A DNA stretch of 64,000 nt from assembly GCA_965200315.1 (NCBI GenBank), contig OZ241362.1:3392001-3456000 (forward strand), read 5' to 3'. Source of the DNA: Candidatus Latescibacterota bacterium (GTDB taxonomy: Bacteria; Latescibacterota; UBA2968; UBA8231). The position numbers and the translations under genes are program-made. Position 1 is the first letter of the stretch, and each line of letters starts with the position of its first letter. The notes under the pieces were generated by a model. It was not told the DNA's origin, ran no database searches, and saw nothing but the letters and a program-made list of their open reading frames with translations. Positions 1 through 64,000 of this stretch are shown here, in pieces.

Positions 1-1
1 C

Positions 2-1240
2 CGTTGGACTCGTCCAGCCTTGGGCATCATCGAGCAGAACGGCTCAAAGGAAAACAACCTAGTTACCGATGTGGGGGGCGACCTGCTCAAAGCGGTATTT
101 GAAGATCCAAGCGCGCCACCTGCAGAGCGATTTAAGGGCATGGGTTGTGAGGGAGCTATGATCAATTCAGAGACCGAAGAGATCGCCAACGCGGGTGAGG
201 AGGTCGACGAGGAATACATACAAAAGTGGTGGGCCGATCAGGAATACTTGGGTCCAGCCTACAAGGGGCCCAGACTGATTCTCAAGGGCCGGGTAATGGG
301 GTGGGTCTCCCCCGACCGCATTCACTGGAAGCGGACCGACAAGATTCTCGCCGATTTTCCTATGGACGGAGGCCTCTCCGCCAGGTACGACGAGAAATCC
401 GGTTACTACTACGCCTACTGTCGCATCCAGGGCGTCCCCCAGGAACAGTTCGACCTGATCGGCAGCGGCGTTCCAGAGGATGGCATCTTCCACCGGGCGA
501 TCGGGCTGACCCGGACCAAGGACTTCAACCACTGGCCCGCTCCCAAGCTCCTCCTCTTTCCAGATGGTCAGGACGAGCCCGACCTCTCGTTCTACGGCGG
601 CGATTACTTTCCCTATCCGGGTAGAGACGATCTGCACTGCATGTTGGTACAGGCCTACCATCACGCCACCGACCACGTGGACAGCCAGCTCGCCATCAGT
701 CGCGATGGTTTGATTTGGCAGCGGCCGGAGCGCAAGCCAATTATTCCGGTGGGCGGTCCGGGTGCGCCCGACGCGGCCATGGTCTATTCCTGGGGCAGCG
801 GCATCGCGGAATTACCGGACGGCAATTGGGGGTCTCTCTACGGAGGGCACACGTCGCTACACAACGCACCGCAGAGAGGAGAGGTGGTGTTACAGTGGGC
901 CCGGTGGCGGCCCCACAGATTCTGCGGCATCGAAACGGATGTGGAGGGTCGGTTTACCTTGCCGACCATAGTGAGGACCGCCAGTCAGCTAAGGCTCAAC
1001 TACCGCTGTCGTCCGGGTGGCTGGATCAAGGTCGAGATTCTGCGCAACATTCCCTCGCGGATTCACCCCGACGTCGATCCGGTCGCCGGCTTGACCTTCA
1101 AAGAAAGCGATCTGCTGCAAGGAGAGTCGCTCGACCAGGCGGTCGCTTGGAACGGCAACAGCGACTTGTCCGAAGTGGGTGAGATGTTGGCGATTCGGAT
1201 CCGGATGTTTCAGGCAAAGGTCTTCGCGTACCGCGTTTAA
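2..1240 (+). CDS. GH32/GH43-like beta-propeller hypothetical protein, 5'-partial
   Basis: Frame is open from the window edge (RWTRPALGIIEQNGSKENNL). Asp-box-like motifs SPDRIHW, TKDFNHW and SRDGLIW, with a C-terminal beta-sandwich-like part. Confidence 0.65.
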   Translation, partial: RWTRPALGIIEQNGSKENNLVTDVGGDLLKAVFEDPSAPPAERFKGMGCEGAMINSETEEIANAGEEVDEEYIQKWWADQEYLGPAYKGPRLILKGRVMGWVSPDRIHWKRTDKILADFPMDGGLSARYDEKSGYYYAYCRIQGVPQEQFDLIGSGVPEDGIFHRAIGLTRTKDFNHWPAPKLLLFPDGQDEPDLSFYGGDYFPYPGRDDLHCMLVQAYHHATDHVDSQLAISRDGLIWQRPERKPIIPVGGPGAPDAAMVYSWGSGIAELPDGNWGSLYGGHTSLHNAPQRGEVVLQWARWRPHRFCGIETDVEGRFTLPTIVRTASQLRLNYRCRPGGWIKVEILRNIPSRIHPDVDPVAGLTFKESDLLQGESLDQAVAWNGNSDLSEVGEMLAIRIRMFQAKVFAYRV

Positions 1241-1364
1241 AAAGTATGAGAATTGGGTTGCTAGGAGGTCGATCGCATGACAGGTAATCAGACGGGGGCA
1301 TCGGGCGCAACTGTCGCCGACGCGAGCTCATCATCAAAACTAAAAATCACAAGAATCCCAAAGA

Positions 1365-1542
1365 TTACTGGACTCCGTAAAGGCAATGTACAATGATCCT
1401 TAGAGGACTTGAACTCCGAATAGAAGACCTGAAAATCGGTATCAGAGGGGCAGAACAAGCGTTTGTTGAAAAGTTCCCTGCAGACAGCCGTCTGTTAGAC
1501 ATCGGATGCGCGACAGGACGGTTGTGCTTTGCACTGTCATAG
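1365..1542 (+). pseudogene. N-terminal remnant of a class I SAM-dependent methyltransferase
   Basis: 1393-1542 reads ...FPADSRLLDIGCATGRLCFALS*, which contains SAM motif I. An upstream segment LLDSVKAMYNDP is in a shifted frame. It ends where the convergent FAD gene breaks off. Confidence 0.6.
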
Positions 1543-2455
1543 TGACAACGACCCGCAACCCAGAGATTCTCTACGCCCTGCGGCAGCAACGTTCGGTACG
1601 AAATATCGTACGGTGGTACGATCGGCTGATCGTGATACCCGGCTGCGTCCTCAGGATGCCGGTCTATCCTCCACGCTCCAAGCACTACCACGTCATCCTG
1701 TCGTTTCGCAGTTCTTATATCGTCGCCGGTCAGCATGTAATCGCCGACAATTCTTCTGGATTCTCGCGATCCAGCAGTCGGACCACTGATGAAAAAGTAT
1801 GCATCTTTGAACTCGGGTAGTGCTTCTTTCCAGAGCTCGAACATGGTCCACGCATCGCGTCGGCCTTGGATTTCTGCGTTCGTCCAGTCTTGCGGATTCG
1901 TTGCGTTGCCGGGAGTGCGAATCACGTTGAAATAGGTGTCTCGACCTGAGAAAGTTGCTGGCCACGGACCACCATACAGGCCGATCTTGCCTTCGGCGTG
2001 TGCCTTCTCCAAAACGGCCGCACACTTGCGACGCAGCTCAAATGTGAGTTCAACAAAGCCGATTCGGAAGTGCAAGCTCATCGGCTGAAGCGACTCGGCG
2101 ACCTCGTATGGACATCCTGCCCAAGCGGCGACATCGGCATCACCCCACCGTTCACGTTGTATGAGAGATGTGGAGCCTGCCCGGGCTCAACCACACCCAT
2201 TCGTTCGAGCATCTCAAAGACAAGTCCACCCACAACGGGCCTACCAGTCTCTTCGTAGACGAATCCATCGAACGCCGAGCCGATGATATTCGTAAAGAAC
2301 CCACCGGCAAATCCCATGCGGTCGACTGCCATCACAGAAGCACCGTTCCGTGCCGCGCCAACAGCCGCACCAATACCCGCCAGCCCCGTTCCACAAACGA
2401 GAACGTCTGGTTCAGCAACTACAGGAAATGATTTTGTGTACTGGATTATCGACAT
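1543..2455 (-). pseudogene. FAD-dependent oxidoreductase (FAD_oxidored family), internally deleted and 3'-truncated
   Basis: N-terminus DVLVCGTGLAGIGAA. At about 2145 it jumps with a frameshift from YNVNG to GDADVAAWAGCPY...QPMSLHFRIG. RESRRIVG and PYDISYRTLLP are present; homology stops at LWVAGRCH. Confidence 0.8.
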
Positions 2456-2495
2456 GATTTGCTACTCGACCAGCCCCAAGCCCCGCCCTCACTTC

Positions 2496-3233
2496 TCAGT
2501 GCTTACACGCCACATGTCGATCTTCGTATATTCCCTTTAGAAACTTTTCTGGATTGAGTTCTTCGGGCAAATAATGCCATGCCGTACTATAGCGAGTGCG
2601 ATTGCTGTGGTTATCATAAGCACCGTGCAGGAGATTGGCGGAAAACAGAACAACCGTGCCAGCGGGAATGACCAGATCCACAGCCCGCGATTCATCGACC
2701 TCTGTCCAACTGCCATGCCTACTTGGATTTCTGCGGTGCTCGACAATCTCGCCCATCCGGTGGCTGCCGGGCACCACCCGCAAACACCCATTCTCCACAT
2801 CTGAATCTTCCAGATAAATCCCGCAACTGATAATGCGCTCCGTATCGGTGCCAAAATAAAAATTGTCCTGATGCCAGCCCGTTGACGTGCCGCCATTGGG
2901 CAACTTGGGAAAAAACTTGGTGCCAAATACATCGATGTTTTCACCAATCAATACTGCCACGCGGTCTAAAATCGCTGGCTCGCGCGCCAGTTCCAACACG
3001 CGGGCATCGACCACGCAAACGCCCTGAATTTTGTGCAACAAACCCGCCTGGGGCGCACCGCACTCGTCCAACTCGAGCGTCCAGTGCGGTCCCTCCTCGG
3101 TCAATTTGCGCCCCTCTGCGACCAGTTCATCAAACACCTGCTTGTAATAGACCAATCGCTCGCCTTGTATCAGGGCTTCAAAAACGAGATAGCCATCTTC
3201 TCGAAATTGCCGCATCTGTTCGTCAGTCAACAT
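2496..3233 (-). CDS. phytanoyl-CoA dioxygenase (PhyH) family protein
   Basis: MLTDEQMRQFREDGYL start, WHQD, NGCLRVVPGSH, distal His in LLHGA. Confidence 0.9.
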   Translation of the reverse strand: MLTDEQMRQFREDGYLVFEALIQGERLVYYKQVFDELVAEGRKLTEEGPHWTLELDECGAPQAGLLHKIQGVCVVDARVLELAREPAILDRVAVLIGENIDVFGTKFFPKLPNGGTSTGWHQDNFYFGTDTERIISCGIYLEDSDVENGCLRVVPGSHRMGEIVEHRRNPSRHGSWTEVDESRAVDLVIPAGTVVLFSANLLHGAYDNHSNRTRYSTAWHYLPEELNPEKFLKGIYEDRHVACKH

Positions 3234-3455
3234 TAAAACCTCGTATTCTACGACATAATGAACAGGCAATATGCAGTTCGCTGAAAACGCGCACAAGGGT
3301 TCAGCAGAATCGCTTGGCGTCGCCCAGAATTGTTCGCGTTGCTGCGGAAGGTGGACGCCCAAAACTGCGCCATTACCCGAGCCAGATTCCCTTTGCTTGG
3401 GGACGAGGGAAGTCCTTTATTATTTTTAAATTTCGCAGGCTTGCAACGATTATAG

Positions 3456-5630
<2,175 letters not shown>

Positions 5631-5714
5631 TCTCAGCGGGTGCTCGTAACGGAGGAGTATCTCTTTGAGTACTAGCACGGGTGAAGTACCGGATTATTCT
5701 CGGCGTTTATTGAG

Positions 5715-7208
5715 ATGCTGACACAAATCGATTATGCCGTAATTGCGGTCTACGCGGCGTTGATGACTTGGATCGGAATTATAGCTAAGCGGAAGTCCAG
5801 CAATGTGGACCAGTATTTCGCGGCCGGGCACGGGTTACCCTGGTGGATGGCGGCCATCTCGCACCACGTGTCCGGGTACAGCGCGGTCGTGTTTGTGGGT
5901 TTTGCCGGTCGTGCAGCGGTCACGGGATTCAGCATGTGGACCTTGTTTTCGCTTGGGGTGTTCGTAGCCCTGGTGCTTGGATGCCTCATCTGGGCACCGA
6001 GATGGTCTAGGTTGAAAGTTCTGACGCCAGTGGAATATCTGGAAGTGCGCTACGGCAATTCCGTGCGGGGTCTCATTGCGGTTTCCGGTATCCTCATCAA
6101 GTTCATCGATCTCGGCATCAAGCTGTTCGCGATCTCCATTGTCGTCCACGTGGTTACCGGCTGGGAGGTGGTGCCTATTATCGTTGTTTCGGGTCTGATC
6201 ACCATCGCCTACGTATTCATTGGCGGGCTGTGGGCTACCGTACTTACGGACTTGGTGCAGTTCGTGGTACAGCTCGTCATGAGTCTGGCCGTGCTGTTCA
6301 TCGCGCTCGATATGGTGGGGGGCTGGAACGCGATGTGGGACAGCTTGCCACAGGAGCGCGCCGGCTTTTTCAACGCGGCCGAGGGGATCAGCGCGAGCTT
6401 CTGGCTGGTCTATGTGGTTGTGATCATTCTCAGCTACAACGGGGGCACTTGGGGACTGGCGCAGCGATTCGTGTCGGTGGAAAAGCCGCGGGATGCCCAG
6501 AAGGCGGCGCTCTTGTCGGCGATTCTCTACTTGTTCTATCCCATCGTCATTTTCCTTCCCGCTTGGGCCGCGCCGCTGCTGATGCCCGAACACTTCGATC
6601 CGGTCACATTTCAACCCAGCGTCGGCTTCGATCTGGATCAGACATACATCCTTGTAACGCAAAAAATACTGTCGACTCTGGCGCCAGGGCTGATCGGACT
6701 GCTGGTATGCTCCATGTTTGCCGCGACCATGTCCATGATCGACAGCGATATAAATGCCCTTGCTGCGGTGTTCACCAAGGATTTCTACCAGCGCAACTTC
6801 AAGCGCGAGATCGACGACAAGGCGTTGTTCAAGGCGGGAATGATCACGACGGCGATTTTCGGTATCGCGGTTCTGGTGACCGCAATTGTGATCTCCCAGA
6901 GTCAGGGCATGAACAAGGTGTTTTCTTTGACCGTGAAACTGTTCGGCGGCCTCCTGTCGCCCATCGCGATTCCATTGATGCTCGGGATGATATGGAAACG
7001 CCCGACCGCGCGGGGCGCAATTTTGTCGTTTACCGGCGGCGTGATCACCTATTTCATCATGATTCAGTACACCGACAGGTTTGAGATTTACACCGGGGTG
7101 GAAATCCTAGTCGTGCTGGCCATCTACTTTGGCGAGGGGTATATGGGCAAGCGCAGCCTTGAGAAGGAGGCGGAGGTAACGGCGTTGTTCGATAAAATTC
7201 GGACCTGA
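5715..7208 (+). CDS. sodium:solute symporter family transporter
   Basis: DQYFAAGHGLPWW, TPVEYLEVRYG, GGLWATVLTD, AATMSMIDSDINA; many TM segments. Confidence 0.92.
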   Translation: MLTQIDYAVIAVYAALMTWIGIIAKRKSSNVDQYFAAGHGLPWWMAAISHHVSGYSAVVFVGFAGRAAVTGFSMWTLFSLGVFVALVLGCLIWAPRWSRLKVLTPVEYLEVRYGNSVRGLIAVSGILIKFIDLGIKLFAISIVVHVVTGWEVVPIIVVSGLITIAYVFIGGLWATVLTDLVQFVVQLVMSLAVLFIALDMVGGWNAMWDSLPQERAGFFNAAEGISASFWLVYVVVIILSYNGGTWGLAQRFVSVEKPRDAQKAALLSAILYLFYPIVIFLPAWAAPLLMPEHFDPVTFQPSVGFDLDQTYILVTQKILSTLAPGLIGLLVCSMFAATMSMIDSDINALAAVFTKDFYQRNFKREIDDKALFKAGMITTAIFGIAVLVTAIVISQSQGMNKVFSLTVKLFGGLLSPIAIPLMLGMIWKRPTARGAILSFTGGVITYFIMIQYTDRFEIYTGVEILVVLAIYFGEGYMGKRSLEKEAEVTALFDKIRT

Positions 7209-7329
7209 TATAGCAACCCGACATGATTTGAACGATTCGAGCGGTGGCTAGTCTTGTGCCTCCTATTCTGCGTACGTCTATCTGCGTCCATCTGCGGATT
7301 ATCTGGGAAATGATGGGGGCATGACCCTG
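7209..7329 (-). repeat. ~120 bp dispersed MITE-like element, copy 1
   Basis: Reverse complement shares ATCCGCAGATGGACGCAGATAGAC, CCGCTCGAATCGTTCAAATCAT and terminal GCTATA with 30140-30256. Confidence 0.75.
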
Positions 7330-7341
7330 AGAAAGAAGGAG

Positions 7342-7677
7342 CAATATGGCTTGGGCTTCGCCCGCATCCATCGCCACGGGCTTCTCGCACAGGACATGCT
7401 ATCCCGCCTTTAGGCACATCACCGCGAGGTTGCGATGGCTCGAGGGCAGCGTGGCGATGCTCACGACATCGGGCTTGGTCTTTTCGAGCATCTCTTCCGC
7501 GTCTTGAAATCCGGCGACTGCAAACTGCTTGCCGGCCCGCGACACCCGTTCCGGCTCCAGATCGCATACGCCCACGAGCGAGCAGCCCCCGGCATCTGCT
7601 GCCTCCCGGTAGGCCGGCAGATGTTGTGAGGTGGCGATCTGGCCGCATCCGATTACGGCGACTTTCGTCGGACTCAT
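7342..7677 (-). pseudogene. Gfo/Idh/MocA oxidoreductase N-terminal remnant
   Basis: KVAVIGCGQIA Rossmann start. In-frame TAG at 7399-7401 immediately before HVLCEKPVAMD; homology ends at AQAIL. Confidence 0.85.
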
Positions 7678-7693
7678 GCGCTCCTTCCTCCGA

Positions 7694-9637
7694 TCACGCC
7701 AGTTCAATGCGCTTGATCACGCGTTGCAAAACCCACTCGCCCATGATCGTATCTTTTTGCGCGAGATACATGGTCTGAACAGGCGGAATCAACGCATCCC
7801 AATTGGGTTCAAAAGGGCCATAACAAACCGGGTTATCCAGCGCAGCTTGCAAAGCGGGGATCAACGCCTTTAGCTGCGCTAGGATCTCTCGGCGATAAAA
7901 AGACAAATTTGCACCCGCGCGAAACCGCGCCCAGAGCAGATCACTTTGCAACGCACGTTCCAATGCAGGCATCCCTTCTGTACGGTTGTTTTGGCAAAGC
8001 AAGTCAGCCGCCGCTAGACTCACACTGATCGATTCATCCTGAACAAGCGAACCGATCTTTTGCAGAACTGTATCCTCCGCCTCATACGACATCAACCCGG
8101 TAATCGCCCAATAGCGCACAGCACTATCGGAATCATCAAGTCGGTCAATTAACTTAGCTTTGCCAGCTTCACCTAATCGAGAGAAATCGGCTGTCTCCAG
8201 AACATGTGCATAGTTTTCGCAATGTGCGCCCACTTCGTAATTCACACCATCATACTCAGTCGCTCGCACGATCATCTCAGTTTCATCAATCAGCCCCAGA
8301 TCCCGCGTCTCAATCATCCACTCAAACAACTCCGTTCGTAACTGATCTTTGAGACCGCTGTATTTAGGATCGCCAGCCAGATTGGCAATTTCTTCCGGGT
8401 CGTTCTCAACATCATACAGTTCTTCAAATGGCTTCTTTGCCTGCCAGACCAAATATGCAGAATACGCCTCGGGAATCGGCAGCAAAAACACACCATCGGG
8501 ATCGTGTACTTTCAACTCTCCGGGCAAACACGACGTATCCCAGAAATCATGCTCAGGCGTCCCTTCTTTCGGGGGTGTCTCAAAGAAACCACCATCTGGC
8601 CAAAACGAAGCATAGGGGCGATGAGGCAAAAAGTTGCGAATGTAGCGGTATTTCTCACTCCGAATCGTGCGAATCATCTCATTGCAATTGTCCAAGCGAT
8701 CTCGCGCCCCACAGACAAAATCGCGATACGGTTCCTTTTGCTTACCCAGAAAGGCTCGTCCTTGAAAATGTTGGGGAATCTGCACATCCATCATGCTCAA
8801 AACAGACGCGCCCATATCCATCGTCATCACCAGATCGTCCACCACCGTTCCCGGCGGTCCTATTGCCAGATGTTGGTATTTGTCGGGAAAGCGAATAATC
8901 AACGGCACCCGCAAACCATCTTCGTAAACGTGCGTCTTGCCCCTCGGATAACCTGTACCGTGATCAGACCAAAAGAAAACAATCGTATTATCCAGCACAC
9001 CTGCGGACCCCAATTTTTCTATCACTTCACCCACGTGCCGATCAACCTGCATCAAGCCATCGTAAAAAAGAGCGGTGCGCTCTCTGGCGAGTGGTGTATC
9101 AGGCATAAAAATGGGAAGTGGTGCCTCGTCAGGATCGTGCAATTCTTCATCCGTTAACAAACTCGATCGCTGGTCTCGTGCTTGCTCTGGTGTTAGCTTA
9201 AATACACTAGCGTGGGACTCACCAAAACTATACACTGCAAAAAAAGGCTTCTCATCTGCTTGTTCCAAAAGCACATCATTGCTCTGATACGCCGCCCATT
9301 CGTCAGGGTCGATGTCTGTGTTCAAATCAGTATTGATCGCCGAGCAATTATACCCTTCTGCCATCAGATAGTGCGTCAACATTTGCACAAAGTCAGGACG
9401 TCTGGCAAAACTTCGATGATGATGCGTACCCACAGTAGTCTGATGCATTCCGGTAAAAATACTTGTGCGTGCAGGTGAACAAATAGGCCCACAGGCAAAA
9501 GCGTTCGCATAGCGAATGCCTTCTTCAGATAGCGTATCGAGATGAGGAGTTGTGGCATAATCATCGCCATAACACCCCACATTCCTCGCACTCACATCGT
9601 GTGTATTTATCCAGACAAAATTCGGTCGTTTCGCCAA
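7694..9637 (-). CDS. sulfatase with C-terminal HEAT-like repeats
   Basis: RPNFVWI, CSPAR formylglycine motif, SDHG, ELYDVENDPEE; tail LDDSDSAVRYWA. Visibly more AT-rich than the flanks. Confidence 0.92.
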   Translation of the reverse strand: MAKRPNFVWINTHDVSARNVGCYGDDYATTPHLDTLSEEGIRYANAFACGPICSPARTSIFTGMHQTTVGTHHHRSFARRPDFVQMLTHYLMAEGYNCSAINTDLNTDIDPDEWAAYQSNDVLLEQADEKPFFAVYSFGESHASVFKLTPEQARDQRSSLLTDEELHDPDEAPLPIFMPDTPLARERTALFYDGLMQVDRHVGEVIEKLGSAGVLDNTIVFFWSDHGTGYPRGKTHVYEDGLRVPLIIRFPDKYQHLAIGPPGTVVDDLVMTMDMGASVLSMMDVQIPQHFQGRAFLGKQKEPYRDFVCGARDRLDNCNEMIRTIRSEKYRYIRNFLPHRPYASFWPDGGFFETPPKEGTPEHDFWDTSCLPGELKVHDPDGVFLLPIPEAYSAYLVWQAKKPFEELYDVENDPEEIANLAGDPKYSGLKDQLRTELFEWMIETRDLGLIDETEMIVRATEYDGVNYEVGAHCENYAHVLETADFSRLGEAGKAKLIDRLDDSDSAVRYWAITGLMSYEAEDTVLQKIGSLVQDESISVSLAAADLLCQNNRTEGMPALERALQSDLLWARFRAGANLSFYRREILAQLKALIPALQAALDNPVCYGPFEPNWDALIPPVQTMYLAQKDTIMGEWVLQRVIKRIELA

Positions 9638-10001
9638 ATTAATTCCTCGCTAACCTCTTTTAGGAAATCCACACTGTTTTATGTTCAAAAAAAGGCTCCA
9701 GACCCATCTCGCCGTAGCGCCGGCCAATGCCGCTCTGTAGCGCCTGTGGTGCTTCTTGGTCGGGCGCTTTAAGCACGGCCGATAAAAAAGTGGCCAGCAT
9801 CGGCCCATTGAAGGGGACAAAGATCGCAACGACGCCCAGCTTTCGTTGACGCACTGGAGAATCAATCATAGCCCTACCAGCAGGCATCGCCTAAGTCCGG
9901 CTGTCGGCTATAGGATATTCTAGTATACTATGGCCCTGCAACGCGGGCAATCAGCAGACCGCTGTTCCTCGTGACCTCTTCCCCCAACGCAGAGACCAAA
10001 C

Positions 10002-13000
10002 ATGCAGTTCATAATCGACGTGCATCTGCACTCGCGTTTTGCGCGAGCGACGAGCCGCGACCTCAACCCTTCCAACTTGCACAAGTGGTCGGCGCTCAAG
10101 GGCGTTGACGTAGTTGGAACGGGCGACTACACGCATCCCGAGTGGTTCGCCGAACTATCTGAGCAACTCGAACCAGCCGAAGAGGGGCTGTACCAGCTCG
10201 AAACCAGTCGCTGCGCCGCCGTGGAACAAGAGCTGCCCGAACGCTGCCGCCGCGCCGTGCGCTTCATGCTTTCGGTAGAAATCAGCACCATCTACAAGAA
10301 GGGCGACAAAACCCGCAAGGTCCACCACGTCGTCATCCTGCCCACCCTCGAATCCGCGGATCGACTCAACCGTCGCCTCGGTGCCATTGGCAACTTGCAC
10401 TCCGACGGCCGGCCCATCTTGGGGCTGGACAGCCGCGACCTTTTAGAGATTTGTCTCGAAGCCGACGAGAATGTGCTCTTCATCCCGGCCCATATATGGA
10501 CGCCGCACTTCGCCGCGTTGGGTGCCTCGTCGGGCTTTGACTCTCTGGAGGAATGCTACGAGGATTTGCTGCCGCACATCTTCGCAGTAGAGACCGGCCT
10601 ATCCTCGGACCCGCCGATGAACTGGCGGCTGTCGGCCCTCGATCGCTATGCGATTATATCCAATTCCGACGCCCATTCCCCGCAAAAGCTGGCCCGCGAG
10701 GCCACGTGTTTTGACACGGAGTGCTCGTATCCGGGCATCTATTCTGCGCTCAAAGATCGCGACCCAGCGCGCTTTTTGGGCACCTTGGAGTTCTATCCCG
10801 AAGAAGGCAAGTATCACTACGACGGCCACCGCAAGTGCGCGGTGTGCTACAAGCCAGCGCAAACACTGGCCGCCGAGGGAATCTGTCCGGTGTGCGGACG
10901 CAAGCTGACGGTGGGGGTTTTACACCGGGTGGAAAAGCTAGCCGACCGCCCGGAGGGATTTCGCCCGGAGGTGGCCCCGCCCTACGAGTACCTGATCCCA
11001 CTCGACGAAGTGATCGGCGCGGCGGTTGGCGTTGGCCCGAAGTCCAAGAAAGTCCGCGCTGTGTACGATCAACTCTTGGCCGAGAGCGGCCCGGAACTCG
11101 AAGTATTGCGCCGCGCTGGACTTGAAGCGATTGAAAGCTGCGCCGGGCCGTTGGTGGCCGAGAGCGTGCGCCGGATGCGCTGCGGCGAGGTGGACATCTA
11201 CCCGGGCCACGATGGGGAGTACGGCGTAATCAGCGTGTTTAGCGAGGAGGAGCGGGCACGCTTGAAAGGGCAAGGTGCGCTGTTCGACTTGGGACCGGCG
11301 ATCGCGAAGACGGCTGAGGAAGTCCACGTTCCAGCGGTACAGTCGTCAAGGCCCGCTAGCACCACACAAGCGGAGCGGGATGTGGACTCGCCCGACGCCG
11401 CACAGCAGCAAGTCGAAGAGGCCGAAGGAGGGCCTTTAGTGGTCGTGGCCGGACCGGGGTCGGGTAAGACCCGGGTGCTGACGCGGCGCATTGCGCGGCT
11501 GGTCGCAAGCGGCGTGGACCCGGGGCAGATCATGGCCATTACCTTCACCCGGCGGGCGGCTGGACAGATGCGGCAGCGGCTGAGCGCATTGTTGGACGGT
11601 GGGCTGGGCGCGATGCAGGTGGGGACCTTCCACCGCTTGGCGTTGTCGCTCTTGCGGGAGTTGGGCTGCGAGCCAAAGCTAGTGCTCGACGAGGTGGAAG
11701 CGCGCCGGTTGCTGGAAGGGGCGCTGGTAGATGCCGGTTTGTCGGGGTCAGTTACCGCCGCCAGCCAAGCCATCTCGCTGGCCAAGGCCGCCGCGCGAGG
11801 GCCGGATGAAATCGCCGAGGAGTGGCGGCCGCATTACGATGCCTATCAGGCGGCCCTACGGGCGTCTGGGGCCTGCGACTACGACGACATTCTCTTGGAT
11901 TTGCTGCGCCTCTTAGAAGCGGATGCAGCCGTGCGGGAACAGGTGCGAGCGCGTTTCCCCTATCTACTGATAGACGAGTTCCAAGACCTCAACGCCGCGC
12001 AGTATAGGTTGGTCCTGCAGTTGGCGGGTGCGGGCGCGGGCCTGATGGCCATCGGCGACCCTGATCAAGCGATCTACAGCTTTCGCGGCGCTTCGCCCGA
12101 CCATTTCGTTCACTTGCGCGAGCTTTTCTCGGATACGCTACTCTTTCATCTAGGCGCGAATTACCGCTCTCAGGCGCATATTGTCGAGGCCGCCACTGCC
12201 GTCGTCGGCCACAATCCGGAGCGCGAGGCCATTGAACTCGCAGCCATGCGTCCGGGTAAGGAAAGAATCCGCCTAATCGAGGTGCAGAGCGAGACGGCCG
12301 AGGGCATTGCGGTGGTGCGGGAGATTGCCCGCATGGTCGGTGGCACCGATATGGTGCAGACCGATGCCGGCTCAGAAGGCACGCGCAGTTTCGCCGACTT
12401 TGCCGTGCTCTTCCGCACTGGCCGACAGGGCCAAGTGCTGGAGGAGTGCTTCCGCAAGGAGGGCCTGCCCTACCGGCTCGTCGGCCAGAAGGGCTTTCTG
12501 CAAGCACCGGCTGTGCGGGCCGCGTTGGCGTTTGCCCGCTACACCTCAATCTCGCAAGAGGATGTGCGCCGCTGGCAGGCACTAGAGGCGATGGGCGCGG
12601 AGCCGCACATTTTGCGCCAAGTGCGGCGAGGGGAGCTGTCGGCGTCGGCGCAGGCCTGGGTCGAGGCGCTAGAGGCGCGGATAGCAGAGTACAGGCAATG
12701 GGCTGCTCAGGAGGGGGCGGGTGCTTGGGTGCGCCGCTGGCAGGCTGAGTTCGGCGACCCGGAGGACGAGGACTTGGAGCACTTGGCCCGAGTAGCGGAT
12801 GCGGCCGAAACGCTAGCGCAGCTACTGGAGACCGTGCTCTTAGGCGCGGAGGCCGACTACGAGGAGCGGGGCGGCCCTCAAGGCCCGGAGGCCGTCGCGC
12901 TGATGACCTTGCACGCGGCCAAGGGCTTGGAATTTCCAGTGGTATTTATCTGCGGGGTGGAGGACGGACTTATCCCCTTCCGCGAGCGAGACGCCGACCT

Positions 13001-13208
13001 CGCCGAGGAGCGGCGGCTCTTTTATGTGGGTATGACGCGAGCCGAGGAGGAGTTGGTGTTGCTGCGGGCGTGCAGCCGCCAGCGCTATGGCGAGCGGGTG
13101 CAGTGTGCGCTATCGCCGTTTGTAGAAGAGATCCCCGCTCGGTTGCTCGTGCGCGAGGATGTGGCCATGCCGCGTCGGCGCGGGGCTGAGCAGCTATCGC
13201 TTTTTTAG
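10002..13208 (+). CDS. endonuclease Q (PHP domain)-UvrD/PcrA helicase fusion
   Basis: N-terminal DVHLHSRF, GTGDYTHP, PAHIWTP, SNSDAHS, GKYH and Zn-finger CxxC...CPVCG. C-terminal AGPGSGKT, DEFQD, TLHAAKGLEF, EERRLFYVGMTRA. Confidence 0.92.
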   Translation: MQFIIDVHLHSRFARATSRDLNPSNLHKWSALKGVDVVGTGDYTHPEWFAELSEQLEPAEEGLYQLETSRCAAVEQELPERCRRAVRFMLSVEISTIYKKGDKTRKVHHVVILPTLESADRLNRRLGAIGNLHSDGRPILGLDSRDLLEICLEADENVLFIPAHIWTPHFAALGASSGFDSLEECYEDLLPHIFAVETGLSSDPPMNWRLSALDRYAIISNSDAHSPQKLAREATCFDTECSYPGIYSALKDRDPARFLGTLEFYPEEGKYHYDGHRKCAVCYKPAQTLAAEGICPVCGRKLTVGVLHRVEKLADRPEGFRPEVAPPYEYLIPLDEVIGAAVGVGPKSKKVRAVYDQLLAESGPELEVLRRAGLEAIESCAGPLVAESVRRMRCGEVDIYPGHDGEYGVISVFSEEERARLKGQGALFDLGPAIAKTAEEVHVPAVQSSRPASTTQAERDVDSPDAAQQQVEEAEGGPLVVVAGPGSGKTRVLTRRIARLVASGVDPGQIMAITFTRRAAGQMRQRLSALLDGGLGAMQVGTFHRLALSLLRELGCEPKLVLDEVEARRLLEGALVDAGLSGSVTAASQAISLAKAAARGPDEIAEEWRPHYDAYQAALRASGACDYDDILLDLLRLLEADAAVREQVRARFPYLLIDEFQDLNAAQYRLVLQLAGAGAGLMAIGDPDQAIYSFRGASPDHFVHLRELFSDTLLFHLGANYRSQAHIVEAATAVVGHNPEREAIELAAMRPGKERIRLIEVQSETAEGIAVVREIARMVGGTDMVQTDAGSEGTRSFADFAVLFRTGRQGQVLEECFRKEGLPYRLVGQKGFLQAPAVRAALAFARYTSISQEDVRRWQALEAMGAEPHILRQVRRGELSASAQAWVEALEARIAEYRQWAAQEGAGAWVRRWQAEFGDPEDEDLEHLARVADAAETLAQLLETVLLGAEADYEERGGPQGPEAVALMTLHAAKGLEFPVVFICGVEDGLIPFRERDADLAEERRLFYVGMTRAEEELVLLRACSRQRYGERVQCALSPFVEEIPARLLVREDVAMPRRRGAEQLSLF

Positions 13209-13209
13209 G

Positions 13210-15150
13210 CTACGCTGGTTCTGGATTGAAAAGCCGTGCGATATGCACGGCTTGGAAGAGCGTCGCTGGCTCTAGCTGCGTGCGCAGGGCGCGCTTGCGC
13301 GGCAGGAGCGTGGTTTCGCCGAGCATCGGCGGGCAAATCACCACTTCGACCCGTCCGCTGCCGATGTTGAGATTGCCGCGGGGACATTTGGGCCACAGCG
13401 AGTGCAGGCCGCGAAAAGCTAGCGGCACGATGATCACGTCGGGCGGCAGATAAGCAAAGAGCGCGTGCTGCATGGGCAAGCACTGATGCTCAAAGGCGGC
13501 GGTGGTGCCCTCGCCATAGACGATGCCCGGCCGCTCGGCGAGGAGCTCGGCAAAGCGGCGCGTGGGATTTTTCGCGTCGGCCGAGCGGGTCATAATGACG
13601 TGCCCATCAACGTTCTCCATGATCTGATCGACTTCCTCGGTAGTAAAGCCAATCAGCGAAAAAGAGCGCCCGCCAATACGCAGGGATGCAGGTTCGGTGA
13701 GGCGAGCGCGGGCGAGGCTCACCGGCGTGGGGAGTTCGCGCCAGCCCATCAGTTCGAGGAAGCGGGGGTCGTGGATCAGGGTACTCATTACCGGATGATC
13801 GAAGAGGCTGCGGTGCGTGGGCAGGAAAAGGACCTTCTCCTGTTTGTTGGCTAAATCGAGGTCGCGGGCGGTAGCGGCGAAGAGCGGGTCGGCGCTTACG
13901 GTCAATTCAATGCCGAAAATGTCCAGCGATTTTCTTCCCCATTCGCTGCTTTGGGCGCTGGCGGCTTTGAGGCGCTCCGTTTCTGGGAGTTGAGCCGCTA
14001 GCAGGCTCATTTTTTTCTTTCCGGTGCGGTAGTAGAGGAAAGCCCACTGAAAGAGACGCGCCCGCCGGCTCCATGGGCCGAGGCTCTGGCGTCGCCCGAC
14101 GTGCTGGTATTCGAGAAAGCGGCCCTTGGCCTTGCCGTCGAGCAGTGGGGGCAGGACCACCAAATCAACTTCCCCGCGCACCCGGCCCGCTAGCCGGTTG
14201 ACGTAGCCGACTAAGCGGCGCGTCAGGTCGATCATGTCGCGGGTCAGGTAGCTGTACTCTTGGCCGTACCAAAATTCCTTCGGCTTGATTTGGGCGGGGT
14301 CTTCGGAGTGGGCTTGGAGGAACTTGAGTAGCATGCCCTTACCGAGCAGGACCAACTTGCACAGCTTTTGGTGCCATTGGGTGCGCACCCGTCCCTCAAT
14401 GCGGGCCAAGAGCACGTCGGCGTCCGTGATGGCCTTCCACACCGAGATGCCGAGATAGATGAAGTTGCTATAGGTGTTGAAGCGGATGGCGAAGTGCTCG
14501 CCAGCGGCGAGATAATCGACGACGCGCTCGGCCACCTCGCTGAGCAGGTCGCCGAGCGTCCCGGCGTGGCGCACTCCGTCGATTTCGCAGGCGTAGTGCT
14601 CGGCCAAGCGCGGATCGTCGGTCAAGTCAGTCGCGGGCTCTTTTTGCGCCGTACCGGCTTGCAGCTTCTCGGCGACCGCGTGGGCGTGGGACAGGGGCAC
14701 GCGGGCGACCCGCAGCTTGACGAGGGCGGCTTCGCCTTCGTCGAGGGTGTAGGGGTTGTCGCGGCCTAGGGCGTGTAGATAGACCGATTGGTAGAGCGCG
14801 TGGAAATCGAGCGCATCGCCGCGCCCGCGTTCGACAAAGAGCCGACGAGTTGCCAAGTAGAGGCGGTTCGCTTGGTGGTAGGCCGGGCCGACGCGCTCGT
14901 AGCGGTCATAAGCCTCGTACAGGCGCTGGTCGCGGAGCGGGGGGATGCCCTCGTGAATGGTGCCGATCAGTTCGGCGCGTCGCGTGAGCGCGTCGAGGTC
15001 GCTGCCCACCGGCCAGGTGATTTCGCTTGGGTCGCAGTCGGCGAAATGGCCGTCGCTGATGGCGACTTGCATCAGCTCTTCAGCCGCCTCGTCGTAGAGG
15101 CGCAGCATTTCGTCTAGATCCATGTCGCTCAGCAGTTTGTCTAGGTCCAT
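13210..15150 (-). CDS. PlsC-type acyltransferase with a large uncharacterised N-terminal region
   Basis: C-terminal FLPTHRSLFD (HxxxxD), YGEGT, IIVPLAF. The first ~400 aa have no motif I recognise. Confidence 0.75.
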   Translation of the reverse strand: MDLDKLLSDMDLDEMLRLYDEAAEELMQVAISDGHFADCDPSEITWPVGSDLDALTRRAELIGTIHEGIPPLRDQRLYEAYDRYERVGPAYHQANRLYLATRRLFVERGRGDALDFHALYQSVYLHALGRDNPYTLDEGEAALVKLRVARVPLSHAHAVAEKLQAGTAQKEPATDLTDDPRLAEHYACEIDGVRHAGTLGDLLSEVAERVVDYLAAGEHFAIRFNTYSNFIYLGISVWKAITDADVLLARIEGRVRTQWHQKLCKLVLLGKGMLLKFLQAHSEDPAQIKPKEFWYGQEYSYLTRDMIDLTRRLVGYVNRLAGRVRGEVDLVVLPPLLDGKAKGRFLEYQHVGRRQSLGPWSRRARLFQWAFLYYRTGKKKMSLLAAQLPETERLKAASAQSSEWGRKSLDIFGIELTVSADPLFAATARDLDLANKQEKVLFLPTHRSLFDHPVMSTLIHDPRFLELMGWRELPTPVSLARARLTEPASLRIGGRSFSLIGFTTEEVDQIMENVDGHVIMTRSADAKNPTRRFAELLAERPGIVYGEGTTAAFEHQCLPMQHALFAYLPPDVIIVPLAFRGLHSLWPKCPRGNLNIGSGRVEVVICPPMLGETTLLPRKRALRTQLEPATLFQAVHIARLFNPEPA

Positions 15151-15177
15151 GTTGCCCCTGTCTTTCGGTATTACAGG

Positions 15178-15415
15178 TTATTCTTCCCAATTAATATGAC
15201 TGTTTATGCCGTGTGTCTCATAAGCCTTGAGAACATCGAAACAAAAATTCGCCAACTCTCGATTGTCTTCTTTTTTTGCCAACTCGTACCAGCGAATGAA
15301 CATTTTCTTTCCCGTTTCTGTCTGGTTGAGAGACTTCTTTATATAGTTGTGCTGGGCGCACAAAGTCAAAATAATCTTTGATCAAGTCTGTGATGGATAT
15401 CTTTTTTTGTTACAT
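15178..15415 (-). pseudogene. HNH-type restriction endonuclease remnant
   Basis: ATG-TAA-QKKISITDLIKDYF is joined out of frame at about 15367 to TLCAQHNYIKK (C-terminal HNH half motif). Directly downstream of the MTase; AT-rich. Confidence 0.65.
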
Positions 15416-15417
15416 GA

Positions 15418-16224
15418 TTATAGGAAATTCCTCTGGTTTATGTTGGCTTCGCTTAACAGGCGATTGATAGCGATGTCACAGTAGCCTTTATCTATTTCTA
15501 CGCCATTCCCTTTCCGGTTATTTTTGTACGCGGCAATTAGGGTTGAGCCGCTGCCCATAAATGGGTCGAGAACGGTGTCGCCAACAAAGCTGAAAAGCTT
15601 TATGCACCTACGTGGCAGTTCTAGTGGAAAAGGGGCTGGGTGGCCGCCCGCTCCTTTTTTGCTTTGTCCCGAAAAAGTCCACATCCCATTCGTCCATTCC
15701 ATGAACTCTTGTTTGGTAATATCATTTATTTTGCTGCCACTCATTTTCTTCCAGCGTTTTTTGTACAGAACCACAATGACTTCCACAGGCGCGGTGACGT
15801 AGGGAGCAGAGGCGGATAGCCAGGAGCCCCAAGCTGTGCGCCTCGATATATTCCCCTCGTTCCAAATGATGGTCGACTGGTACAGCCAGCCTACTTTTTT
15901 GGCGATACTAGTAATATCGGCGCAAACGGCCTGTTGTCCCCCTTTGTTTTTGTCCAGAGGAATGTTTAGGCAGAAGCGACCATCGTCTTTTGCCAGTCGG
16001 TAGCATTTCTCCAGCCAGAGCTCTGTGAATTTCAAGTATTCTCGATAGGATGTGTCATCTTGATGCGAGTTGTAACGAATGTCAACGTTATAGGGCGGCG
16101 AGGTCACTATGAGATCGATGGAGGCGTCTGCGATCGCACAGGTGTGCAAGATATCTTCGTTATAAATAAGAACATTTTCAGCCGCAAAATAGGGCTTGCC
16201 AGATGTTTTTAGTACTGCTGTCAT
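15418..16224 (-). CDS. beta-class DNA amino-methyltransferase (probably N4-cytosine)
   Basis: TSPPY (motif IV) precedes HPAPFP and DPFMGSGST (motif I); AT-rich. Confidence 0.92.
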   Translation of the reverse strand: MTAVLKTSGKPYFAAENVLIYNEDILHTCAIADASIDLIVTSPPYNVDIRYNSHQDDTSYREYLKFTELWLEKCYRLAKDDGRFCLNIPLDKNKGGQQAVCADITSIAKKVGWLYQSTIIWNEGNISRRTAWGSWLSASAPYVTAPVEVIVVLYKKRWKKMSGSKINDITKQEFMEWTNGMWTFSGQSKKGAGGHPAPFPLELPRRCIKLFSFVGDTVLDPFMGSGSTLIAAYKNNRKGNGVEIDKGYCDIAINRLLSEANINQRNFL

Positions 16225-16290
16225 TGCAGTTTGTCTCTCCTTTTTTGAAAGACTACGTGAATCAGCGAGGCAACTCTAACACTCCAGTGG

Positions 16291-17175
16291 CTATTCCCCG
16301 CGGTGCGCGACCACGCCGCGAGGATTCTCAAAGGCGTCGATCCACAAGCGGCACCATGCCTCGTAGTCGGTCAGCTCGCTGAGCGGGTTGCGGCGGGAGC
16401 GTGCGACAAAGTCGGGGTGGCCGGTGCGACCGGTGTGCTGGCCGCTGGGCTGGTAGCGCAGGTCGAGCGACCAACGGCATTGGCCGGAGTAATTGGGGGT
16501 GGAGCGATGGGGCGTAAAGCGGCTCATCAGCACCACGTCGCCGCGCTGGCACTCCAAGGGAAAGGGTTCGACTCGGGGCATAGCCTCGGGGGCGATGGTG
16601 GTGCCGCCGGCCGCCAAATGCCGGAGATAACCGGTTTCGACGAGGCCGGGCAAGACCTCCATGCAGCCGGTTTCTACCGTGGCTGCGGCCAAAGGCAACC
16701 AGCAGGTGACGACGTCAGAGCCTTCGGCTTCCGGCATCATCACGCCAGCGTCTTGGTGCCAAGGCGCGTTGTGGAAAGAAGGGCCTTCGCGGTTTTCGTA
16801 CGCTTGCGGCGGCTTGGAACGCAGGTGCTGGATGGGATTGCAGGTCAGTTCGGGACCCAGCAGCGATTCGAGCAGGTCGAGCAGATTTTCGTTGCGGAGG
16901 AATGCGAACATTGCCCGGCCCCGATAGTGCATGATGTCCATGCCGCGCCCGATCTCAGGGCACTGTTTGAACAGCAAGCCGTAGCGCGTGGCAAACGGAG
17001 CGTCCTCGTGCAGGTCTGCGATTTCGCCTTCGTCGTGCAGCGTCCGTGCGCGCTCATCAATCCACGCCGATAGCTCGTCGATGACTGGCTGCAAGTCGCT
17101 GTGAGTGAGTGCCTCGCGGGCGATTATGACGCCGCGAGTGTTGAATTCTGTGATCTGTTCCGGCGCGAGTTTCAT
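16291..17175 (-). CDS. PhyH family dioxygenase
   Basis: PWHQD, GCMEVLPG, TPHRS, RWSLDLRY. Confidence 0.9.
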   Translation of the reverse strand: MKLAPEQITEFNTRGVIIAREALTHSDLQPVIDELSAWIDERARTLHDEGEIADLHEDAPFATRYGLLFKQCPEIGRGMDIMHYRGRAMFAFLRNENLLDLLESLLGPELTCNPIQHLRSKPPQAYENREGPSFHNAPWHQDAGVMMPEAEGSDVVTCWLPLAAATVETGCMEVLPGLVETGYLRHLAAGGTTIAPEAMPRVEPFPLECQRGDVVLMSRFTPHRSTPNYSGQCRWSLDLRYQPSGQHTGRTGHPDFVARSRRNPLSELTDYEAWCRLWIDAFENPRGVVAHRGE

Positions 17176-17273
17176 CGCGTTTCTCTCCCAATTCGTTGTT
17201 CGGGCAAATTAAAGAAATCCCCGTTGAACTGTAAATTTTTCGGCATCTTCCGCAAAGCACACTCCGACACTTC

Positions 17274-18197
17274 TCAGCCCAAATTCTCGGCGTGTTCTTC
17301 AATGTAGCGCTCGATCTCGGCGGCACTCATCGCACCCGTAAAGGTTCCGCCGGGCGGCATGTAGTAGAACGCCTCGGCGTAGTCCAAGCCATAAGGTGCG
17401 CCGATGCGCTGGTATTCTTGTAGGCCAAAGAGGCGGATGTACTGGCGGTCGGCTTCCTCATCGTCATTGCCCAAGGCGGGCAGGTACTTGCCTTGGCGCG
17501 CTAGTCGTTCCTTGAGGCGGCGGCCGTGGGCACCCGCTGGCCCTTGGGCCTTGTTGGCACTCATGGCGGCGACCTTGGCGTCGAGATAAGGTGCTATATC
17601 GACGACAGTGTTGTAGGGCTGGCCGGGACGGCAGGTCCAGTAGTAAAGGTCTTTGACCGAGTGAGGCTGTAGGCCGCAGGCTAGTTGTTCGGGATAATCC
17701 TTGTTCATGCCGGCCATCCAGCGCGCCGCTTCGACAGCTTGGCCGGTGATGTAGTGATCCGGGTTTTCCTCCCAATGACCCCAAGGGCTAAAAGTGGTGA
17801 TGGTGTCGATTTTGAGGGCGCGAATTAGAAACACCAGCCGCGCCCGCAGCTCGGTGGGGGCGGCTTCGTCGAGGAAGTGATTGCGGTAGCCGAGGTGGAT
17901 GACCTGCTTGAAGCCCAACGCCCCGGCCAGCACTTCGACTTCGCGCTCGTTCTGGAGGATGGTCTCGCCCATCGTGCCCGGCCCGCACTTCTCGTCGTTG
18001 GTGGTCTGGATCAAATAGGCCGTGTAGCCTGCGGCGACCAGCTTGGCGACGAGGCCGGCGCAGAAGAGGGGAATATCGTCGGCATGGGCTTGGACAGCGG
18101 CCAGCACCTTGCCCGATTTGTCCGAGGTGTGCTTTTCGACGGTTACTTGGCCGACGGGGGTGTACCAAGGAATGCGCGGGTCGGGACTAGAGGCCAT
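17274..18197 (-). CDS. PIG-L/LmbE family deacetylase
   Basis: AVQAHADD, NPDH, YAEAF. Confidence 0.88.
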   Translation of the reverse strand: MASSPDPRIPWYTPVGQVTVEKHTSDKSGKVLAAVQAHADDIPLFCAGLVAKLVAAGYTAYLIQTTNDEKCGPGTMGETILQNEREVEVLAGALGFKQVIHLGYRNHFLDEAAPTELRARLVFLIRALKIDTITTFSPWGHWEENPDHYITGQAVEAARWMAGMNKDYPEQLACGLQPHSVKDLYYWTCRPGQPYNTVVDIAPYLDAKVAAMSANKAQGPAGAHGRRLKERLARQGKYLPALGNDDEEADRQYIRLFGLQEYQRIGAPYGLDYAEAFYYMPPGGTFTGAMSAAEIERYIEEHAENLG

Positions 18198-19535
18198 GGT
18201 CGTTTCCTTTTTGGAGTGGGACGGCTGTTTCCCCGGACACCGTCGGCTCGGCGGCGATGCGCTCGCGCCAATCGGCCATGGTGCGGCCGTTCATACGCAA
18301 GACGCGGGCAGCAGCTTGGTCGAGAACAGCGCGTACAGGGCACTCGGCCATCTGCGGCCACGGCAACAGCGTTTGCGAGCGCGTCTGCTCAAAGGCATCG
18401 GCGAGCGGCGACACATCAACCTCGTGCCAATCTGGAATGAGCAGGGAACGGAGCGCGGCAAGTGTGTATAGTGGGTAGTCAAGGGCTTTGGCGCGGCAAT
18501 GCAGCAGCGTGAGAATGCCGGGCGTAGAATTCCACCAAGCGCATAACGCCTGCTCAAAGGTGGGATTCGGCACTATGGGCCGCACGGGACACCACGCGGA
18601 ACCGAGCAGAGGTTCGGCCGCATAACATGCCGCGGTGCGTACCGTGTTCGTTCTCAACCGATTGGCGACGAGCAGCCGACTCGCCTTTCCCGTCAGAGAG
18701 CGAGCATAGGTTTCTTTGTTGGGCTTGGGCGTACCGACAACATCCGCTTTAGCGTCCATGCAAACGCAAATGTCGGTCGAATGATCCCAAAGAATGGGCG
18801 CAGTCCACGGCGCATTCGGCGATGGGGTGCGCAGGAAGGCATCGCGGACTCTTCGTCCTTCCGGTTCGATATAGCAAAGTTCGCCCGCCGGCCGGAGCCT
18901 CGTGCCCGCGAGTGCTGCGAGGTCGTAGATCGCATCGGCTAGCGCACCGTCGTAAAACTGCGCCGCACTCCAATCGCCTTCGCGGATGCGCGGCCACGGC
19001 CACGCATGTTCCGTGCCCCAATCGTCGAGCGGCTTGCCTTCGTTGATTAAGTCCGACAGCAAAATGGCTTCGTGAGCGTCTCGCGACATCCGGGCTAGCG
19101 AAATGAACCGCGTTGGCTTGCGCTCTTCACCGGGGCGACGGGCGATCAGCAGGGATTCGTGAATACTCGTGTTCTCCGAGAAGTTGATGCGCCTAGGGTC
19201 GTGGCTGGTGACGATGGTTTCGATTTGGAAACGGTCGGCGAGGAACTTCCGTTCATGTATGCCTGACGCATTAATCAGGGCAGTCGTCGGTGCAACTTTT
19301 GCTAGGATGCCCCGGTCTTGCTTCAACAGTACATCCGCTAGAGGCGAAAAGAACGTGCTGATACTAGTCTGATCAATCGCCCTAAAAGCCAGTTCGTCGC
19401 CGCGTATTTTGACGAATTGGGCCACCTGAATTTCGCGTTCTTGGACCGCCCGGCGGTCGCGGCTATCGTACTGGCGATTGCGGATGTCGTTGCGCGTGAA
19501 CGGCGGATTCATAATGACCAGATCGAACGACCCCA
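18187..19535 (-). pseudogene. C-terminal part of a type IIG-like RM enzyme (N6-adenine MTase motif IV plus target-recognition region)
   Basis: FDLVIMNPPF, FSENTSIHESLLI, LCAWWNSTPG. Motif I and the nuclease are absent. The ORF N-terminus up to 19737 is translated repeat DNA. Confidence 0.7.
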
Positions 19536-19582
19536 CCAGCGAGCCGTTGCGGATGATCCGGACGCAGAGTGGTATGGACAAG

Positions 19583-19706
19583 CTAAGTACACGACATTTG
19601 GCTTGAGTGGGCATTTTTTGGTATCGCCCTAAGAGCGCGGGCGTCTCGCCCGCAGGCGGGCAGGATGCCCGCGCTCCCAGAAAAGACCCTACGGTCGGGT
19701 ACTTAG
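19583..19706. mobile_element. 124 bp MITE with 13 bp terminal inverted repeats and an internal REP-like palindrome
   Basis: CTAAGTACACGAC...GTCGGGTACTTAG (12/13 match). Inside: GAGCGCGGGCGTCTCGCCCGC-AG-GCGGGCAGGATGCCCGCGCTC. Confidence 0.75.
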
Positions 19707-19761
19707 TGGGCAACACAAGCCGCTCATTGAAGTACAAAGACGCAATGCGCTCGTTCCCAAG

Positions 19762-21288
19762 CTAAAGAAGGCCGCTGCGATCAAGGGCCCGGTATTGTAT
19801 GGCCTCCGCCAAGTGCTGCGGCCGGATGGGGGCGTCGGCCAAGTCGGCTATGGTGCGGGCGACTTTGAGGATGCGGTCGTAGGCTCGGGCCGAGAGGCCG
19901 AGGCGGGCCATAGCTTTTTCGAGCAGGGCCTGCCCGGCGTCATCGAGCGAACAGTGGCGGCGGATGTGCCGCGTACTCATCTGGGCGTTGCAGAATAGCT
20001 CGCCGGCAAAGCGATCGAGTTGCCGCTGGCGGGCGGTGTTGACGCGCTGAAGGATGTGCGCCGAGTCTTCGCCGCCTTGCTTGTTGGCCAAGTCGTCGTA
20101 GGCGAGGGCCGGCACTTCAATGTGGATGTCGATGCGGTCGAGGAGCGGCCCAGAAACGCGCGCACGATAGCGGCGGATTGCAGCCGGAGAGCAGGTGCAG
20201 GTGTGGCGGGCGTCCGCAAGGTAGCCGCAAGGGCAGGGATTCATCGCTGCGACCAAGGTAAAATCCGCTGGATAGGCGATAGCGACCTGTGCCCGCGTGA
20301 TGGTGACGGCGTGGTCTTCGAGCGGCTGGCGCAGCGCCTCGACGACGTTGCGGCGAAATTCGGGCAGCTCGTCTAGGAAGAGTACGCCGTGGTGGGAGAG
20401 CGACACCTCGCCCGGGCGGGGGTACGCGCCGCCGCCGATGAGGCCCGCGTCCGAGATGGTGTGGTGCGGGGCGCGGAAGGGCCGGGTGGCGACTAGGGCT
20501 TGGCCTTGGGAAAGGATGCCGGCGACCGAATGGATCTTGGTGGTGGCGAGCGCTTCTTGCAGGGTTGGTGCCGGGAGGATCGTGGGCAGGCGACGGGCGA
20601 GCATGGTCTTGCCCGACCCAGGCGGCCCAACCATGAGCAAGTTGTGCCCTCCGCTGGCGGCGACTTCAAGGGCGCGCTTGGCGTGCTCTTGGCCGCGCAC
20701 TTCCGCAAAGTCAACCCCGTAGTCGGCGTTGCTGCGAAATACCTCCTCCACGTTCAATTCGTAGGGCCGTTGCTGCGCGTCGCCGGTCAAGATGGCCAGC
20801 GCTTCGCTCAGCGAACTGACTCCATAGACGAGCGGCCCGTTGGCAATGGCGGCCTCGCGGGCGTTTTGCGTCGGCACGATCATCCCGTAGAGACCTTGCT
20901 GGTGCAGGGAGGTGGCCATAGAAAGCATGCCGTGGACCGGACGCACACTGCCGTTGAGTGAGAGTTCGCCCAAGAGCGCGAACTCGGCGAGGCACACGGG
21001 CTTGATCTGGCGGGAGGCCACCAAGACGCCGACGGCTATGGGCAGGTCGAAAGCCGAGCCTTCCTTCTTGCGGTCGGCCGGCGCGAGATTGATGGTGATC
21101 TTGCGCCGCGGCCACTGATAGCCGGCGTTTTTGATGGCCGCTAGGACGCGCTCCTTGCTTTCGCGAACTGCGGAGTCAGGCAGACCGACGACCGTGAAGG
21201 CTGGCAAGCTGCGGTCGGTATCGGCTTCGACGTGGACGGGGTACGCGTCAATCCCAAGCGTAGCGGCCGAGAGGACGGTGCAGGGCAT
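19762..21288 (-). CDS. comM: YifB/ComM Mg-chelatase-like AAA+ ATPase
   Basis: VGLPDSAVRESKERV, INLAPAD, GPPGSGKT, RPFRAPHH, FLDELPEF, AMNPCPCG. Confidence 0.95.
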   Translation of the reverse strand: MPCTVLSAATLGIDAYPVHVEADTDRSLPAFTVVGLPDSAVRESKERVLAAIKNAGYQWPRRKITINLAPADRKKEGSAFDLPIAVGVLVASRQIKPVCLAEFALLGELSLNGSVRPVHGMLSMATSLHQQGLYGMIVPTQNAREAAIANGPLVYGVSSLSEALAILTGDAQQRPYELNVEEVFRSNADYGVDFAEVRGQEHAKRALEVAASGGHNLLMVGPPGSGKTMLARRLPTILPAPTLQEALATTKIHSVAGILSQGQALVATRPFRAPHHTISDAGLIGGGAYPRPGEVSLSHHGVLFLDELPEFRRNVVEALRQPLEDHAVTITRAQVAIAYPADFTLVAAMNPCPCGYLADARHTCTCSPAAIRRYRARVSGPLLDRIDIHIEVPALAYDDLANKQGGEDSAHILQRVNTARQRQLDRFAGELFCNAQMSTRHIRRHCSLDDAGQALLEKAMARLGLSARAYDRILKVARTIADLADAPIRPQHLAEAIQYRALDRSGLL

Positions 21289-21316
21289 GCGGTTCCTTTC
21301 CGTTGAGACATGAGTA

Positions 21317-21439
21317 CGCGACATCGGCGTTTTGCGGCGGAGCTATCCCCTAGCCTCCTTCCGACTCGGAAGGAAGCCGGGGGTAGGTTGCGCTGAAACG
21401 GAAACCGCCGCTGACCGCGTGCGGTAGGTGGCTGTCGCG
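21317..21439. other. nested inverted-repeat (rod-like) intergenic element, candidate structured RNA
   Basis: CGCGACA/TGTCGCG, GCGGCGG/CCGCCGC and CCTTCCGA/TCGGAAGG pair in nested order. Confidence 0.45.
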
Positions 21440-21618
21440 CAGCGTAGTAAGGTCGTGTGCTAAGAAAGGAAACAAGAACCGTGCCAGCGGGGATGTGCTC
21501 TGAGGCCGCTAGGGATGTTGACATTCAGAATGGGAGCTAAGCGATACGGCGCTGACACCTATAGGCTACAGCAGGCCGAACCTCATAGAAGCGCTGGCTT
21601 ACTGGCCACTGATACCAG

Positions 21619-22158
21619 CTATTTCGGGAGGGATGGTCCTTGGTTCGCACCGCATCCTTGCCACCTCGCCTGCTGCCAAGCCGCGTAAAATTCCTCCACA
21701 GATCAGTAGCGCACCGTGCGCTCTTGGCGACAGGCGCACCGCACGACCATGGCGTCGGGGGGCAGGCGGCGAAAGCGCTGATGCGCCGATTGCGGATCGG
21801 CGCGTCCGCCGTATAGGCACTCGCCGTCAACCCAGTCGTACACAAGTGCCGGACCGTGCGCGGTTTCGACGATGCTATGCAGTGCTGGCAAGGCCGGATG
21901 ATCGCAGCTACGTCTGAGCCGGGCCGCATTGTACAGGAGTGCCCCACGGGCCGCGTGGTCGCAGAATACCTCGGCCTCGGGATCGGTGGTTTTGACGAAG
22001 AAGCGCTCGCCGCCAACCTGCACTCCATAGGAGATATTACCCGAGTCTTGGGTGGCCGCGCCAAAGGTGGCAAATACGGTGCCGATTGCTGCGAGATACG
22101 GGCCGGGCGGCCCGTCGATGCGCTCGATGTCGCGCAGCGGATGGGCAGGCTCGCTCAA
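21619..22158 (-). pseudogene. Ser/Thr kinase-like protein with the catalytic core deleted
   Basis: FFVKT lysine and HPALP...LVYDWVDGE hinge, then a direct jump at about 21750 to C-terminal VVRCACRQERTVRY*SVEEFYAAW. No catalytic loop or DFG-like motif; in-frame TGA. Confidence 0.75.
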
Positions 22159-23141
22159 TTCTCGTCCATCACCGCTTGAATCATCGCTTGGATATAGCCG
22201 AACTCGTAAGCCCAAGCTTGGCGCATACTGTGGGGATCCTGGTGCCCAGGCGCGTGATCCGGGACGCACATGTGCTGGTAGCCCACTTCTTTGAGCGCCT
22301 GCATATTGCGGTGCATGTTCATCACCCCTTCGTCCGGCCAGACCTCTTGGAACTTGTTGCGCTTGCCGACGATGTTGCGAAAGTGGCAGAGAAAAATTTT
22401 GTTGCGCGAGCCTAGGTAGCGGATGATCTCGGGCACCTCGTTGAGCGGATCTTCGACGCTCTCGGCCATACAGCCCAAGCAGAGATTGACGCCGTGATAG
22501 GGGCTGGGGCAGATCTCTATAAACTGCTTGAAGCCGTCAAAGCCGCCCATCACGCGATCGACGCCCCTATAGCCGGGCGGCAGCCAAGGGTCGCAGGGAT
22601 GGCAGGCCATGCGAACCTTGCACTCGGTGGCGACCGGGATGACCCTTTCCAAGAAGTACGTGATGCGACGCCAGTTTTCCTCGGCGGTAACTGGTTTGTC
22701 GTAGCGCGGCGTATCGGCGTCGGCCTTTTCGAGGTCCCAAGTGCTGTAGATGGAGCCGCCGCGGCCGGGGGGCGTGCTTTCGGTGCGCTGGTTTTCGAGG
22801 GCGCAGAGATAGTATTTGATGGCTGGGATGCCGGCTTCGGCTGCCTGCCGCACCATGTTGATGACCAACTCGATTTCCTTATCCCCCTCTTCGTAGTTGC
22901 CCATCATGAAGTTGGGCACGGCCTCGCCGTTGACGTTGAACTGGGCCATGGGCAGGGCGACCATTTCCATGTTGATGCCGAAGCGAGCGCACTTCTCTTT
23001 CTTGGCGACCAACTCTTCGACGTCCCAGCCGCGTTCGCGGTGGAACGCGATGAAGTTTTCGTTCTTGTTGAAGACTCCGTGACGAGCCAGATATTCGAGG
23101 TCTTCGTCCTCTGTAGTGAACTGCTGGGTGCCGACGTGCAT
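22155..23141 (-). CDS. uxuA: mannonate dehydratase (UxuA) family protein
   Basis: YFLERVIPVA, MACHPCDP, HFRN, DEG, PDHAP. Confidence 0.82.
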   Translation of the reverse strand: MHVGTQQFTTEDEDLEYLARHGVFNKNENFIAFHRERGWDVEELVAKKEKCARFGINMEMVALPMAQFNVNGEAVPNFMMGNYEEGDKEIELVINMVRQAAEAGIPAIKYYLCALENQRTESTPPGRGGSIYSTWDLEKADADTPRYDKPVTAEENWRRITYFLERVIPVATECKVRMACHPCDPWLPPGYRGVDRVMGGFDGFKQFIEICPSPYHGVNLCLGCMAESVEDPLNEVPEIIRYLGSRNKIFLCHFRNIVGKRNKFQEVWPDEGVMNMHRNMQALKEVGYQHMCVPDHAPGHQDPHSMRQAWAYEFGYIQAMIQAVMDEN

Positions 23142-23311
23142 GAAGGGCTCCTTGGTGGGGTGAAGGGGCTGGGTCGGAACAGTACGCAAGCCGCGCTAGT
23201 TTGACAATCCTTCAGGCCGCTGGATACAGGAATCCGAGGGCGCAAGGCGCTGCCTGCGTGGATTGGCGATCGGGCGCTGCATTGGGCGCACTGCTGAGCA
23301 TGGGAACGCGC

Positions 23312-23890
23312 CTATCCCGCGCTGAGAATCTGACTGCGGCGGAAGCAGTCGAGTACGTGGTCGTTGACCATGCCGGTGGCCTGCATGTGGGCGTAGATAA
23401 CGATCGCGCCGATGAATTTGAAGCCGCGGCTTTTGAGGTCTTTGCTCAAGGCGTCGGATTCGCGACTGGTGGCTGGTAAATCGGCGCGGGTGCGAAACTC
23501 GTTGACTATAGGCTCGCCACCGACAAAGCGCCAGACATAGGCGCTGAAGCTGCCGAATTCGTCCTGCACGGCGAGGAAGTGCCGAGCGTTTTCTACGGCC
23601 GCGCCAATTTTGCGGCGATTGCGAATCAGCCCGGGGTCTTGGAGCATCTGTTCAACCTTGGCTGCGCTGAAACGAGCGACTTTGGCAGGGTCGAATTCGG
23701 CGAAGGCTTGGCGGTAGTTGGCACGCTTGCGGAGGACGGTGTACCAACTGAGGCCAGCTTGGGCGGATTCGAGGGTGAGAAACTCGAAGTGCTTGCGGTC
23801 GTCGTGGACTGGGACTCCCCACTCGCGGTCGTGGTACGCGACGTAATCGGGTTTGTCGAGGTCGAGCCACGGGCAGCGTTGGAGGGCCAT
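23312..23890 (-). CDS. tag: DNA-3-methyladenine glycosylase I
   Basis: RCPW, YHDREWGVP, LESAQAGLSW, GMVNDH...C. Confidence 0.97.
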   Translation of the reverse strand: MALQRCPWLDLDKPDYVAYHDREWGVPVHDDRKHFEFLTLESAQAGLSWYTVLRKRANYRQAFAEFDPAKVARFSAAKVEQMLQDPGLIRNRRKIGAAVENARHFLAVQDEFGSFSAYVWRFVGGEPIVNEFRTRADLPATSRESDALSKDLKSRGFKFIGAIVIYAHMQATGMVNDHVLDCFRRSQILSAG

Positions 23891-23891
23891 A

Positions 23892-26351
23892 TCAGCGTAC
23901 ATCGGCGGGAAAATCAAACGCGGCCTTGCACTCTGACCCGAGCTTCAATCGCGCGTCGAATTTGCCGCCCTTTTTGCTCTTAAAGCCCTTGATTACCCCG
24001 GTTTTGCCTTTGGCGATCAAGGTGTGGATTTGCTTTTCGGTCAGCTTCTTGCCCGCCATTTCCTTCCACACCACAAAGCCGCACCCTTCGCGATAGCGAT
24101 TGCAGCCAAAGCCGCGCTGGCCCTCGATAATTTGGCCCTGCTGGCACTTGGGACAGGTGAGGATGGCGGCGGATCGGGCGGTCTTTTCTGGCGTCCCCTT
24201 GTTAGCGGAGCCATTCTGCGGCCGCTCATCAAACTCAAAGACGACCTTGAACTCATCGTCGAATTTGAGCCGCGCCGCAAACTTCTTGCCGGTCTTGGCA
24301 ACAAAGCCCTGCATCTTTTCGGTGCGGCCGTTGGCCATCAATAACTGCGCCTGCTTTTCGGTCAGCTTCTTGCGCGCCACTGTCTTCCAGATAGTCAAGT
24401 TGCATCCCTCTCGGTAGCGGCTGCATCCGTACGCCTTGGCGTTTTCTACTACTTGCCCCTCTTTGCACTTGGGACAAGGGCCCAACACCTTGCCGTGGCC
24501 CTTACCCCGGCCCCTCTTCTTGCCTTGTGCCTGCGCCGCTTGTTCGGGGGATAGCGCTGGCCCTTGCTGGACCTCGGGCACCAGCGTCTTCACCAAGTCG
24601 GCGATCCCTTCGTAGAAACTCGCTACCGGCCGCTGCCCCTCCTCGATTTCCTTGAGTTGTTGCTCCCACTCGGCCGTCAACTCCGGGCTGCGCAGCGGTT
24701 CGGCCACCAAGCCCACGAGTGCTTTGCCCTTCTCAGTCGAGGTGATCGCCTTGCGGTCGCGGACTACATAGCCGGTGCGAATCAGCTTTTCGATGGTCTC
24801 GGCTCGCGTGGCTGGCGTGCCCAGCCCCGATTCCTTCATGGCCGCAGCCAACTCGTCGTCTTCGATTTCGCGGCCGGCGTTCTTCATGGCCGTTAGGAGC
24901 GTGGCGTCTGTGTAGGGTCGCGGCGGCTGGGTTTCCTTTTCGACCACATCCATGCTCGTTACGCGAACTTGCTGACCTTGTTGCAGCGGCGGGAGCGCCT
25001 GTCGCTGGTCATCGTCCTTCTCTTGGCTCTTTGCAGCGTTTGGAGGTCGCATGGCGACGACCGTCCAGCCCGCCTCTAAGACGACAGACCCTTTGGCCAC
25101 AAAGTCGGCCCCGCCGATGTCGAGCAAGACGGTCGTCTCTTCGACCTGCTGGTCGGGCAGGAAGACGCCGACAAAGCGCGCCACTATTAGGTCGTACACC
25201 TTCTGTAGGTCTGGTGCGAGATTGGGGGCGGGCTGTTGCCCGGTGGGAATAATGGCGTGGTGATCGGTGAGCTTGGTGCGATCGACATACGCTCTGCTGA
25301 GCCGGTGCCCGCCGCGCAGGCGCGCCAGCGCCACCGCGGCCTGTGGGTGCGCTAGCTTTTCCAAGATGCCGGGCAACTTGGGCACCATGTCTTCGGAGAT
25401 GTGGCGGCTCTCGGTGCGCGGGTACGTGATGAGCTTGTGGGTTTCGTACAGAGATTGGGCGCGTTCGAGGGTTTGCGCCGCAGTGAAGCCAAAGTAGCGG
25501 TTGGCGTCGCGCTGGAGATTGTTGAGGTCGTAGAGGGGGGGAGGCCGGTTTCTTTTGACTTTCTGCTCAATTTTGCGGACGGTGCCGACCTTGTTGGGGC
25601 TGAGCTGGCGATGCAGGTGCTCGGCCTCCTCCTTCTTGTCGATGCGCGTCTGGCCGTCCTTGCAGTACTTGGCGGCAAAGCCCTCTGCTAGCTGTGCCAC
25701 CAACTCGTAGAAGTACGCCTTTACAAAGCTGGCAATCGCCGCATCGCGCTTGACGATCATCGCCAAGGTTGGCGTCTGCACGCGGCCGATGGTGCAAAGC
25801 GCCTTGTTGTGGACAGTGTAGGCGCGGGTCAGGTTCATGCCCATCAGCCAGTCGGCTTGGCCGCGCACCCGCGCAGCTGCCGCGAGGTGATCGAAGGCCG
25901 CTCCTTCCTGCAGGGCGCGGAAGCCGCTCTGAATCGCCTCGTCGGTCAGGCTCGAAACCCACAGCCTGCTAACCGGCTTTTTGCCGCGGGCGTGCTCGTA
26001 GATCAGGCGAAAGATGTGTTCGCCCTCGCGCCCGGCATCTGTGGCGCAGATAACGCGCTCTGTCTGGGCGCTGTTGAGCAGTTTTTTGACGATTTGGTAC
26101 TGGTCGGAGGTCGAGCGCGCTGTCTTGAGCTTCCACTGCTCGGGGATCATCGGTAGCTGGGCAAAGGACCAGCGGCTGTTCCAAGGTGGGCCGTAATCGT
26201 CTGGCTCGGCAAATTGCACGAGATGCCCTAGTGCCCAAGTGACGATATAGCCGTTGCCCTCGACGTAGCCTTGGCCGCGTTTGTTGGCCCCTAAGACGCG
26301 GGCAATGTCGCGCGCCACACTGGGCTTTTCGGTGAGGACGACGGTGGCCAT
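23892..26351 (-). CDS. topB: DNA topoisomerase III with C-terminal Zn-ribbon repeats
   Basis: EKPSVA, ATDAGREGE, GRVQTPT, ITYPRT, GLGTPATRA; two CPKC...GC repeats. Confidence 0.95.
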   Translation of the reverse strand: MATVVLTEKPSVARDIARVLGANKRGQGYVEGNGYIVTWALGHLVQFAEPDDYGPPWNSRWSFAQLPMIPEQWKLKTARSTSDQYQIVKKLLNSAQTERVICATDAGREGEHIFRLIYEHARGKKPVSRLWVSSLTDEAIQSGFRALQEGAAFDHLAAAARVRGQADWLMGMNLTRAYTVHNKALCTIGRVQTPTLAMIVKRDAAIASFVKAYFYELVAQLAEGFAAKYCKDGQTRIDKKEEAEHLHRQLSPNKVGTVRKIEQKVKRNRPPPLYDLNNLQRDANRYFGFTAAQTLERAQSLYETHKLITYPRTESRHISEDMVPKLPGILEKLAHPQAAVALARLRGGHRLSRAYVDRTKLTDHHAIIPTGQQPAPNLAPDLQKVYDLIVARFVGVFLPDQQVEETTVLLDIGGADFVAKGSVVLEAGWTVVAMRPPNAAKSQEKDDDQRQALPPLQQGQQVRVTSMDVVEKETQPPRPYTDATLLTAMKNAGREIEDDELAAAMKESGLGTPATRAETIEKLIRTGYVVRDRKAITSTEKGKALVGLVAEPLRSPELTAEWEQQLKEIEEGQRPVASFYEGIADLVKTLVPEVQQGPALSPEQAAQAQGKKRGRGKGHGKVLGPCPKCKEGQVVENAKAYGCSRYREGCNLTIWKTVARKKLTEKQAQLLMANGRTEKMQGFVAKTGKKFAARLKFDDEFKVVFEFDERPQNGSANKGTPEKTARSAAILTCPKCQQGQIIEGQRGFGCNRYREGCGFVVWKEMAGKKLTEKQIHTLIAKGKTGVIKGFKSKKGGKFDARLKLGSECKAAFDFPADVR

Positions 26352-26371
26352 GAATGTATGCTACTAATCGA

Positions 26372-26629
26372 CTAGCTCCGGCGCAATTCCGCGTAGCTTT
26401 TTTCCATCCCGTCGCCCGGCCCGGACGAGAGGCTGTTGTAGAAAGGTGCCGCGTAGATCGCCTCGACCGCGAGTTGGTCGGGCGAGAGCAGCGCCTGGAC
26501 CACTGCGAACTGATCGTCGATCTCGTTGTACGTATCGGTGTCGAGCACCATCCGCACCTTTTCTGTCGGCGGCGTTAAGCGCTTTAGGCGCGGGGCTTCG
26601 TCGAGTTTGGGAAAATCCATAATAACCAT
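26372..26629 (-). pseudogene. nucleoside hydrolase N-terminal remnant
   Basis: VLDTDTYNEIDDQFA (DxDxxxxxDD) with a strong RBS, but the ORF stops after about 85 aa. Confidence 0.8.
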
Positions 26630-26719
26630 TGCGACGCTCCTCCTTTCAGCTATTGGCAAGCGGACCATATTGCTATATTCAAGCGCAAATTGAATTCTTC
26701 AACCACGGAGGAAATCATA

Positions 26720-27691
26720 ATGCCATGCTTGACAGACGAACAACGCGCACACTTTGACGAAGAAGGCTACCTACTAGTGAGGGGGGTGCTCGATGTGAAC
26801 GAGGTCATCCAGCCCATTATCGACGAATACCACGGCGTCCTCGACAAGCTCGCTCGCGAACTCTACCAAGCCGGCCAGCTCCCATCCACATACGACGACT
26901 TACCCTTTGGCAAGCGCCTGACGCAAATCGTCGTCGAGAGCGGCCAGATTCACGCCCAGTACTTCGACTTCTCCCTGCCCCAGACGGGCATCGCAGCCGA
27001 CACCCCCTTCTGGGCCGGGCCAGCCGTCTTTCGCTGCATTACCAACCCCGATCTCCTCGACGCGGTCGAGTCCATCGTCGGCCCCGAGATCTGGTCCAAC
27101 CCCGTCCAGCACGTGCGCCTCAAGCCGCCCGAGCGCCTAGTACCCAAAAACCACAACGGCCAAGCGCTAGTCAGCGCCACCAACTGGCACCAAGACAACG
27201 GCGTGGTTCTGCCCGAAGCCGACGACTCGGAGGTCCTGACGGTGTGGTTTCCGCTCAATGAGGCGACGCTCGAAAACGGCTGTCTGCAAATTATGCCCCG
27301 CAGCCATCGGCGAGGGCTACAAACGCACTGTCCGGGCGGGCCGGGGGGGCTGTGGATACCTGAGCTGTTTATGGACATGGACGCGGCGCTGCCGGTGCCC
27401 ATGCAGCCCGGCGATGTGCTCTTCCTCACTCAACACACCATCCACGGTTCGCTGACCAACGCCAGCGACGACGTACGCTGGAGCTTTGACTTGCGCTACA
27501 ATCCGATCGGCCAGCCCACGGGCCGCGACCTCTTCCCCGGCTTTGTCGCCCGCAGCAGAGCTAACCGAGAAAGCGTCCTGCGCGATCCAGTGGCGTGGGA
27601 AAAGCTCTGGCGCGACACCCGCGACCGGCTAGCGCAAGAGGCGCACACTCCCTTCAACCGCTGGAGTGCCGACGCGGCCGTCTGTGCCTAA
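26720..27691 (+). CDS. PhyH family dioxygenase
   Basis: FDEEGYL, WHQD, NGCLQIMPRSH, IHGS, RWSFDLRY. Confidence 0.9.
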   Translation: MPCLTDEQRAHFDEEGYLLVRGVLDVNEVIQPIIDEYHGVLDKLARELYQAGQLPSTYDDLPFGKRLTQIVVESGQIHAQYFDFSLPQTGIAADTPFWAGPAVFRCITNPDLLDAVESIVGPEIWSNPVQHVRLKPPERLVPKNHNGQALVSATNWHQDNGVVLPEADDSEVLTVWFPLNEATLENGCLQIMPRSHRRGLQTHCPGGPGGLWIPELFMDMDAALPVPMQPGDVLFLTQHTIHGSLTNASDDVRWSFDLRYNPIGQPTGRDLFPGFVARSRANRESVLRDPVAWEKLWRDTRDRLAQEAHTPFNRWSADAAVCA

Positions 27692-27894
27692 AAGTTGGCG
27701 AGGAGGCAATGCTCGGGATCGAACTTCCAGAATCTCAACCACTGTTTTTGGGGACGTAGAGTCTGGCTTTTGATTCAGGGACGAATAAACCGATTGCTTC
27801 GCGAAACATGTATTACTCCCTTGTTTTATCCGACCAACTCGGCCGACGTGCAATGGCAATTCCCCCGTCGGCGGATCGCCCGATTCGGGAAGAG

Positions 27895-29232
27895 TCAAGG
27901 CCCTCGAATTCGTCGGATCCACAGGCGAATTTGCGCCGGGGTGGGCCAGCGAACATGCTCGGGAAGCGCGGTGAGTCGCTCCTCTACTTGTGCGGCGGAT
28001 AAGGTGGCCAAATCCGCCAGCGAACGAATGCCGGCTTTGGTCAGCAAATTGCCGTATTCCACCCCAATGCCTTGGTGCAGGTATAGTTCGATGAGATCAC
28101 GGGTGGCTCGCGTACGTTCGCGGCCCAATCCCCCTTCCATTTGCCGCCAAATTTCCGCCGACCTTCCAGCTTCCAAATCTGTCAGATAGACGATGCCCTC
28201 GTCCTGCAAAAAAGAGCGGGCAGCCGAATCCAGACTATCAACTTTGGTCAAGCGCGGCTTCACCGAGCCAACGTTCAAGTAGATGTAGTGGTTGACCGTC
28301 AGGGCGAAAGCCGTGGCCAAAAGGACGATGACGAACGCATTCCAGACCTTGGTCGGCGCGGGCCGCTGGTCCCGGTGTGCTCCCAATGGCGGCGCCAACC
28401 TGTACCAGACCAACAGACGATAGACCAGAGCGCATTCTACGGCAAAGGGAGGGAAGCCCAAAAAGCCGGCCAGCGGCATTTCAAAGAGTTTCAATTCTTC
28501 AAAAAAGGGCACTGTGTAGATCCACTTAACTTGGGCCCAGTAGTTGAAGAATTCCCACAGGCCACCGGCGATGAATCCGGCCAGCAACTGGCGGGTCAGC
28601 AGAGCGTAGTCGCCGCGTGCCAATTGATGCAGCAAGCTGTCGGGCAGGCGGCGGTATTCGACAGGGGCTAGGAGCAGGATAAAGGCGAGCCAAGTGAGCG
28701 GGAAAAAGAAGCGCGGCCACACAAGGACTAGTGCTAGCCCAATCAGGCCGGCTATTTGCAGGAGGGTTAGACGACGGGGAGTTAGGGGCCAACGACGGCC
28801 CTGCCAACCGGCAGCCACGCCGCGCAGACCCAAGTAGTACTCCAACCACAGCAGGCCGGGGAAAACAGTGGCAAAGGAGAAGACGGCGTTTAGCGTCTGC
28901 CAGACAGGGTGGTCGAGGACGAAGATATAATACCAGTTTTGCAAGCGGAAATTGATCAACTCAAAGGCGTACCACCCCACCGCGGACCAAAAAAGAATCA
29001 GCAAAGAAGCCGGGCCGCAGCGGGCGATAAGCGAGCGTCCTTCTCGCCACTCAATGAGTCGGTCTAGGGTCCAAATGATGCCGTACCAAGCGCAGAGATA
29101 AAACAAGGTGGTCACAGGTTCTACCCGGCGCAGCATAAGGACGAAGGAAATCCCTATAGATAGGGGCCCTAATAGAAGCAGTAGCGCGGACTGGAAACGG
29201 CGCGGGTCCAGCGGCGCGGAACAGATGGTCAT
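27895..29232 (-). CDS. integral membrane protein with a C-terminal HhH/DUF4332-like domain
   Basis: Many TM helices, FELINFRLQNWYY, LWEFFNYW, EMPLAGFLGFPPF; tail GIGVEYGNLLTKAGIRSL. Confidence 0.7.
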   Translation of the reverse strand: MTICSAPLDPRRFQSALLLLLGPLSIGISFVLMLRRVEPVTTLFYLCAWYGIIWTLDRLIEWREGRSLIARCGPASLLILFWSAVGWYAFELINFRLQNWYYIFVLDHPVWQTLNAVFSFATVFPGLLWLEYYLGLRGVAAGWQGRRWPLTPRRLTLLQIAGLIGLALVLVWPRFFFPLTWLAFILLLAPVEYRRLPDSLLHQLARGDYALLTRQLLAGFIAGGLWEFFNYWAQVKWIYTVPFFEELKLFEMPLAGFLGFPPFAVECALVYRLLVWYRLAPPLGAHRDQRPAPTKVWNAFVIVLLATAFALTVNHYIYLNVGSVKPRLTKVDSLDSAARSFLQDEGIVYLTDLEAGRSAEIWRQMEGGLGRERTRATRDLIELYLHQGIGVEYGNLLTKAGIRSLADLATLSAAQVEERLTALPEHVRWPTPAQIRLWIRRIRGP

Positions 29233-30140
29233 TGAGAAGGGTCGAGTTCCAAGACCGCGGCCAAGCTGTCGCCTTGGTGGACGCGGTTGAAGACCCGCAG
29301 ACACAGGATCAAGCCCGCTTGGGTCGATACCACTTCCTCTCGTCGCTGCCCCAGATGATCGACCACCGTGCCGATTACATCGCCCGGTTGCACGGGTGCT
29401 TTCAATGTTACTTGAGGCTCAAAATAACCGGCAAAGGGCGCTGGGTAATTGAGCTGTACGTGCCCGGAGTTGTCGCGGTCGTCTTCTACTGTGTACTCGA
29501 TGCTCAGGGGCGGCAGGGTGCGGTCGATCATGTCCAGTTCGGCCAATACGTTCAAACAGCCCTCGAAATAAGCCTCCGCGCCTTGGGGGTCGCACGTGCC
29601 GCCGCCCATCCACTCGGCGTAGATGGCTGGTACGTTGGCGTCGCGGGCCACCGAGAGCATGCGTCCGTCGAGCCGGGCCGAAGTGCCCCAGATGATGGGC
29701 ATATTCAGTGCGCGGGCCATGCGCCGTTGCACGTTGAGGACGGCTTTATCGGGATGCAGAGTGTACCCCACGGTAGGGTAGAATTCCATGACTATCCCGC
29801 CGCTGTGCAGGTCGATCAGATAGTCGGCCCGGCGGATTTCCTCACTGACGGCGTGGGCCGTGCGCTCGGTGATCGAGCCGTCGGGCCGGCCCGGGCAGGT
29901 GCGGGCCAAGTCCAGTTCGTCTTCGGCCGTGCGCTGGCCGCGCCAATAAGCGGCTTCGTTGACTACCGGGATGGCGGTGAGGCGGCCGCGCAAAGCCGCT
30001 GGATCGAGGTGGTCCAGCAGGCGGCGGATGGCCGCCATAGATTCAAACTCGTCGCCGTGGACGCCGCCTAGGATCAGGAGGTTGGGACCTTTTTGGGTGC
30101 CTTCTATTACTTGTCGTGGCAGGGTGATTGTCGGAGCCAT
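29229..30140 (-). CDS. succinylglutamate desuccinylase/aspartoacylase (M14) family
   Basis: GGVHGDE, DLAR, IDLHSGG. Confidence 0.88.
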   Translation of the reverse strand: MAPTITLPRQVIEGTQKGPNLLILGGVHGDEFESMAAIRRLLDHLDPAALRGRLTAIPVVNEAAYWRGQRTAEDELDLARTCPGRPDGSITERTAHAVSEEIRRADYLIDLHSGGIVMEFYPTVGYTLHPDKAVLNVQRRMARALNMPIIWGTSARLDGRMLSVARDANVPAIYAEWMGGGTCDPQGAEAYFEGCLNVLAELDMIDRTLPPLSIEYTVEDDRDNSGHVQLNYPAPFAGYFEPQVTLKAPVQPGDVIGTVVDHLGQRREEVVSTQAGLILCLRVFNRVHQGDSLAAVLELDPSQ

Positions 30141-30256
30141 AGGGCAATCCTACATCATGTACAAGTTGATCCGCAGATGGACGCAGATAGACTCAGAATA
30201 GTATTCACAGGACGATCCGCCGCTCGAATCGTTCAAATCATTCCGCACTGCTATAG
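30140..30256 (+). repeat. ~120 bp dispersed MITE-like element, copy 2
   Basis: Homologous to 7209-7329 in the opposite orientation; ends in CTATAG. Confidence 0.75.
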
Positions 30257-30274
30257 TTGGCTGTCTCTCAACTG

Positions 30275-31228
30275 TCATCTCGGTCGGTAGGGGCTAGTAT
30301 CAATGCCGGGTAGGGTATGCTCCAAAAGGTCTAGGGTTTGGCTCGTGAAGTACGGGTGTCCGGGTTCGGGCCAGCCGAATAGGCCGCGCACTCGGGGTGT
30401 GGTGGCCGTGAAAAACGGCAGCATGTGTTCGCGTTCTCCGTAGATGAAGGGATTGGCGAACCGGGTCCAGCGATCGTTGTCGCGGCGGCATAAAGACAAA
30501 GTCCAAAAGGCGCGTTGCGTGCGCTTGTTGGCGAAGGGTTGCGCCGCGTGGACTAGGTACGACGAGTAGAAGAGGGCCGCGCCACGCCGGCCAGTGGAGG
30601 GGAGCGGAGCGGCTAGTTCGGTGGCTTGGCGCAGGTCTTTGAAGGACCCACCCGCGGCGTTGTCTTGGGCAAGCGCTCGCACAAAAGCGGGACCAGCTAC
30701 TTTGTGCGAGCCGGGGATGACCAGCATGGGGGCACCGTCGTTCTCGACATCGTGCAGATACACCCCCGAATTGACGTAGTCGAAACGGCCTGTTTGGTCG
30801 TAGGGCGGCAGTAGGCAATTGGTGTAGTGGTCAATATGGTAGCCCTCCCAAGGGTTGTCGGGATGACGCCTGTCGGTAGGCCCCGAGCGCATAAAGAGGT
30901 GGGCATTGCAGTAGCTGGCTTTTGCCCCCAAGCATTGTTCAAAAATGTCGAGGTAGGTCTCGTTTTCTATCAGCCGATCCAGAGCTTTTGCGCCCACTGG
31001 AAATTGCGAGCGGCCCTCGGAGTGATCGTGCGTGGTGGTGAAGCCGTCCGAGACCCCAGAGGCGTCGCCGCGGTCGCAATCGGCCAGCCATTGCTCGAAG
31101 GATTGGCCGTAGAAAATCCGTTCCATCGCTGCTAGGGCGGCATCCATCTCATCGGCAGTGAACAGGTCGGGGACGATGATATAGCCGTCGCGGTGGAATT
31201 GGTCGAGTTGGGCTGGTGTTAGGCTCAT
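30275..31228 (-). CDS. PhyH family dioxygenase
   Basis: FHRDGYI, YHID, VIPGSH, LVHAA. Confidence 0.88.
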   Translation of the reverse strand: MSLTPAQLDQFHRDGYIIVPDLFTADEMDAALAAMERIFYGQSFEQWLADCDRGDASGVSDGFTTTHDHSEGRSQFPVGAKALDRLIENETYLDIFEQCLGAKASYCNAHLFMRSGPTDRRHPDNPWEGYHIDHYTNCLLPPYDQTGRFDYVNSGVYLHDVENDGAPMLVIPGSHKVAGPAFVRALAQDNAAGGSFKDLRQATELAAPLPSTGRRGAALFYSSYLVHAAQPFANKRTQRAFWTLSLCRRDNDRWTRFANPFIYGEREHMLPFFTATTPRVRGLFGWPEPGHPYFTSQTLDLLEHTLPGIDTSPYRPR

Positions 31229-31340
31229 AAGGTCTCGATATAGTATAGGTTGAGGTTGGTTTTCAGGCGGTTGGTGGTAAGATACCGCACTCGACTAGCG
31301 AGTCAACTAAAGGAGGAAGCGAGCTTTTCCCCTTCGCCTT

Positions 31341-31368
31341 TGAACCTGTATTTTCCGGGCGGCGTCTT
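31341..31368 (+). promoter_or_regulatory. putative ECF sigma promoter
   Basis: TGAACC-N16-CGTC(TT), about 20 bp upstream of the ATG at 31387. Confidence 0.6.
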
Positions 31369-31386
31369 TATTTGCAGAGAGCCTCA

Positions 31387-32370
31387 ATGCAAATACCAGA
31401 CCCACAACTCATAGCGCAAATAAAAAACCGCGATGCACGTGCGTTCCAACAGTTGTTTGAGCGCTATCGGGAGCAGGTCCACCAACTGATGGAACTAGAT
31501 TTTGATGGCGATCAAATCGAGGTATTTTTGCCCCTCACTGAGGAAGCCCAGACCGAAGCCGAGACCGCGCTGTCGGTGGGCGGACACATACAGCGCGATG
31601 CGGATATATGGCACTACGTGGCCGACAACTACCACGGCATGATATGGGGCTTGGCGCAGTTGTGCCGCACGGAGGAAGGCCGCGCCGAAGTGGAGCGGCT
31701 GACCGGAGTGGCTGTGGATGGCAGCCGGCTGTTTGCCAAGCACGACCTCAACCGCTTGCTAGCTCAGGTGTTGCAACGCGAGGGTTTGCAGCGAGCGCTG
31801 GAGGTGCTCGACCAGCTAACGCGGCGCGGCTTTGAGGTCTGCAAGCAGTCGGGGGCCTCCTTCAATCCCTTTCTCGGTTCGAGCAAGGAGTGGCCTGAGC
31901 AACCCGAGGAGGCCGATTGGGACGAGTGGCAAATGTACAGCGACGAGTTAGTGGCAGCTTTCTACCATCAGGCCGATTTCGACGACAACGACTTGGGCCC
32001 CTTGGCCCTGTTGTCGCTGTCGGGCGCACGGGGGAACCAACAGCAGTTGATCCAATACGTGGGCGGCGGTCTGCTCTATCGGGAAGATGGCAGTCTATTC
32101 GCCCAGCGCGGTTGTCGGCGCGATGGCCTGTCGGTGGAAGAGATCAAAGTGCGGGCACCGGGTGCCTTATGGGGGCTAGCCGCCAATCAGCATTGGACCG
32201 AGGCGCGGGAAGCGGCCCAACAGCCCGTCCGTGCCGATTATCACGTTTTGGGCCGGGCAGTGCGGGCGGCCCAGCGCGGCGTGGTCTTTGCCCGGGCGGC
32301 CCAGCGCGGCGAGGTCGAGCCTTTGACCAGCCTGTTCAGCCGGCTCTTTGCAGGGCTGCCGGCGGACTAG
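31387..32370 (+). CDS. ECF sigma N-terminal segment fused to a condensed RNA polymerase beta'-like polypeptide (possibly internally deleted)
   Basis: DPQLIAQIKNRDARAFQQLFERYREQV, then LDFDGDQIEVFLPLTEEAQTEA, LDQLTRRGFEVCKQSGASF, SGARGNQQQLIQYVG, DGLSVEE and FARAAQRGEVEPL, collinear with RpoC motifs. Confidence 0.8.
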   Translation: MQIPDPQLIAQIKNRDARAFQQLFERYREQVHQLMELDFDGDQIEVFLPLTEEAQTEAETALSVGGHIQRDADIWHYVADNYHGMIWGLAQLCRTEEGRAEVERLTGVAVDGSRLFAKHDLNRLLAQVLQREGLQRALEVLDQLTRRGFEVCKQSGASFNPFLGSSKEWPEQPEEADWDEWQMYSDELVAAFYHQADFDDNDLGPLALLSLSGARGNQQQLIQYVGGGLLYREDGSLFAQRGCRRDGLSVEEIKVRAPGALWGLAANQHWTEAREAAQQPVRADYHVLGRAVRAAQRGVVFARAAQRGEVEPLTSLFSRLFAGLPAD

Positions 32371-32383
32371 GCCTCGATCAATT

Positions 32384-33232
32384 TTACTGCACCACCGCTT
32401 CTTCACCCAGATGCTCGCAAATCCACGCTCTCAGCGGCACGTCTTCTTCTTGCGGCGAAGTGTAGCCGTGCCCGCCGCTCGGGCCGGCACCTAATAGCTG
32501 CCGCCGGATTGGGTCGCAGCGGTCCAGCAGGTGCTCCACCGTCATGTCGTCGCGTGGCCGCAACCAGCGGTAGCTATAGCCGTAAAACAGCACCCTGCGC
32601 GCATCGGGCGAAAAGTTGTGGCCGGCTGCATGCCAGAGCCGCCGGTCAAAAAACACCGCGTCGCCCGCCGCCACTTGAATCGGCACTGCGCCTGCTGGGT
32701 CTAAGTCCTCGTCCGCTGGCATCTCGATCTTGTTTTTCAGGTGCGAGCCGGGTACCGCATGGAAGTTGCCGCGGTGGGTCTCGGTGCAGTCCGTGAGAAA
32801 ATACGCCACCTTGAGCGAGACCCTCGGCCGGGGCTCAGTCTCCATGTCGATGTTGAGTCGCCCGCTGTCTTGGTGCCAGCCCAGCCGCTTGCGTTTGGGC
32901 ACGACGCCGTCTAAAGGCGGAGTAACGATCAAGTGCGAGTGGTAGAGCTGAATGTGCCAGCCCAGAATCCCGAAGACTTTGGCGAATGTCTTTGGCCAGT
33001 CGAGCAGCTCCAGAAAGAGGTCGTCTTTGCCGATGAAGTCGAAAAAGTTGTGCATCTGGTGCTTTTCCAGCCCCTTTTGCCGCCGGTGTTCGGCGTCGAG
33101 GCGATCGACGATGGGGATGAGCTGTGCTACCAAATTTTGCGGCAACACATCGCGGACGATGAGAAAGCCGTCCTCTGCAAATTGGCGGCGCTCCTCCTCG
33201 GTCAACATATATTGCAGGCAAGTTGCATCCAT
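32384..33232 (-). CDS. PhyH family dioxygenase
   Basis: FAEDGFL, GWHQD, VPGSH, LWHAA. Confidence 0.9.
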   Translation of the reverse strand: MDATCLQYMLTEEERRQFAEDGFLIVRDVLPQNLVAQLIPIVDRLDAEHRRQKGLEKHQMHNFFDFIGKDDLFLELLDWPKTFAKVFGILGWHIQLYHSHLIVTPPLDGVVPKRKRLGWHQDSGRLNIDMETEPRPRVSLKVAYFLTDCTETHRGNFHAVPGSHLKNKIEMPADEDLDPAGAVPIQVAAGDAVFFDRRLWHAAGHNFSPDARRVLFYGYSYRWLRPRDDMTVEHLLDRCDPIRRQLLGAGPSGGHGYTSPQEEDVPLRAWICEHLGEEAVVQ

Positions 33233-33308
33233 AGAAAACCTCCAAGCGGCTTGCCATCGCGCCCCCAATACTGAGGGCGGACTGCAAGTCGGCAAAGTTG
33301 TAGGCGGC

Positions 33309-34427
33309 TTAATGGCCGGGCAATCGCCGCACCGCCCCCGGCACCACCGGCTCGCCGCGGTGGGCGCTGGCTACGGCAGCAAAACACAGTGCCAAGCTCG
33401 CCAGATTGGCGCGGGCGCTGTTGCTAGGCTCGCGGTCCTCCTCGACAGCGCACAGCAACGCGGCCATGGTCCCGTGAAATCCCTGCTCAAACCACGTCCC
33501 CACAAGCAGCGGCCGGGCCACGCCCGCTGCGGTGTACAAGACGACTTCTTGCTCGGTCAGATCTACGCCACTGGCCCCTATTGCACCCTCTGTGCCGACC
33601 AGATACGTGCGGTCCTGTTGTCCTTGGCGAGTGTTGCCGTTAAAGAAAATCGTCGCTTGGGCGCCCGCACACTCAATCGCCGCTTGGGCCAAAAGCGGCG
33701 GTTTGGCGTCCTGACCGGCTGCGGGCCGGGCCGAGGCGTGGACCCGTTGCGGCGTCTCGCTGCCTAAGAGCACCACCGCCATATCAAACCAGTGCATCCC
33801 AAAGTCGTACAGCACCAGATCTTCCACCGCGTCAAAAGCAGAGCCGGCGATCCAGTTGTGGTCCCAATGCACGGCGAACTCAACGCTCTGCACTTGGCCG
33901 ACCAAGCCAGCGGCTACGGAGTGGCGCATGTAGCTAAAATGCGGTGCCCACCGGCCATTCTGATTGACGGCCAGTTGCACACCGCATCGCTCGGCCCGGG
34001 CGATGAGCGCCTCGCCCACATCCAAGTCGAGCACGAAAGGCTTCTGGCTCAGAACGTGTTTGCCGGCGTCAATGGCCGCTTTGAGGATCGGCAGCCGCTC
34101 TTTGGGGTGAGGGGTGATGTCCACCACTTCGATATCGTCGCGGGCGAGCAACTCTCGATAATCTCGGTAGGTGTCGGCCGCTGGGTAGAACGCCCGCTGC
34201 CGCTGCTCAACGCGCCCCCGATCGCGGCTGCATAGGGCCGCGACCTCATAGCCGGCCTTTTTGTAGGCCCGCAAGTGCATCTCGGAGATGCCGCCACAGC
34301 CGATTAGGCCGATCTTCGGGCGATAGGTCGCTGGATCGCGCGGCTGGTAGGGCAAATCTGGAGCTACTACTTCAGCTTCTGATCCGGTTTTGCCGCGGCC
34401 GTAGCCGCTGTCTTGGCCTTCCGCCAT
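33309..34427 (-). CDS. Gfo/Idh/MocA oxidoreductase
   Basis: IGLIGCGGIS, GKHVLSQKP, DFGMHWFD. Confidence 0.9.
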   Translation of the reverse strand: MAEGQDSGYGRGKTGSEAEVVAPDLPYQPRDPATYRPKIGLIGCGGISEMHLRAYKKAGYEVAALCSRDRGRVEQRQRAFYPAADTYRDYRELLARDDIEVVDITPHPKERLPILKAAIDAGKHVLSQKPFVLDLDVGEALIARAERCGVQLAVNQNGRWAPHFSYMRHSVAAGLVGQVQSVEFAVHWDHNWIAGSAFDAVEDLVLYDFGMHWFDMAVVLLGSETPQRVHASARPAAGQDAKPPLLAQAAIECAGAQATIFFNGNTRQGQQDRTYLVGTEGAIGASGVDLTEQEVVLYTAAGVARPLLVGTWFEQGFHGTMAALLCAVEEDREPSNSARANLASLALCFAAVASAHRGEPVVPGAVRRLPGH

Positions 34428-34430
34428 AAG

Positions 34431-35507
34431 CTATTGAATCAGCGGTAAGGTGCGCTTCTGCGCGGCACTCTGGTAGGCGGTATCGACGATCTGCTGGCCG
34501 ACGCGGCACAGCGCCGGCGAGAGCGGCCCCTCGATGGGTTGGTCCTCTTCGATGCAGTGAATCACGTACTGGACGGGATTCTGGAACGGCGGTTTGAGCA
34601 CATCTACCGGCCGTTCCTCGGCTGCTGGTTGCGCCCGCGTCTGTACGCGGATTACCTCCTCGTAGTCGTAGGAGCTAATTGTGCCCTCGCTGCCGACGAT
34701 GACGAAGCCGCACTTGGGCTGGGGTTGCAGGGTCCAAGGGTCGGTAAAGGTGCCCCAGCGCGTCTCGAATTTCGACAGGCCCCGCTCGTAGCGCGCCACT
34801 GCAATGCAGTGCTCATCTACTTCAAGCCCTTGGGGCTGATCTACGGTGGCCGTCACCTCAATTGGTGCCCGCCCGTCCATGTACCAGGTGCCCAACGTGG
34901 TGCCGTAGCCTAGGTAGTCCAGCAGGGAGCCGCCGCCCGCCGCCTTTTTGTAAAACCAACTCGTGGGCTTTTCGCGCTCGACAGCGGCGGCGGTGCGCTC
35001 CACTTTGTCGGCGAGGTGCCACAGCGGCCCTCGGTTGCCATCATAGTAGTGGACCTCGCTTACCTCGCCGATCTCGCCTTCGGCGATGAGCCGCCGCGCC
35101 GTGCGGTGCGGCGGATACCAAGCCAGCGGCCAGTTGATCGCCAACAGCTTGTCCGTCCCCGCCATGGCCCGCTGCATCCGGTCCGCTTCGGAGAGGGTGG
35201 CGGCAAAGGGTTTTTCCATGATGATATGTACGCCAAAAGGCGCGACCTTTTCGGTCCACGCGCCATGTTCAGCGGTGGCCGGGCACAAAAGGACGATGTC
35301 CGGCTGGGTCTTTTCCAGACACTCCCGATAGTCGCTGAAAACCCGCTCGGCTGAAATGGCGAAATCCGCGCACACCTGCCTCATGCGCTCGGGCTGCTCG
35401 TCGCAGATGCCGACGATCTCGACGCTTGCGTGCTCAAAGGCCATGCGCAGATTGTCGCCCATGTGCAGATGGTCGAAGTTGATCCCGGCGATTTTCCACT
35501 TGCCCAT
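34431..35507 (-). CDS. Gfo/Idh/MocA oxidoreductase
   Basis: VHIIMEKPFA, GGGSLLDYLGY. Confidence 0.88.
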   Translation of the reverse strand: MGKWKIAGINFDHLHMGDNLRMAFEHASVEIVGICDEQPERMRQVCADFAISAERVFSDYRECLEKTQPDIVLLCPATAEHGAWTEKVAPFGVHIIMEKPFAATLSEADRMQRAMAGTDKLLAINWPLAWYPPHRTARRLIAEGEIGEVSEVHYYDGNRGPLWHLADKVERTAAAVEREKPTSWFYKKAAGGGSLLDYLGYGTTLGTWYMDGRAPIEVTATVDQPQGLEVDEHCIAVARYERGLSKFETRWGTFTDPWTLQPQPKCGFVIVGSEGTISSYDYEEVIRVQTRAQPAAEERPVDVLKPPFQNPVQYVIHCIEEDQPIEGPLSPALCRVGQQIVDTAYQSAAQKRTLPLIQ

Positions 35508-35510
35508 TGT

Positions 35511-36350
35511 TTAGCTCGCAAGCTGTGCCCAAGCGGTTACATGGGGCACTAAGCGAATCGGGCGTTTCGCCGTCACCACTTCTTGCCGAACCCGCTCGGC
35601 TAGGGTATCCACGTCAAGCTCTTCCTCTGTAGTGATTCCGTACTGTTCGAGGAGCGGGAGTACGCTGCGCAAGCTGTTGGCCGCGTATTGGTATCCAGCC
35701 CAGCCGTCCGGCCCGCCGACCGGATACTCGCAGTGCATGTATGGCTCGGGCAGGCCCGCCTCGACGAAAGCGCGATACAGGCCAAAGCCCATGTCGATAT
35801 GCGCCCCAGAACGCTCGAACACTTTGAGGACCCAACCGATCATTTCGTTTGCCAAGGGCGTATCTGGAGAATGAGGCATCTGCTGATAGGGGGTGAAATC
35901 AGCCTCCTGAAAAGCCACGATCCCCCCGCGGCGCAAGCGGGTTGCGAGCTGTTTCAGAGCGTCGGCGGGATCGGCCATGTACATGAGCACAAGCCGGCCG
36001 GTCACGACGTCGAAGTCGTTTCCCAAGTCCAGCGTGCGAGCGTCCCCCGCGGCGAATTCGACGTTGGTAAATCCGGCGGCCTGTGCCCGTGCCTGTGCCG
36101 TTTCGAGAATCGTCGGATTTACATCCACCCCCACGACAGCCCCTTCTGGACCGACCAACTCGGCGGCTGTCATGGCCACATCCCCGGCGCCGCTGCCAAT
36201 GTCGAGCACCTTCATTCCGCTGCTGATACCCGCCTCTCTAAAAAAGCGCCGCGTCACGGCGTCGTACAGTTGCGACTGCTGAATCAGACGCTCCTCTTCC
36301 TCCGCGGTGCGTCCCATCGTATATGTTGCATCGCTCTTCGATTCGCTCAT
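35511..36350 (-). CDS. class I SAM-dependent methyltransferase
   Basis: VLDIGSGAGD, VVGVD, LRRGG; RBS AGGAGG. Confidence 0.9.
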   Translation of the reverse strand: MSESKSDATYTMGRTAEEEERLIQQSQLYDAVTRRFFREAGISSGMKVLDIGSGAGDVAMTAAELVGPEGAVVGVDVNPTILETAQARAQAAGFTNVEFAAGDARTLDLGNDFDVVTGRLVLMYMADPADALKQLATRLRRGGIVAFQEADFTPYQQMPHSPDTPLANEMIGWVLKVFERSGAHIDMGFGLYRAFVEAGLPEPYMHCEYPVGGPDGWAGYQYAANSLRSVLPLLEQYGITTEEELDVDTLAERVRQEVVTAKRPIRLVPHVTAWAQLAS

Positions 36351-36652
36351 GGGATTCAATCCTCCTTTTAGTTGTCTTTGGGGCTCGATAGCCCCTGGAT
36401 GAGGCTACCCAGCGCAAGGGCAGTTTGTCCGCAGAGGACATCAGTGCGCTGAGAGCAATGCGGTATTCAAGATATTTTCGCGCAGAAAGTCAAACGCCGC
36501 GCCGCGCTAAGCTGCCCACTCCACCCGGCTTGTCCCCGGCGGCCAACCGCCCAATATTAGGCCCAATTCCAACAGAGGGTACAACTAGGCCCTTGGGCGT
36601 GGATGTCTATTGAGGGGTCGGCCCACTTTTTTGCAACAAAAAGGATCGCGCC

Positions 36653-38224
36653 ATGAACCAACCCAAGATCGTGTACTACCACGACGGCCGGCATCCCCAC
36701 ATCTACCGCTACGAGCCGCCCATGGCCCCCGAGGAATACATCGCCTTGGTCGATGAATTGGCCGGCACCACGGTCGAAGCCATCGCCTTCTGCCTCGGCG
36801 AGGGCCGCACCATGCTGCACAACACCCGGGCCAGCGAGTTGATGGGGCACAACGTCGAGGTTTGGGATCACTACGTCTTTCGCCGCGCTTGGCAAAACGC
36901 TCAGTCCCTCATTGACGCCGGCCACGACCCCTTGCGCTTGGTTTGCGACCGGGCCCACGAGCTGGGCATCCAAGTCTATCCCACCTTAATCGTGCAGCGC
37001 GGCGGCGTTGACCACGCCTCGACGCGCTGCTCCAATTTCCGCATTGAGAACCAGCACCTCGAAATTGGCGCGGCCGGCGATCTCGACCCGGACTACCCCG
37101 GCTTTGACGGCCTCGACTTCAAGCACCCGGAGGTGCGCGACGAACGCTTTGCCCTTGTCGAAGAAGTGATGGGCGAGTATCCGGCCGACGGCTTTGAACT
37201 ACAACTCAACCAAATGCCCTATTTCTTCCACCCCGACGAAATCGACGCTGGGCGCGTCCTGATGACCGACTGGATCGGCCGGATCCACGAAGCGGTCAAA
37301 CACAGCGGCCCCGACAAAGAGCTGGTGGTACACATTCCCGACCGCCTAGACGATTGCGCCCGCGCCGGGCTTGACTTAGAGGAATGGGTCAAACGGGGCT
37401 TGGTCGATGTTATCGTCGCGGAAAACTTAGGCGAGAATTACCGCCTGAAAATGCAGGCCGACTACGCCGAATTTGTCGGCCTCACCCGAGGAACGCCCTG
37501 CCGCCTATTGGCCCCCCTGAACAGCATGGTCTTTTCCGACCGCCTGCTCGACGCGCCCCTATCCATGCTGCGGGCTGCGGCCTGCAACTTTTGGGCTCAA
37601 GGCGTTGACGGCCTCTATGTCTCCGAGTGGTTCCACTTGTGGCCGTATGAGGCGTCCTTTTACGAAAAGCTCAGGGAACTCCCCTACCCCAGCATTATGG
37701 CGGCCAAGGACAAATACTACTTCCTGCTCACCGACACCGCAGACGGCCCCGCGGTCAGCCGACCCAACCCGCTACCCAGCCGATTGAATCTGGCCCAGCC
37801 CGTCGAGCTGGCATTGACTATTGCCGACGACCTACAAAAGTGGGGGGAAGTTGGCCGCGTCCACGAAGTGTTGTTGCGCTTCCGCATCCACGGCAATGTC
37901 GAGACCGATCGCATCCAATTTGCGCTCAACGGCCAAGTTCTGCCCGACGCTCTGCGGCGCAAGATCAATTCGCTCTACACCATGGACGGTCCGCGCTACC
38001 GGGTGATGGGCGGGTACTGGCACATTTTCAAATTGGACGCGGCGCACTGGCCCGTGCGGGGGAAAAACCGCCTTGAAGTGACACTGCTGGAACGCGACGC
38101 GGATTTGGCCGATCCCTTCTGCACCCTGACCGACGTCGAACTGGAAACCAAGTACCTCAAGGGCCGGAGCTTCCACCGCGCCTATGTCGACCCCGACCTA
38201 GGGCCCTACCAACACCGGTCCTGA
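36653..38224 (+). CDS. GHL10/DUF187-like TIM-barrel hypothetical protein
   Basis: DRAHELGI, LDFKHPEVR, DGFEL, GVDGLY; paralogous to 47041-48609. Confidence 0.7.
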   Translation: MNQPKIVYYHDGRHPHIYRYEPPMAPEEYIALVDELAGTTVEAIAFCLGEGRTMLHNTRASELMGHNVEVWDHYVFRRAWQNAQSLIDAGHDPLRLVCDRAHELGIQVYPTLIVQRGGVDHASTRCSNFRIENQHLEIGAAGDLDPDYPGFDGLDFKHPEVRDERFALVEEVMGEYPADGFELQLNQMPYFFHPDEIDAGRVLMTDWIGRIHEAVKHSGPDKELVVHIPDRLDDCARAGLDLEEWVKRGLVDVIVAENLGENYRLKMQADYAEFVGLTRGTPCRLLAPLNSMVFSDRLLDAPLSMLRAAACNFWAQGVDGLYVSEWFHLWPYEASFYEKLRELPYPSIMAAKDKYYFLLTDTADGPAVSRPNPLPSRLNLAQPVELALTIADDLQKWGEVGRVHEVLLRFRIHGNVETDRIQFALNGQVLPDALRRKINSLYTMDGPRYRVMGGYWHIFKLDAAHWPVRGKNRLEVTLLERDADLADPFCTLTDVELETKYLKGRSFHRAYVDPDLGPYQHRS

Positions 38225-38231
38225 CAACCGC

Positions 38232-39473
38232 TCATCTCTCCAGTACCGTCCCCTCGTCTAGCAGCCGCGCCATCATCTGGGCAAATTCGGGCGTACCGTC
38301 GTCGTCCCAGTACTCGGTCTCAATAGGCGCGGCGTAGCTGTGAGGCATCCCGCCCCGGGTCCAGTCGGGCCGGATCAGAAAATGGCGCGTCGTCAGGGGG
38401 TCGTATCTATGGTACATCCGCGTCCCATTGGCGAATTGCGATTTGACGATCCACGGCTTGATCGGCGGCAATTCCCGGTTCGCTAGCCGTTCCAACTCGT
38501 CGCGGTTCAAGGTCAAACCTAGGCCCGGCTTTTCCGGCACTCGAATAAGTCCGTTGACAGGCTCTAGGCGCTCGCTCACTACCTCGTCCTTGAGGATTTC
38601 GCTGCTGTCGATAAAGTGAAAGGTGGCGGAGGGAAAGGTCGCCATCATGTGGCAAACCATCGCCCGAGTGATCGTGCCGCCCACATTTTGCAACATGAAC
38701 GGTATATTGCCAGCGGCGAACAGCCCGGCGGTGCGAATCGCAGCACCAATTTTCTGGTGGCCGCGCATGTACACGTCTCCCGCCCCCATCAGCACCTCGT
38801 ACGTGGCGTCCAGCGGTGCTTGATGGCGCACGATGGGCAGGGAAATGCGCCGGCGCAAGTCAATTGACGCCAAGGTGTCGCCGGCGTTGAGCGAGTCTTC
38901 AAAGCAGCCGGCAATGGGATATTGGGCCAACCTAGCCAGCAGATCCGGCATGTAGTCATCGGTGCCGCCGCCGGTGAAATCGTAGTGGATCTTGAACCCG
39001 GGCGGGGCCACGGCCTGCATGGCCTCGGTCTGGTCGAAGACGTTCTCAAAGGGCGACAGGTGGAACTTGAGCCAAGTGTATCCCTCGGCGGCGTAGCACT
39101 CCACGGCCTCGGCCATATGGCTGGGGGCACTCGACACGGTCCAACTGCCTACCGGCACCCACGAGCGGTACTTCTGCCCGAAGAGCTTGTACACCGGTAC
39201 GCCCGCGGCTTGGCCCATCAAATCGTACATGGCCGTGCCCAGCCCGAGGGAAACTTCGTCGCCCATCCACTCAAAGGGATTGCTGCCCAAGTACTGGTCG
39301 ATCACTTCCTGCGGCTCGGGGCGGCCGCTCTCGCCTAGGCCGATCAGACCGGTATCGGTGTGGGCCACGTACACCGTGCGCCGGGTCACTCCTTGGTAGT
39401 GGCTGACCGGATAGGCGATCCAGTCTTGGTACTCTAGGCTGATTTCGCGTACCTCTATATCTGTGACTTTCAC
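38232..39473 (-). CDS. mandelate racemase/muconate lactonizing (enolase superfamily) protein
   Basis: KVTDIE, HTDTGLIGLGE, AMYDLMGQAAGVPVYKLFG, VPEKPGLG. Confidence 0.88.
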   Translation of the reverse strand: MKVTDIEVREISLEYQDWIAYPVSHYQGVTRRTVYVAHTDTGLIGLGESGRPEPQEVIDQYLGSNPFEWMGDEVSLGLGTAMYDLMGQAAGVPVYKLFGQKYRSWVPVGSWTVSSAPSHMAEAVECYAAEGYTWLKFHLSPFENVFDQTEAMQAVAPPGFKIHYDFTGGGTDDYMPDLLARLAQYPIAGCFEDSLNAGDTLASIDLRRRISLPIVRHQAPLDATYEVLMGAGDVYMRGHQKIGAAIRTAGLFAAGNIPFMLQNVGGTITRAMVCHMMATFPSATFHFIDSSEILKDEVVSERLEPVNGLIRVPEKPGLGLTLNRDELERLANRELPPIKPWIVKSQFANGTRMYHRYDPLTTRHFLIRPDWTRGGMPHSYAAPIETEYWDDDGTPEFAQMMARLLDEGTVLER

Positions 39474-39591
39474 GACGCCTCCTAATTTGTCTGGTCGCCT
39501 GCGGCCCGTCAGATTGTCTGCAAGGCCCGCTAGCGATGGTGGTAGGGCAGGACAACGCGCACCTCAGCGAAGGCGCGTTAAAATCCCTAGG

Positions 39592-42500
39592 TCAATTTTT
39601 GACCGCAAAGAGAATTTTGTAGAGCACCGGCACGAACAGCAAGGTGATCACGGTGGCGAAAAGCAAGCCCACCATGATGGCCACCGCCATCGGCTCCCAC
39701 ATCAGCCCGCCGCCAAAGTAGAGAGGAATAAGCCCCAGCGTCGTCGTGCAGGTGGTCAGTAAGATAGGGCGAAAACGCTGCTGAGCCGCGGCGACGATCG
39801 CCTCAATAGGTGTCCGCCCGGGCCGGTCCAGTTCGATTTGTATGCGGTCTAGGAGCACGATAGCGTTGTTGATGACGATACCGGCCAGCGAGATCAATCC
39901 GAGAAAGGCGAAGAAACCAAAGAACGAGCGGAAGACAAGTAATCCGGCGATGACCCCAATCAGGCCGAGCGGAATGGTGCTCAGCACGATAAAGGTCTTG
40001 CGGAAGGAGTTGAACTGGACAATCAACAGTGCCAGAATGACAAAGCCGGACAGAGGCAGCTTGGCGACAACTGCGCTCATGGCCTCGCTGCTCTGCTCCG
40101 ACTCGCCGCCCAATTCGTAGCGGTAGCCCGGTTGCCAAAATTTGCTGTCTTCTTCGAGCCAAGGGATGAGCGCGTCGGTAATATGCTGCGCCGTAAAGCC
40201 GCTTTTGGCGTCGCAGGTCACAGTCAAGGTGCGGTACAGGTCGCGCCGTTTGATCTTGGCAAATTGCCACTGGGGCACAATCTGCGCCACTTGTCCCAGC
40301 GGCACGTTTTTGCCCGAACCTTGGGCGTAGATGTTGATGCTCTCTAGCTGTCGCACATCCACGTCCTGACTGCTTTCGTTGCGCAGGACAATGGGAATAC
40401 TTTGGTCGCCCTCGCGGAAATCACCCGTGTTAAACCCCGTGAGCGCGGTCTGCAACGAAAGGGCGATATCTTGGTTGGTCAGGTCGGCGTTCCGGGTCTT
40501 GGACTGGTCGATGTCAACGACGACCTTTTTGATCTTGGGGCCCCAATCGTCGCCGATGTTCTGAGCACTGGACATTTCGTTGAGTTTTTGCTTGATGCGC
40601 TCGGCGAGGCCGAACAGCTCGTTGGGCTCCGGCCCTGTTATCCGCACGGCCACGTCTCTACCGCCGCCGCCGCCCGCCAACCTCGAAACCTGCACCTCGG
40701 CATCGGGAAAGGAGCGGAAACAAAAGTCGTTTAGGCGATCAATTACCCACTGGTTATCGTCGCCTGAACTGGTATTGAGCAACATATGGGCGTATCCCGA
40801 GTTGGCTTCGCCCGCCTGATAACCTAGGTCGTAGGAGGGCGGCCCCTCGCCGACAAAGGTCGCCCAATCCGCTACCCCGCGCTGTCGGTTTTTGCTCACC
40901 AAAAGGCTATCCGCGATATACGACTCGAGCCGTTCCACCCGGGTGGTCGTCGTCTCGATCTTGGTGCCCAAGGGCAAATTCAGATTTACCGTCAACAGGT
41001 TGCGCTCGCTGTCAGGGAAGAAGACGAATGGCAAAAAACCAAAGCCGAAAAGCGACAACACAAACAAACCGGCGATGATCCCCATAAATGAATAGGGGCG
41101 CGCAAGGGCCTTGAGGAGCAACCCTTTGTAATGGCCGTTGATGCGCTCGATACCGGTGATTTTCCCGGACTGAGATGCTTGCCGTTTCACCCGGATGAAA
41201 AACACCGCCAACAAACTGACCATGGTCAGCGAGAGCAACCATGAAGAGAGCAAGGCTATGGAAATCACACTGAAAAGCGGCCCCATCATCTCACCCATGA
41301 TGGACGCAGCTAGAAAAAAGGACAAGAACGCGGCTGAAGTGGTCAGCGAAGAGACGAGGAGCGGTACGGCTAGATCCCGAGCGGATTCAATGGCCGCCTC
41401 TTGGGCGTCGGTGCCTCTTTCCATCTTGACCACAATCGCTTCGGACACCACGATGGCATTGTCCACCAACATGCCCAGTGCCATGATCAACGCCGCCAGC
41501 GACACCTGATTGAGACCGATATCGAGCACCCCCATGACAAAAAGGGTCGCGATAATGGTCATGGGAATGAGGCTGGCCACCACCAGACCGGTGCGCAGAC
41601 CCAAAAAGATCAGCATGGACAACAGCACGATAACGACGCTTTGCAAGAGATTGTCGGTAAAGTTGGCGACCGAATTCTCTACCTCAAAATCTTGGGAAGC
41701 CACTCTGTTGAAGGTTATCCCCAGCGGTAGCCGCGCTTGGTGGAGGGCGACTAATTGGTCGATTTCCTTACCCAACTTGATGATATTGGCCCCTTCGCTG
41801 AGGGCCACCGAGAGCGACAGACCCGGCTGACCGTTGATTTTGACTAGACGCTGCCGGGGCGTTTCATAGGCCCGCACGATGCGGGTTATATCGCCGAGGT
41901 ACACGCTCCCGCCCTTGCCCACCGCTATCAACGTCCTCCCCAGAGCTTCCAGATCGGCGTAATTGCCGGTCGGTTCGAGCACCAAGCGTTCATCCTCTAG
42001 GCTGACCTCGCCGCCGGAAAAAACGATGTTGGTACTGGCGATGCTGTTCTTGATCTTTTGGGCCGAAAGGCCCAATTCGGCCAGCCGGGCGTCGTTGAAT
42101 TGTAGGTATATCCGCTCCTCTTGGATGCCACTTATTTTTACTTCGGCGGCGTCGGGTAGCTTGATCAGGTCGTCTCGCAAGTTTTGGGCGTAGGTCTCAA
42201 GTTCGGCAAAGGTGAAACCCTCCCCTATCAGGCCGATCACAATGCCGTACACCACCCCGATCCCATCGTCCTTGACCTCCGGGCCATGGATGTCCGCGGG
42301 CAAATCCGAGCGGATGGTCTCGACCTTACGGCGCAATCGGTCCCATACGGCCTGGAGTTTGTCCGCGGGCACTTCCTGTTTGAGCTCTACCGAAACCATC
42401 GACAGGCCGGTCCGCGACTCACTCGTAACGGTTTTCAGTTCGGGCAACTCTTGCGCGACTTCTTCGAGCTTGCTGGTGATCAGGGCTTCGATCCGCTCGG

Positions 42501-42666
42501 GACCAGCACCGGGAAAGCGGGTCACCACCGAGGCGACGCGAACCGTGTAGGGGGGCATACTGTCGCGTGGCATCGTCTGATAGCCGGCCAAGCCCAGCAG
42601 CACAACGACGAGCAGGACCACGATGGTGACGCGGTTGTTTTTGAGGGCGATTTGGGTGAGGCTCAT
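39592..42666 (-). CDS. RND efflux permease (AcrB family)
   Basis: FPGAGPERIE, ALGMLVDNAIVV, RFRPILLT; 1024 aa. Confidence 0.95.
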   Translation of the reverse strand: MSLTQIALKNNRVTIVVLLVVVLLGLAGYQTMPRDSMPPYTVRVASVVTRFPGAGPERIEALITSKLEEVAQELPELKTVTSESRTGLSMVSVELKQEVPADKLQAVWDRLRRKVETIRSDLPADIHGPEVKDDGIGVVYGIVIGLIGEGFTFAELETYAQNLRDDLIKLPDAAEVKISGIQEERIYLQFNDARLAELGLSAQKIKNSIASTNIVFSGGEVSLEDERLVLEPTGNYADLEALGRTLIAVGKGGSVYLGDITRIVRAYETPRQRLVKINGQPGLSLSVALSEGANIIKLGKEIDQLVALHQARLPLGITFNRVASQDFEVENSVANFTDNLLQSVVIVLLSMLIFLGLRTGLVVASLIPMTIIATLFVMGVLDIGLNQVSLAALIMALGMLVDNAIVVSEAIVVKMERGTDAQEAAIESARDLAVPLLVSSLTTSAAFLSFFLAASIMGEMMGPLFSVISIALLSSWLLSLTMVSLLAVFFIRVKRQASQSGKITGIERINGHYKGLLLKALARPYSFMGIIAGLFVLSLFGFGFLPFVFFPDSERNLLTVNLNLPLGTKIETTTTRVERLESYIADSLLVSKNRQRGVADWATFVGEGPPSYDLGYQAGEANSGYAHMLLNTSSGDDNQWVIDRLNDFCFRSFPDAEVQVSRLAGGGGGRDVAVRITGPEPNELFGLAERIKQKLNEMSSAQNIGDDWGPKIKKVVVDIDQSKTRNADLTNQDIALSLQTALTGFNTGDFREGDQSIPIVLRNESSQDVDVRQLESINIYAQGSGKNVPLGQVAQIVPQWQFAKIKRRDLYRTLTVTCDAKSGFTAQHITDALIPWLEEDSKFWQPGYRYELGGESEQSSEAMSAVVAKLPLSGFVILALLIVQFNSFRKTFIVLSTIPLGLIGVIAGLLVFRSFFGFFAFLGLISLAGIVINNAIVLLDRIQIELDRPGRTPIEAIVAAAQQRFRPILLTTCTTTLGLIPLYFGGGLMWEPMAVAIMVGLLFATVITLLFVPVLYKILFAVKN

Positions 42667-42693
42667 AGTATAATTCTGTTTAGGCCGGGTGCC

Positions 42694-43803
42694 TTATTCT
42701 TCAAAAAGGCGCACCTGCATCCCGTTCAAGAGCGATCTGAGGCCCGCTGTCGCGACTAACTCCCGGTCGGCGAGCCCTTCTTCCACGACAAAACCGTCTG
42801 CCAGCAGGCGGCCGATGCGAATCGGCCGACGGTGGACCGTCCCCAAGCCCTTGTCGATCCCGTCTATGACAAAGACATATTGGCCTTGGGCGTCTTCCCC
42901 TACTGATTTGACGGGCACCACGAGCGGGTCCGATGGCCCGCCGCTGCCAAAGCGAAACTCCACTTCGCCGGCCATACCGGGCCGGATGGCGGGGGCCGGG
43001 GCGTCGAGTCGCACAATGACGGGATACGTGCTGGAGGCGTCGAGCGCGTAGGCTATCTCGCGCACTTGGGCCGCAAAATCTAGTCCGGGCAGGGCTGAAA
43101 AACGCACGCGCACCGGCTCGCCGGTCTGGATTTGGGCGATATAGCCCTCGGGTATCCCCACCTCCATCTCGATATCCTCGCCCGCGCTCAACTCCACTAA
43201 GGGCGCACCAGCTTGGATCACTTCGTTGACCTCGTTGTGGATCGCGGTGACTATGCCGGTGACAGGGGCGTATATCTCATTGTATCCTAGCTGGCGTTCT
43301 TGCAAATCCAGACTCTTCTGGGCCGATTCGTAACTCGACGTGGCCGAGGCAAAGCCGTTTTTGGCCTGTTCGTACTCGGCGAGGGAGACATTGTTGGCTT
43401 GGTAGAGCTGCCGTACGCGAATGAGCCTCGATTGGGCATTGGCCTTTTGCACATGGGCGTTTTCTAGCGCGGCCTTGGCCCGTTGATGCGCGAGGACTGC
43501 ATCCCGGTTGTCGAGCGTGGCCATGCGCTGACCCGCTTCGACGGGGTCGCCTACCTTTACGTCGATCGATTCGATGAGCCCACCCGTTCTAAAGCTGAGT
43601 CTGGCTTCGATGCCGGCTTTGGCGGTGCCGGCAAAACGCTGGCTCTGGACGGCGCTGGCGGGACGGACCTCAGCGTATTTTACCGGGCGAATGGAAGGTT
43701 GGGCGACCTCCGATTCGCCGCCGCAGCCAACCCATAGAGCCAGTGCCAATAGAAGGACCCCGATAGCTGCGAAATTCCGTTTTGGCATAATACCTCGCTT
43801 CAT
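42694..43803 (-). CDS. RND periplasmic adaptor (MFP), lipoprotein
   Basis: Lipobox-like WVGC, VKVGDPV, IYAPVTG, RPGMAG. Confidence 0.92.
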   Translation of the reverse strand: MKRGIMPKRNFAAIGVLLLALALWVGCGGESEVAQPSIRPVKYAEVRPASAVQSQRFAGTAKAGIEARLSFRTGGLIESIDVKVGDPVEAGQRMATLDNRDAVLAHQRAKAALENAHVQKANAQSRLIRVRQLYQANNVSLAEYEQAKNGFASATSSYESAQKSLDLQERQLGYNEIYAPVTGIVTAIHNEVNEVIQAGAPLVELSAGEDIEMEVGIPEGYIAQIQTGEPVRVRFSALPGLDFAAQVREIAYALDASSTYPVIVRLDAPAPAIRPGMAGEVEFRFGSGGPSDPLVVPVKSVGEDAQGQYVFVIDGIDKGLGTVHRRPIRIGRLLADGFVVEEGLADRELVATAGLRSLLNGMQVRLFEE

Positions 43804-46163
43804 GGTGCATTTTTTCTTTTAGAGAAGAAGGCCGTCAAGCGCCCGACAAAGGCCTCCTGCTCCTCTGTTGTCATGAACATGGTATAGGCCCCGATGCTGT
43901 TTTCTAGCTGCATATAGCTGACCAAGTATTCATAAACGGCCCCGGCCTCGGCCTGACGGGCGGAAAGGGCGGCTCGTTGGGCATCCACCAGTTGGGCGAT
44001 TTCCAGTTGGCCTTTTTGGTAGGCGTCCTGTACCAGTTCAAAGTTCTTTTGCGCGCTTGCAGCGGCTACCCCGGCAAAGTGTATGTTGGTGCGCTTGGAC
44101 ACTAGGTTCGTCATCCGCACCCGGACCGCTTGGGAGAGCTGCTGGCGCAAACTCTCTTCCTGCAAGCGGAGTTGCTGCTGCTGAATCGCGGTCTGGTCGA
44201 TGGCGATCTTGCGCTGATTGCCCTGAAAGAGGGGATAGGTGAAGTGGAGGGCCAAGTTCCAAGTGCCGTCGAGGGGGTCTGAGGAAGCCGGCGGCATCCC
44301 CTTGCCAGCGCGCCAGAAGGTGTAGTCGGCCTGCCCGCGCAAGGCCACCGTAGGCAGGTAGTACAGCCGGCGGTTCATCTGCTGCTGGCGTTCAGCTACT
44401 TTCATATTGGCCGCTAGCTGTTTGAGCGAAGGCATGTTTTGCAGGGCCTCTTCAACGAGAAAGTCGGTCATAATCTCCACATCGCCGGCGCGGTCGATCC
44501 GGCGTCCGATGCGGGTCGGGTCGAAGCGGCCAAAAAGTTCGTCGGAAAGCCGGGCATCCATCACCTCGAACTCCTCGCCGATATCCGCGCGAGCAAGCAA
44601 GCGGTTGAGTTGCACTTTGGCTAGATAGAGGGCGTTGAAAGCCTCAATCGATGCTTGGGTGGCCCGGGCCACTTCGCTCTCCCAGCGGAATACGTCGGCA
44701 ACGCCGGCATAGCCGACGGCATTGCGGGTGCGGGCGATCTTCAGATTGCTGCGCGAGGCATCGAGGTTCTCCTCTTGGATGCGCCCCCCGGTCTTGGCCA
44801 GCAGGATATTGAAATAGGCCGTCGCTAGGTTCAACACCACGTCGAGCGCGACCAGATCGGCTCGATGGCGGGCGGCCTCGGTTAGGTATTGCTGGATTTT
44901 GATGTTGGCTAAGACCGGCTCGGAAAACAGTACCTGCTGTACGGTGGCCGTACCCGCGCCGGTGCGCTCAGGCTGCTGGCCCTTGGCTCGCTCAGCGACG
45001 GCTGGGTCCACCTGCAACAGAGTGGTCGAGGTCTCTACGGTGGGCCGGAGAGACGACTTGGCGCGGCGCATATCTTGGCTGGCCAAATCGACGTTGCGCC
45101 TTTCGATACGCAGGTCGAGGTTGCTCTGCAAGCCCTCGGCGATGATCGCCTGTAAGCTCAAACGTCGCTCGCTAGCCGGTTCGTCGGCTTTGAGGAAGCG
45201 GGCGGAAAACAGCGTTTCAAAAGAAAGATCGAGGCCGATCCGTCGGACTGTTGCGGCATTCAGCACCCATTGCTCGCCGAAATTGCGCTGCACAGGCATC
45301 GCCGCCAAGTCTTCCCCCAGCGCGACCCCTTCAACGATCAGGGCCAGCTTGCGGAAAGTCTGGTCTCGGCCACTCTCGTCGCCGATACAGGCCATCATTC
45401 CCGCATCCACGTAAGACCGGCTCATGGCAAAGGAAGGCAGCTTGCGCTCGGCGAGGGCCTCAGCCAGCAGGGCGACTTCCTCGGGCGAGCGCTCGAAGAT
45501 CATCGCCAGATAGACCGCGTCCACTGCGTCGCTCAGTGCCGGGAGGGACGCTTCCGTTTCCCAAAAGACCAACTCCACTTGGGACTCGTAGGGTGCTGCA
45601 AGGCGTTTGAAGAAACCCTCGAAATCCAGCGTCCCTTTCAGGTTTTCACTGATGATAACGGCCAAGTGCGAAAAGGGATGGATGCGGTGGAAAGCCGCTA
45701 GGTCCTTTTGGATTGAGTGGGTACTGAGGACGTAGGTAAAATTGCGCACTCCAGAGACGCCGGGCTCGACGAGGGGCATCTGCTGTAATTCCACGTCTAG
45801 TATCCCCACGGCGATCGTCGGTTTGGGCAAGGCTCCTTGGGCGGCCAGCATCGCGGCACTCACCGGCCCGGCGGCAATGATCAGATCAACGGCCGGGTCG
45901 TTGGCGAGGAACAGATAGTCTGCAGGCCCGGCCGTAAAACGCAGATGCTCGGGGAGGAAATGGACCGCCTTATCGACCCCTAGCACCTTGTGGATTTCCT
46001 CCTGTAGGAAGGCCAATTCACGCTCGGCATTGGTTGTCTCGGTCCCAAGATCGAGCAATAGACCGATGTAGAGGTCGCTCTTTTCAATTTGGGCCTGCGT
46101 CGGCAGTACTAGGGCCATGACCAAAACGGCGGATATAGCTATTCCCAGCATCGAGTGGTCCAC
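43800..46163 (-). CDS. TolC family outer-membrane channel with an N-terminal substrate-binding-like domain
   Basis: Signal peptide, then about 310 aa resembling an ABC SBP (VDAVYL, ERKLPSFA, VLNAATVRRIGL). C-terminal OEP repeats (AYFNILLA, YQKGQL). Confidence 0.85.
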   Translation of the reverse strand: MDHSMLGIAISAVLVMALVLPTQAQIEKSDLYIGLLLDLGTETTNAERELAFLQEEIHKVLGVDKAVHFLPEHLRFTAGPADYLFLANDPAVDLIIAAGPVSAAMLAAQGALPKPTIAVGILDVELQQMPLVEPGVSGVRNFTYVLSTHSIQKDLAAFHRIHPFSHLAVIISENLKGTLDFEGFFKRLAAPYESQVELVFWETEASLPALSDAVDAVYLAMIFERSPEEVALLAEALAERKLPSFAMSRSYVDAGMMACIGDESGRDQTFRKLALIVEGVALGEDLAAMPVQRNFGEQWVLNAATVRRIGLDLSFETLFSARFLKADEPASERRLSLQAIIAEGLQSNLDLRIERRNVDLASQDMRRAKSSLRPTVETSTTLLQVDPAVAERAKGQQPERTGAGTATVQQVLFSEPVLANIKIQQYLTEAARHRADLVALDVVLNLATAYFNILLAKTGGRIQEENLDASRSNLKIARTRNAVGYAGVADVFRWESEVARATQASIEAFNALYLAKVQLNRLLARADIGEEFEVMDARLSDELFGRFDPTRIGRRIDRAGDVEIMTDFLVEEALQNMPSLKQLAANMKVAERQQQMNRRLYYLPTVALRGQADYTFWRAGKGMPPASSDPLDGTWNLALHFTYPLFQGNQRKIAIDQTAIQQQQLRLQEESLRQQLSQAVRVRMTNLVSKRTNIHFAGVAAASAQKNFELVQDAYQKGQLEIAQLVDAQRAALSARQAEAGAVYEYLVSYMQLENSIGAYTMFMTTEEQEAFVGRLTAFFSKRKNAP

Positions 46164-46196
46164 TCCAATGGTTTCGTTCGATAGCCGTTGTGCAGC

Positions 46197-46838
46197 CTAT
46201 GACGTGACGGATATGGCCTGTTTTTTCCAAGCTTCATCGTCCACCTGCCCAACCAGAAAGTCCGCGAGGTCAGCGCGGCTGATGCGATCAACGCGACCCC
46301 GTAAAAGGCTGCGAGGCGCTGTTCCAGTATTGTTGACGGTGTAATATCCCGAGGCCGGTTCGTCTTTCAGGATGGCAGCGCGAACAATCGTCCAGTCGAG
46401 TGCGCTTGCCCTGACGACCGCTTCCTGCGCCTCGTGGTCCGCGTAGATGTTTCGCAGCAGCGTCCTGAACAGCAGGCGTGCGAGCCACGAGATCTGCCCC
46501 CAGCTTTCCCCCACCCCTGCGGCGGATACCACAACGAGACGCCCGACGCGGTGTTGGGTCATGCCATCCACGACGTTCCGCGTCCCATCAGTAAGGGTGG
46601 CCTTGTCTCGCAAGCCGTTGCTGCCCAAGGCAACAATCGCTGCGTCGTGCCCGGCGACCGCTGAGGCGACCGACTCGGCGTCGGCGACGTCGCCCTGAAC
46701 GATGCGTATGCTGGAATCGCCGCGGTCAATTTTGTCCACCGAGCGTACGAAGGCCGTGACGTCGTGTCCCTGTTCGAGCGCCTGCCGCCAGACGTGCTGC
46801 CCCGTTTTCCCCGTCGCGCCGAAGACGATGAGCTTCAC
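46197..46838 (-). CDS. NAD(P)-binding oxidoreductase (BVR-B/flavin reductase-like)
   Basis: VFGATGKTG, LDWTIVR, ISRADLA. Confidence 0.9.
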   Translation of the reverse strand: MKLIVFGATGKTGQHVWRQALEQGHDVTAFVRSVDKIDRGDSSIRIVQGDVADAESVASAVAGHDAAIVALGSNGLRDKATLTDGTRNVVDGMTQHRVGRLVVVSAAGVGESWGQISWLARLLFRTLLRNIYADHEAQEAVVRASALDWTIVRAAILKDEPASGYYTVNNTGTAPRSLLRGRVDRISRADLADFLVGQVDDEAWKKQAISVTS

Positions 46839-47011
46839 GGCGATTCTCCTTGCCCTGCCAGTGCTTTCAGAGTCCGTAGTTTCTCTTTTTTATTTATGTC
46901 TGCCATCATCCTTCTTCCCTTCCGCTTGGGGCCAACTTTTCTCACCCGTAAGCTCTGCAAATCGTACTCCGAATGAAGTTCGTCGTCCATCTCAGTCTCA
47001 GCCTTCTTCAT
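46835..47011 (-). pseudogene. fused remnants: BrnA-like antitoxin N-terminus plus a second gene start
   Basis: MKKAETEMDDELHSEYDLQSLRVRKVGP resembles the DELRPEYD antitoxin family. It is followed by a purine-rich RBS-like stretch and MADINKKEKLRTLKALA. Confidence 0.5.
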
Positions 47012-47040
47012 AATCATCATCTTCCCTTTTGGTTACTTCT

Positions 47041-48609
47041 CTACCGGCGGTACTGCAAATAGATTTCCACCTGCTCGACCCGCAAGGGTACCCGCAGCCG
47101 CGCATCCCGCTCTAACAGACGCAGCCGGACTTGGTGGATGCCGCGCCCCACTTGTGCCGCGCTCAAATTCCAGCAAAGCCAAGCGTTTTCCGACACATCG
47201 CTCGGGTCGGATTCATCTTCAGCCGCGGCATCGCGCACCTCTGGCGCTGGCAGCGTGATCCCGTCCAACATCACTTCGATCTGATCGGCGGGCGACCAGT
47301 GGGCCATTTCGATTTGCAATTCGGCGGTAGCTAACTCACCCTCGGCCTCCACCTCGTCGACGACGCGGACTTGGAAGATCGGCCCACTGTCCGTTAGCGT
47401 GGGATACAGCGTTACCGGCACCTCGCCGTAGAGGCGGTCGTCGCGCTCGGCATCCGCTCGGTTTCCGGTCTTGGGGCCGATGCTGCGATGCAGAGCGGTG
47501 TACACTTTGTCTAGGCCGGTTAGTGTTTCTGCCGACCCCAGAGTAGTGAGCAATGGTCGGTGCGTCTGGGCGTGGCCGTGCCAGTTGAATACGTACACGC
47601 CGTCCGCCCCGCGCCCTAGCTGGTCTTGGGCCAAGCCGCGGAACCAATCCTCCCGCCACGCCCCGTGGGGCCGCAGCCGTCGCGCCTGTTGTCGCCCGTC
47701 CGAATCAAAGCCAGCGTAGAAGCGCACGCCGTGGGGACGACACAGCTCGACAAAACGCTCGACCTCGGCTCCCGGATCGGTCCCCGAATTGCCGCCGCTG
47801 ATAACCGCATCGCACAAGCCGTCCCGCACCCAAGTCTCGACATCGTAGCCAATGCGGCGGCAGGCTTCAAAGGTCGTGGCCACCCGCACGGCCACTTGAA
47901 AGGGCCGCCCTCGCTCCTCGGCGATCTGGTCGGTCTGCGCTCGCACGGCCCGTATGAGATCGGTCAAAACGTAGCGCAAGCGGTACGCATCGTCGGCTGG
48001 CAGGTGAAAGGCGTGCCGCTGCCAATCCAATTCGACGCCGTCCCAATCGGCCAAGCGGCAGGCTTCGACGACGCGCTGCAAGATGTGCGCCCGCACATCG
48101 GGGATGGCCATATTCCACGAAGTCGAAGCCCAACCCGGCGCTTGCTCCTCGCCTAAGAGCCACTCGGGGTGCTCCTGCCGCAGCGGCGTCAGATCGGCCC
48201 GTTGCAAGCTGCCCAGATCGCCCGGGCGCAAATCCCAGAAGTGGTTGTCGTTCATGCGCAGCGACGGCAGCACCGCAATGCCCAGCTCGCGCCCGCGCTG
48301 CACTAGCGCCCCGTACAAATCGTCTCCCCGCTCGAAAAAGGCGCGGATATTCTCGGTGTGGCGCATAGTCTGCACGGAATCGTAGCACCGCCCGGTTGAT
48401 GCTCCCACCATATCCAATTGCTGCGAGGGCCAAGGCACTTCGTGGACGCCCACGCACCAGCACAGGGCCCCCACCTGAGTATCCGCTAAGGGCGCGTACA
48501 CCTTATCGAGGAACTGCGCCAGCGATTGGGGATACTCGCTGTAGCCGTGGGGCGCACCGTCCCAGTTGTACATAATGCCGTAGTTGGGCACGGCCGTTCG
48601 CTCTGCCAT
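47041..48609 (-). CDS. GHL10/DUF187-like TIM-barrel hypothetical protein
   Basis: SLRMNDNH, EHPEW, WDGVELDW, GADGVYVFN. Confidence 0.72.
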   Translation of the reverse strand: MAERTAVPNYGIMYNWDGAPHGYSEYPQSLAQFLDKVYAPLADTQVGALCWCVGVHEVPWPSQQLDMVGASTGRCYDSVQTMRHTENIRAFFERGDDLYGALVQRGRELGIAVLPSLRMNDNHFWDLRPGDLGSLQRADLTPLRQEHPEWLLGEEQAPGWASTSWNMAIPDVRAHILQRVVEACRLADWDGVELDWQRHAFHLPADDAYRLRYVLTDLIRAVRAQTDQIAEERGRPFQVAVRVATTFEACRRIGYDVETWVRDGLCDAVISGGNSGTDPGAEVERFVELCRPHGVRFYAGFDSDGRQQARRLRPHGAWREDWFRGLAQDQLGRGADGVYVFNWHGHAQTHRPLLTTLGSAETLTGLDKVYTALHRSIGPKTGNRADAERDDRLYGEVPVTLYPTLTDSGPIFQVRVVDEVEAEGELATAELQIEMAHWSPADQIEVMLDGITLPAPEVRDAAAEDESDPSDVSENAWLCWNLSAAQVGRGIHQVRLRLLERDARLRVPLRVEQVEIYLQYRR

Positions 48610-48706
48610 AGTTTCCTCCAGCGGGTTAAGTTGGTCCGCCAAGCTGCGCTGCATAGTTTATCAGGACAATTCGCTGGAAACCTAACGAAGAGAGGACTAT
48701 CACACC

Positions 48707-49738
48707 ATGAACTATTACCTCTACGCACCGATCTCGACGGATAACCAATTGCTAGTCTTTTCCATGGATGCCGAATCAGGCCAACTCGAACGCAAACACC
48801 AAATCACCCTGAGCAAAAGCGGCTTCGCCGTTGCCAGCGACCCCAAGCGCCAATACCTATACGTCGGCTTGCGAGACGGCGACGACCACGCCATTGGCAG
48901 CTACGCTATCGATCCATCCACCGGGGCTTTAACGCCCATCGGCGAAGTAGCAGTCGCGGCCATGCCCTGTTATTTGGCTACCGACCGCACGGGGCGCTTC
49001 CTGTTGGCCGCTTATTACGTCGGCGGCATGGCCACGGTCCACGCCATCGGCAGCGACGGCGCTTTGCAGGACCCGGCTGTCGATACCTACAAGACCGAGC
49101 GCTTCGCCCACTACATTGCCACCGACCCTTCCAACCGCTACGCCTTTGTGCCCCACGTCGAATCGGCCAATTCGATCTACCAATTCCTCTTTGACGCCAC
49201 TACCGGCAAACTAAGCCCCAACCCGGCCGCACCCATTCTGGCCTGCGGACCGGGCGAAGGGCCGCGCCACCTCGCATTTCACCCCACCCTCGACGTGGTG
49301 TACGCCGATAACGAGCAAGGCTCCAGCGTTACTGTGTACCGCTTCGACACCAGCCAAGGTACGCTGCAAGCGGTGCAGACCGTATCGACCCTGCCCGACG
49401 AAAATTTTCCCGGCCGCGAAGCCAACAGCAACGCCCAGCTCCACATCCACCCATCCGGCAAGTCGATCTACGCCTCCAACCGAGGCCACGACAGCATCGC
49501 GATGTTCGCCATTGATCCAGCCACCGGCCTAATCCGCTCCCTAGGACAACAGCCCGGCGAGGCCACCCCGCGCCCCTTTGCCATCGAACCCGGAGGCAAG
49601 TTCATGTACGGCGGCGGCGATGGCTCCACGCGGCTGGTCTCCTACCGCATCGATGAGATCGGTCGCCTCGAACCCTTTGGCACCCCCTACGAGTTGGGAG
49701 GCAGCACCTGCTGGGTGTATCCGCTGCAAGTGGGTTAA
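48707..49738 (+). CDS. 6-phosphogluconolactonase-like (lactonase family beta-propeller)
   Basis: GPRHLAFHP, YASNRGHDSIA, TPRPF. Confidence 0.9.
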   Translation: MNYYLYAPISTDNQLLVFSMDAESGQLERKHQITLSKSGFAVASDPKRQYLYVGLRDGDDHAIGSYAIDPSTGALTPIGEVAVAAMPCYLATDRTGRFLLAAYYVGGMATVHAIGSDGALQDPAVDTYKTERFAHYIATDPSNRYAFVPHVESANSIYQFLFDATTGKLSPNPAAPILACGPGEGPRHLAFHPTLDVVYADNEQGSSVTVYRFDTSQGTLQAVQTVSTLPDENFPGREANSNAQLHIHPSGKSIYASNRGHDSIAMFAIDPATGLIRSLGQQPGEATPRPFAIEPGGKFMYGGGDGSTRLVSYRIDEIGRLEPFGTPYELGGSTCWVYPLQVG

Positions 49739-49768
49739 AGGATTAGCCCGGAAAGAACGGAGGCCATA

Positions 49769-50479
49769 GTGCTATTCTACGACAACCTCGAAGAATTCAT
49801 CGCCCAACAAAGCGCCCAACTGCAAAGCCTGAAACGAGCCAATATCCCCGAAGTCGGCGTCGTCCTCGAGGTCTTGGGACCCAACCGCGACCAAGACCGC
49901 AAAAGCAACCCGGGCGGCCACTCAGTCACCCAATCGGTAGAGCGCTTGGCCGTCGACTGCCAAGGCATTGAAGGCGACCGCCATCGCAGCCTCACCCGGG
50001 CCGCCACCGGCCGCGAAGCTCCGCTCTACAAAAGGAGCCGCGCCACCATCGTCAATCGGCGTCAGCTATTCGCCGTCTCACCACATGAGTGCGCCCTCCT
50101 CAGCCAGCGCCTAGGCGTCGAAGTCACGCCGCAATTGCTCGGTGCCAATATCGTCATTGGCCGCGAAGACGGCGCCCCTTTCTGCCTTTCGAGCACCCCG
50201 GTCAATACCTATTTCGTCCTAGCTCCGGCCACCGCAACTCAACCACCGACGCCGCCCTTGGCTACACTGATCCACTACGTCCAGCAAAAGGGTTGCAGCC
50301 TCACTGGCAAAGCTCTGGCCAAAGCCTATGGCGATCCCTCGCTGACTAAGCAGTTCGTCGCCCACGCCGAGCACCATCGTGGTATTCTCTGCAGCGTCGA
50401 ATATCCGGTCAAAAGGCCGATCTTTCTCGAACGCGGTCAAAAGGTCTTTTTCCGCTTTCCCATGGGCTGCTGTTATTGA
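49769..50479 (+). CDS. MOSC-like domain protein
   Basis: GIEGDRH, RQLFAVS, LLGANIVI, RGILC. Confidence 0.65.
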   Translation: MLFYDNLEEFIAQQSAQLQSLKRANIPEVGVVLEVLGPNRDQDRKSNPGGHSVTQSVERLAVDCQGIEGDRHRSLTRAATGREAPLYKRSRATIVNRRQLFAVSPHECALLSQRLGVEVTPQLLGANIVIGREDGAPFCLSSTPVNTYFVLAPATATQPPTPPLATLIHYVQQKGCSLTGKALAKAYGDPSLTKQFVAHAEHHRGILCSVEYPVKRPIFLERGQKVFFRFPMGCCY

Positions 50480-50561
50480 CCCGAGCCAGTCTCGCGTTCG
50501 ACCCGGGCGATAAAATCGCGGCACGCCCGAGCCACGGCCCGGGGGCATTCAAGCTGCAAAT

Positions 50562-50630
50562 AAAGCCCCTAGGATCAAGGGCGTCTCGCCCTCCGCGCAA
50601 AGCCCCTAGGATCGAGGGCGTCTCGCCCTC
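50562..50630. repeat. tandem pair of REP-like palindromic units (37 bp period)
   Basis: AAAGCCCCTAGGATC(A/G)AGGGCGTCTCGCCCTC twice; same core as the palindrome inside the 19583 MITE. Confidence 0.75.
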
Positions 50631-50845
50631 GAAAAACAAACGCCGGTGGCTAAGACCACTCAACAGCCACGCCAGCCAACCCGACGGGCATTGTAAGACG
50701 GCTTCTAAAGGCGCGGAATGCCTGCGTAACATCAGTTTATGTTCTGCAACCAAATGTGAGTCGTGCTTGATTGCAGCGGTGGATTGGGGTATCTTGAGCA
50801 CCGATTTGTCGGCTGATCTCCTCAACCTCCACTCTGGGGGCCGCG

Positions 50846-51979
50846 ATGAGTTCTTCCCGCTTTAATTCTCCCGCTTCCGGTTTCGATCTCGCCGAATTAG
50901 TCCGTCGCCTGCGCTGCGGCCTTCTCCTGTCCTTGACGCTAGCCGTCGGCCTCATGTTAGTGTTCGTTGCTCTCAACCCCTTCCAACAAGTCGAGACCAA
51001 AGCCCCTCGGCCGCTCAGCACCAAATTCATCAAGCGCGAACCCCGCCTGACCAAGCCCCTAGAACTGCGCAAGATCCCCAAGCCCAAGCGCCAACTAGCT
51101 CGCCGCCAAGTCCACTTGGCCGCCGCCCGCCTAGATCAAGTACAGGCCACGACCAACTTCAATGTCCGCTCGTTGATTTCCAGCCATGTCGGCAACTCGG
51201 GCATTAGCTTGTTCAAGCCAATTACCGATAACGCGGCCAACAGCTTTGCACTCGAGCCCAAGCTCGTCTCCACCTCGGTGACCAGTACGCGGATGCCGGA
51301 GCACAAAATCGACATGGCCTTGGAGATGCTCGATGTCAACAGCATGGATACCGGCCGCTACCGGGCCATGGTCATCCAGAACCCCGGCGATCCCCAAGCG
51401 ATCAAGGGCTTCATCAAAATAGCCCATGTAATTTCGGCTCGCGGCGTTACCGATCAAATACAGGGCTACAGCAATTTGAATCTGCGCTCAATCGAGGCCT
51501 TGTGCGACGTCATCAATGAATACACCGGGCTCGAAGCCAAGTTTATCGGCACGATCACCTACGACGATAGACGCCTACTTGAACTGCCCATTCTCATCCC
51601 CCAAGGGTCCCTCAACGAGGGCGAAATGGAAAACTATGCCCGCTATATGCTGTCCGGGGGCTTCATCATGGGAGGCTACCATCCCGAAGCCTTGGTAAAG
51701 TACGGAGGCCTAGTAAAAGGGTATGATTTCTGGTCCGAACGCCTACTCCCAGATCATCCCATTTTCAATGCCTTTTTCTCTCTGAAAGGTGGCACTGGAG
51801 GCCATGTTGACTGGCGAGACATCGTCAACGGGTACTTCATCCGCGGCCGGATGGTCGGTATTGGCAACGTAGGCTGGGGCAGTAACCCGCGCTACAATCA
51901 GATGGCGGTCAACGTGGTCGTCTATGCCCTGACCCAAGAAGGCTCCATCACCCAACGCCTCATGCAGGGGGTCAACTGA
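50846..51979 (+). CDS. membrane-anchored DUF4159-like protein
   Basis: Single TM helix, REPRLTKPLELRK, YMLSGGFI, LLPDHPIFNAFF, MAVNVVVYALT. Confidence 0.7.
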   Translation: MSSSRFNSPASGFDLAELVRRLRCGLLLSLTLAVGLMLVFVALNPFQQVETKAPRPLSTKFIKREPRLTKPLELRKIPKPKRQLARRQVHLAAARLDQVQATTNFNVRSLISSHVGNSGISLFKPITDNAANSFALEPKLVSTSVTSTRMPEHKIDMALEMLDVNSMDTGRYRAMVIQNPGDPQAIKGFIKIAHVISARGVTDQIQGYSNLNLRSIEALCDVINEYTGLEAKFIGTITYDDRRLLELPILIPQGSLNEGEMENYARYMLSGGFIMGGYHPEALVKYGGLVKGYDFWSERLLPDHPIFNAFFSLKGGTGGHVDWRDIVNGYFIRGRMVGIGNVGWGSNPRYNQMAVNVVVYALTQEGSITQRLMQGVN

Positions 51980-52044
51980 GGCCGGCGGTCGTCGGCTTCA
52001 CAAGTAACATCCCGCCAGAAAAACATTTTCCCGAGAGATTTCCC

Positions 52045-52851
52045 ATGGCCATGACCAAAGAAGAACGCTTCCGCTTTGATCTCACCGGCTTTTTGGTGCG
52101 CCCCGCCATCCTGAAGCCCGCCGAAGTCGCCGCCATTGTCGATCAGATCGACCGCATCAAACACGACCCCGAATCGCTGCCGCCCGAACACCGCGACATG
52201 CCCGGCGGCCCGGCCAGTGTGCTAATCGACCATCCCCAAGTGGTCGATGTAATTCGGGAGGTAATTGGTCCTGATATAAGATTGGAAGGTTGTAGCTGTG
52301 TCTGGCGCAAAAAGGGCGAGAAGCACGGCGGGCTACACGGAGGCGGCCCCGGTCAAGCCGATCCCATTTTTGGCTACCGGGTGAAAAACGGGCGCATCCA
52401 CGCCGGTATGGTGCGGGTTATTTTTGAATTGACCGATATCGCGCTAGAAGATCAGAGCACTCATTTCTTAATCGGCAGTCACAAGTCGGAATTCCCCATC
52501 CACGAAGACCACCTGTCGCTGGAAGAGGGCAAGCGCAGTCCCTTCCTCACCACGTATGCATGCCCGGCCGGCAGCGCGGTCTTTTTTACCGAAAACTTGT
52601 GCCACGCCGGGCCGGTGTGGCGCCGCGACACCCCGCGCGTCACCGTACTAAACGCCTATTCGCATTTGGCCACCCACTGGCACCGGCTGAAGATCCCCCC
52701 AGTGGTGCTGCACAGCCTGCCGCGCGAAAAGCAGGCCTATTTCCGCCAGCCTTGGATTGCCGATTTCCGCACCAGTCCGGCGACCCACAACACCGCCGAG
52801 CGCTTCCTAGACAACGACGAAGCACCCGTCGACACGGATCACAAGCCCTAG
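52045..52851 (+). CDS. PhyH family protein with an HxG variant motif
   Basis: FDLTGFLV, LHGGG in place of HxD, IGSHK, ENLCHAG. Confidence 0.85.
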   Translation: MAMTKEERFRFDLTGFLVRPAILKPAEVAAIVDQIDRIKHDPESLPPEHRDMPGGPASVLIDHPQVVDVIREVIGPDIRLEGCSCVWRKKGEKHGGLHGGGPGQADPIFGYRVKNGRIHAGMVRVIFELTDIALEDQSTHFLIGSHKSEFPIHEDHLSLEEGKRSPFLTTYACPAGSAVFFTENLCHAGPVWRRDTPRVTVLNAYSHLATHWHRLKIPPVVLHSLPREKQAYFRQPWIADFRTSPATHNTAERFLDNDEAPVDTDHKP

Positions 52852-52906
52852 GCGTGTCCGAGCCGCTCAAAGCTGGCAGACGCAATCGAAGGTCAGGAAT
52901 TTCTAG

Positions 52907-54028
52907 CTAGAACCGCGCTGCTGAGAGCGGCCCGGGGTCGCGTCCGTCTAGAGCCAACTCCACCATGCGCTCGGCGGCCAGCAGGCCGATGGAGTTGCCG
53001 TAGCCGCTAAAACCGAGGGCAAAGACCGCGTCGGGCAGGTCCGGGAGCGCGCCGACAGCGGCCCGGCGATCCGGGGTGAAGCCGTGGATGCCGGCCCATT
53101 GGCGCTCGACTTCAAAGGAGATACCCGGGAACCAGTGGCGCACATAGGACTCGAGGTGCTGTATCAGGTTTGGGGTGACGGCGTCCTCGGCGGTGTACTC
53201 CTGCTCCTCAAAAAAAGCCCGGGCACCACCTATCATCAAACGCCCATCTTCAAGCTGGCGGAAGTAATCGTAATCAGTGATGCCGGCGACTTGAATCAGC
53301 GGTTCCACCGGGGTAGTGATGAGGATCTGGCCGCGCACCGGGCGCACGATGCGGCGCAAGTGCGGGTGCATATCGCAGCCGTACCCATTGGTCGCGATGT
53401 ACACCTTGCGGCAGCGGATATGGGCGCGACGTCCGCGCACGATCAAGCCCTGGCCCTCTGGTTCGATGCGATAGACCTCGTTGCGGTCGTAAAAGGTGGC
53501 CCCAGAGGCGGCGGCAATGGCCTCGGTGAGGCGCGCTGGCTGCACCATGAAATCGCCCTCCACCTGTAGAGATGCCGCGTACCCAGCACCATAGGGATCG
53601 CCCTCGGCAAACTCGACCTCAACGCCCTCGGCGGCTACGGCGCGGGCCCACTCTTCCAGCTCACGGGCGTCGGCTTGGGTTTCGGCGAGGTGGATGGCAC
53701 CCTCTTCCGAGGGCACTTCGTACTGCTTGGCCAAGGCGCGCATGCGGGCGACATTGTCGCGCACTATGTCGAGAATTTGGCGGGCGGCCGGACGACCCAC
53801 TTGGGCGATGAGGGTGGGGTACGTCTCGCGCTGCGAGGTCAGCACAAAGCCGGCGTTGCGGCCCGAGGCACCGGAGGCCACAAAACGGGCGTCGACTAGG
53901 GAGACGTCGCGGCCCCGCTGGTGCAGCAAGGTGGCCGCGTACGAGCCGACAATACCGGCACCAATCACCACATCGTCGTGTTCGGCCTGCAGCGGCTCGG
54001 ATACTTCTTGCCATTTGGATACGGTCAT
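52907..54028 (-). CDS. FAD-dependent oxidoreductase (DAO/DadA/PuuB-like)
   Basis: VIGAGIVG, GASGRNAG, PVRGQ, WAG, GFSGYG. Confidence 0.9.
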   Translation of the reverse strand: MTVSKWQEVSEPLQAEHDDVVIGAGIVGSYAATLLHQRGRDVSLVDARFVASGASGRNAGFVLTSQRETYPTLIAQVGRPAARQILDIVRDNVARMRALAKQYEVPSEEGAIHLAETQADARELEEWARAVAAEGVEVEFAEGDPYGAGYAASLQVEGDFMVQPARLTEAIAAASGATFYDRNEVYRIEPEGQGLIVRGRRAHIRCRKVYIATNGYGCDMHPHLRRIVRPVRGQILITTPVEPLIQVAGITDYDYFRQLEDGRLMIGGARAFFEEQEYTAEDAVTPNLIQHLESYVRHWFPGISFEVERQWAGIHGFTPDRRAAVGALPDLPDAVFALGFSGYGNSIGLLAAERMVELALDGRDPGPLSAARF

Positions 54029-54115
54029 AGGGCCTCCAAGGTAAGGTGTTGTTGGCTACTCCTGAATCGCCATCCCCATCCTAATCAGTTGCGCGGATCC
54101 ACCGATGGGTTGCTC

Positions 54116-55093
54116 TCACCCCTCCCGCTTCTCCATATCGCCCCCGCTCGCCACCATGCGCTCGGGAGCACCATTCGCGTCAATCGCCGACGCCGCGCAC
54201 GGCGTACCGAACTCGGGGCGGGCAAAGGGCAGATGGGTCCGCCCGCGCGCCAGAATGTGCTTGTAATTGGCCGCCGGCCCCTCATAGGGCATCCCGTGGT
54301 TCCACGGCACCCAAGAGCGGGCATTGCAATAGTGGCTGACAAATGCCCGACGCCAGCGATCGGGAGACCGATTGGGATGAGAGCGGTGCAGAAGGTGCGG
54401 ATGGAAGAACACCACATCGCCGGCCTCCACCACCACTGGCTCTGCTTCTCCATAGCGCCGCGCCACCCCAGACAGCGTATTGACCTCGTCGTCGAGATGG
54501 CTAATGCCCTCTACAGTCTCAATCTCGTCAAAGGCTCCCTCGGCGTGGACTAGGTGCCCTCGGCCTTCATCGGGATAAATGGGCTCGTGGTTCGATCCGG
54601 GCGCAACCCACAGACAGCCGTTCTCCGCGTCGGCCCGCTCCAAGGCCAACCAAGCGCCGATGAGGGTATCCGGGTACGTGGTGATATAATAGGAATCTTG
54701 GTGCCAACCCTGTCCACCCATGCCCGGCGCGTTGAAAAACTGCATGGTCTGCAAGGCCAGCACATCCGGCCCGATGAGCGCCTCCAAAACGTCCAAGATG
54801 CGCGGGTGCAGCAAAAAGCGCTCGCAGGTGGCGTCCCAGCGGTGCAGTTGATGCACCCGCGTGAAACGCTGCACTAGCTCTTCTTCCGTCGCCTCCGGGG
54901 ACGGAGGCTCCTGGCCGGGAACGTCGATTCGGCCCTTGAGCATGGCCATGACGTGCGCTTTGAGTTCTTCCACTTCGTCCAGATCGACCAAGTGCTCGAC
55001 GACTAGGAACCCCTGTTTCTGATACTGAGCGTATTCGGCCGTGGAGACTTTGTAGCGATCGGGCCGCTGGTCGGCCACTGGTTTGTAGCTCAT
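54116..55093 (-). CDS. PhyH family dioxygenase
   Basis: GWHQD, ENGCLWVAPGS, LLHRS. Confidence 0.9.
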   Translation of the reverse strand: MSYKPVADQRPDRYKVSTAEYAQYQKQGFLVVEHLVDLDEVEELKAHVMAMLKGRIDVPGQEPPSPEATEEELVQRFTRVHQLHRWDATCERFLLHPRILDVLEALIGPDVLALQTMQFFNAPGMGGQGWHQDSYYITTYPDTLIGAWLALERADAENGCLWVAPGSNHEPIYPDEGRGHLVHAEGAFDEIETVEGISHLDDEVNTLSGVARRYGEAEPVVVEAGDVVFFHPHLLHRSHPNRSPDRWRRAFVSHYCNARSWVPWNHGMPYEGPAANYKHILARGRTHLPFARPEFGTPCAASAIDANGAPERMVASGGDMEKREG

Positions 55094-55186
55094 TGCTTCC
55101 TCCGCGTTGACAATCCTCATAGTCAATACTGTAAATATGTCCACCTCAACCCGCAGGGGCGGTCGTCGTGCTCGGTATCTGCGCCA

Positions 55187-56227
55187 CTATGGCGCATACC
55201 CCAGCTTCTCCCGTACGGCCCTCACCCCAGCCACCATGTTCTCCAGCTTCTGCTTTGCCGCCCAGCGCGCCGTTTGGCTCAGCCCGCAATCGGGCGCAAA
55301 GGAGAGCTTGTCGGCCGGGGCATGTTCCAAGCACGCCTCGACCCGCGCCGCGATGTCCTCTGCGGTTTCAATATAGTAGCTCTTCACATCGACGATTCCC
55401 ACCGCCACGTCCATCTTCGCGGCGATCAGGCCGATGATCTCCAGTTCGGCGAACTCGCGGCTGGCCATCTCGACGTGCATCTCATCGACCTGCATGTCCA
55501 AGAACGCCGGAAACATGGGTGCGTAGCGGCGCAGCCCCACGGCGCGGCCCTTGTAGTTGCCAAAGCACAGGTGAGTCGAGAGCCGGCACTTGCCTACGAC
55601 GGATTCGACCGTGCGGTTGAAGATATCGACGAAACGCGCTGGATTCTCGCGGTGGGCATAGCAACTCATCGACGGCTCATCAACGGTCAGCTCCGTGCAG
55701 CCCGCCGCACAGAGCGCCTCTAACTCGCTCCGCACAATCGGCAGCAGCGCCTCGGTCACGGCCCAGCGATCTGGGTACTGGTCGTTGGGCACGAGCCGTC
55801 CGCTCAACGTGTAGGGACCCGGCACACTGGCCTTGAGCGTCGGCCCTGCTGGCGCCAACCGCTTGAGCCGCGCAAACTCCTCCACCGCACCCAAGCCGTG
55901 CGGTGCTTGCAGCGGTCCAGTGATCTCATGGCGACCACGCTGGTCGTGGGCGGGCGGGCCGAAGCGCCTGGGCGGTGCGGATTCTAGGTCAATGCCTTCG
56001 AGATAGCCGTAAAAGGAAAGGTTGAAATCAAAGCGGGCCTGCTCGCCGTCGGTGACGACGTCCAACCCGGCGCGCACTTGGTCGCCGAGCGCGGCAACGA
56101 CCGCGTCGTCCTGCATCTCGGCAATATCGTCCGGCCCGAAGGCGTCGAGATGCTCAGCCGCGTATTCGAGCCAACTCGGGAAGGGGTAGGAGCCGATAAC
56201 GGTGGTGCGCAAGGGACGCTCTTTCAC
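55187..56227 (-). CDS. cobalamin-independent methionine synthase II family (single-barrel MetE-like)
   Basis: TTVIGSYP, GLDVVTDGE, DEP, HLCFGN, PDCGL; GTG start overlaps the ROK stop. Confidence 0.88.
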   Translation of the reverse strand: MKERPLRTTVIGSYPFPSWLEYAAEHLDAFGPDDIAEMQDDAVVAALGDQVRAGLDVVTDGEQARFDFNLSFYGYLEGIDLESAPPRRFGPPAHDQRGRHEITGPLQAPHGLGAVEEFARLKRLAPAGPTLKASVPGPYTLSGRLVPNDQYPDRWAVTEALLPIVRSELEALCAAGCTELTVDEPSMSCYAHRENPARFVDIFNRTVESVVGKCRLSTHLCFGNYKGRAVGLRRYAPMFPAFLDMQVDEMHVEMASREFAELEIIGLIAAKMDVAVGIVDVKSYYIETAEDIAARVEACLEHAPADKLSFAPDCGLSQTARWAAKQKLENMVAGVRAVREKLGYAP

Positions 56228-57201
56228 GGCTGGCCTCCATCGACCTTTTCCCAAGCAATTGCCGCTGTTCCCAAGACGCCAGCATGGTCGCGCAGCTTGG
56301 ACAGCACAATCGGCACGCCTGCGCCCGCTGGATGCCGGAATAAGTGTTCGTTCACTTGCGTTTGTAGCGGTTCGAGAAAGTGCTCGGCCGCATTGGTCGC
56401 TCCGCCGCTGAGGATGATCCGCTGGGGAGCATACACGTGTACCGCACTCACCAGCAGCCAGCCTAAGTTGCGAGTCCAGTGCTCCAGCTCGTCGACGCAG
56501 AGCCGGTCTTGACGCTTCACGCCGCGGATTATGGCCTTGAAATCGATGGCGTTGGGGTCTTTGAAGTACTGGTCGCTCAAGACCGAGGGAATGCCGCGCG
56601 CCAGCCCGTCCCGCACCTGCTGTGTCAGGGCCGTGGCCGAGCACATCATCTCAGCTGTGCCCCGCGCATTGGTCAGGCACAGCCGCCCGCCGAGGGCCTG
56701 CATGACGATATGGCTCATCTGCGTTCCGAACTGCAAGTGCGGATCGCGCAAAATTTTGCCGTCGAGCAAGACCCCGGAGCCGACGCCGGTACCAAGGGTA
56801 ATAGTCACCGCCCAGTCCAAGTCCCGCGCTAGGCCGTAGTGTCGCTCGGCGTAGATGGAGATGCGGCCGTCGTTGTCGGCGACGACCGGAACTCCCGTGG
56901 CTTTAGCCAGCCGTTCGACAATGGGATAGCCTTCCAGCCCCTTGATCTTCCCCGGCATGTACACCACGCCGATTTCGGGGTCCACGGCCCCGGGAAAGCC
57001 CAAGCCAACAGCCTGCGGCTTGCCGCCTAGCTTCTCGGAAATCCGTGCGACTTCATCCTTGAGCGTCTTGAGCAAATTGCCCATGCCCAGCGCAAAACCC
57101 GACGGATTGATGCCCGGTGCCAGCATCCGCCCGCGCCGCGTCACCGCGCCGCTTTTGACCCGGGTGCCGCCCACGTCAAAGCCAATAACGTATTCCTTCA
57201 T
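56224..57201 (-). CDS. ROK family sugar kinase
   Basis: GFDVGGT, GFPG, DNDG, TLGTGVGSG, LSGG. Confidence 0.92.
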   Translation of the reverse strand: MKEYVIGFDVGGTRVKSGAVTRRGRMLAPGINPSGFALGMGNLLKTLKDEVARISEKLGGKPQAVGLGFPGAVDPEIGVVYMPGKIKGLEGYPIVERLAKATGVPVVADNDGRISIYAERHYGLARDLDWAVTITLGTGVGSGVLLDGKILRDPHLQFGTQMSHIVMQALGGRLCLTNARGTAEMMCSATALTQQVRDGLARGIPSVLSDQYFKDPNAIDFKAIIRGVKRQDRLCVDELEHWTRNLGWLLVSAVHVYAPQRIILSGGATNAAEHFLEPLQTQVNEHLFRHPAGAGVPIVLSKLRDHAGVLGTAAIAWEKVDGGQP

Positions 57202-57215
57202 GCGCCCTCCTTGCG

Positions 57216-57995
57216 TCAACTTACGCACCAACCTGCATCCACGGTCACCACCGTTCCGGTAATCGCCCGCGCTCGCTCCCCCAGCAAAAAAACCGCCATC
57301 CCCGCCACATCCGCCGCGCTCATCATCGCTCCGAGCGGCTGTTTGTCGCGCATAAACGCCATGATCTCTGCGTTTTCTCCAGCCCGCTTGCTCATAGGGG
57401 TCTCCACCAGCGCCGGCGCAATGGCATTGACCCGAATCCCGTGCGGCGCGTAGTAGCTGGCCATGGCCTTGCTCAGCGACACAATCGCCCCCTTGCTGGC
57501 CGCGTAGGCATGCGAGGCAAAAAACTTCCGCTCCGGCGCAAAGGCCAGCACACTGGCCATGTTGAGAATCGCCCCCCGCACTCCGTCTTCGCGCGGTTCT
57601 TGGGTCAACATCTGTTGCAGCACGGCGCGGCACACCAAAAACATGCTCTTGGCGTTGGCGTCCAGCGTTGCGTCCCACCCCTCCTCTGTACACTCGTGCA
57701 GCGGCCCATCGCCAAAGCGTCGGCCGCTGATCCCTGCCACGTTGAACAACCCGTCAATCCGCCCCCAGTGCTTCACACAGGTCCGCACGGTGTCGGCGAC
57801 CTGTTCCCGCTGCGTCAGATCGGCTGCTCGGTACGCCCCCTGCTTTCCCAGCTTCTCAGCCAAGGCCCGACAGTTTGCTTCCGTCCGCGAGATGACGAAT
57901 ACCTTGGCCCCTTCCTCGGCTGCGTGCAGGGCCGTGGCCTCGGCAATGCCGGTAGAGCCGGTAATTAGACAGACTTTGTTGTCGAGAGTGCCCAC
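57216..57995 (-). CDS. SDR family oxidoreductase
   Basis: ITGSTGIA, NVAG, YAASKG, IRVNAIAP; exact start uncertain. Confidence 0.9.
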   Translation of the reverse strand: MGTLDNKVCLITGSTGIAEATALHAAEEGAKVFVISRTEANCRALAEKLGKQGAYRAADLTQREQVADTVRTCVKHWGRIDGLFNVAGISGRRFGDGPLHECTEEGWDATLDANAKSMFLVCRAVLQQMLTQEPREDGVRGAILNMASVLAFAPERKFFASHAYAASKGAIVSLSKAMASYYAPHGIRVNAIAPALVETPMSKRAGENAEIMAFMRDKQPLGAMMSAADVAGMAVFLLGERARAITGTVVTVDAGWCVS

Positions 57996-58025
57996 AGTGT
58001 GGTTAGTGGATTGGAATCGGCTCCA

Positions 58026-58048
58026 TAGGGACCGCGGGACGTCCCTAC
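58026..58048. repeat. GTAG-type REP-like palindrome
   Basis: TAGGGAC-CGCGGGAC-GTCCCTAC. Confidence 0.5.
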
Positions 58049-58238
58049 AAGGGTTTGCGAGTTTTGAGCCTTCTTGCCGCTGTCTAAGAAGCCTTCTATC
58101 GCGTCGAGCAAGCGGTAGAGACCGTCGCCAGCGGGCGTCACCGTGACATCCAGCCGGTATCGTCTGCACACAAGGGACAGCCGCCAGAGCTTTCAGGCCG
58201 CTTGCTAAACAACGGGCGACCAACAAGGGCCGCTTCTA

Positions 58239-59009
58239 CTACTCGTACAAATGCTTGAGGCTCTTGCGGTAGCCCTCGTAAAACCTCTCTAGCTGCTCTT
58301 CTGCGCTTACATTGCCCACAAACTGATGGCTCGGCAATAGCTCCGGCTTGATCCCCCGCGCCAGCAACCGCTCGGCCACCTCGCAGCGCAGCATATTCAT
58401 CATCATCGCGCCGGTCACCGTCGATACCGGCCCAGTCCGCCACTCCAACCCCTCTAGCTCGAGTACGCAGTCCCCCGGCGGACACTGGTTGTCGAGGACG
58501 ACGTCGGCCACGTCCATCAGCTTCTGGCCCGACGAGTGCGCGGGTGGCGACTGGTCGCCGTGCGGCTTTGACAGCATGGCGACCACGGGCAAGCCCCGCG
58601 CCTTAGCGCCCATGGCCATTTCGACGATCAGGGGCCGGATGCCACTCGTCGAAATCAAGATAAAGGCGTCGTGCGGCCCGAACTCGAACCCTTGGAGAAT
58701 CTCCTCGGCGTAGCCTTCGTACTTCTCCAAAAAGAGCGGCCCGCGCAACCCGTTGGTGCCGACGATTGACGCATGATTCGATACCGCGAGCTCGACCAGC
58801 GCAAAAAAGCCCACGAAACATCCTTGGCGCGGCGTCATTTCCTCGCACATCATCCGCGAGTGCCCAGCACCAAAGAGAAAGACCAACCCGCCATTGGCAA
58901 TGCTCTCGGTGCAGATTGCGGCAGCTTGGTCTATAGCGTCCATTTGCGTATCGCGCAGACGTTGCAACAGCTTCGTCGTTTGCGCGTAGTACTCTTCAGC
59001 AGCGCTCAT
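58239..59009 (-). CDS. SIS (sugar isomerase) domain protein
   Basis: FGAGHS, ISTSG, DVVLDN...GD. Confidence 0.88.
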   Translation of the reverse strand: MSAAEEYYAQTTKLLQRLRDTQMDAIDQAAAICTESIANGGLVFLFGAGHSRMMCEEMTPRQGCFVGFFALVELAVSNHASIVGTNGLRGPLFLEKYEGYAEEILQGFEFGPHDAFILISTSGIRPLIVEMAMGAKARGLPVVAMLSKPHGDQSPPAHSSGQKLMDVADVVLDNQCPPGDCVLELEGLEWRTGPVSTVTGAMMMNMLRCEVAERLLARGIKPELLPSHQFVGNVSAEEQLERFYEGYRKSLKHLYE

Positions 59010-59027
59010 GCGCGTAGTTTCTCCTGT

Positions 59028-59966
59028 TCAAAGCGCCGCGGCCCTAAATGCGGCGATGGTTTCATCCGCGACGGTGGCCATGGCAGCCGCGACGTTCCGC
59101 TCTAGCTGCTCAATGTTCAGCGAGCCGATGGGGTTGCCGTGAATGCGTCCCTCGCGCAGGCAGAATTGCAACGTCAGATTTAGCATGTCGATGCCCTGCT
59201 CGTTGCACCACAAGCGCATGGCCTCGGCCCGGTGCTGGTCTGGGCCCCACTTGTCGCGTGGGATAAAGCGCTCTACGGGCACGCCCGTCAGCCAGCCGCG
59301 CATGATCGACCAGCCGTTGAGAACTCCGAGGTCGGCGGCCGCGGCCGCTGGCAGGATGGCATCGGTTGCGCTCTGCCGGAGCAAGTTGTAGTCGCTGAAG
59401 CACAGCATCGCGTCGGTGCGACCCGAAGCAATGTGCGCGAGGTGAAAGTCGTGGGGCCTCATGCCATAGCCGATGAAATCCACGGCACCTTGTTGGCGCA
59501 CCTGTTCCAGCCCTTCGAGTGCGCCGCCTACCTCAAGGGTCGGTTCGATCTCGGGCGGATCGTGGAGAAAGAGCGCGTCGAATTTCTCGATTCCCAGAAT
59601 TTCTAGCTGGTCTTCGGCATCGGCCAAGACCCGCGCAGCCGAGTAATCGGGCCGCCCTTCGCCGTAGCCGCCCCACGCCGCGGCACTGTGGCAGCAGACG
59701 CGGCCGCTGATGATGATCTCGCTGCGGGCGATGACGCCTTCCTTGATCGCACGACCCAGCTTGCGCAGCGAGTCGCCGTAGCAACGGGCGCAGTCGAAGT
59801 GGTTGACGCCCAAATCGACGGCTCGGCGCATCAGGGCCATGGCCTCTTCGTCGGCGACCGGCCCGAAGTGGCCGCCAAAGCCTTGCGTTCCGAATGGGAT
59901 TACTGGTATGGAAAGCTCGGTCTTGCCCCAGCGGCGGCGGGGACAGCAGTTTTTTTGTAGGCCCAT
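59028..59966 (-). CDS. aldo/keto reductase
   Basis: GKTELSIP, GVNHFDCARCYG, LFLHDP. Confidence 0.88.
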   Translation of the reverse strand: MGLQKNCCPRRRWGKTELSIPVIPFGTQGFGGHFGPVADEEAMALMRRAVDLGVNHFDCARCYGDSLRKLGRAIKEGVIARSEIIISGRVCCHSAAAWGGYGEGRPDYSAARVLADAEDQLEILGIEKFDALFLHDPPEIEPTLEVGGALEGLEQVRQQGAVDFIGYGMRPHDFHLAHIASGRTDAMLCFSDYNLLRQSATDAILPAAAAADLGVLNGWSIMRGWLTGVPVERFIPRDKWGPDQHRAEAMRLWCNEQGIDMLNLTLQFCLREGRIHGNPIGSLNIEQLERNVAAAMATVADETIAAFRAAAL

Positions 59967-60540
59967 AGAAAATCACCGTGGAACTGACGGCTTCAGCCGT
60001 TCAGGGGGATCAGTGCGCGTTTCTTGACGAGCGGGCAACTCACTAGGTTACGCACCGGATGACGGAGGAATTCGCGCTGACCGCCATCGAAGACGTATCG
60101 CCTCGTTTTATGCTCTCTAATCGCCATCTCGCGCTTAGTGTTTCCGACGCAAGCTGCGTACCTGTTCCACTCGATGCTTGACTACAAGGCTGCAAGGGCT
60201 GGTAGTATCGTGAGCCTGCTCGGGTTGCTGTATGGTAAAGAAGAAGCGGTTGTCTGATCGGTGGCATTTCTAAAGCCTCCGGTTTAGCGCGGTGCTCGCG
60301 TTAGGGGGGCTAGAAAAGGCAGGGACAAGCGGGTGGCGTTAGCCATCAGTGGCTGACTCGCGCTATGCCAGAGGGTGAAAGTACTGTGCGCCGAATCCGC
60401 CAAGCAGGCGGCCCCGTCCCCAGCCTCCTCCCAGTCAGCAAGTTACGCGACCGACAGTGCGACGGCTATGTGTTGGCTTGTTCGTTGGAGACGGCAGCGA
60501 AGGCTGGCTGGTAGATGGGCTGTCGCTAGCGGCTAGCGAT

Positions 60541-60786
60541 TCAGACCTCGTCTAAGTCCGCACCCTCTTCCGGCGAGAGGACGATGCGCCCCTCGGCAAA
60601 ATCCAGCATGGCACTGGCCGATGAATTGGGCTGCTCTTCCTCAGCAGTTTCGCTGTCAGCTTCTCTCAGTTTGCGCTCTATATTAATGTCTCGTGCGCGT
60701 TGCGACAGGCTGCGGCAGGCTTGAAAGGCGTTGATTTCGCCTTCCAGCTTGATGGCGACTTCCCGAGAAAACATCGACTTGGCCAT
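60541..60786 (-). CDS. rpoZ: RNA polymerase omega subunit-like protein
   Basis: 81 aa; NAFQACRSLSQRARDIN and AMLDFAEGRI fit the omega pattern (N.F......RAR ... AL.E...G.I). Confidence 0.6.
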   Translation of the reverse strand: MAKSMFSREVAIKLEGEINAFQACRSLSQRARDINIERKLREADSETAEEEQPNSSASAMLDFAEGRIVLSPEEGADLDEV

Positions 60787-60907
60787 TGTAGCTCCCGAGG
60801 TGAAAGGTGGATGAGGGCAGACATTGTTACAAAATCATACAAATTATGCAATTTTGCTGAAACGGGCAATTTTCACAGGTGGCCGAGCGGCTCGACAGCA
60901 GGGCGTT

Positions 60908-61642
60908 CTAGATCGCCCAATACTTCCACAGATCCTCCGGTACTTCATAGCGCATGGCTTCGCGCTCGGCGTAGTGCCAGCGGGAGAAAAGCCCCAGCCT
61001 CGGATTGGAGCGGATGTTGGCCGAGCCGGTGTGGCACAGAAAGCAGTGCCAGAAAATCACGTCCCCGGCTCGCGCCACAAATTGCTCTGGCCCGTGGGGC
61101 GAGCGGTCTGAAAACAGCCCCCATTGGCGCGGTTCCCAATCCTCGCGCTCGCGGAAACTGCCGTCGATGTGGGCGGGATGCTCGCGGAAGTACGCGTGGG
61201 TCGGCAGATGGCTCTGCGGCCAGTAAACAAAGGCCCCGCCGTTTGCTTCCACATCGTCTAAGTAAGCAGTCGCCCCCAGCATAAAACCGCCGCTCCAGCC
61301 CCCCGGTCCGTAGCCGTCGATATGCCCTTGGCCCGGCCAGTCCCACGCTTCCCCCAAGCGCGGCCACTGCACCAGCATGGACCCACCGCCGCCGCCAAAC
61401 TGCCCCCCGCCCATCATCCCAACCACCGCCAGCATCTGCGGAAGCTGCCCAAAGGCCGGTTCAACCGCAAACCCGTCAATCACATAGCTATCGGGCCAAC
61501 TCGCCGGGTCTTGTGGATCGGCCCCTACGTGATCCCAGAACTGCCCGCGCCAAGCGGCTATCTGCTCCGGCGCGATGAAGTTTTCCAGAATCAAATACCC
61601 CTGCTGCTTAAAAAACGCGATCTGTTGCTTGCTCAGTGTCAT
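60908..61642 (-). CDS. PhyH family dioxygenase
   Basis: FKQQGYL, GHID, WPQSH, LCHTG. Confidence 0.88.
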   Translation of the reverse strand: MTLSKQQIAFFKQQGYLILENFIAPEQIAAWRGQFWDHVGADPQDPASWPDSYVIDGFAVEPAFGQLPQMLAVVGMMGGGQFGGGGGSMLVQWPRLGEAWDWPGQGHIDGYGPGGWSGGFMLGATAYLDDVEANGGAFVYWPQSHLPTHAYFREHPAHIDGSFREREDWEPRQWGLFSDRSPHGPEQFVARAGDVIFWHCFLCHTGSANIRSNPRLGLFSRWHYAEREAMRYEVPEDLWKYWAI

Positions 61643-61664
61643 GCCATACCTCTCATAGCGATTT

Positions 61665-62840
61665 TCATCGCGCTTCTCCTTGCGCTTTCTGCACGGTTAG
61701 TTTCACCTTCTCTGGCTTGATGCTGGTAATCTTCAACCCTGTTACATGGCGCACGGACCGGGCGGACACCTCAAAGGTCCTCCGCTGCAACCTGACGAGA
61801 TCGGCGTCAATGACAACCTCAAAATCCTCATTACTCGCCAAAAACATGTCCCGTCGCGGTCCGGCCACCGCGATCTCTACCTCTTGGGGGCTGACGTCCG
61901 TTAGCGCATATCCTTCGGGCACGTTCTCCACGGCTACGGGTACTTGGAGGACTGCTTCCTCGACTGTCGCGCCCGGCACGAATACCAGCCACGCACCCAA
62001 GGCCATGGCAAAGGACAAAAGACCTTCCACTAGACGCCGGCCCAACCGACGCCACTCGACCCGGTGCGCGTTCACTTGGGTCCCCGTATGTTGCAAGTAG
62101 CTTCTGATCCTGTTCGACAATTTGCCCGCGTCTGTACCTCTCAGAATCTCAAGTTGCCCCCGCTCGGCAATCCCAATGGTGCCACGCTCCTCTGATACTA
62201 CCAGACACAGGGCATCGCTGCGTTCGGCCAAGCCCAGTGCGGCCGCGTGCCGCGTACCACCTCCCTTCAGTTCATCCCTATTCTCGGAAAGTGGTAAATG
62301 CACGCCAAACTCCTTGATCCTATTGTTCTGCATCACCAGTGCGCCGTCGTGCCCAGCCGAGCCGGGATCGAAAAGGCTGTCGAGAAGTGCTTCGCTGATT
62401 TCCGCGTCCAAAGGGACCCCACTCTGCAAAAAATGTCGCTCTAGCGGCTCGCGCCCCGGCAGGACCATCAAGGCTCCGCGCTTTTTCTCGGCCAACAGAA
62501 CCAACCCCCTACTCAGCGTTCCTATGCTGGTCCCGTCCAGCTTCGGAGCCTTGCGGCGCAGACCGAGCGTGGCGATCTGCTCAAAGAGCCGGCGCAAATC
62601 ATCTTGGAACACCACCACTAGCACCAGCACTAATCCCGCAAAAAAGCCTTGGAATATCCAAGTTGTTAGCTGCAACTTGAATTGCTGCGCTATCAGGTGG
62701 TAGAAGACGCCCAAAAAAGCCAGACCGAGCAGGGCCATTCGCGCTCGGCGGGTCCAAACCACTAGACCCCAAAGCAGCAACGCGACGACTGCAATATCTA
62801 CCAGATCAGTGGGTGCGATATCCAACAGGGGTGTGTGCAA
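61665..62840 (-). CDS. cdaA: diadenylate cyclase CdaA fused to a YbbR (CdaR-like) domain
   Basis: Three TM helices, VVFQDDLRR, GALMV, HDGA, GTRHAAA, VVSEERG; fourth TM, then YbbR-like VPVAVENVPEG. Confidence 0.9.
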   Translation of the reverse strand: MHTPLLDIAPTDLVDIAVVALLLWGLVVWTRRARMALLGLAFLGVFYHLIAQQFKLQLTTWIFQGFFAGLVLVLVVVFQDDLRRLFEQIATLGLRRKAPKLDGTSIGTLSRGLVLLAEKKRGALMVLPGREPLERHFLQSGVPLDAEISEALLDSLFDPGSAGHDGALVMQNNRIKEFGVHLPLSENRDELKGGGTRHAAALGLAERSDALCLVVSEERGTIGIAERGQLEILRGTDAGKLSNRIRSYLQHTGTQVNAHRVEWRRLGRRLVEGLLSFAMALGAWLVFVPGATVEEAVLQVPVAVENVPEGYALTDVSPQEVEIAVAGPRRDMFLASNEDFEVVIDADLVRLQRRTFEVSARSVRHVTGLKITSIKPEKVKLTVQKAQGEAR

Positions 62841-62874
62841 AATAACCTATCTTGGCATCTCCCCGAGGAATGGG

Positions 62875-63621
62875 TCAAGCTCCGGGGAATGCCGCCAAAT
62901 ACACCTTGGTGCGCTCGTTCAAAATCCCGTAAAAAGCCCGCGTCTCTGCATCCTTGCTGTCCCGCCAAAACGCCGCCGGCATAGTCGAATCGTTCGCTAG
63001 CGGTGCCCGGTTGCGATGCCCGTAGTAAATCTGCACAGTCCGCCGCTCTGCCTGCGTGGGCCGCGTCGTCGCCGTGTGCAGTACGGCTACGTTAAACAGT
63101 GCGCAGGTCCCGGCCGGACCGTGCAAGTTATATTCACCACCTCGCTTGAGCTGCTCTTCCTTATCTTCGAGCACCGGCTGGCTTACTGCTTCTGGAGACA
63201 GCGAAAAACAATGGGTTCCCTCATTGACATCGGACAGATAGACCATGAGTTGGATGTAGTCCATGCGGAACGGATGCTCGCCCCAATGCGGCCGGTCGCG
63301 GTGCCAACCTTGGTGCAACGGGCCGTCGTAGGCTCGCATCATCCGCAGCCCGATCTCGCCAAAGCAGAGCGGCCCGCCCATCAGGGCCTCGATCGTCGGA
63401 TATATCTTTGGGTGGCGGATCAGTTCGTCGAACTCCGGCGAGGTGATCAACGCCTCGTAGTTGGTGTGCTGGTGGTGGCCGTAGGAGTGCCAGAAATAGG
63501 GGTACTTTTCCATATCGCCATCGAACATGGCGCGGAAGTACTGCACGTCGTCGTTGTCGAGCACCTGACCTAGGTTGAGATAGCCGTTTGCGGCAAAGAA
63601 ATCGCGGTCCGCTTGGTCCAT
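62875..63621 (-). CDS. PhyH family dioxygenase
   Basis: FAANGYL, GWHRD, VLHTA. Confidence 0.88.
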   Translation of the reverse strand: MDQADRDFFAANGYLNLGQVLDNDDVQYFRAMFDGDMEKYPYFWHSYGHHQHTNYEALITSPEFDELIRHPKIYPTIEALMGGPLCFGEIGLRMMRAYDGPLHQGWHRDRPHWGEHPFRMDYIQLMVYLSDVNEGTHCFSLSPEAVSQPVLEDKEEQLKRGGEYNLHGPAGTCALFNVAVLHTATTRPTQAERRTVQIYYGHRNRAPLANDSTMPAAFWRDSKDAETRAFYGILNERTKVYLAAFPGA

Positions 63622-63645
63622 TGCCTTGTCTCCTGATTAGAAGGT

Positions 63646-63670
63646 GGGCAACCACAAGGGTTGCCCCTAC
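63646..63670. repeat. GTAG-type REP-like palindrome
   Basis: Reverse complement GTAGGGGCAACCCTTGTGGTTGCCC. Confidence 0.7.
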
Positions 63671-63709
63671 AATCGAAAAATGGCCGACGCCAGAGACGCC
63701 GGTCTAATC

Positions 63710-64000
63710 CTATCGGTAGGGAATCCCGTCGCCGTGCCAAGGCAGGCGAAAGCTGGGCTGCTGGCTGTAACGCCGCATGGCGAGCGACAATTCGATTTGA
63801 CTGGCCGGTGCCAGTTCAACTTGGAAATACGTGCCATCCACGTCGAGGGCCTCGTCGCCAGCTCGCACCCGGCCAAAGCAGTGCTCGCCAAAGCTACCAG
63901 CGCCGACGACCACCTGTCGGGTGCGGCTCGTGCTCAAGTTGACCAGCGTCAGCTCCGCACTGTCAGCGCTGAGGCCGGTCACTAGGGCGGCAACGTCTTG
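63710..64000 (-). CDS. hypothetical protein, C-terminal part (runs off the window)
   Basis: Open from the window edge: DVAALVTGLSADSAELTLVNLS...GSFGEH...PSFRLPW. Confidence 0.65.
   Translation of the reverse strand, partial: QDVAALVTGLSADSAELTLVNLSTSRTRQVVVGAGSFGEHCFGRVRAGDEALDVDGTYFQVELAPASQIELSLAMRRYSQQPSFRLPWHGDGIPYR

Follow-up and report, generated by a model that had tools for sequence, protein, structure and literature searches.

We find that an open reading frame in a 64,000-nt stretch of a Candidatus Latescibacterota genome (the window, by which we mean this whole stretch) is a deletion chimera and most likely a recent pseudogene, a reading to which we assign a probability of about 90%. 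The ancestral locus was a two-gene operon in which the gene for a presumably autoregulated, 199-residue ECF σ factor overlapped by 4 nt (ATGA) the gene after it, which encodes a miniature, RNA-polymerase-like single-chain β::β′ protein of ≈1050 residues. A single deletion of 2771 bp then removed the σ gene from about codon 33 onwards together with ≈756 codons at the 5′ end of the polymerase-like gene, its ends joining in frame by chance, to leave 33 σ residues attached to the DFDGD loop, funnel, bridge helix and C-terminal block of the β′ half. The reading frame is evidence of a two-gene module, so far uncharacterised, of which related bacteria carry intact copies.

A σ remnant fused to a β′-derived fragment

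The frame extends from 31372 to 32370 on the + strand and encodes 332 residues from the first TTG, or 327 from the ATG at 31387, the start that matches homologous σ factors; its features are collected in Table 1. The first ≈37 residues resemble the N-termini of P0026 and P0027, separate ECF σ factors of 185–199 residues, and residues 4–39 give weak NCBIfam σ matches (1.7e-3), while no Pfam σ domain (region 2 or region 4) is found in the frame at E ≤ 10. Similarity of the frame to β′ is weak, yet well above chance. Pfam RNA_pol_Rpb1_2 matches residues 33–67 at E = 1.3e-4 (22.6 bits, below the 25.3 cut-off), NCBIfam rpoC matches in three stretches at E = 4.1e-11, and phmmer against the PDB returns 87 distinct chains at E ≤ 10, the best 60 of which are all β′. 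The best of these matches (4.5e-8) places residues 24–106 on β′ 511–597 and residues 189–270 on the region F/bridge-helix stretch; in 1i6v_D, the latter residues are placed on β′ 739–822. The SGARG motif lies near 32020. On the whole-protein RpoC model (NCBIfam TIGR02386, cut-off 963.5 bits) the frame scores 41.4 bits and an intact relative, P0148, 92.4 bits; housekeeping rpoBC genes lie elsewhere in the window genome, and normal rpoB and rpoC coexist with the β::β′ family.

Table 1. Features of the chimeric locus, in window coordinates
Feature	Position	Strand	Basis
ECF-type promoter motif TGAACC-N13-CGGCGTC of the σ/mini-RNAP operon, intact in the window	31341..31366	+	Same motif upstream of the σ gene of relatives
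ECF σ gene remnant: start codon and ≈32 codons, N-terminus preceding or just reaching the start of region 2	31387..31484	+	87–91% identity to N-termini of P0026/P0027; collinear with relatives up to 31482–31484
Deletion junction; 2771 bp of relatives missing (L008 positions 8045–10815); microhomology ≤ 1 nt	31484..31485	.	blastn collinearity on both sides; flanks compared with 5 relatives
3′ part of the single-chain β::β′ gene, last ≈295 codons and stop, fused in frame	31485..32370	+	83–90% identity to the C-terminal part of P0001–P0005 and P0148; structural match to β′ 433..1358
DFDGD (Mg-binding aspartate triad)	31498..31512	+	Read from the sequence; barrel holding the triad now absent
Long helix, residues 255–283 of the 332-residue frame, at the β′ bridge-helix position	32134..32220	+	AlphaFold2 secondary structure; alignment to β′ 433..801
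Conserved C-terminal block VFARAA..G..PL....RLF.G, counterpart of the conserved C-terminal region of β′	32245..32349	+	Near-invariant family residues; model C-terminus aligned up to E. coli β′ 1358

An AlphaFold2 model of the frame has a pLDDT of 80.9, with residues 1–44 and 46–50 below 50; residues 55–332 form a confident fold by themselves, and the DFDGD region is unstructured, with pLDDT below 50. Structural comparison gives at least 50 matches, and all 50 listed are β′ chains. Residues 12..332 align to E. coli β′ 433..1358 with a Z-score of 14.5 and an rmsd of 4.9 over 301 residues, and residues 12..286 align to β′ 433..801, which we take to include the bridge helix, with a Z-score of 14.5 and an rmsd of 3.2 over 257 residues at 24% identity, which places a funnel (region F) and a bridge helix after the active-site loop; the bridge helix, like the clamp helices discussed below, is identified by secondary structure, by alignments and by conventional residue numbering. 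The double-psi β-barrel that carries NADFDGD is incomplete, since the segment upstream of DFDGD is deleted. No trigger loop or jaw lies between the bridge helix and the C-terminal region; in P0148 only ≈9 residues (1003–1011) separate the long helix 974–1002 from the C-terminal helices. Near-invariant across the family in the C-terminal block are R1015, A1016, P1022, F1026, A1029, L1038 and R1044 (P0148 numbering).

Much of what the preliminary description had read from the DNA is borne out by these comparisons. The σ-like N-terminus is real, the C-terminal ≈295 residues are β′-derived in both sequence and structure, and the landmarks DFDGD, funnel, bridge helix and C-terminal region follow in order (sequence E from 4e-11 to 4.5e-8; structural Z 14.5). 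The proposed compression is also seen, with ≈925 β′ residues packed into ≈320 in the structural alignment to E. coli β′ 433–1358, as is the absence of trigger loop and jaw in that alignment. The middle that this copy was suspected of having lost at ≈31478 is indeed missing, at 31484|31485.

The deletion and the fate of the remnant

Related Latescibacterota genomes are collinear with the window on both sides of the junction, at which codon 33 of the σ gene is joined in frame to the last ≈295 codons of the β::β′ gene. The window copy matches only residues 726–1051 of P0148, intact members having 913–1107 residues, and in place of a chain of ≈1000–1100 residues with Rpb2_3, Rpb2_6 and Rpb1_2 it encodes 327–332 residues; it is a truncated descendant of the β::β′ family and no working member. 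Passages of Ruprich-Robert & Thuriaux 2010 (PMC2919709) give eight invariant catalytic residues of two-barrel polymerases, namely a β Asp, two β Lys/Arg, a β′ Arg and Pro, and three β′ Asp. Only the three Asp are present in the window frame, the other five falling in the deleted part. The chimera contains no β barrel, little of the β′ barrel and no σ domain for binding DNA or core. We infer that it can neither polymerise nor act as a σ factor, polymerisation being precluded because the β barrel, most of the β′ barrel and nearly all of σ are lost.

We count as signs of decay an Arg at an otherwise invariant Pro in the window frame, 9 nonsynonymous versus 6 synonymous variants in the remnant among the strains compared, a further deletion variant of 369 nt in a few reads, and the lack of structure around DFDGD in the model; another strain carries Val at the conserved Gly of SGARG. 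Elevated dN/dS was considered as a decay signal and rejected, as the median between the remnant and 17 intact relatives (0.11) is not higher than that among intact genes (0.14; 133 pairs). There is therefore no signal of long-term decay, which means that the deletion happened recently or that constraint on the remnant persists.

The fusion is in frame and open for 295 codons, which counts against a pseudogene. Several samples and studies contain the lineage that carries the deletion, and sequence of the region appears in two RNA libraries, where DNA carry-over is possible. A residual role for the helical β′ fragment may persist. It is nevertheless improbable that the funnel/bridge-helix/C-terminal fragment is still made and has taken on another function, such as that of a small regulator or decoy. 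An intact promoter motif and ribosome-binding region ahead of the in-frame fusion, the unelevated dN/dS of 0.11, the sequence in RNA libraries, the confident independent fold of residues 55–332 and the persistence of the lineage across samples would all suit such a role, but the σ factor that serves this type of promoter was destroyed in the deletion, the invariant Pro and the SGARG Gly have been replaced in the window and in another strain, respectively, strain variants run 9 nonsynonymous to 6 synonymous, a further internal deletion exists, and the module is absent outright from 6 of 24 neighbouring genomes.

Still less credible is a native, functional σ-fused mini-polymerase whose σ part recognises promoters and which polymerises at DFDGD. 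A σ-like N-terminus and β′ landmarks in one open frame, with all three Asp kept, gave rise to that idea, but only 33 σ residues are present with no Pfam σ domain at E ≤ 10, the β half with its two basic residues and Asp is deleted along with the β′ barrel upstream of DFDGD, the DFDGD region is modelled at pLDDT below 50, and relatives have two genes, none of the 120 long proteins or the 150 representatives listed carrying a fused σ.

The deletion is real, because contigs and raw reads from several runs span 31484/31485. These comprise a 39.7-kb contig of X2 with 0 differences, X2 possibly being the source material; RNA-library contigs of X4 (31275–32150) and X7 (31409–31589); and raw Illumina DNA reads of X21, with a depth of ≈8 in the bin 31470–31526; no joint or loose end is reported at 31484. 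A misassembled junction in this long-read metagenome-assembled genome, the true genome carrying an intact operon, is conceivable for a single-contig metagenome assembly with 7.8% estimated contamination and an identical X2 contig that may come from the same material, but is scarcely compatible with X4 and X7 contigs that carry their own SNPs or with X21 reads that come from a different study.

The intact two-gene module in related genomes

In related Latescibacterota, a 199-residue ECF σ gene precedes a gene for a ≈1050-residue single-chain β::β′ protein, which it overlaps by 4 nt (ATGA). A separate σ gene lies directly upstream of the β::β′ gene in 29 of 32 related loci, and the 4-nt overlap recurs at 17 of the 26 σ/next-gene junctions listed. 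The σ factor P0149 contains regions 2 and 4 only (Sigma70_r2, 3.4e-15; r4_2, 9.2e-13), and P0148 carries Rpb2_3, Rpb2_6 and Rpb1_2 in one chain. At E ≤ 1e-10, the β::β′ family numbers ≈208 cluster representatives, whose record labels name at least 4 phyla. Long single-chain relatives with both Rpb2 and Rpb1 domains, which the preliminary description had anticipated, do exist (at least 120, with 913–1107 residues among the matches listed). Its wider proposal, a family of σ-(β)-β′ single polypeptides, does not hold: none of the 120 listed long homologues contains a fused σ or is long enough to include one, and none of the 150 representatives listed matches the query before residue 30. The two parts are joined in one protein only through the window deletion, a chimera of the kind that the preliminary description had itself named as refuting its proposal, although their parent genes are a conserved pair.

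The full-length gene is present in 17 of 24 other genomes of the genus; in 1 of the others it is truncated differently, and the remaining 6 give no match. The 726–1051 remnant is confined to the window genome. The module is accessory, because it has been lost repeatedly within this one genus, through the window deletion, a second deletion in L004, loss of σ in L018 and outright absence from the 6 genomes without a match. No neighbour other than σ is conserved across clades, a possible anti-σ included; genes that adjoin it in single clades encode ordinary enzymes, a two-component fusion, DNA polymerase A and, in 3 loci, a DksA/TraR-finger protein.

The β::β′ family is chromosomal. None of 63 matching plasmid records and none of 17 phage records covers ≥ 80% of P0148, and 41 IMG/VR loci match only residues ≈160–824, at ≈30–58% local identity. 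An origin in mobile elements was rejected, with no full-length match to P0148 on plasmids, phages or IMG/VR contigs for the queries used. PADLOC gives no match for P0148, PHROGs matches are to RNAP β families only, and no curated family was found for it, all NCBIfam cut-offs being missed by far. A full-text literature search, in which most matches were judged by abstract, returned no description of a σ-linked bacterial β::β′ mini-polymerase.

The family promoter consensus is TGAACY-N13-CGGNGTC. The motif, with the same spacing, is found upstream of the σ gene in 10 of 10 other distinct upstream regions listed, across clades; in the window it is present upstream of a σ gene cut to ≈33 codons. 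It occurs 3 times in the window genome, once at the window locus, and each of 10 other genomes has one copy upstream of the module. A regulon search with the strict pattern found no regulon, as extra matches number 0–4 per genome versus 0–4 for reversed-pattern controls; the one strict site common to two genomes was set aside, lying within a coding region on the other strand.

AlphaFold2 models P0148 with a pLDDT of 91.5 and a pTM of 0.89, and the top Foldseek matches of this model are bacterial and plastid β and β′ (E from 1e-21 to 1e-18). Identity to the canonical subunits is ≈20%, with E = 1e-44 to PDB β, and the NCBIfam scores for rpoB (4e-46) versus archaeal B (2e-28) place it closer to the bacterial subunit. 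The clamp-helix sequence of the family aligns to the genome's own β′. Across 51 representatives, 209 positions are at least 90% conserved. Among 118 distant members, all three Asp are kept in 115, the first Lys in 112 and, read directly from the sequences, R-x-P in 100; in an eight-residue check, 61 of the 118 pass 7 of 8, the misaligned proline column failing throughout. In most family members, Arg or Gln replaces the second invariant Lys. All 49 intact close relatives keep the β Asp, the Lys, an Arg for the other Lys and the three β′ Asp, with S-A-Q replacing R-x-P, and in a sister group only 4 of 10 keep all three Asp.

Relation to known polymerases and possible function

Relative to RpoB, the family keeps in canonical order the fork (Rpb2_3), the ED motif, the GDK..RHG.KG hybrid-binding barrel and the β C-terminus; no counterpart was found for β residues 1–≈428 (lobes/protrusion), and 8 residues stand for the ≈136 of the flap. 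Relative to RpoC, it keeps the clamp helices, part of switch 2, the NADFDGD barrel, the funnel (SGARG), a bridge-helix-like helix and the C-terminal block, and no counterpart was found for β′ residues 1–≈268 (zinc/clamp core), the rudder (a 25-residue gap), the trigger loop or the jaw. The result is a single chain of ≈1050 residues, as compared with ≈2600 in two chains for RpoB and RpoC. Natural β-β′ fusions (NCBIfam NF007172 and NF011417; 2839–2890 positions), which P0148 matches at 1.8e-45 and 1.3e-42, likewise place β before β′, but join complete housekeeping subunits end to end, whereas this family is a paralogue cut to ≈37% of that length.

Phages and yeast plasmids also encode single-chain two-barrel polymerases, none of which is known to use a σ factor. 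Passages of PMC2919709 and PMC6211774 describe Orf6 of pGKL2 (K2ORF6p), from yeast cytoplasmic killer plasmids, as an Rpb2::Rpb1 fusion of 982 residues. Compared by these descriptions only, Orf6 and the bacterial family are both single chains of ≈1000 residues with a β-like and then a β′-like half, in which about half of each subunit is gone and both barrels are kept. Orf6 belongs to a eukaryotic virus-like element of poxvirus-like origin, needs the small subunit Orf7 with the β′ C-terminus, is without most of the clamp (PMC6211774) and has no σ factor; the bacterial family, in contrast, keeps both clamp helices and C-terminal block within its one chain and has an ECF σ for a partner. YonO of the Bacillus subtilis prophage SPβ is, in passages of PMC5467207, a single-chain two-barrel protein of ≈100 kDa without trigger-loop homology, yet an efficient DNA-dependent RNAP; it is phage-borne, has few catalytic residues in common with multisubunit RNAPs and is closer to eukaryotic RdRPs (PMC2919709 and PMC5467207, in part). 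From such published descriptions only, the family is like YonO in being a single-chain two-barrel protein without a trigger loop, and unlike it in being plainly β/β′-derived, chromosomal and accompanied by σ.

The operon resembles those of ECF σ and anti-σ factors in having an autoregulatory-looking promoter (AAC-type −35, GTC-type −10) upstream of σ and a translationally coupled next gene, but the coupled partner is RNA-polymerase-like and no anti-σ is recognisable. In the main text of PMC7826278, which reclassifies ECF σ factors, term searches found no ECF context with an RNA-polymerase-like partner.

For the intact module, the most likely reading would have three parts: σ, acting on the TGAACY-N13-CGGNGTC promoter, would drive its own operon; the mini-polymerase would be a catalytically competent nucleotide polymerase in most lineages; and it would bind its cognate σ through the retained clamp helices. 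Prediction of a complex between σ and P0148 residues 300–1051 lends this weak, non-decisive support, with a median score of 0.34, versus 0.00 for the best of 3 controls, which may reflect memory of σ/β′ complexes already solved; at least 28% of contacts are common to the runs and the partner pLDDT is at least 65, from self-built alignments with no interface given. Of 80 solved complexes 58 reach the mark used, as do 2 of 110 mismatched pairs; at scores ≤ 0.60 only 7 of the 80 solved complexes reach it, as do both mismatches. Several observations tell against the three-part reading, namely the change of the second Lys to Arg or Gln in most members, the absence of R-x-P throughout the window's clade (49 of 49), the loss of Asp in the sister group, the deletion of the β flap, a strict promoter motif specific only to the module itself and the weak complex score of 0.34. 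The β flap normally anchors σ region 4.

More tentatively, the module may be a self-contained, orthogonal minimal transcription system, a ≈1050-residue enzyme with its own ECF σ on the clamp helices that would initiate at TGAACY-N13-CGGNGTC. Such an enzyme would work without α, ω, flap, rudder, trigger loop and jaw. We consider it less likely than not that the protein is instead a core-RNAP mimic in the anti-σ slot that sequesters the ECF σ via the clamp helices, or a σ-independent enzyme merely regulated by σ through the host RNAP. The translationally coupled position after an ECF σ (a 4-nt overlap at 17 of 26 listed junctions), the lack of any other conserved neighbour fit to be an anti-σ, the missing flap alongside a promoter of ordinary ECF geometry, and the erosion of catalytic residues in Latescibacterota clades are in keeping with one or other of these alternatives. 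Conservation of the Asp triad (115/118), first Lys (112/118) and R-x-P (100/118) at ≈20% identity to the canonical subunits is hard to explain without catalysis, and the 209 positions at least 90% conserved in 51 representatives argue in the same direction.

The window chimera is a caution that an in-frame deletion chimera may look like an exotic domain fusion. If the intact module is an orthogonal transcription system, it would be the smallest known σ-dependent RNA polymerase holoenzyme, chromosomal in at least 4 bacterial phyla by record labels; should it prove instead to titrate its σ as a core mimic, it would represent a novel type of anti-σ. The intact module would permit a direct test of the minimal parts of the multisubunit enzyme needed for σ-dependent initiation.

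The window reading frame and its parent genes

We find that the window reading frame joins a sigma-like start to a β′-like remainder, and that the ATG at 31387, taken as the start in the preliminary description, matches the start position of homologous sigma factors. All 60 PDB chains listed by phmmer are β′ (best E 4.5e-8), the best match being collinear over two segments, one surrounding DFDGD (aa 24-106) and one ahead of the bridge helix (aa 189-270). NCBIfam returns rpoC (4.1e-11), with sigma models matching weakly at aa 4-39, and Pfam only the tail of RNA_pol_Rpb1_2 (aa 33-67, E 1.3e-4, under the gathering score). An AlphaFold2 model with 46 family sequences as input has a mean pLDDT of 80.9, falling below 50 at residues 1-44 and 46-50, and VIA-align places residues 12..332 on E. 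coli β′ 433..1358 (Z 14.5, rmsd 4.9, 301 aligned) and residues 12..286 on β′ 433..801 (rmsd 3.2), with β′ chains in 50 of the 50 matches shown. Sequence searches and VIA-align thus bear out the ordered β′ landmarks read earlier from the DNA, as well as the compression of β′, which is roughly threefold, and the absence of a trigger loop and jaw.

The same description had proposed a native family of sigma-fused polymerases, and this does not hold. In a protein search the two parts find different relatives: residues 1-37 share 87-91% identity with the N-terminus of ECF sigma factors that are separate proteins of 185-199 aa, and residues ~30-332 match the C-terminal part of longer proteins at 85-90% identity. 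At E ≤ 1e-3, a search among such longer proteins gives 138 relatives, of which the 120 listed span 913-1107 aa and contain Rpb2_6 and Rpb1_2, most with Rpb2_3 too. HMMER against 1.84 billion cluster representatives finds 333 at E ≤ 1e-3, 208 at ≤ 1e-10 and 107 at ≤ 1e-30; in all 150 listed representatives, none of which is a natural sigma fusion, the query is matched from residue 30 or beyond, and full-length matches are about 980-1101 aa, the matched part being their C-terminus. Related genomes, sampled in a comparison set of 32 loci, have two separate genes here, the sigma followed by the long gene. By blastn the window is collinear with relatives on either side of the junction, window 27738-31482 corresponding to 4278-8042 of the related locus L008 and window 31482-33245 to L008 10813-12580. 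By flank comparison the break falls between 31484 and 31485, where the two sides share one base at most; 2771 bp are absent relative to L008. The sigma is lost from about codon 33 on, as are the first ~756 codons of the polymerase-like gene; the two genes lie in different frames, and for this reason the join happens to be in frame. We conclude that the window reading frame is a deletion chimera and not a sigma-fused polymerase.

The 1.2-kb junction stretch is at least partly present in 20 of 23 listed public sequencing runs, seven of them holding at least half of the sampled words, and four runs were aligned across it. X2, which may be source material, yields a 39.7-kb contig identical over the whole stretch (0 differences). 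Two RNA libraries bridge the junction with contigs carrying their own SNPs (X4, 31275-32150; X7, 31409-31589 and 31409-31492), a presence that is no proof of transcription. For X21, a run of a different study, the raw Illumina DNA reads reach a depth of about 8 in bin 31470-31526, with no joint or loose end reported at 31484. The junction, whose read support was proposed earlier as a check, is spanned by contigs of three runs and by raw reads of the fourth; the deletion is therefore real in a natural sponge-metagenome-associated lineage, present in more than one study.

Coordinates of the remnant, its surroundings, an intact locus (L007) and the domains of the intact family
Feature	Location	Strand	Remarks
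Window reading frame	31372..32370	+	332 aa counted from first TTG
DFDGD	31498-31512	+	sequence reading
SGARG	near 32020	+	sequence reading
TGAACY-N13-CGGNGTC	window 31341-31366		intact
Two divergent PhyH-family dioxygenase genes	30275-31228, 32384-33295	-	flank remnant
L007 sigma gene	7872/7950..8549		Sigma70_r2 + r4_2
L007 long gene	8546..11701		1051 aa; 4-nt overlap with sigma gene
Long protein, Rpb2_3	aa 146-209		
Long protein, Rpb2_6	aa 339-454		
Long protein, Rpb1_2	aa 735-784		
Family profile	104-296		fork + adjacent β regions
Family profile	306-523		β 1037-1269, hybrid-binding barrel to C-terminus
Family profile	561-748		β′ 269-492
Family profile	859-959		β′ 672-781

Possible decay of the remnant and loss of the module

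Eight residues are given as invariant across all two-barrel polymerases in an excerpt of PMC2919709. The window reading frame retains three of the eight, only the three β′ Asp; the β Asp, two basic residues of the β barrel, and the β′ Arg and Pro fall within the deleted DNA. With no barrel left, the DFDGD loop is disordered in the AlphaFold2 model, the sigma part is only ~33 residues long, and the product can be neither polymerase nor sigma. Several signs of decay are visible: Arg (CGC) at 32275-32277, against Pro in 46 of 47 aligned sequences, the Pro codon being still present in strains of X7 and X21; Val for a Gly of SGARG in one RNA-library contig; and nine nonsynonymous to six synonymous changes among 15 single-base variants inside the frame. 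A further in-frame 369-nt deletion variant, 31589 to 31959, is seen in one 60-nt X7 RNA-library contig and two X21 raw reads. Compared pairwise with 17 intact relatives, the remnant shows a median dN/dS of 0.11, not above that of intact-gene pairs (0.14, 133 pairs), with dS for species divergence at 0.31-0.48; either the deletion is recent relative to that divergence, or the remnant is still constrained. We favour a recent deletion, a residual role, with which a median no higher than among intact genes would equally agree, being the lesser possibility.

In 17 of 24 other genomes of the genus the match is full-length, and six give none at E ≤ 1e-60, five of these six being 88-95% complete and one 58%. 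Locus L004, of genome G001, carries an independent truncation (8549-8770 and 8840-11713), its sigma down to 74 residues and its long gene matching residues 93-1051, with the first ~92 codons absent. L018 retains the long gene (8549-11692) with the sigma absent, and at L017 the sigma is split into two reading frames (7781-8567). The gene is found in 12 of 12 genomes of a sister family, at about 47% identity. In the window's genus the module is dispensable.

The remnant's neighbours are ordinary, namely PhyH dioxygenases, two Gfo/Idh/MocA oxidoreductase genes lying downstream and an AstE/AspA-type enzyme; no mobile-element genes were seen near it. At L006, L007 and L020 the polymerase-like gene and the PhyH gene downstream are separated by an inserted gene (L007 11773-14130) for a 785-aa protein that combines an F5/8 type C domain with a CHU_C type IX secretion signal; the window and most relatives lack this gene.

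The intact single-chain β-β′ family

Labels on records of the family include Latescibacterota, Poribacteria, Chloroflexota (Anaerolineae, Chloroflexia, Ktedonobacteraceae), Armatimonadota (Capsulimonas) and Gemmatimonadota. In ESM Atlas two clusters match (73 and 135 members, ~1006-1026 aa), Chloroflexota being their commonest phylum. The source annotations read 'hypothetical protein' or 'beta' subunit'; we found no curated family covering the intact proteins in the curated libraries searched, and no full-length member on the plasmids, phages or IMG/VR contigs searched. Other ESM Atlas clusters combine Rpb2_6 and Rpb1_2 in one chain of about 1221-1787 aa, which suggests additional single-chain β-β′ families.

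The AlphaFold2 model of P0148, an intact 1051-aa relative (46 sequences; pLDDT 91.5, pTM 0.89), ranks bacterial and plastid β (8ras_C, 1.2e-21) and β′ (9gdo_D, 2.4e-19) first in Foldseek, viral models scoring lower (best 1.6e-16). Alignment of the family profile to the genome's own RpoB and RpoC gives the correspondences in the table. Between the ED motif and the GDK barrel the PDB alignment has 8 residues versus about 136 in C. thermocellum β, a segment that we take to be the flap. In the β′ alignment the clamp-helix sequence is recognisable, the YSGRSV and NADFDGDQ blocks are present, and a 25-residue gap presumably corresponds to the rudder and the start of switch 2. Only about 9 residues separate a 29-residue helix (974-1002) from the C-terminal block, and P0148 therefore has no trigger loop; YonO, the SPβ prophage single-chain polymerase, is described in part of PMC5467207 as an efficient two-barrel enzyme without trigger-loop homology.

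We grouped 177 full-length proteins (950-1200 aa) by identity to P0148. Of the 118 distant members, 115 retain all three Asp, 112 the first Lys, 106 the β Asp, 106 the β′ Arg and 100 R-x-P; at the position of the second 'invariant' Lys, 79 have Arg, 20 Gln and only 4 Lys. In the 49 proteins closely related to the window's parent the first Lys, ED and the Asp triad are intact, and all 49 have S-A-Q in place of R-x-P; an intermediate group has all three Asp in only 4 of 10. Across 51 representatives sharing < 65% identity, 209 positions are ≥ 90% conserved. The intact protein is thus quite probably a nucleotide polymerase in most lineages, with apparent catalytic erosion in the Latescibacterota branch.

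Pairing with the sigma factor and a possible minimal holoenzyme

Across clades the ECF sigma alone is conserved as a neighbour, lying immediately upstream in the same orientation in 29 of the 32 loci (25 by ORF clustering, 4 by tblastn; at L035 adjacency is deduced because the long gene runs off the contig); in the other three it is partly deleted, absent, or cut by a contig end. A 4-nt overlap occurs at 17 of 26 listed sigma/long-gene junctions, by crude start calls. The sigmas belong to a single orthologous group, 44-49% identical across phyla, whose long linker between regions 2 and 4 bears a conserved W and P. The ECF-type promoter TGAACY-N13-CGGNGTC precedes the sigma in every clade and across phyla, at L005-L034. 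The strict pattern matches three times in the window's own genome and 1-5 times in each of ten others, one match always upstream of the module; reversed-pattern controls give 0-4, chance about 1.3 per 5.4 Mb under equal base frequencies, and the only extra site shared by two genomes lies inside a coding region. With counts this close to controls and chance, its own operon would be the only specific target for the sigma that we can see in the genomes examined. At L025 (5773-7688), L024 (5370-7315) and L035 (2633-4605) two same-strand genes lie directly upstream of the sigma, one encoding a 321-aa protein whose aa 13-44 carry a DksA/TraR-type C4 zinc finger and the other a 323-aa protein with no Pfam match; these could be clade-specific partners or regulators.

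The direct evidence on the module is homology, architecture, gene pairing, the promoter motif and the deletion. In bacterial RNA polymerase, sigma region 2 docks mainly on the clamp helices and region 4 is anchored by the flap. We think it rather likely that the intact protein binds its sigma via the clamp helices. A predicted complex of the sigma with P0148 residues 300-1051 scores 0.34 (best control 0.00), in weak support of pairing. That the two act as a promoter-specific minimal holoenzyme is a tentative reading, at a probability of roughly 0.35-0.45. The sigma may instead work with the host core, the mini-polymerase being a core mimic or anti-sigma, or the mini-polymerase may be a sigma-independent enzyme that the sigma only regulates; the missing flap, the ordinary ECF promoter geometry and the lack of other sigma targets keep both alive beside the holoenzyme.

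Orf6 of yeast killer plasmids, an Rpb2::Rpb1 fusion that the authors of PMC6211774 term unique among RNA polymerases, parallels the family in architecture; as portrayed in parts of PMC2919709 and PMC6211774, it differs in that most of the clamp is absent, a second small subunit is required and there is no sigma. YonO is single-chain but phage-borne, with hardly any sequence likeness to β/β′, and full-length β-β′ fusions (NCBIfam NF007172) are housekeeping enzymes. The parent of the window's remnant is apparently an undescribed, widespread sigma-plus-mini-RNAP pair, and this module deserves biochemical testing.
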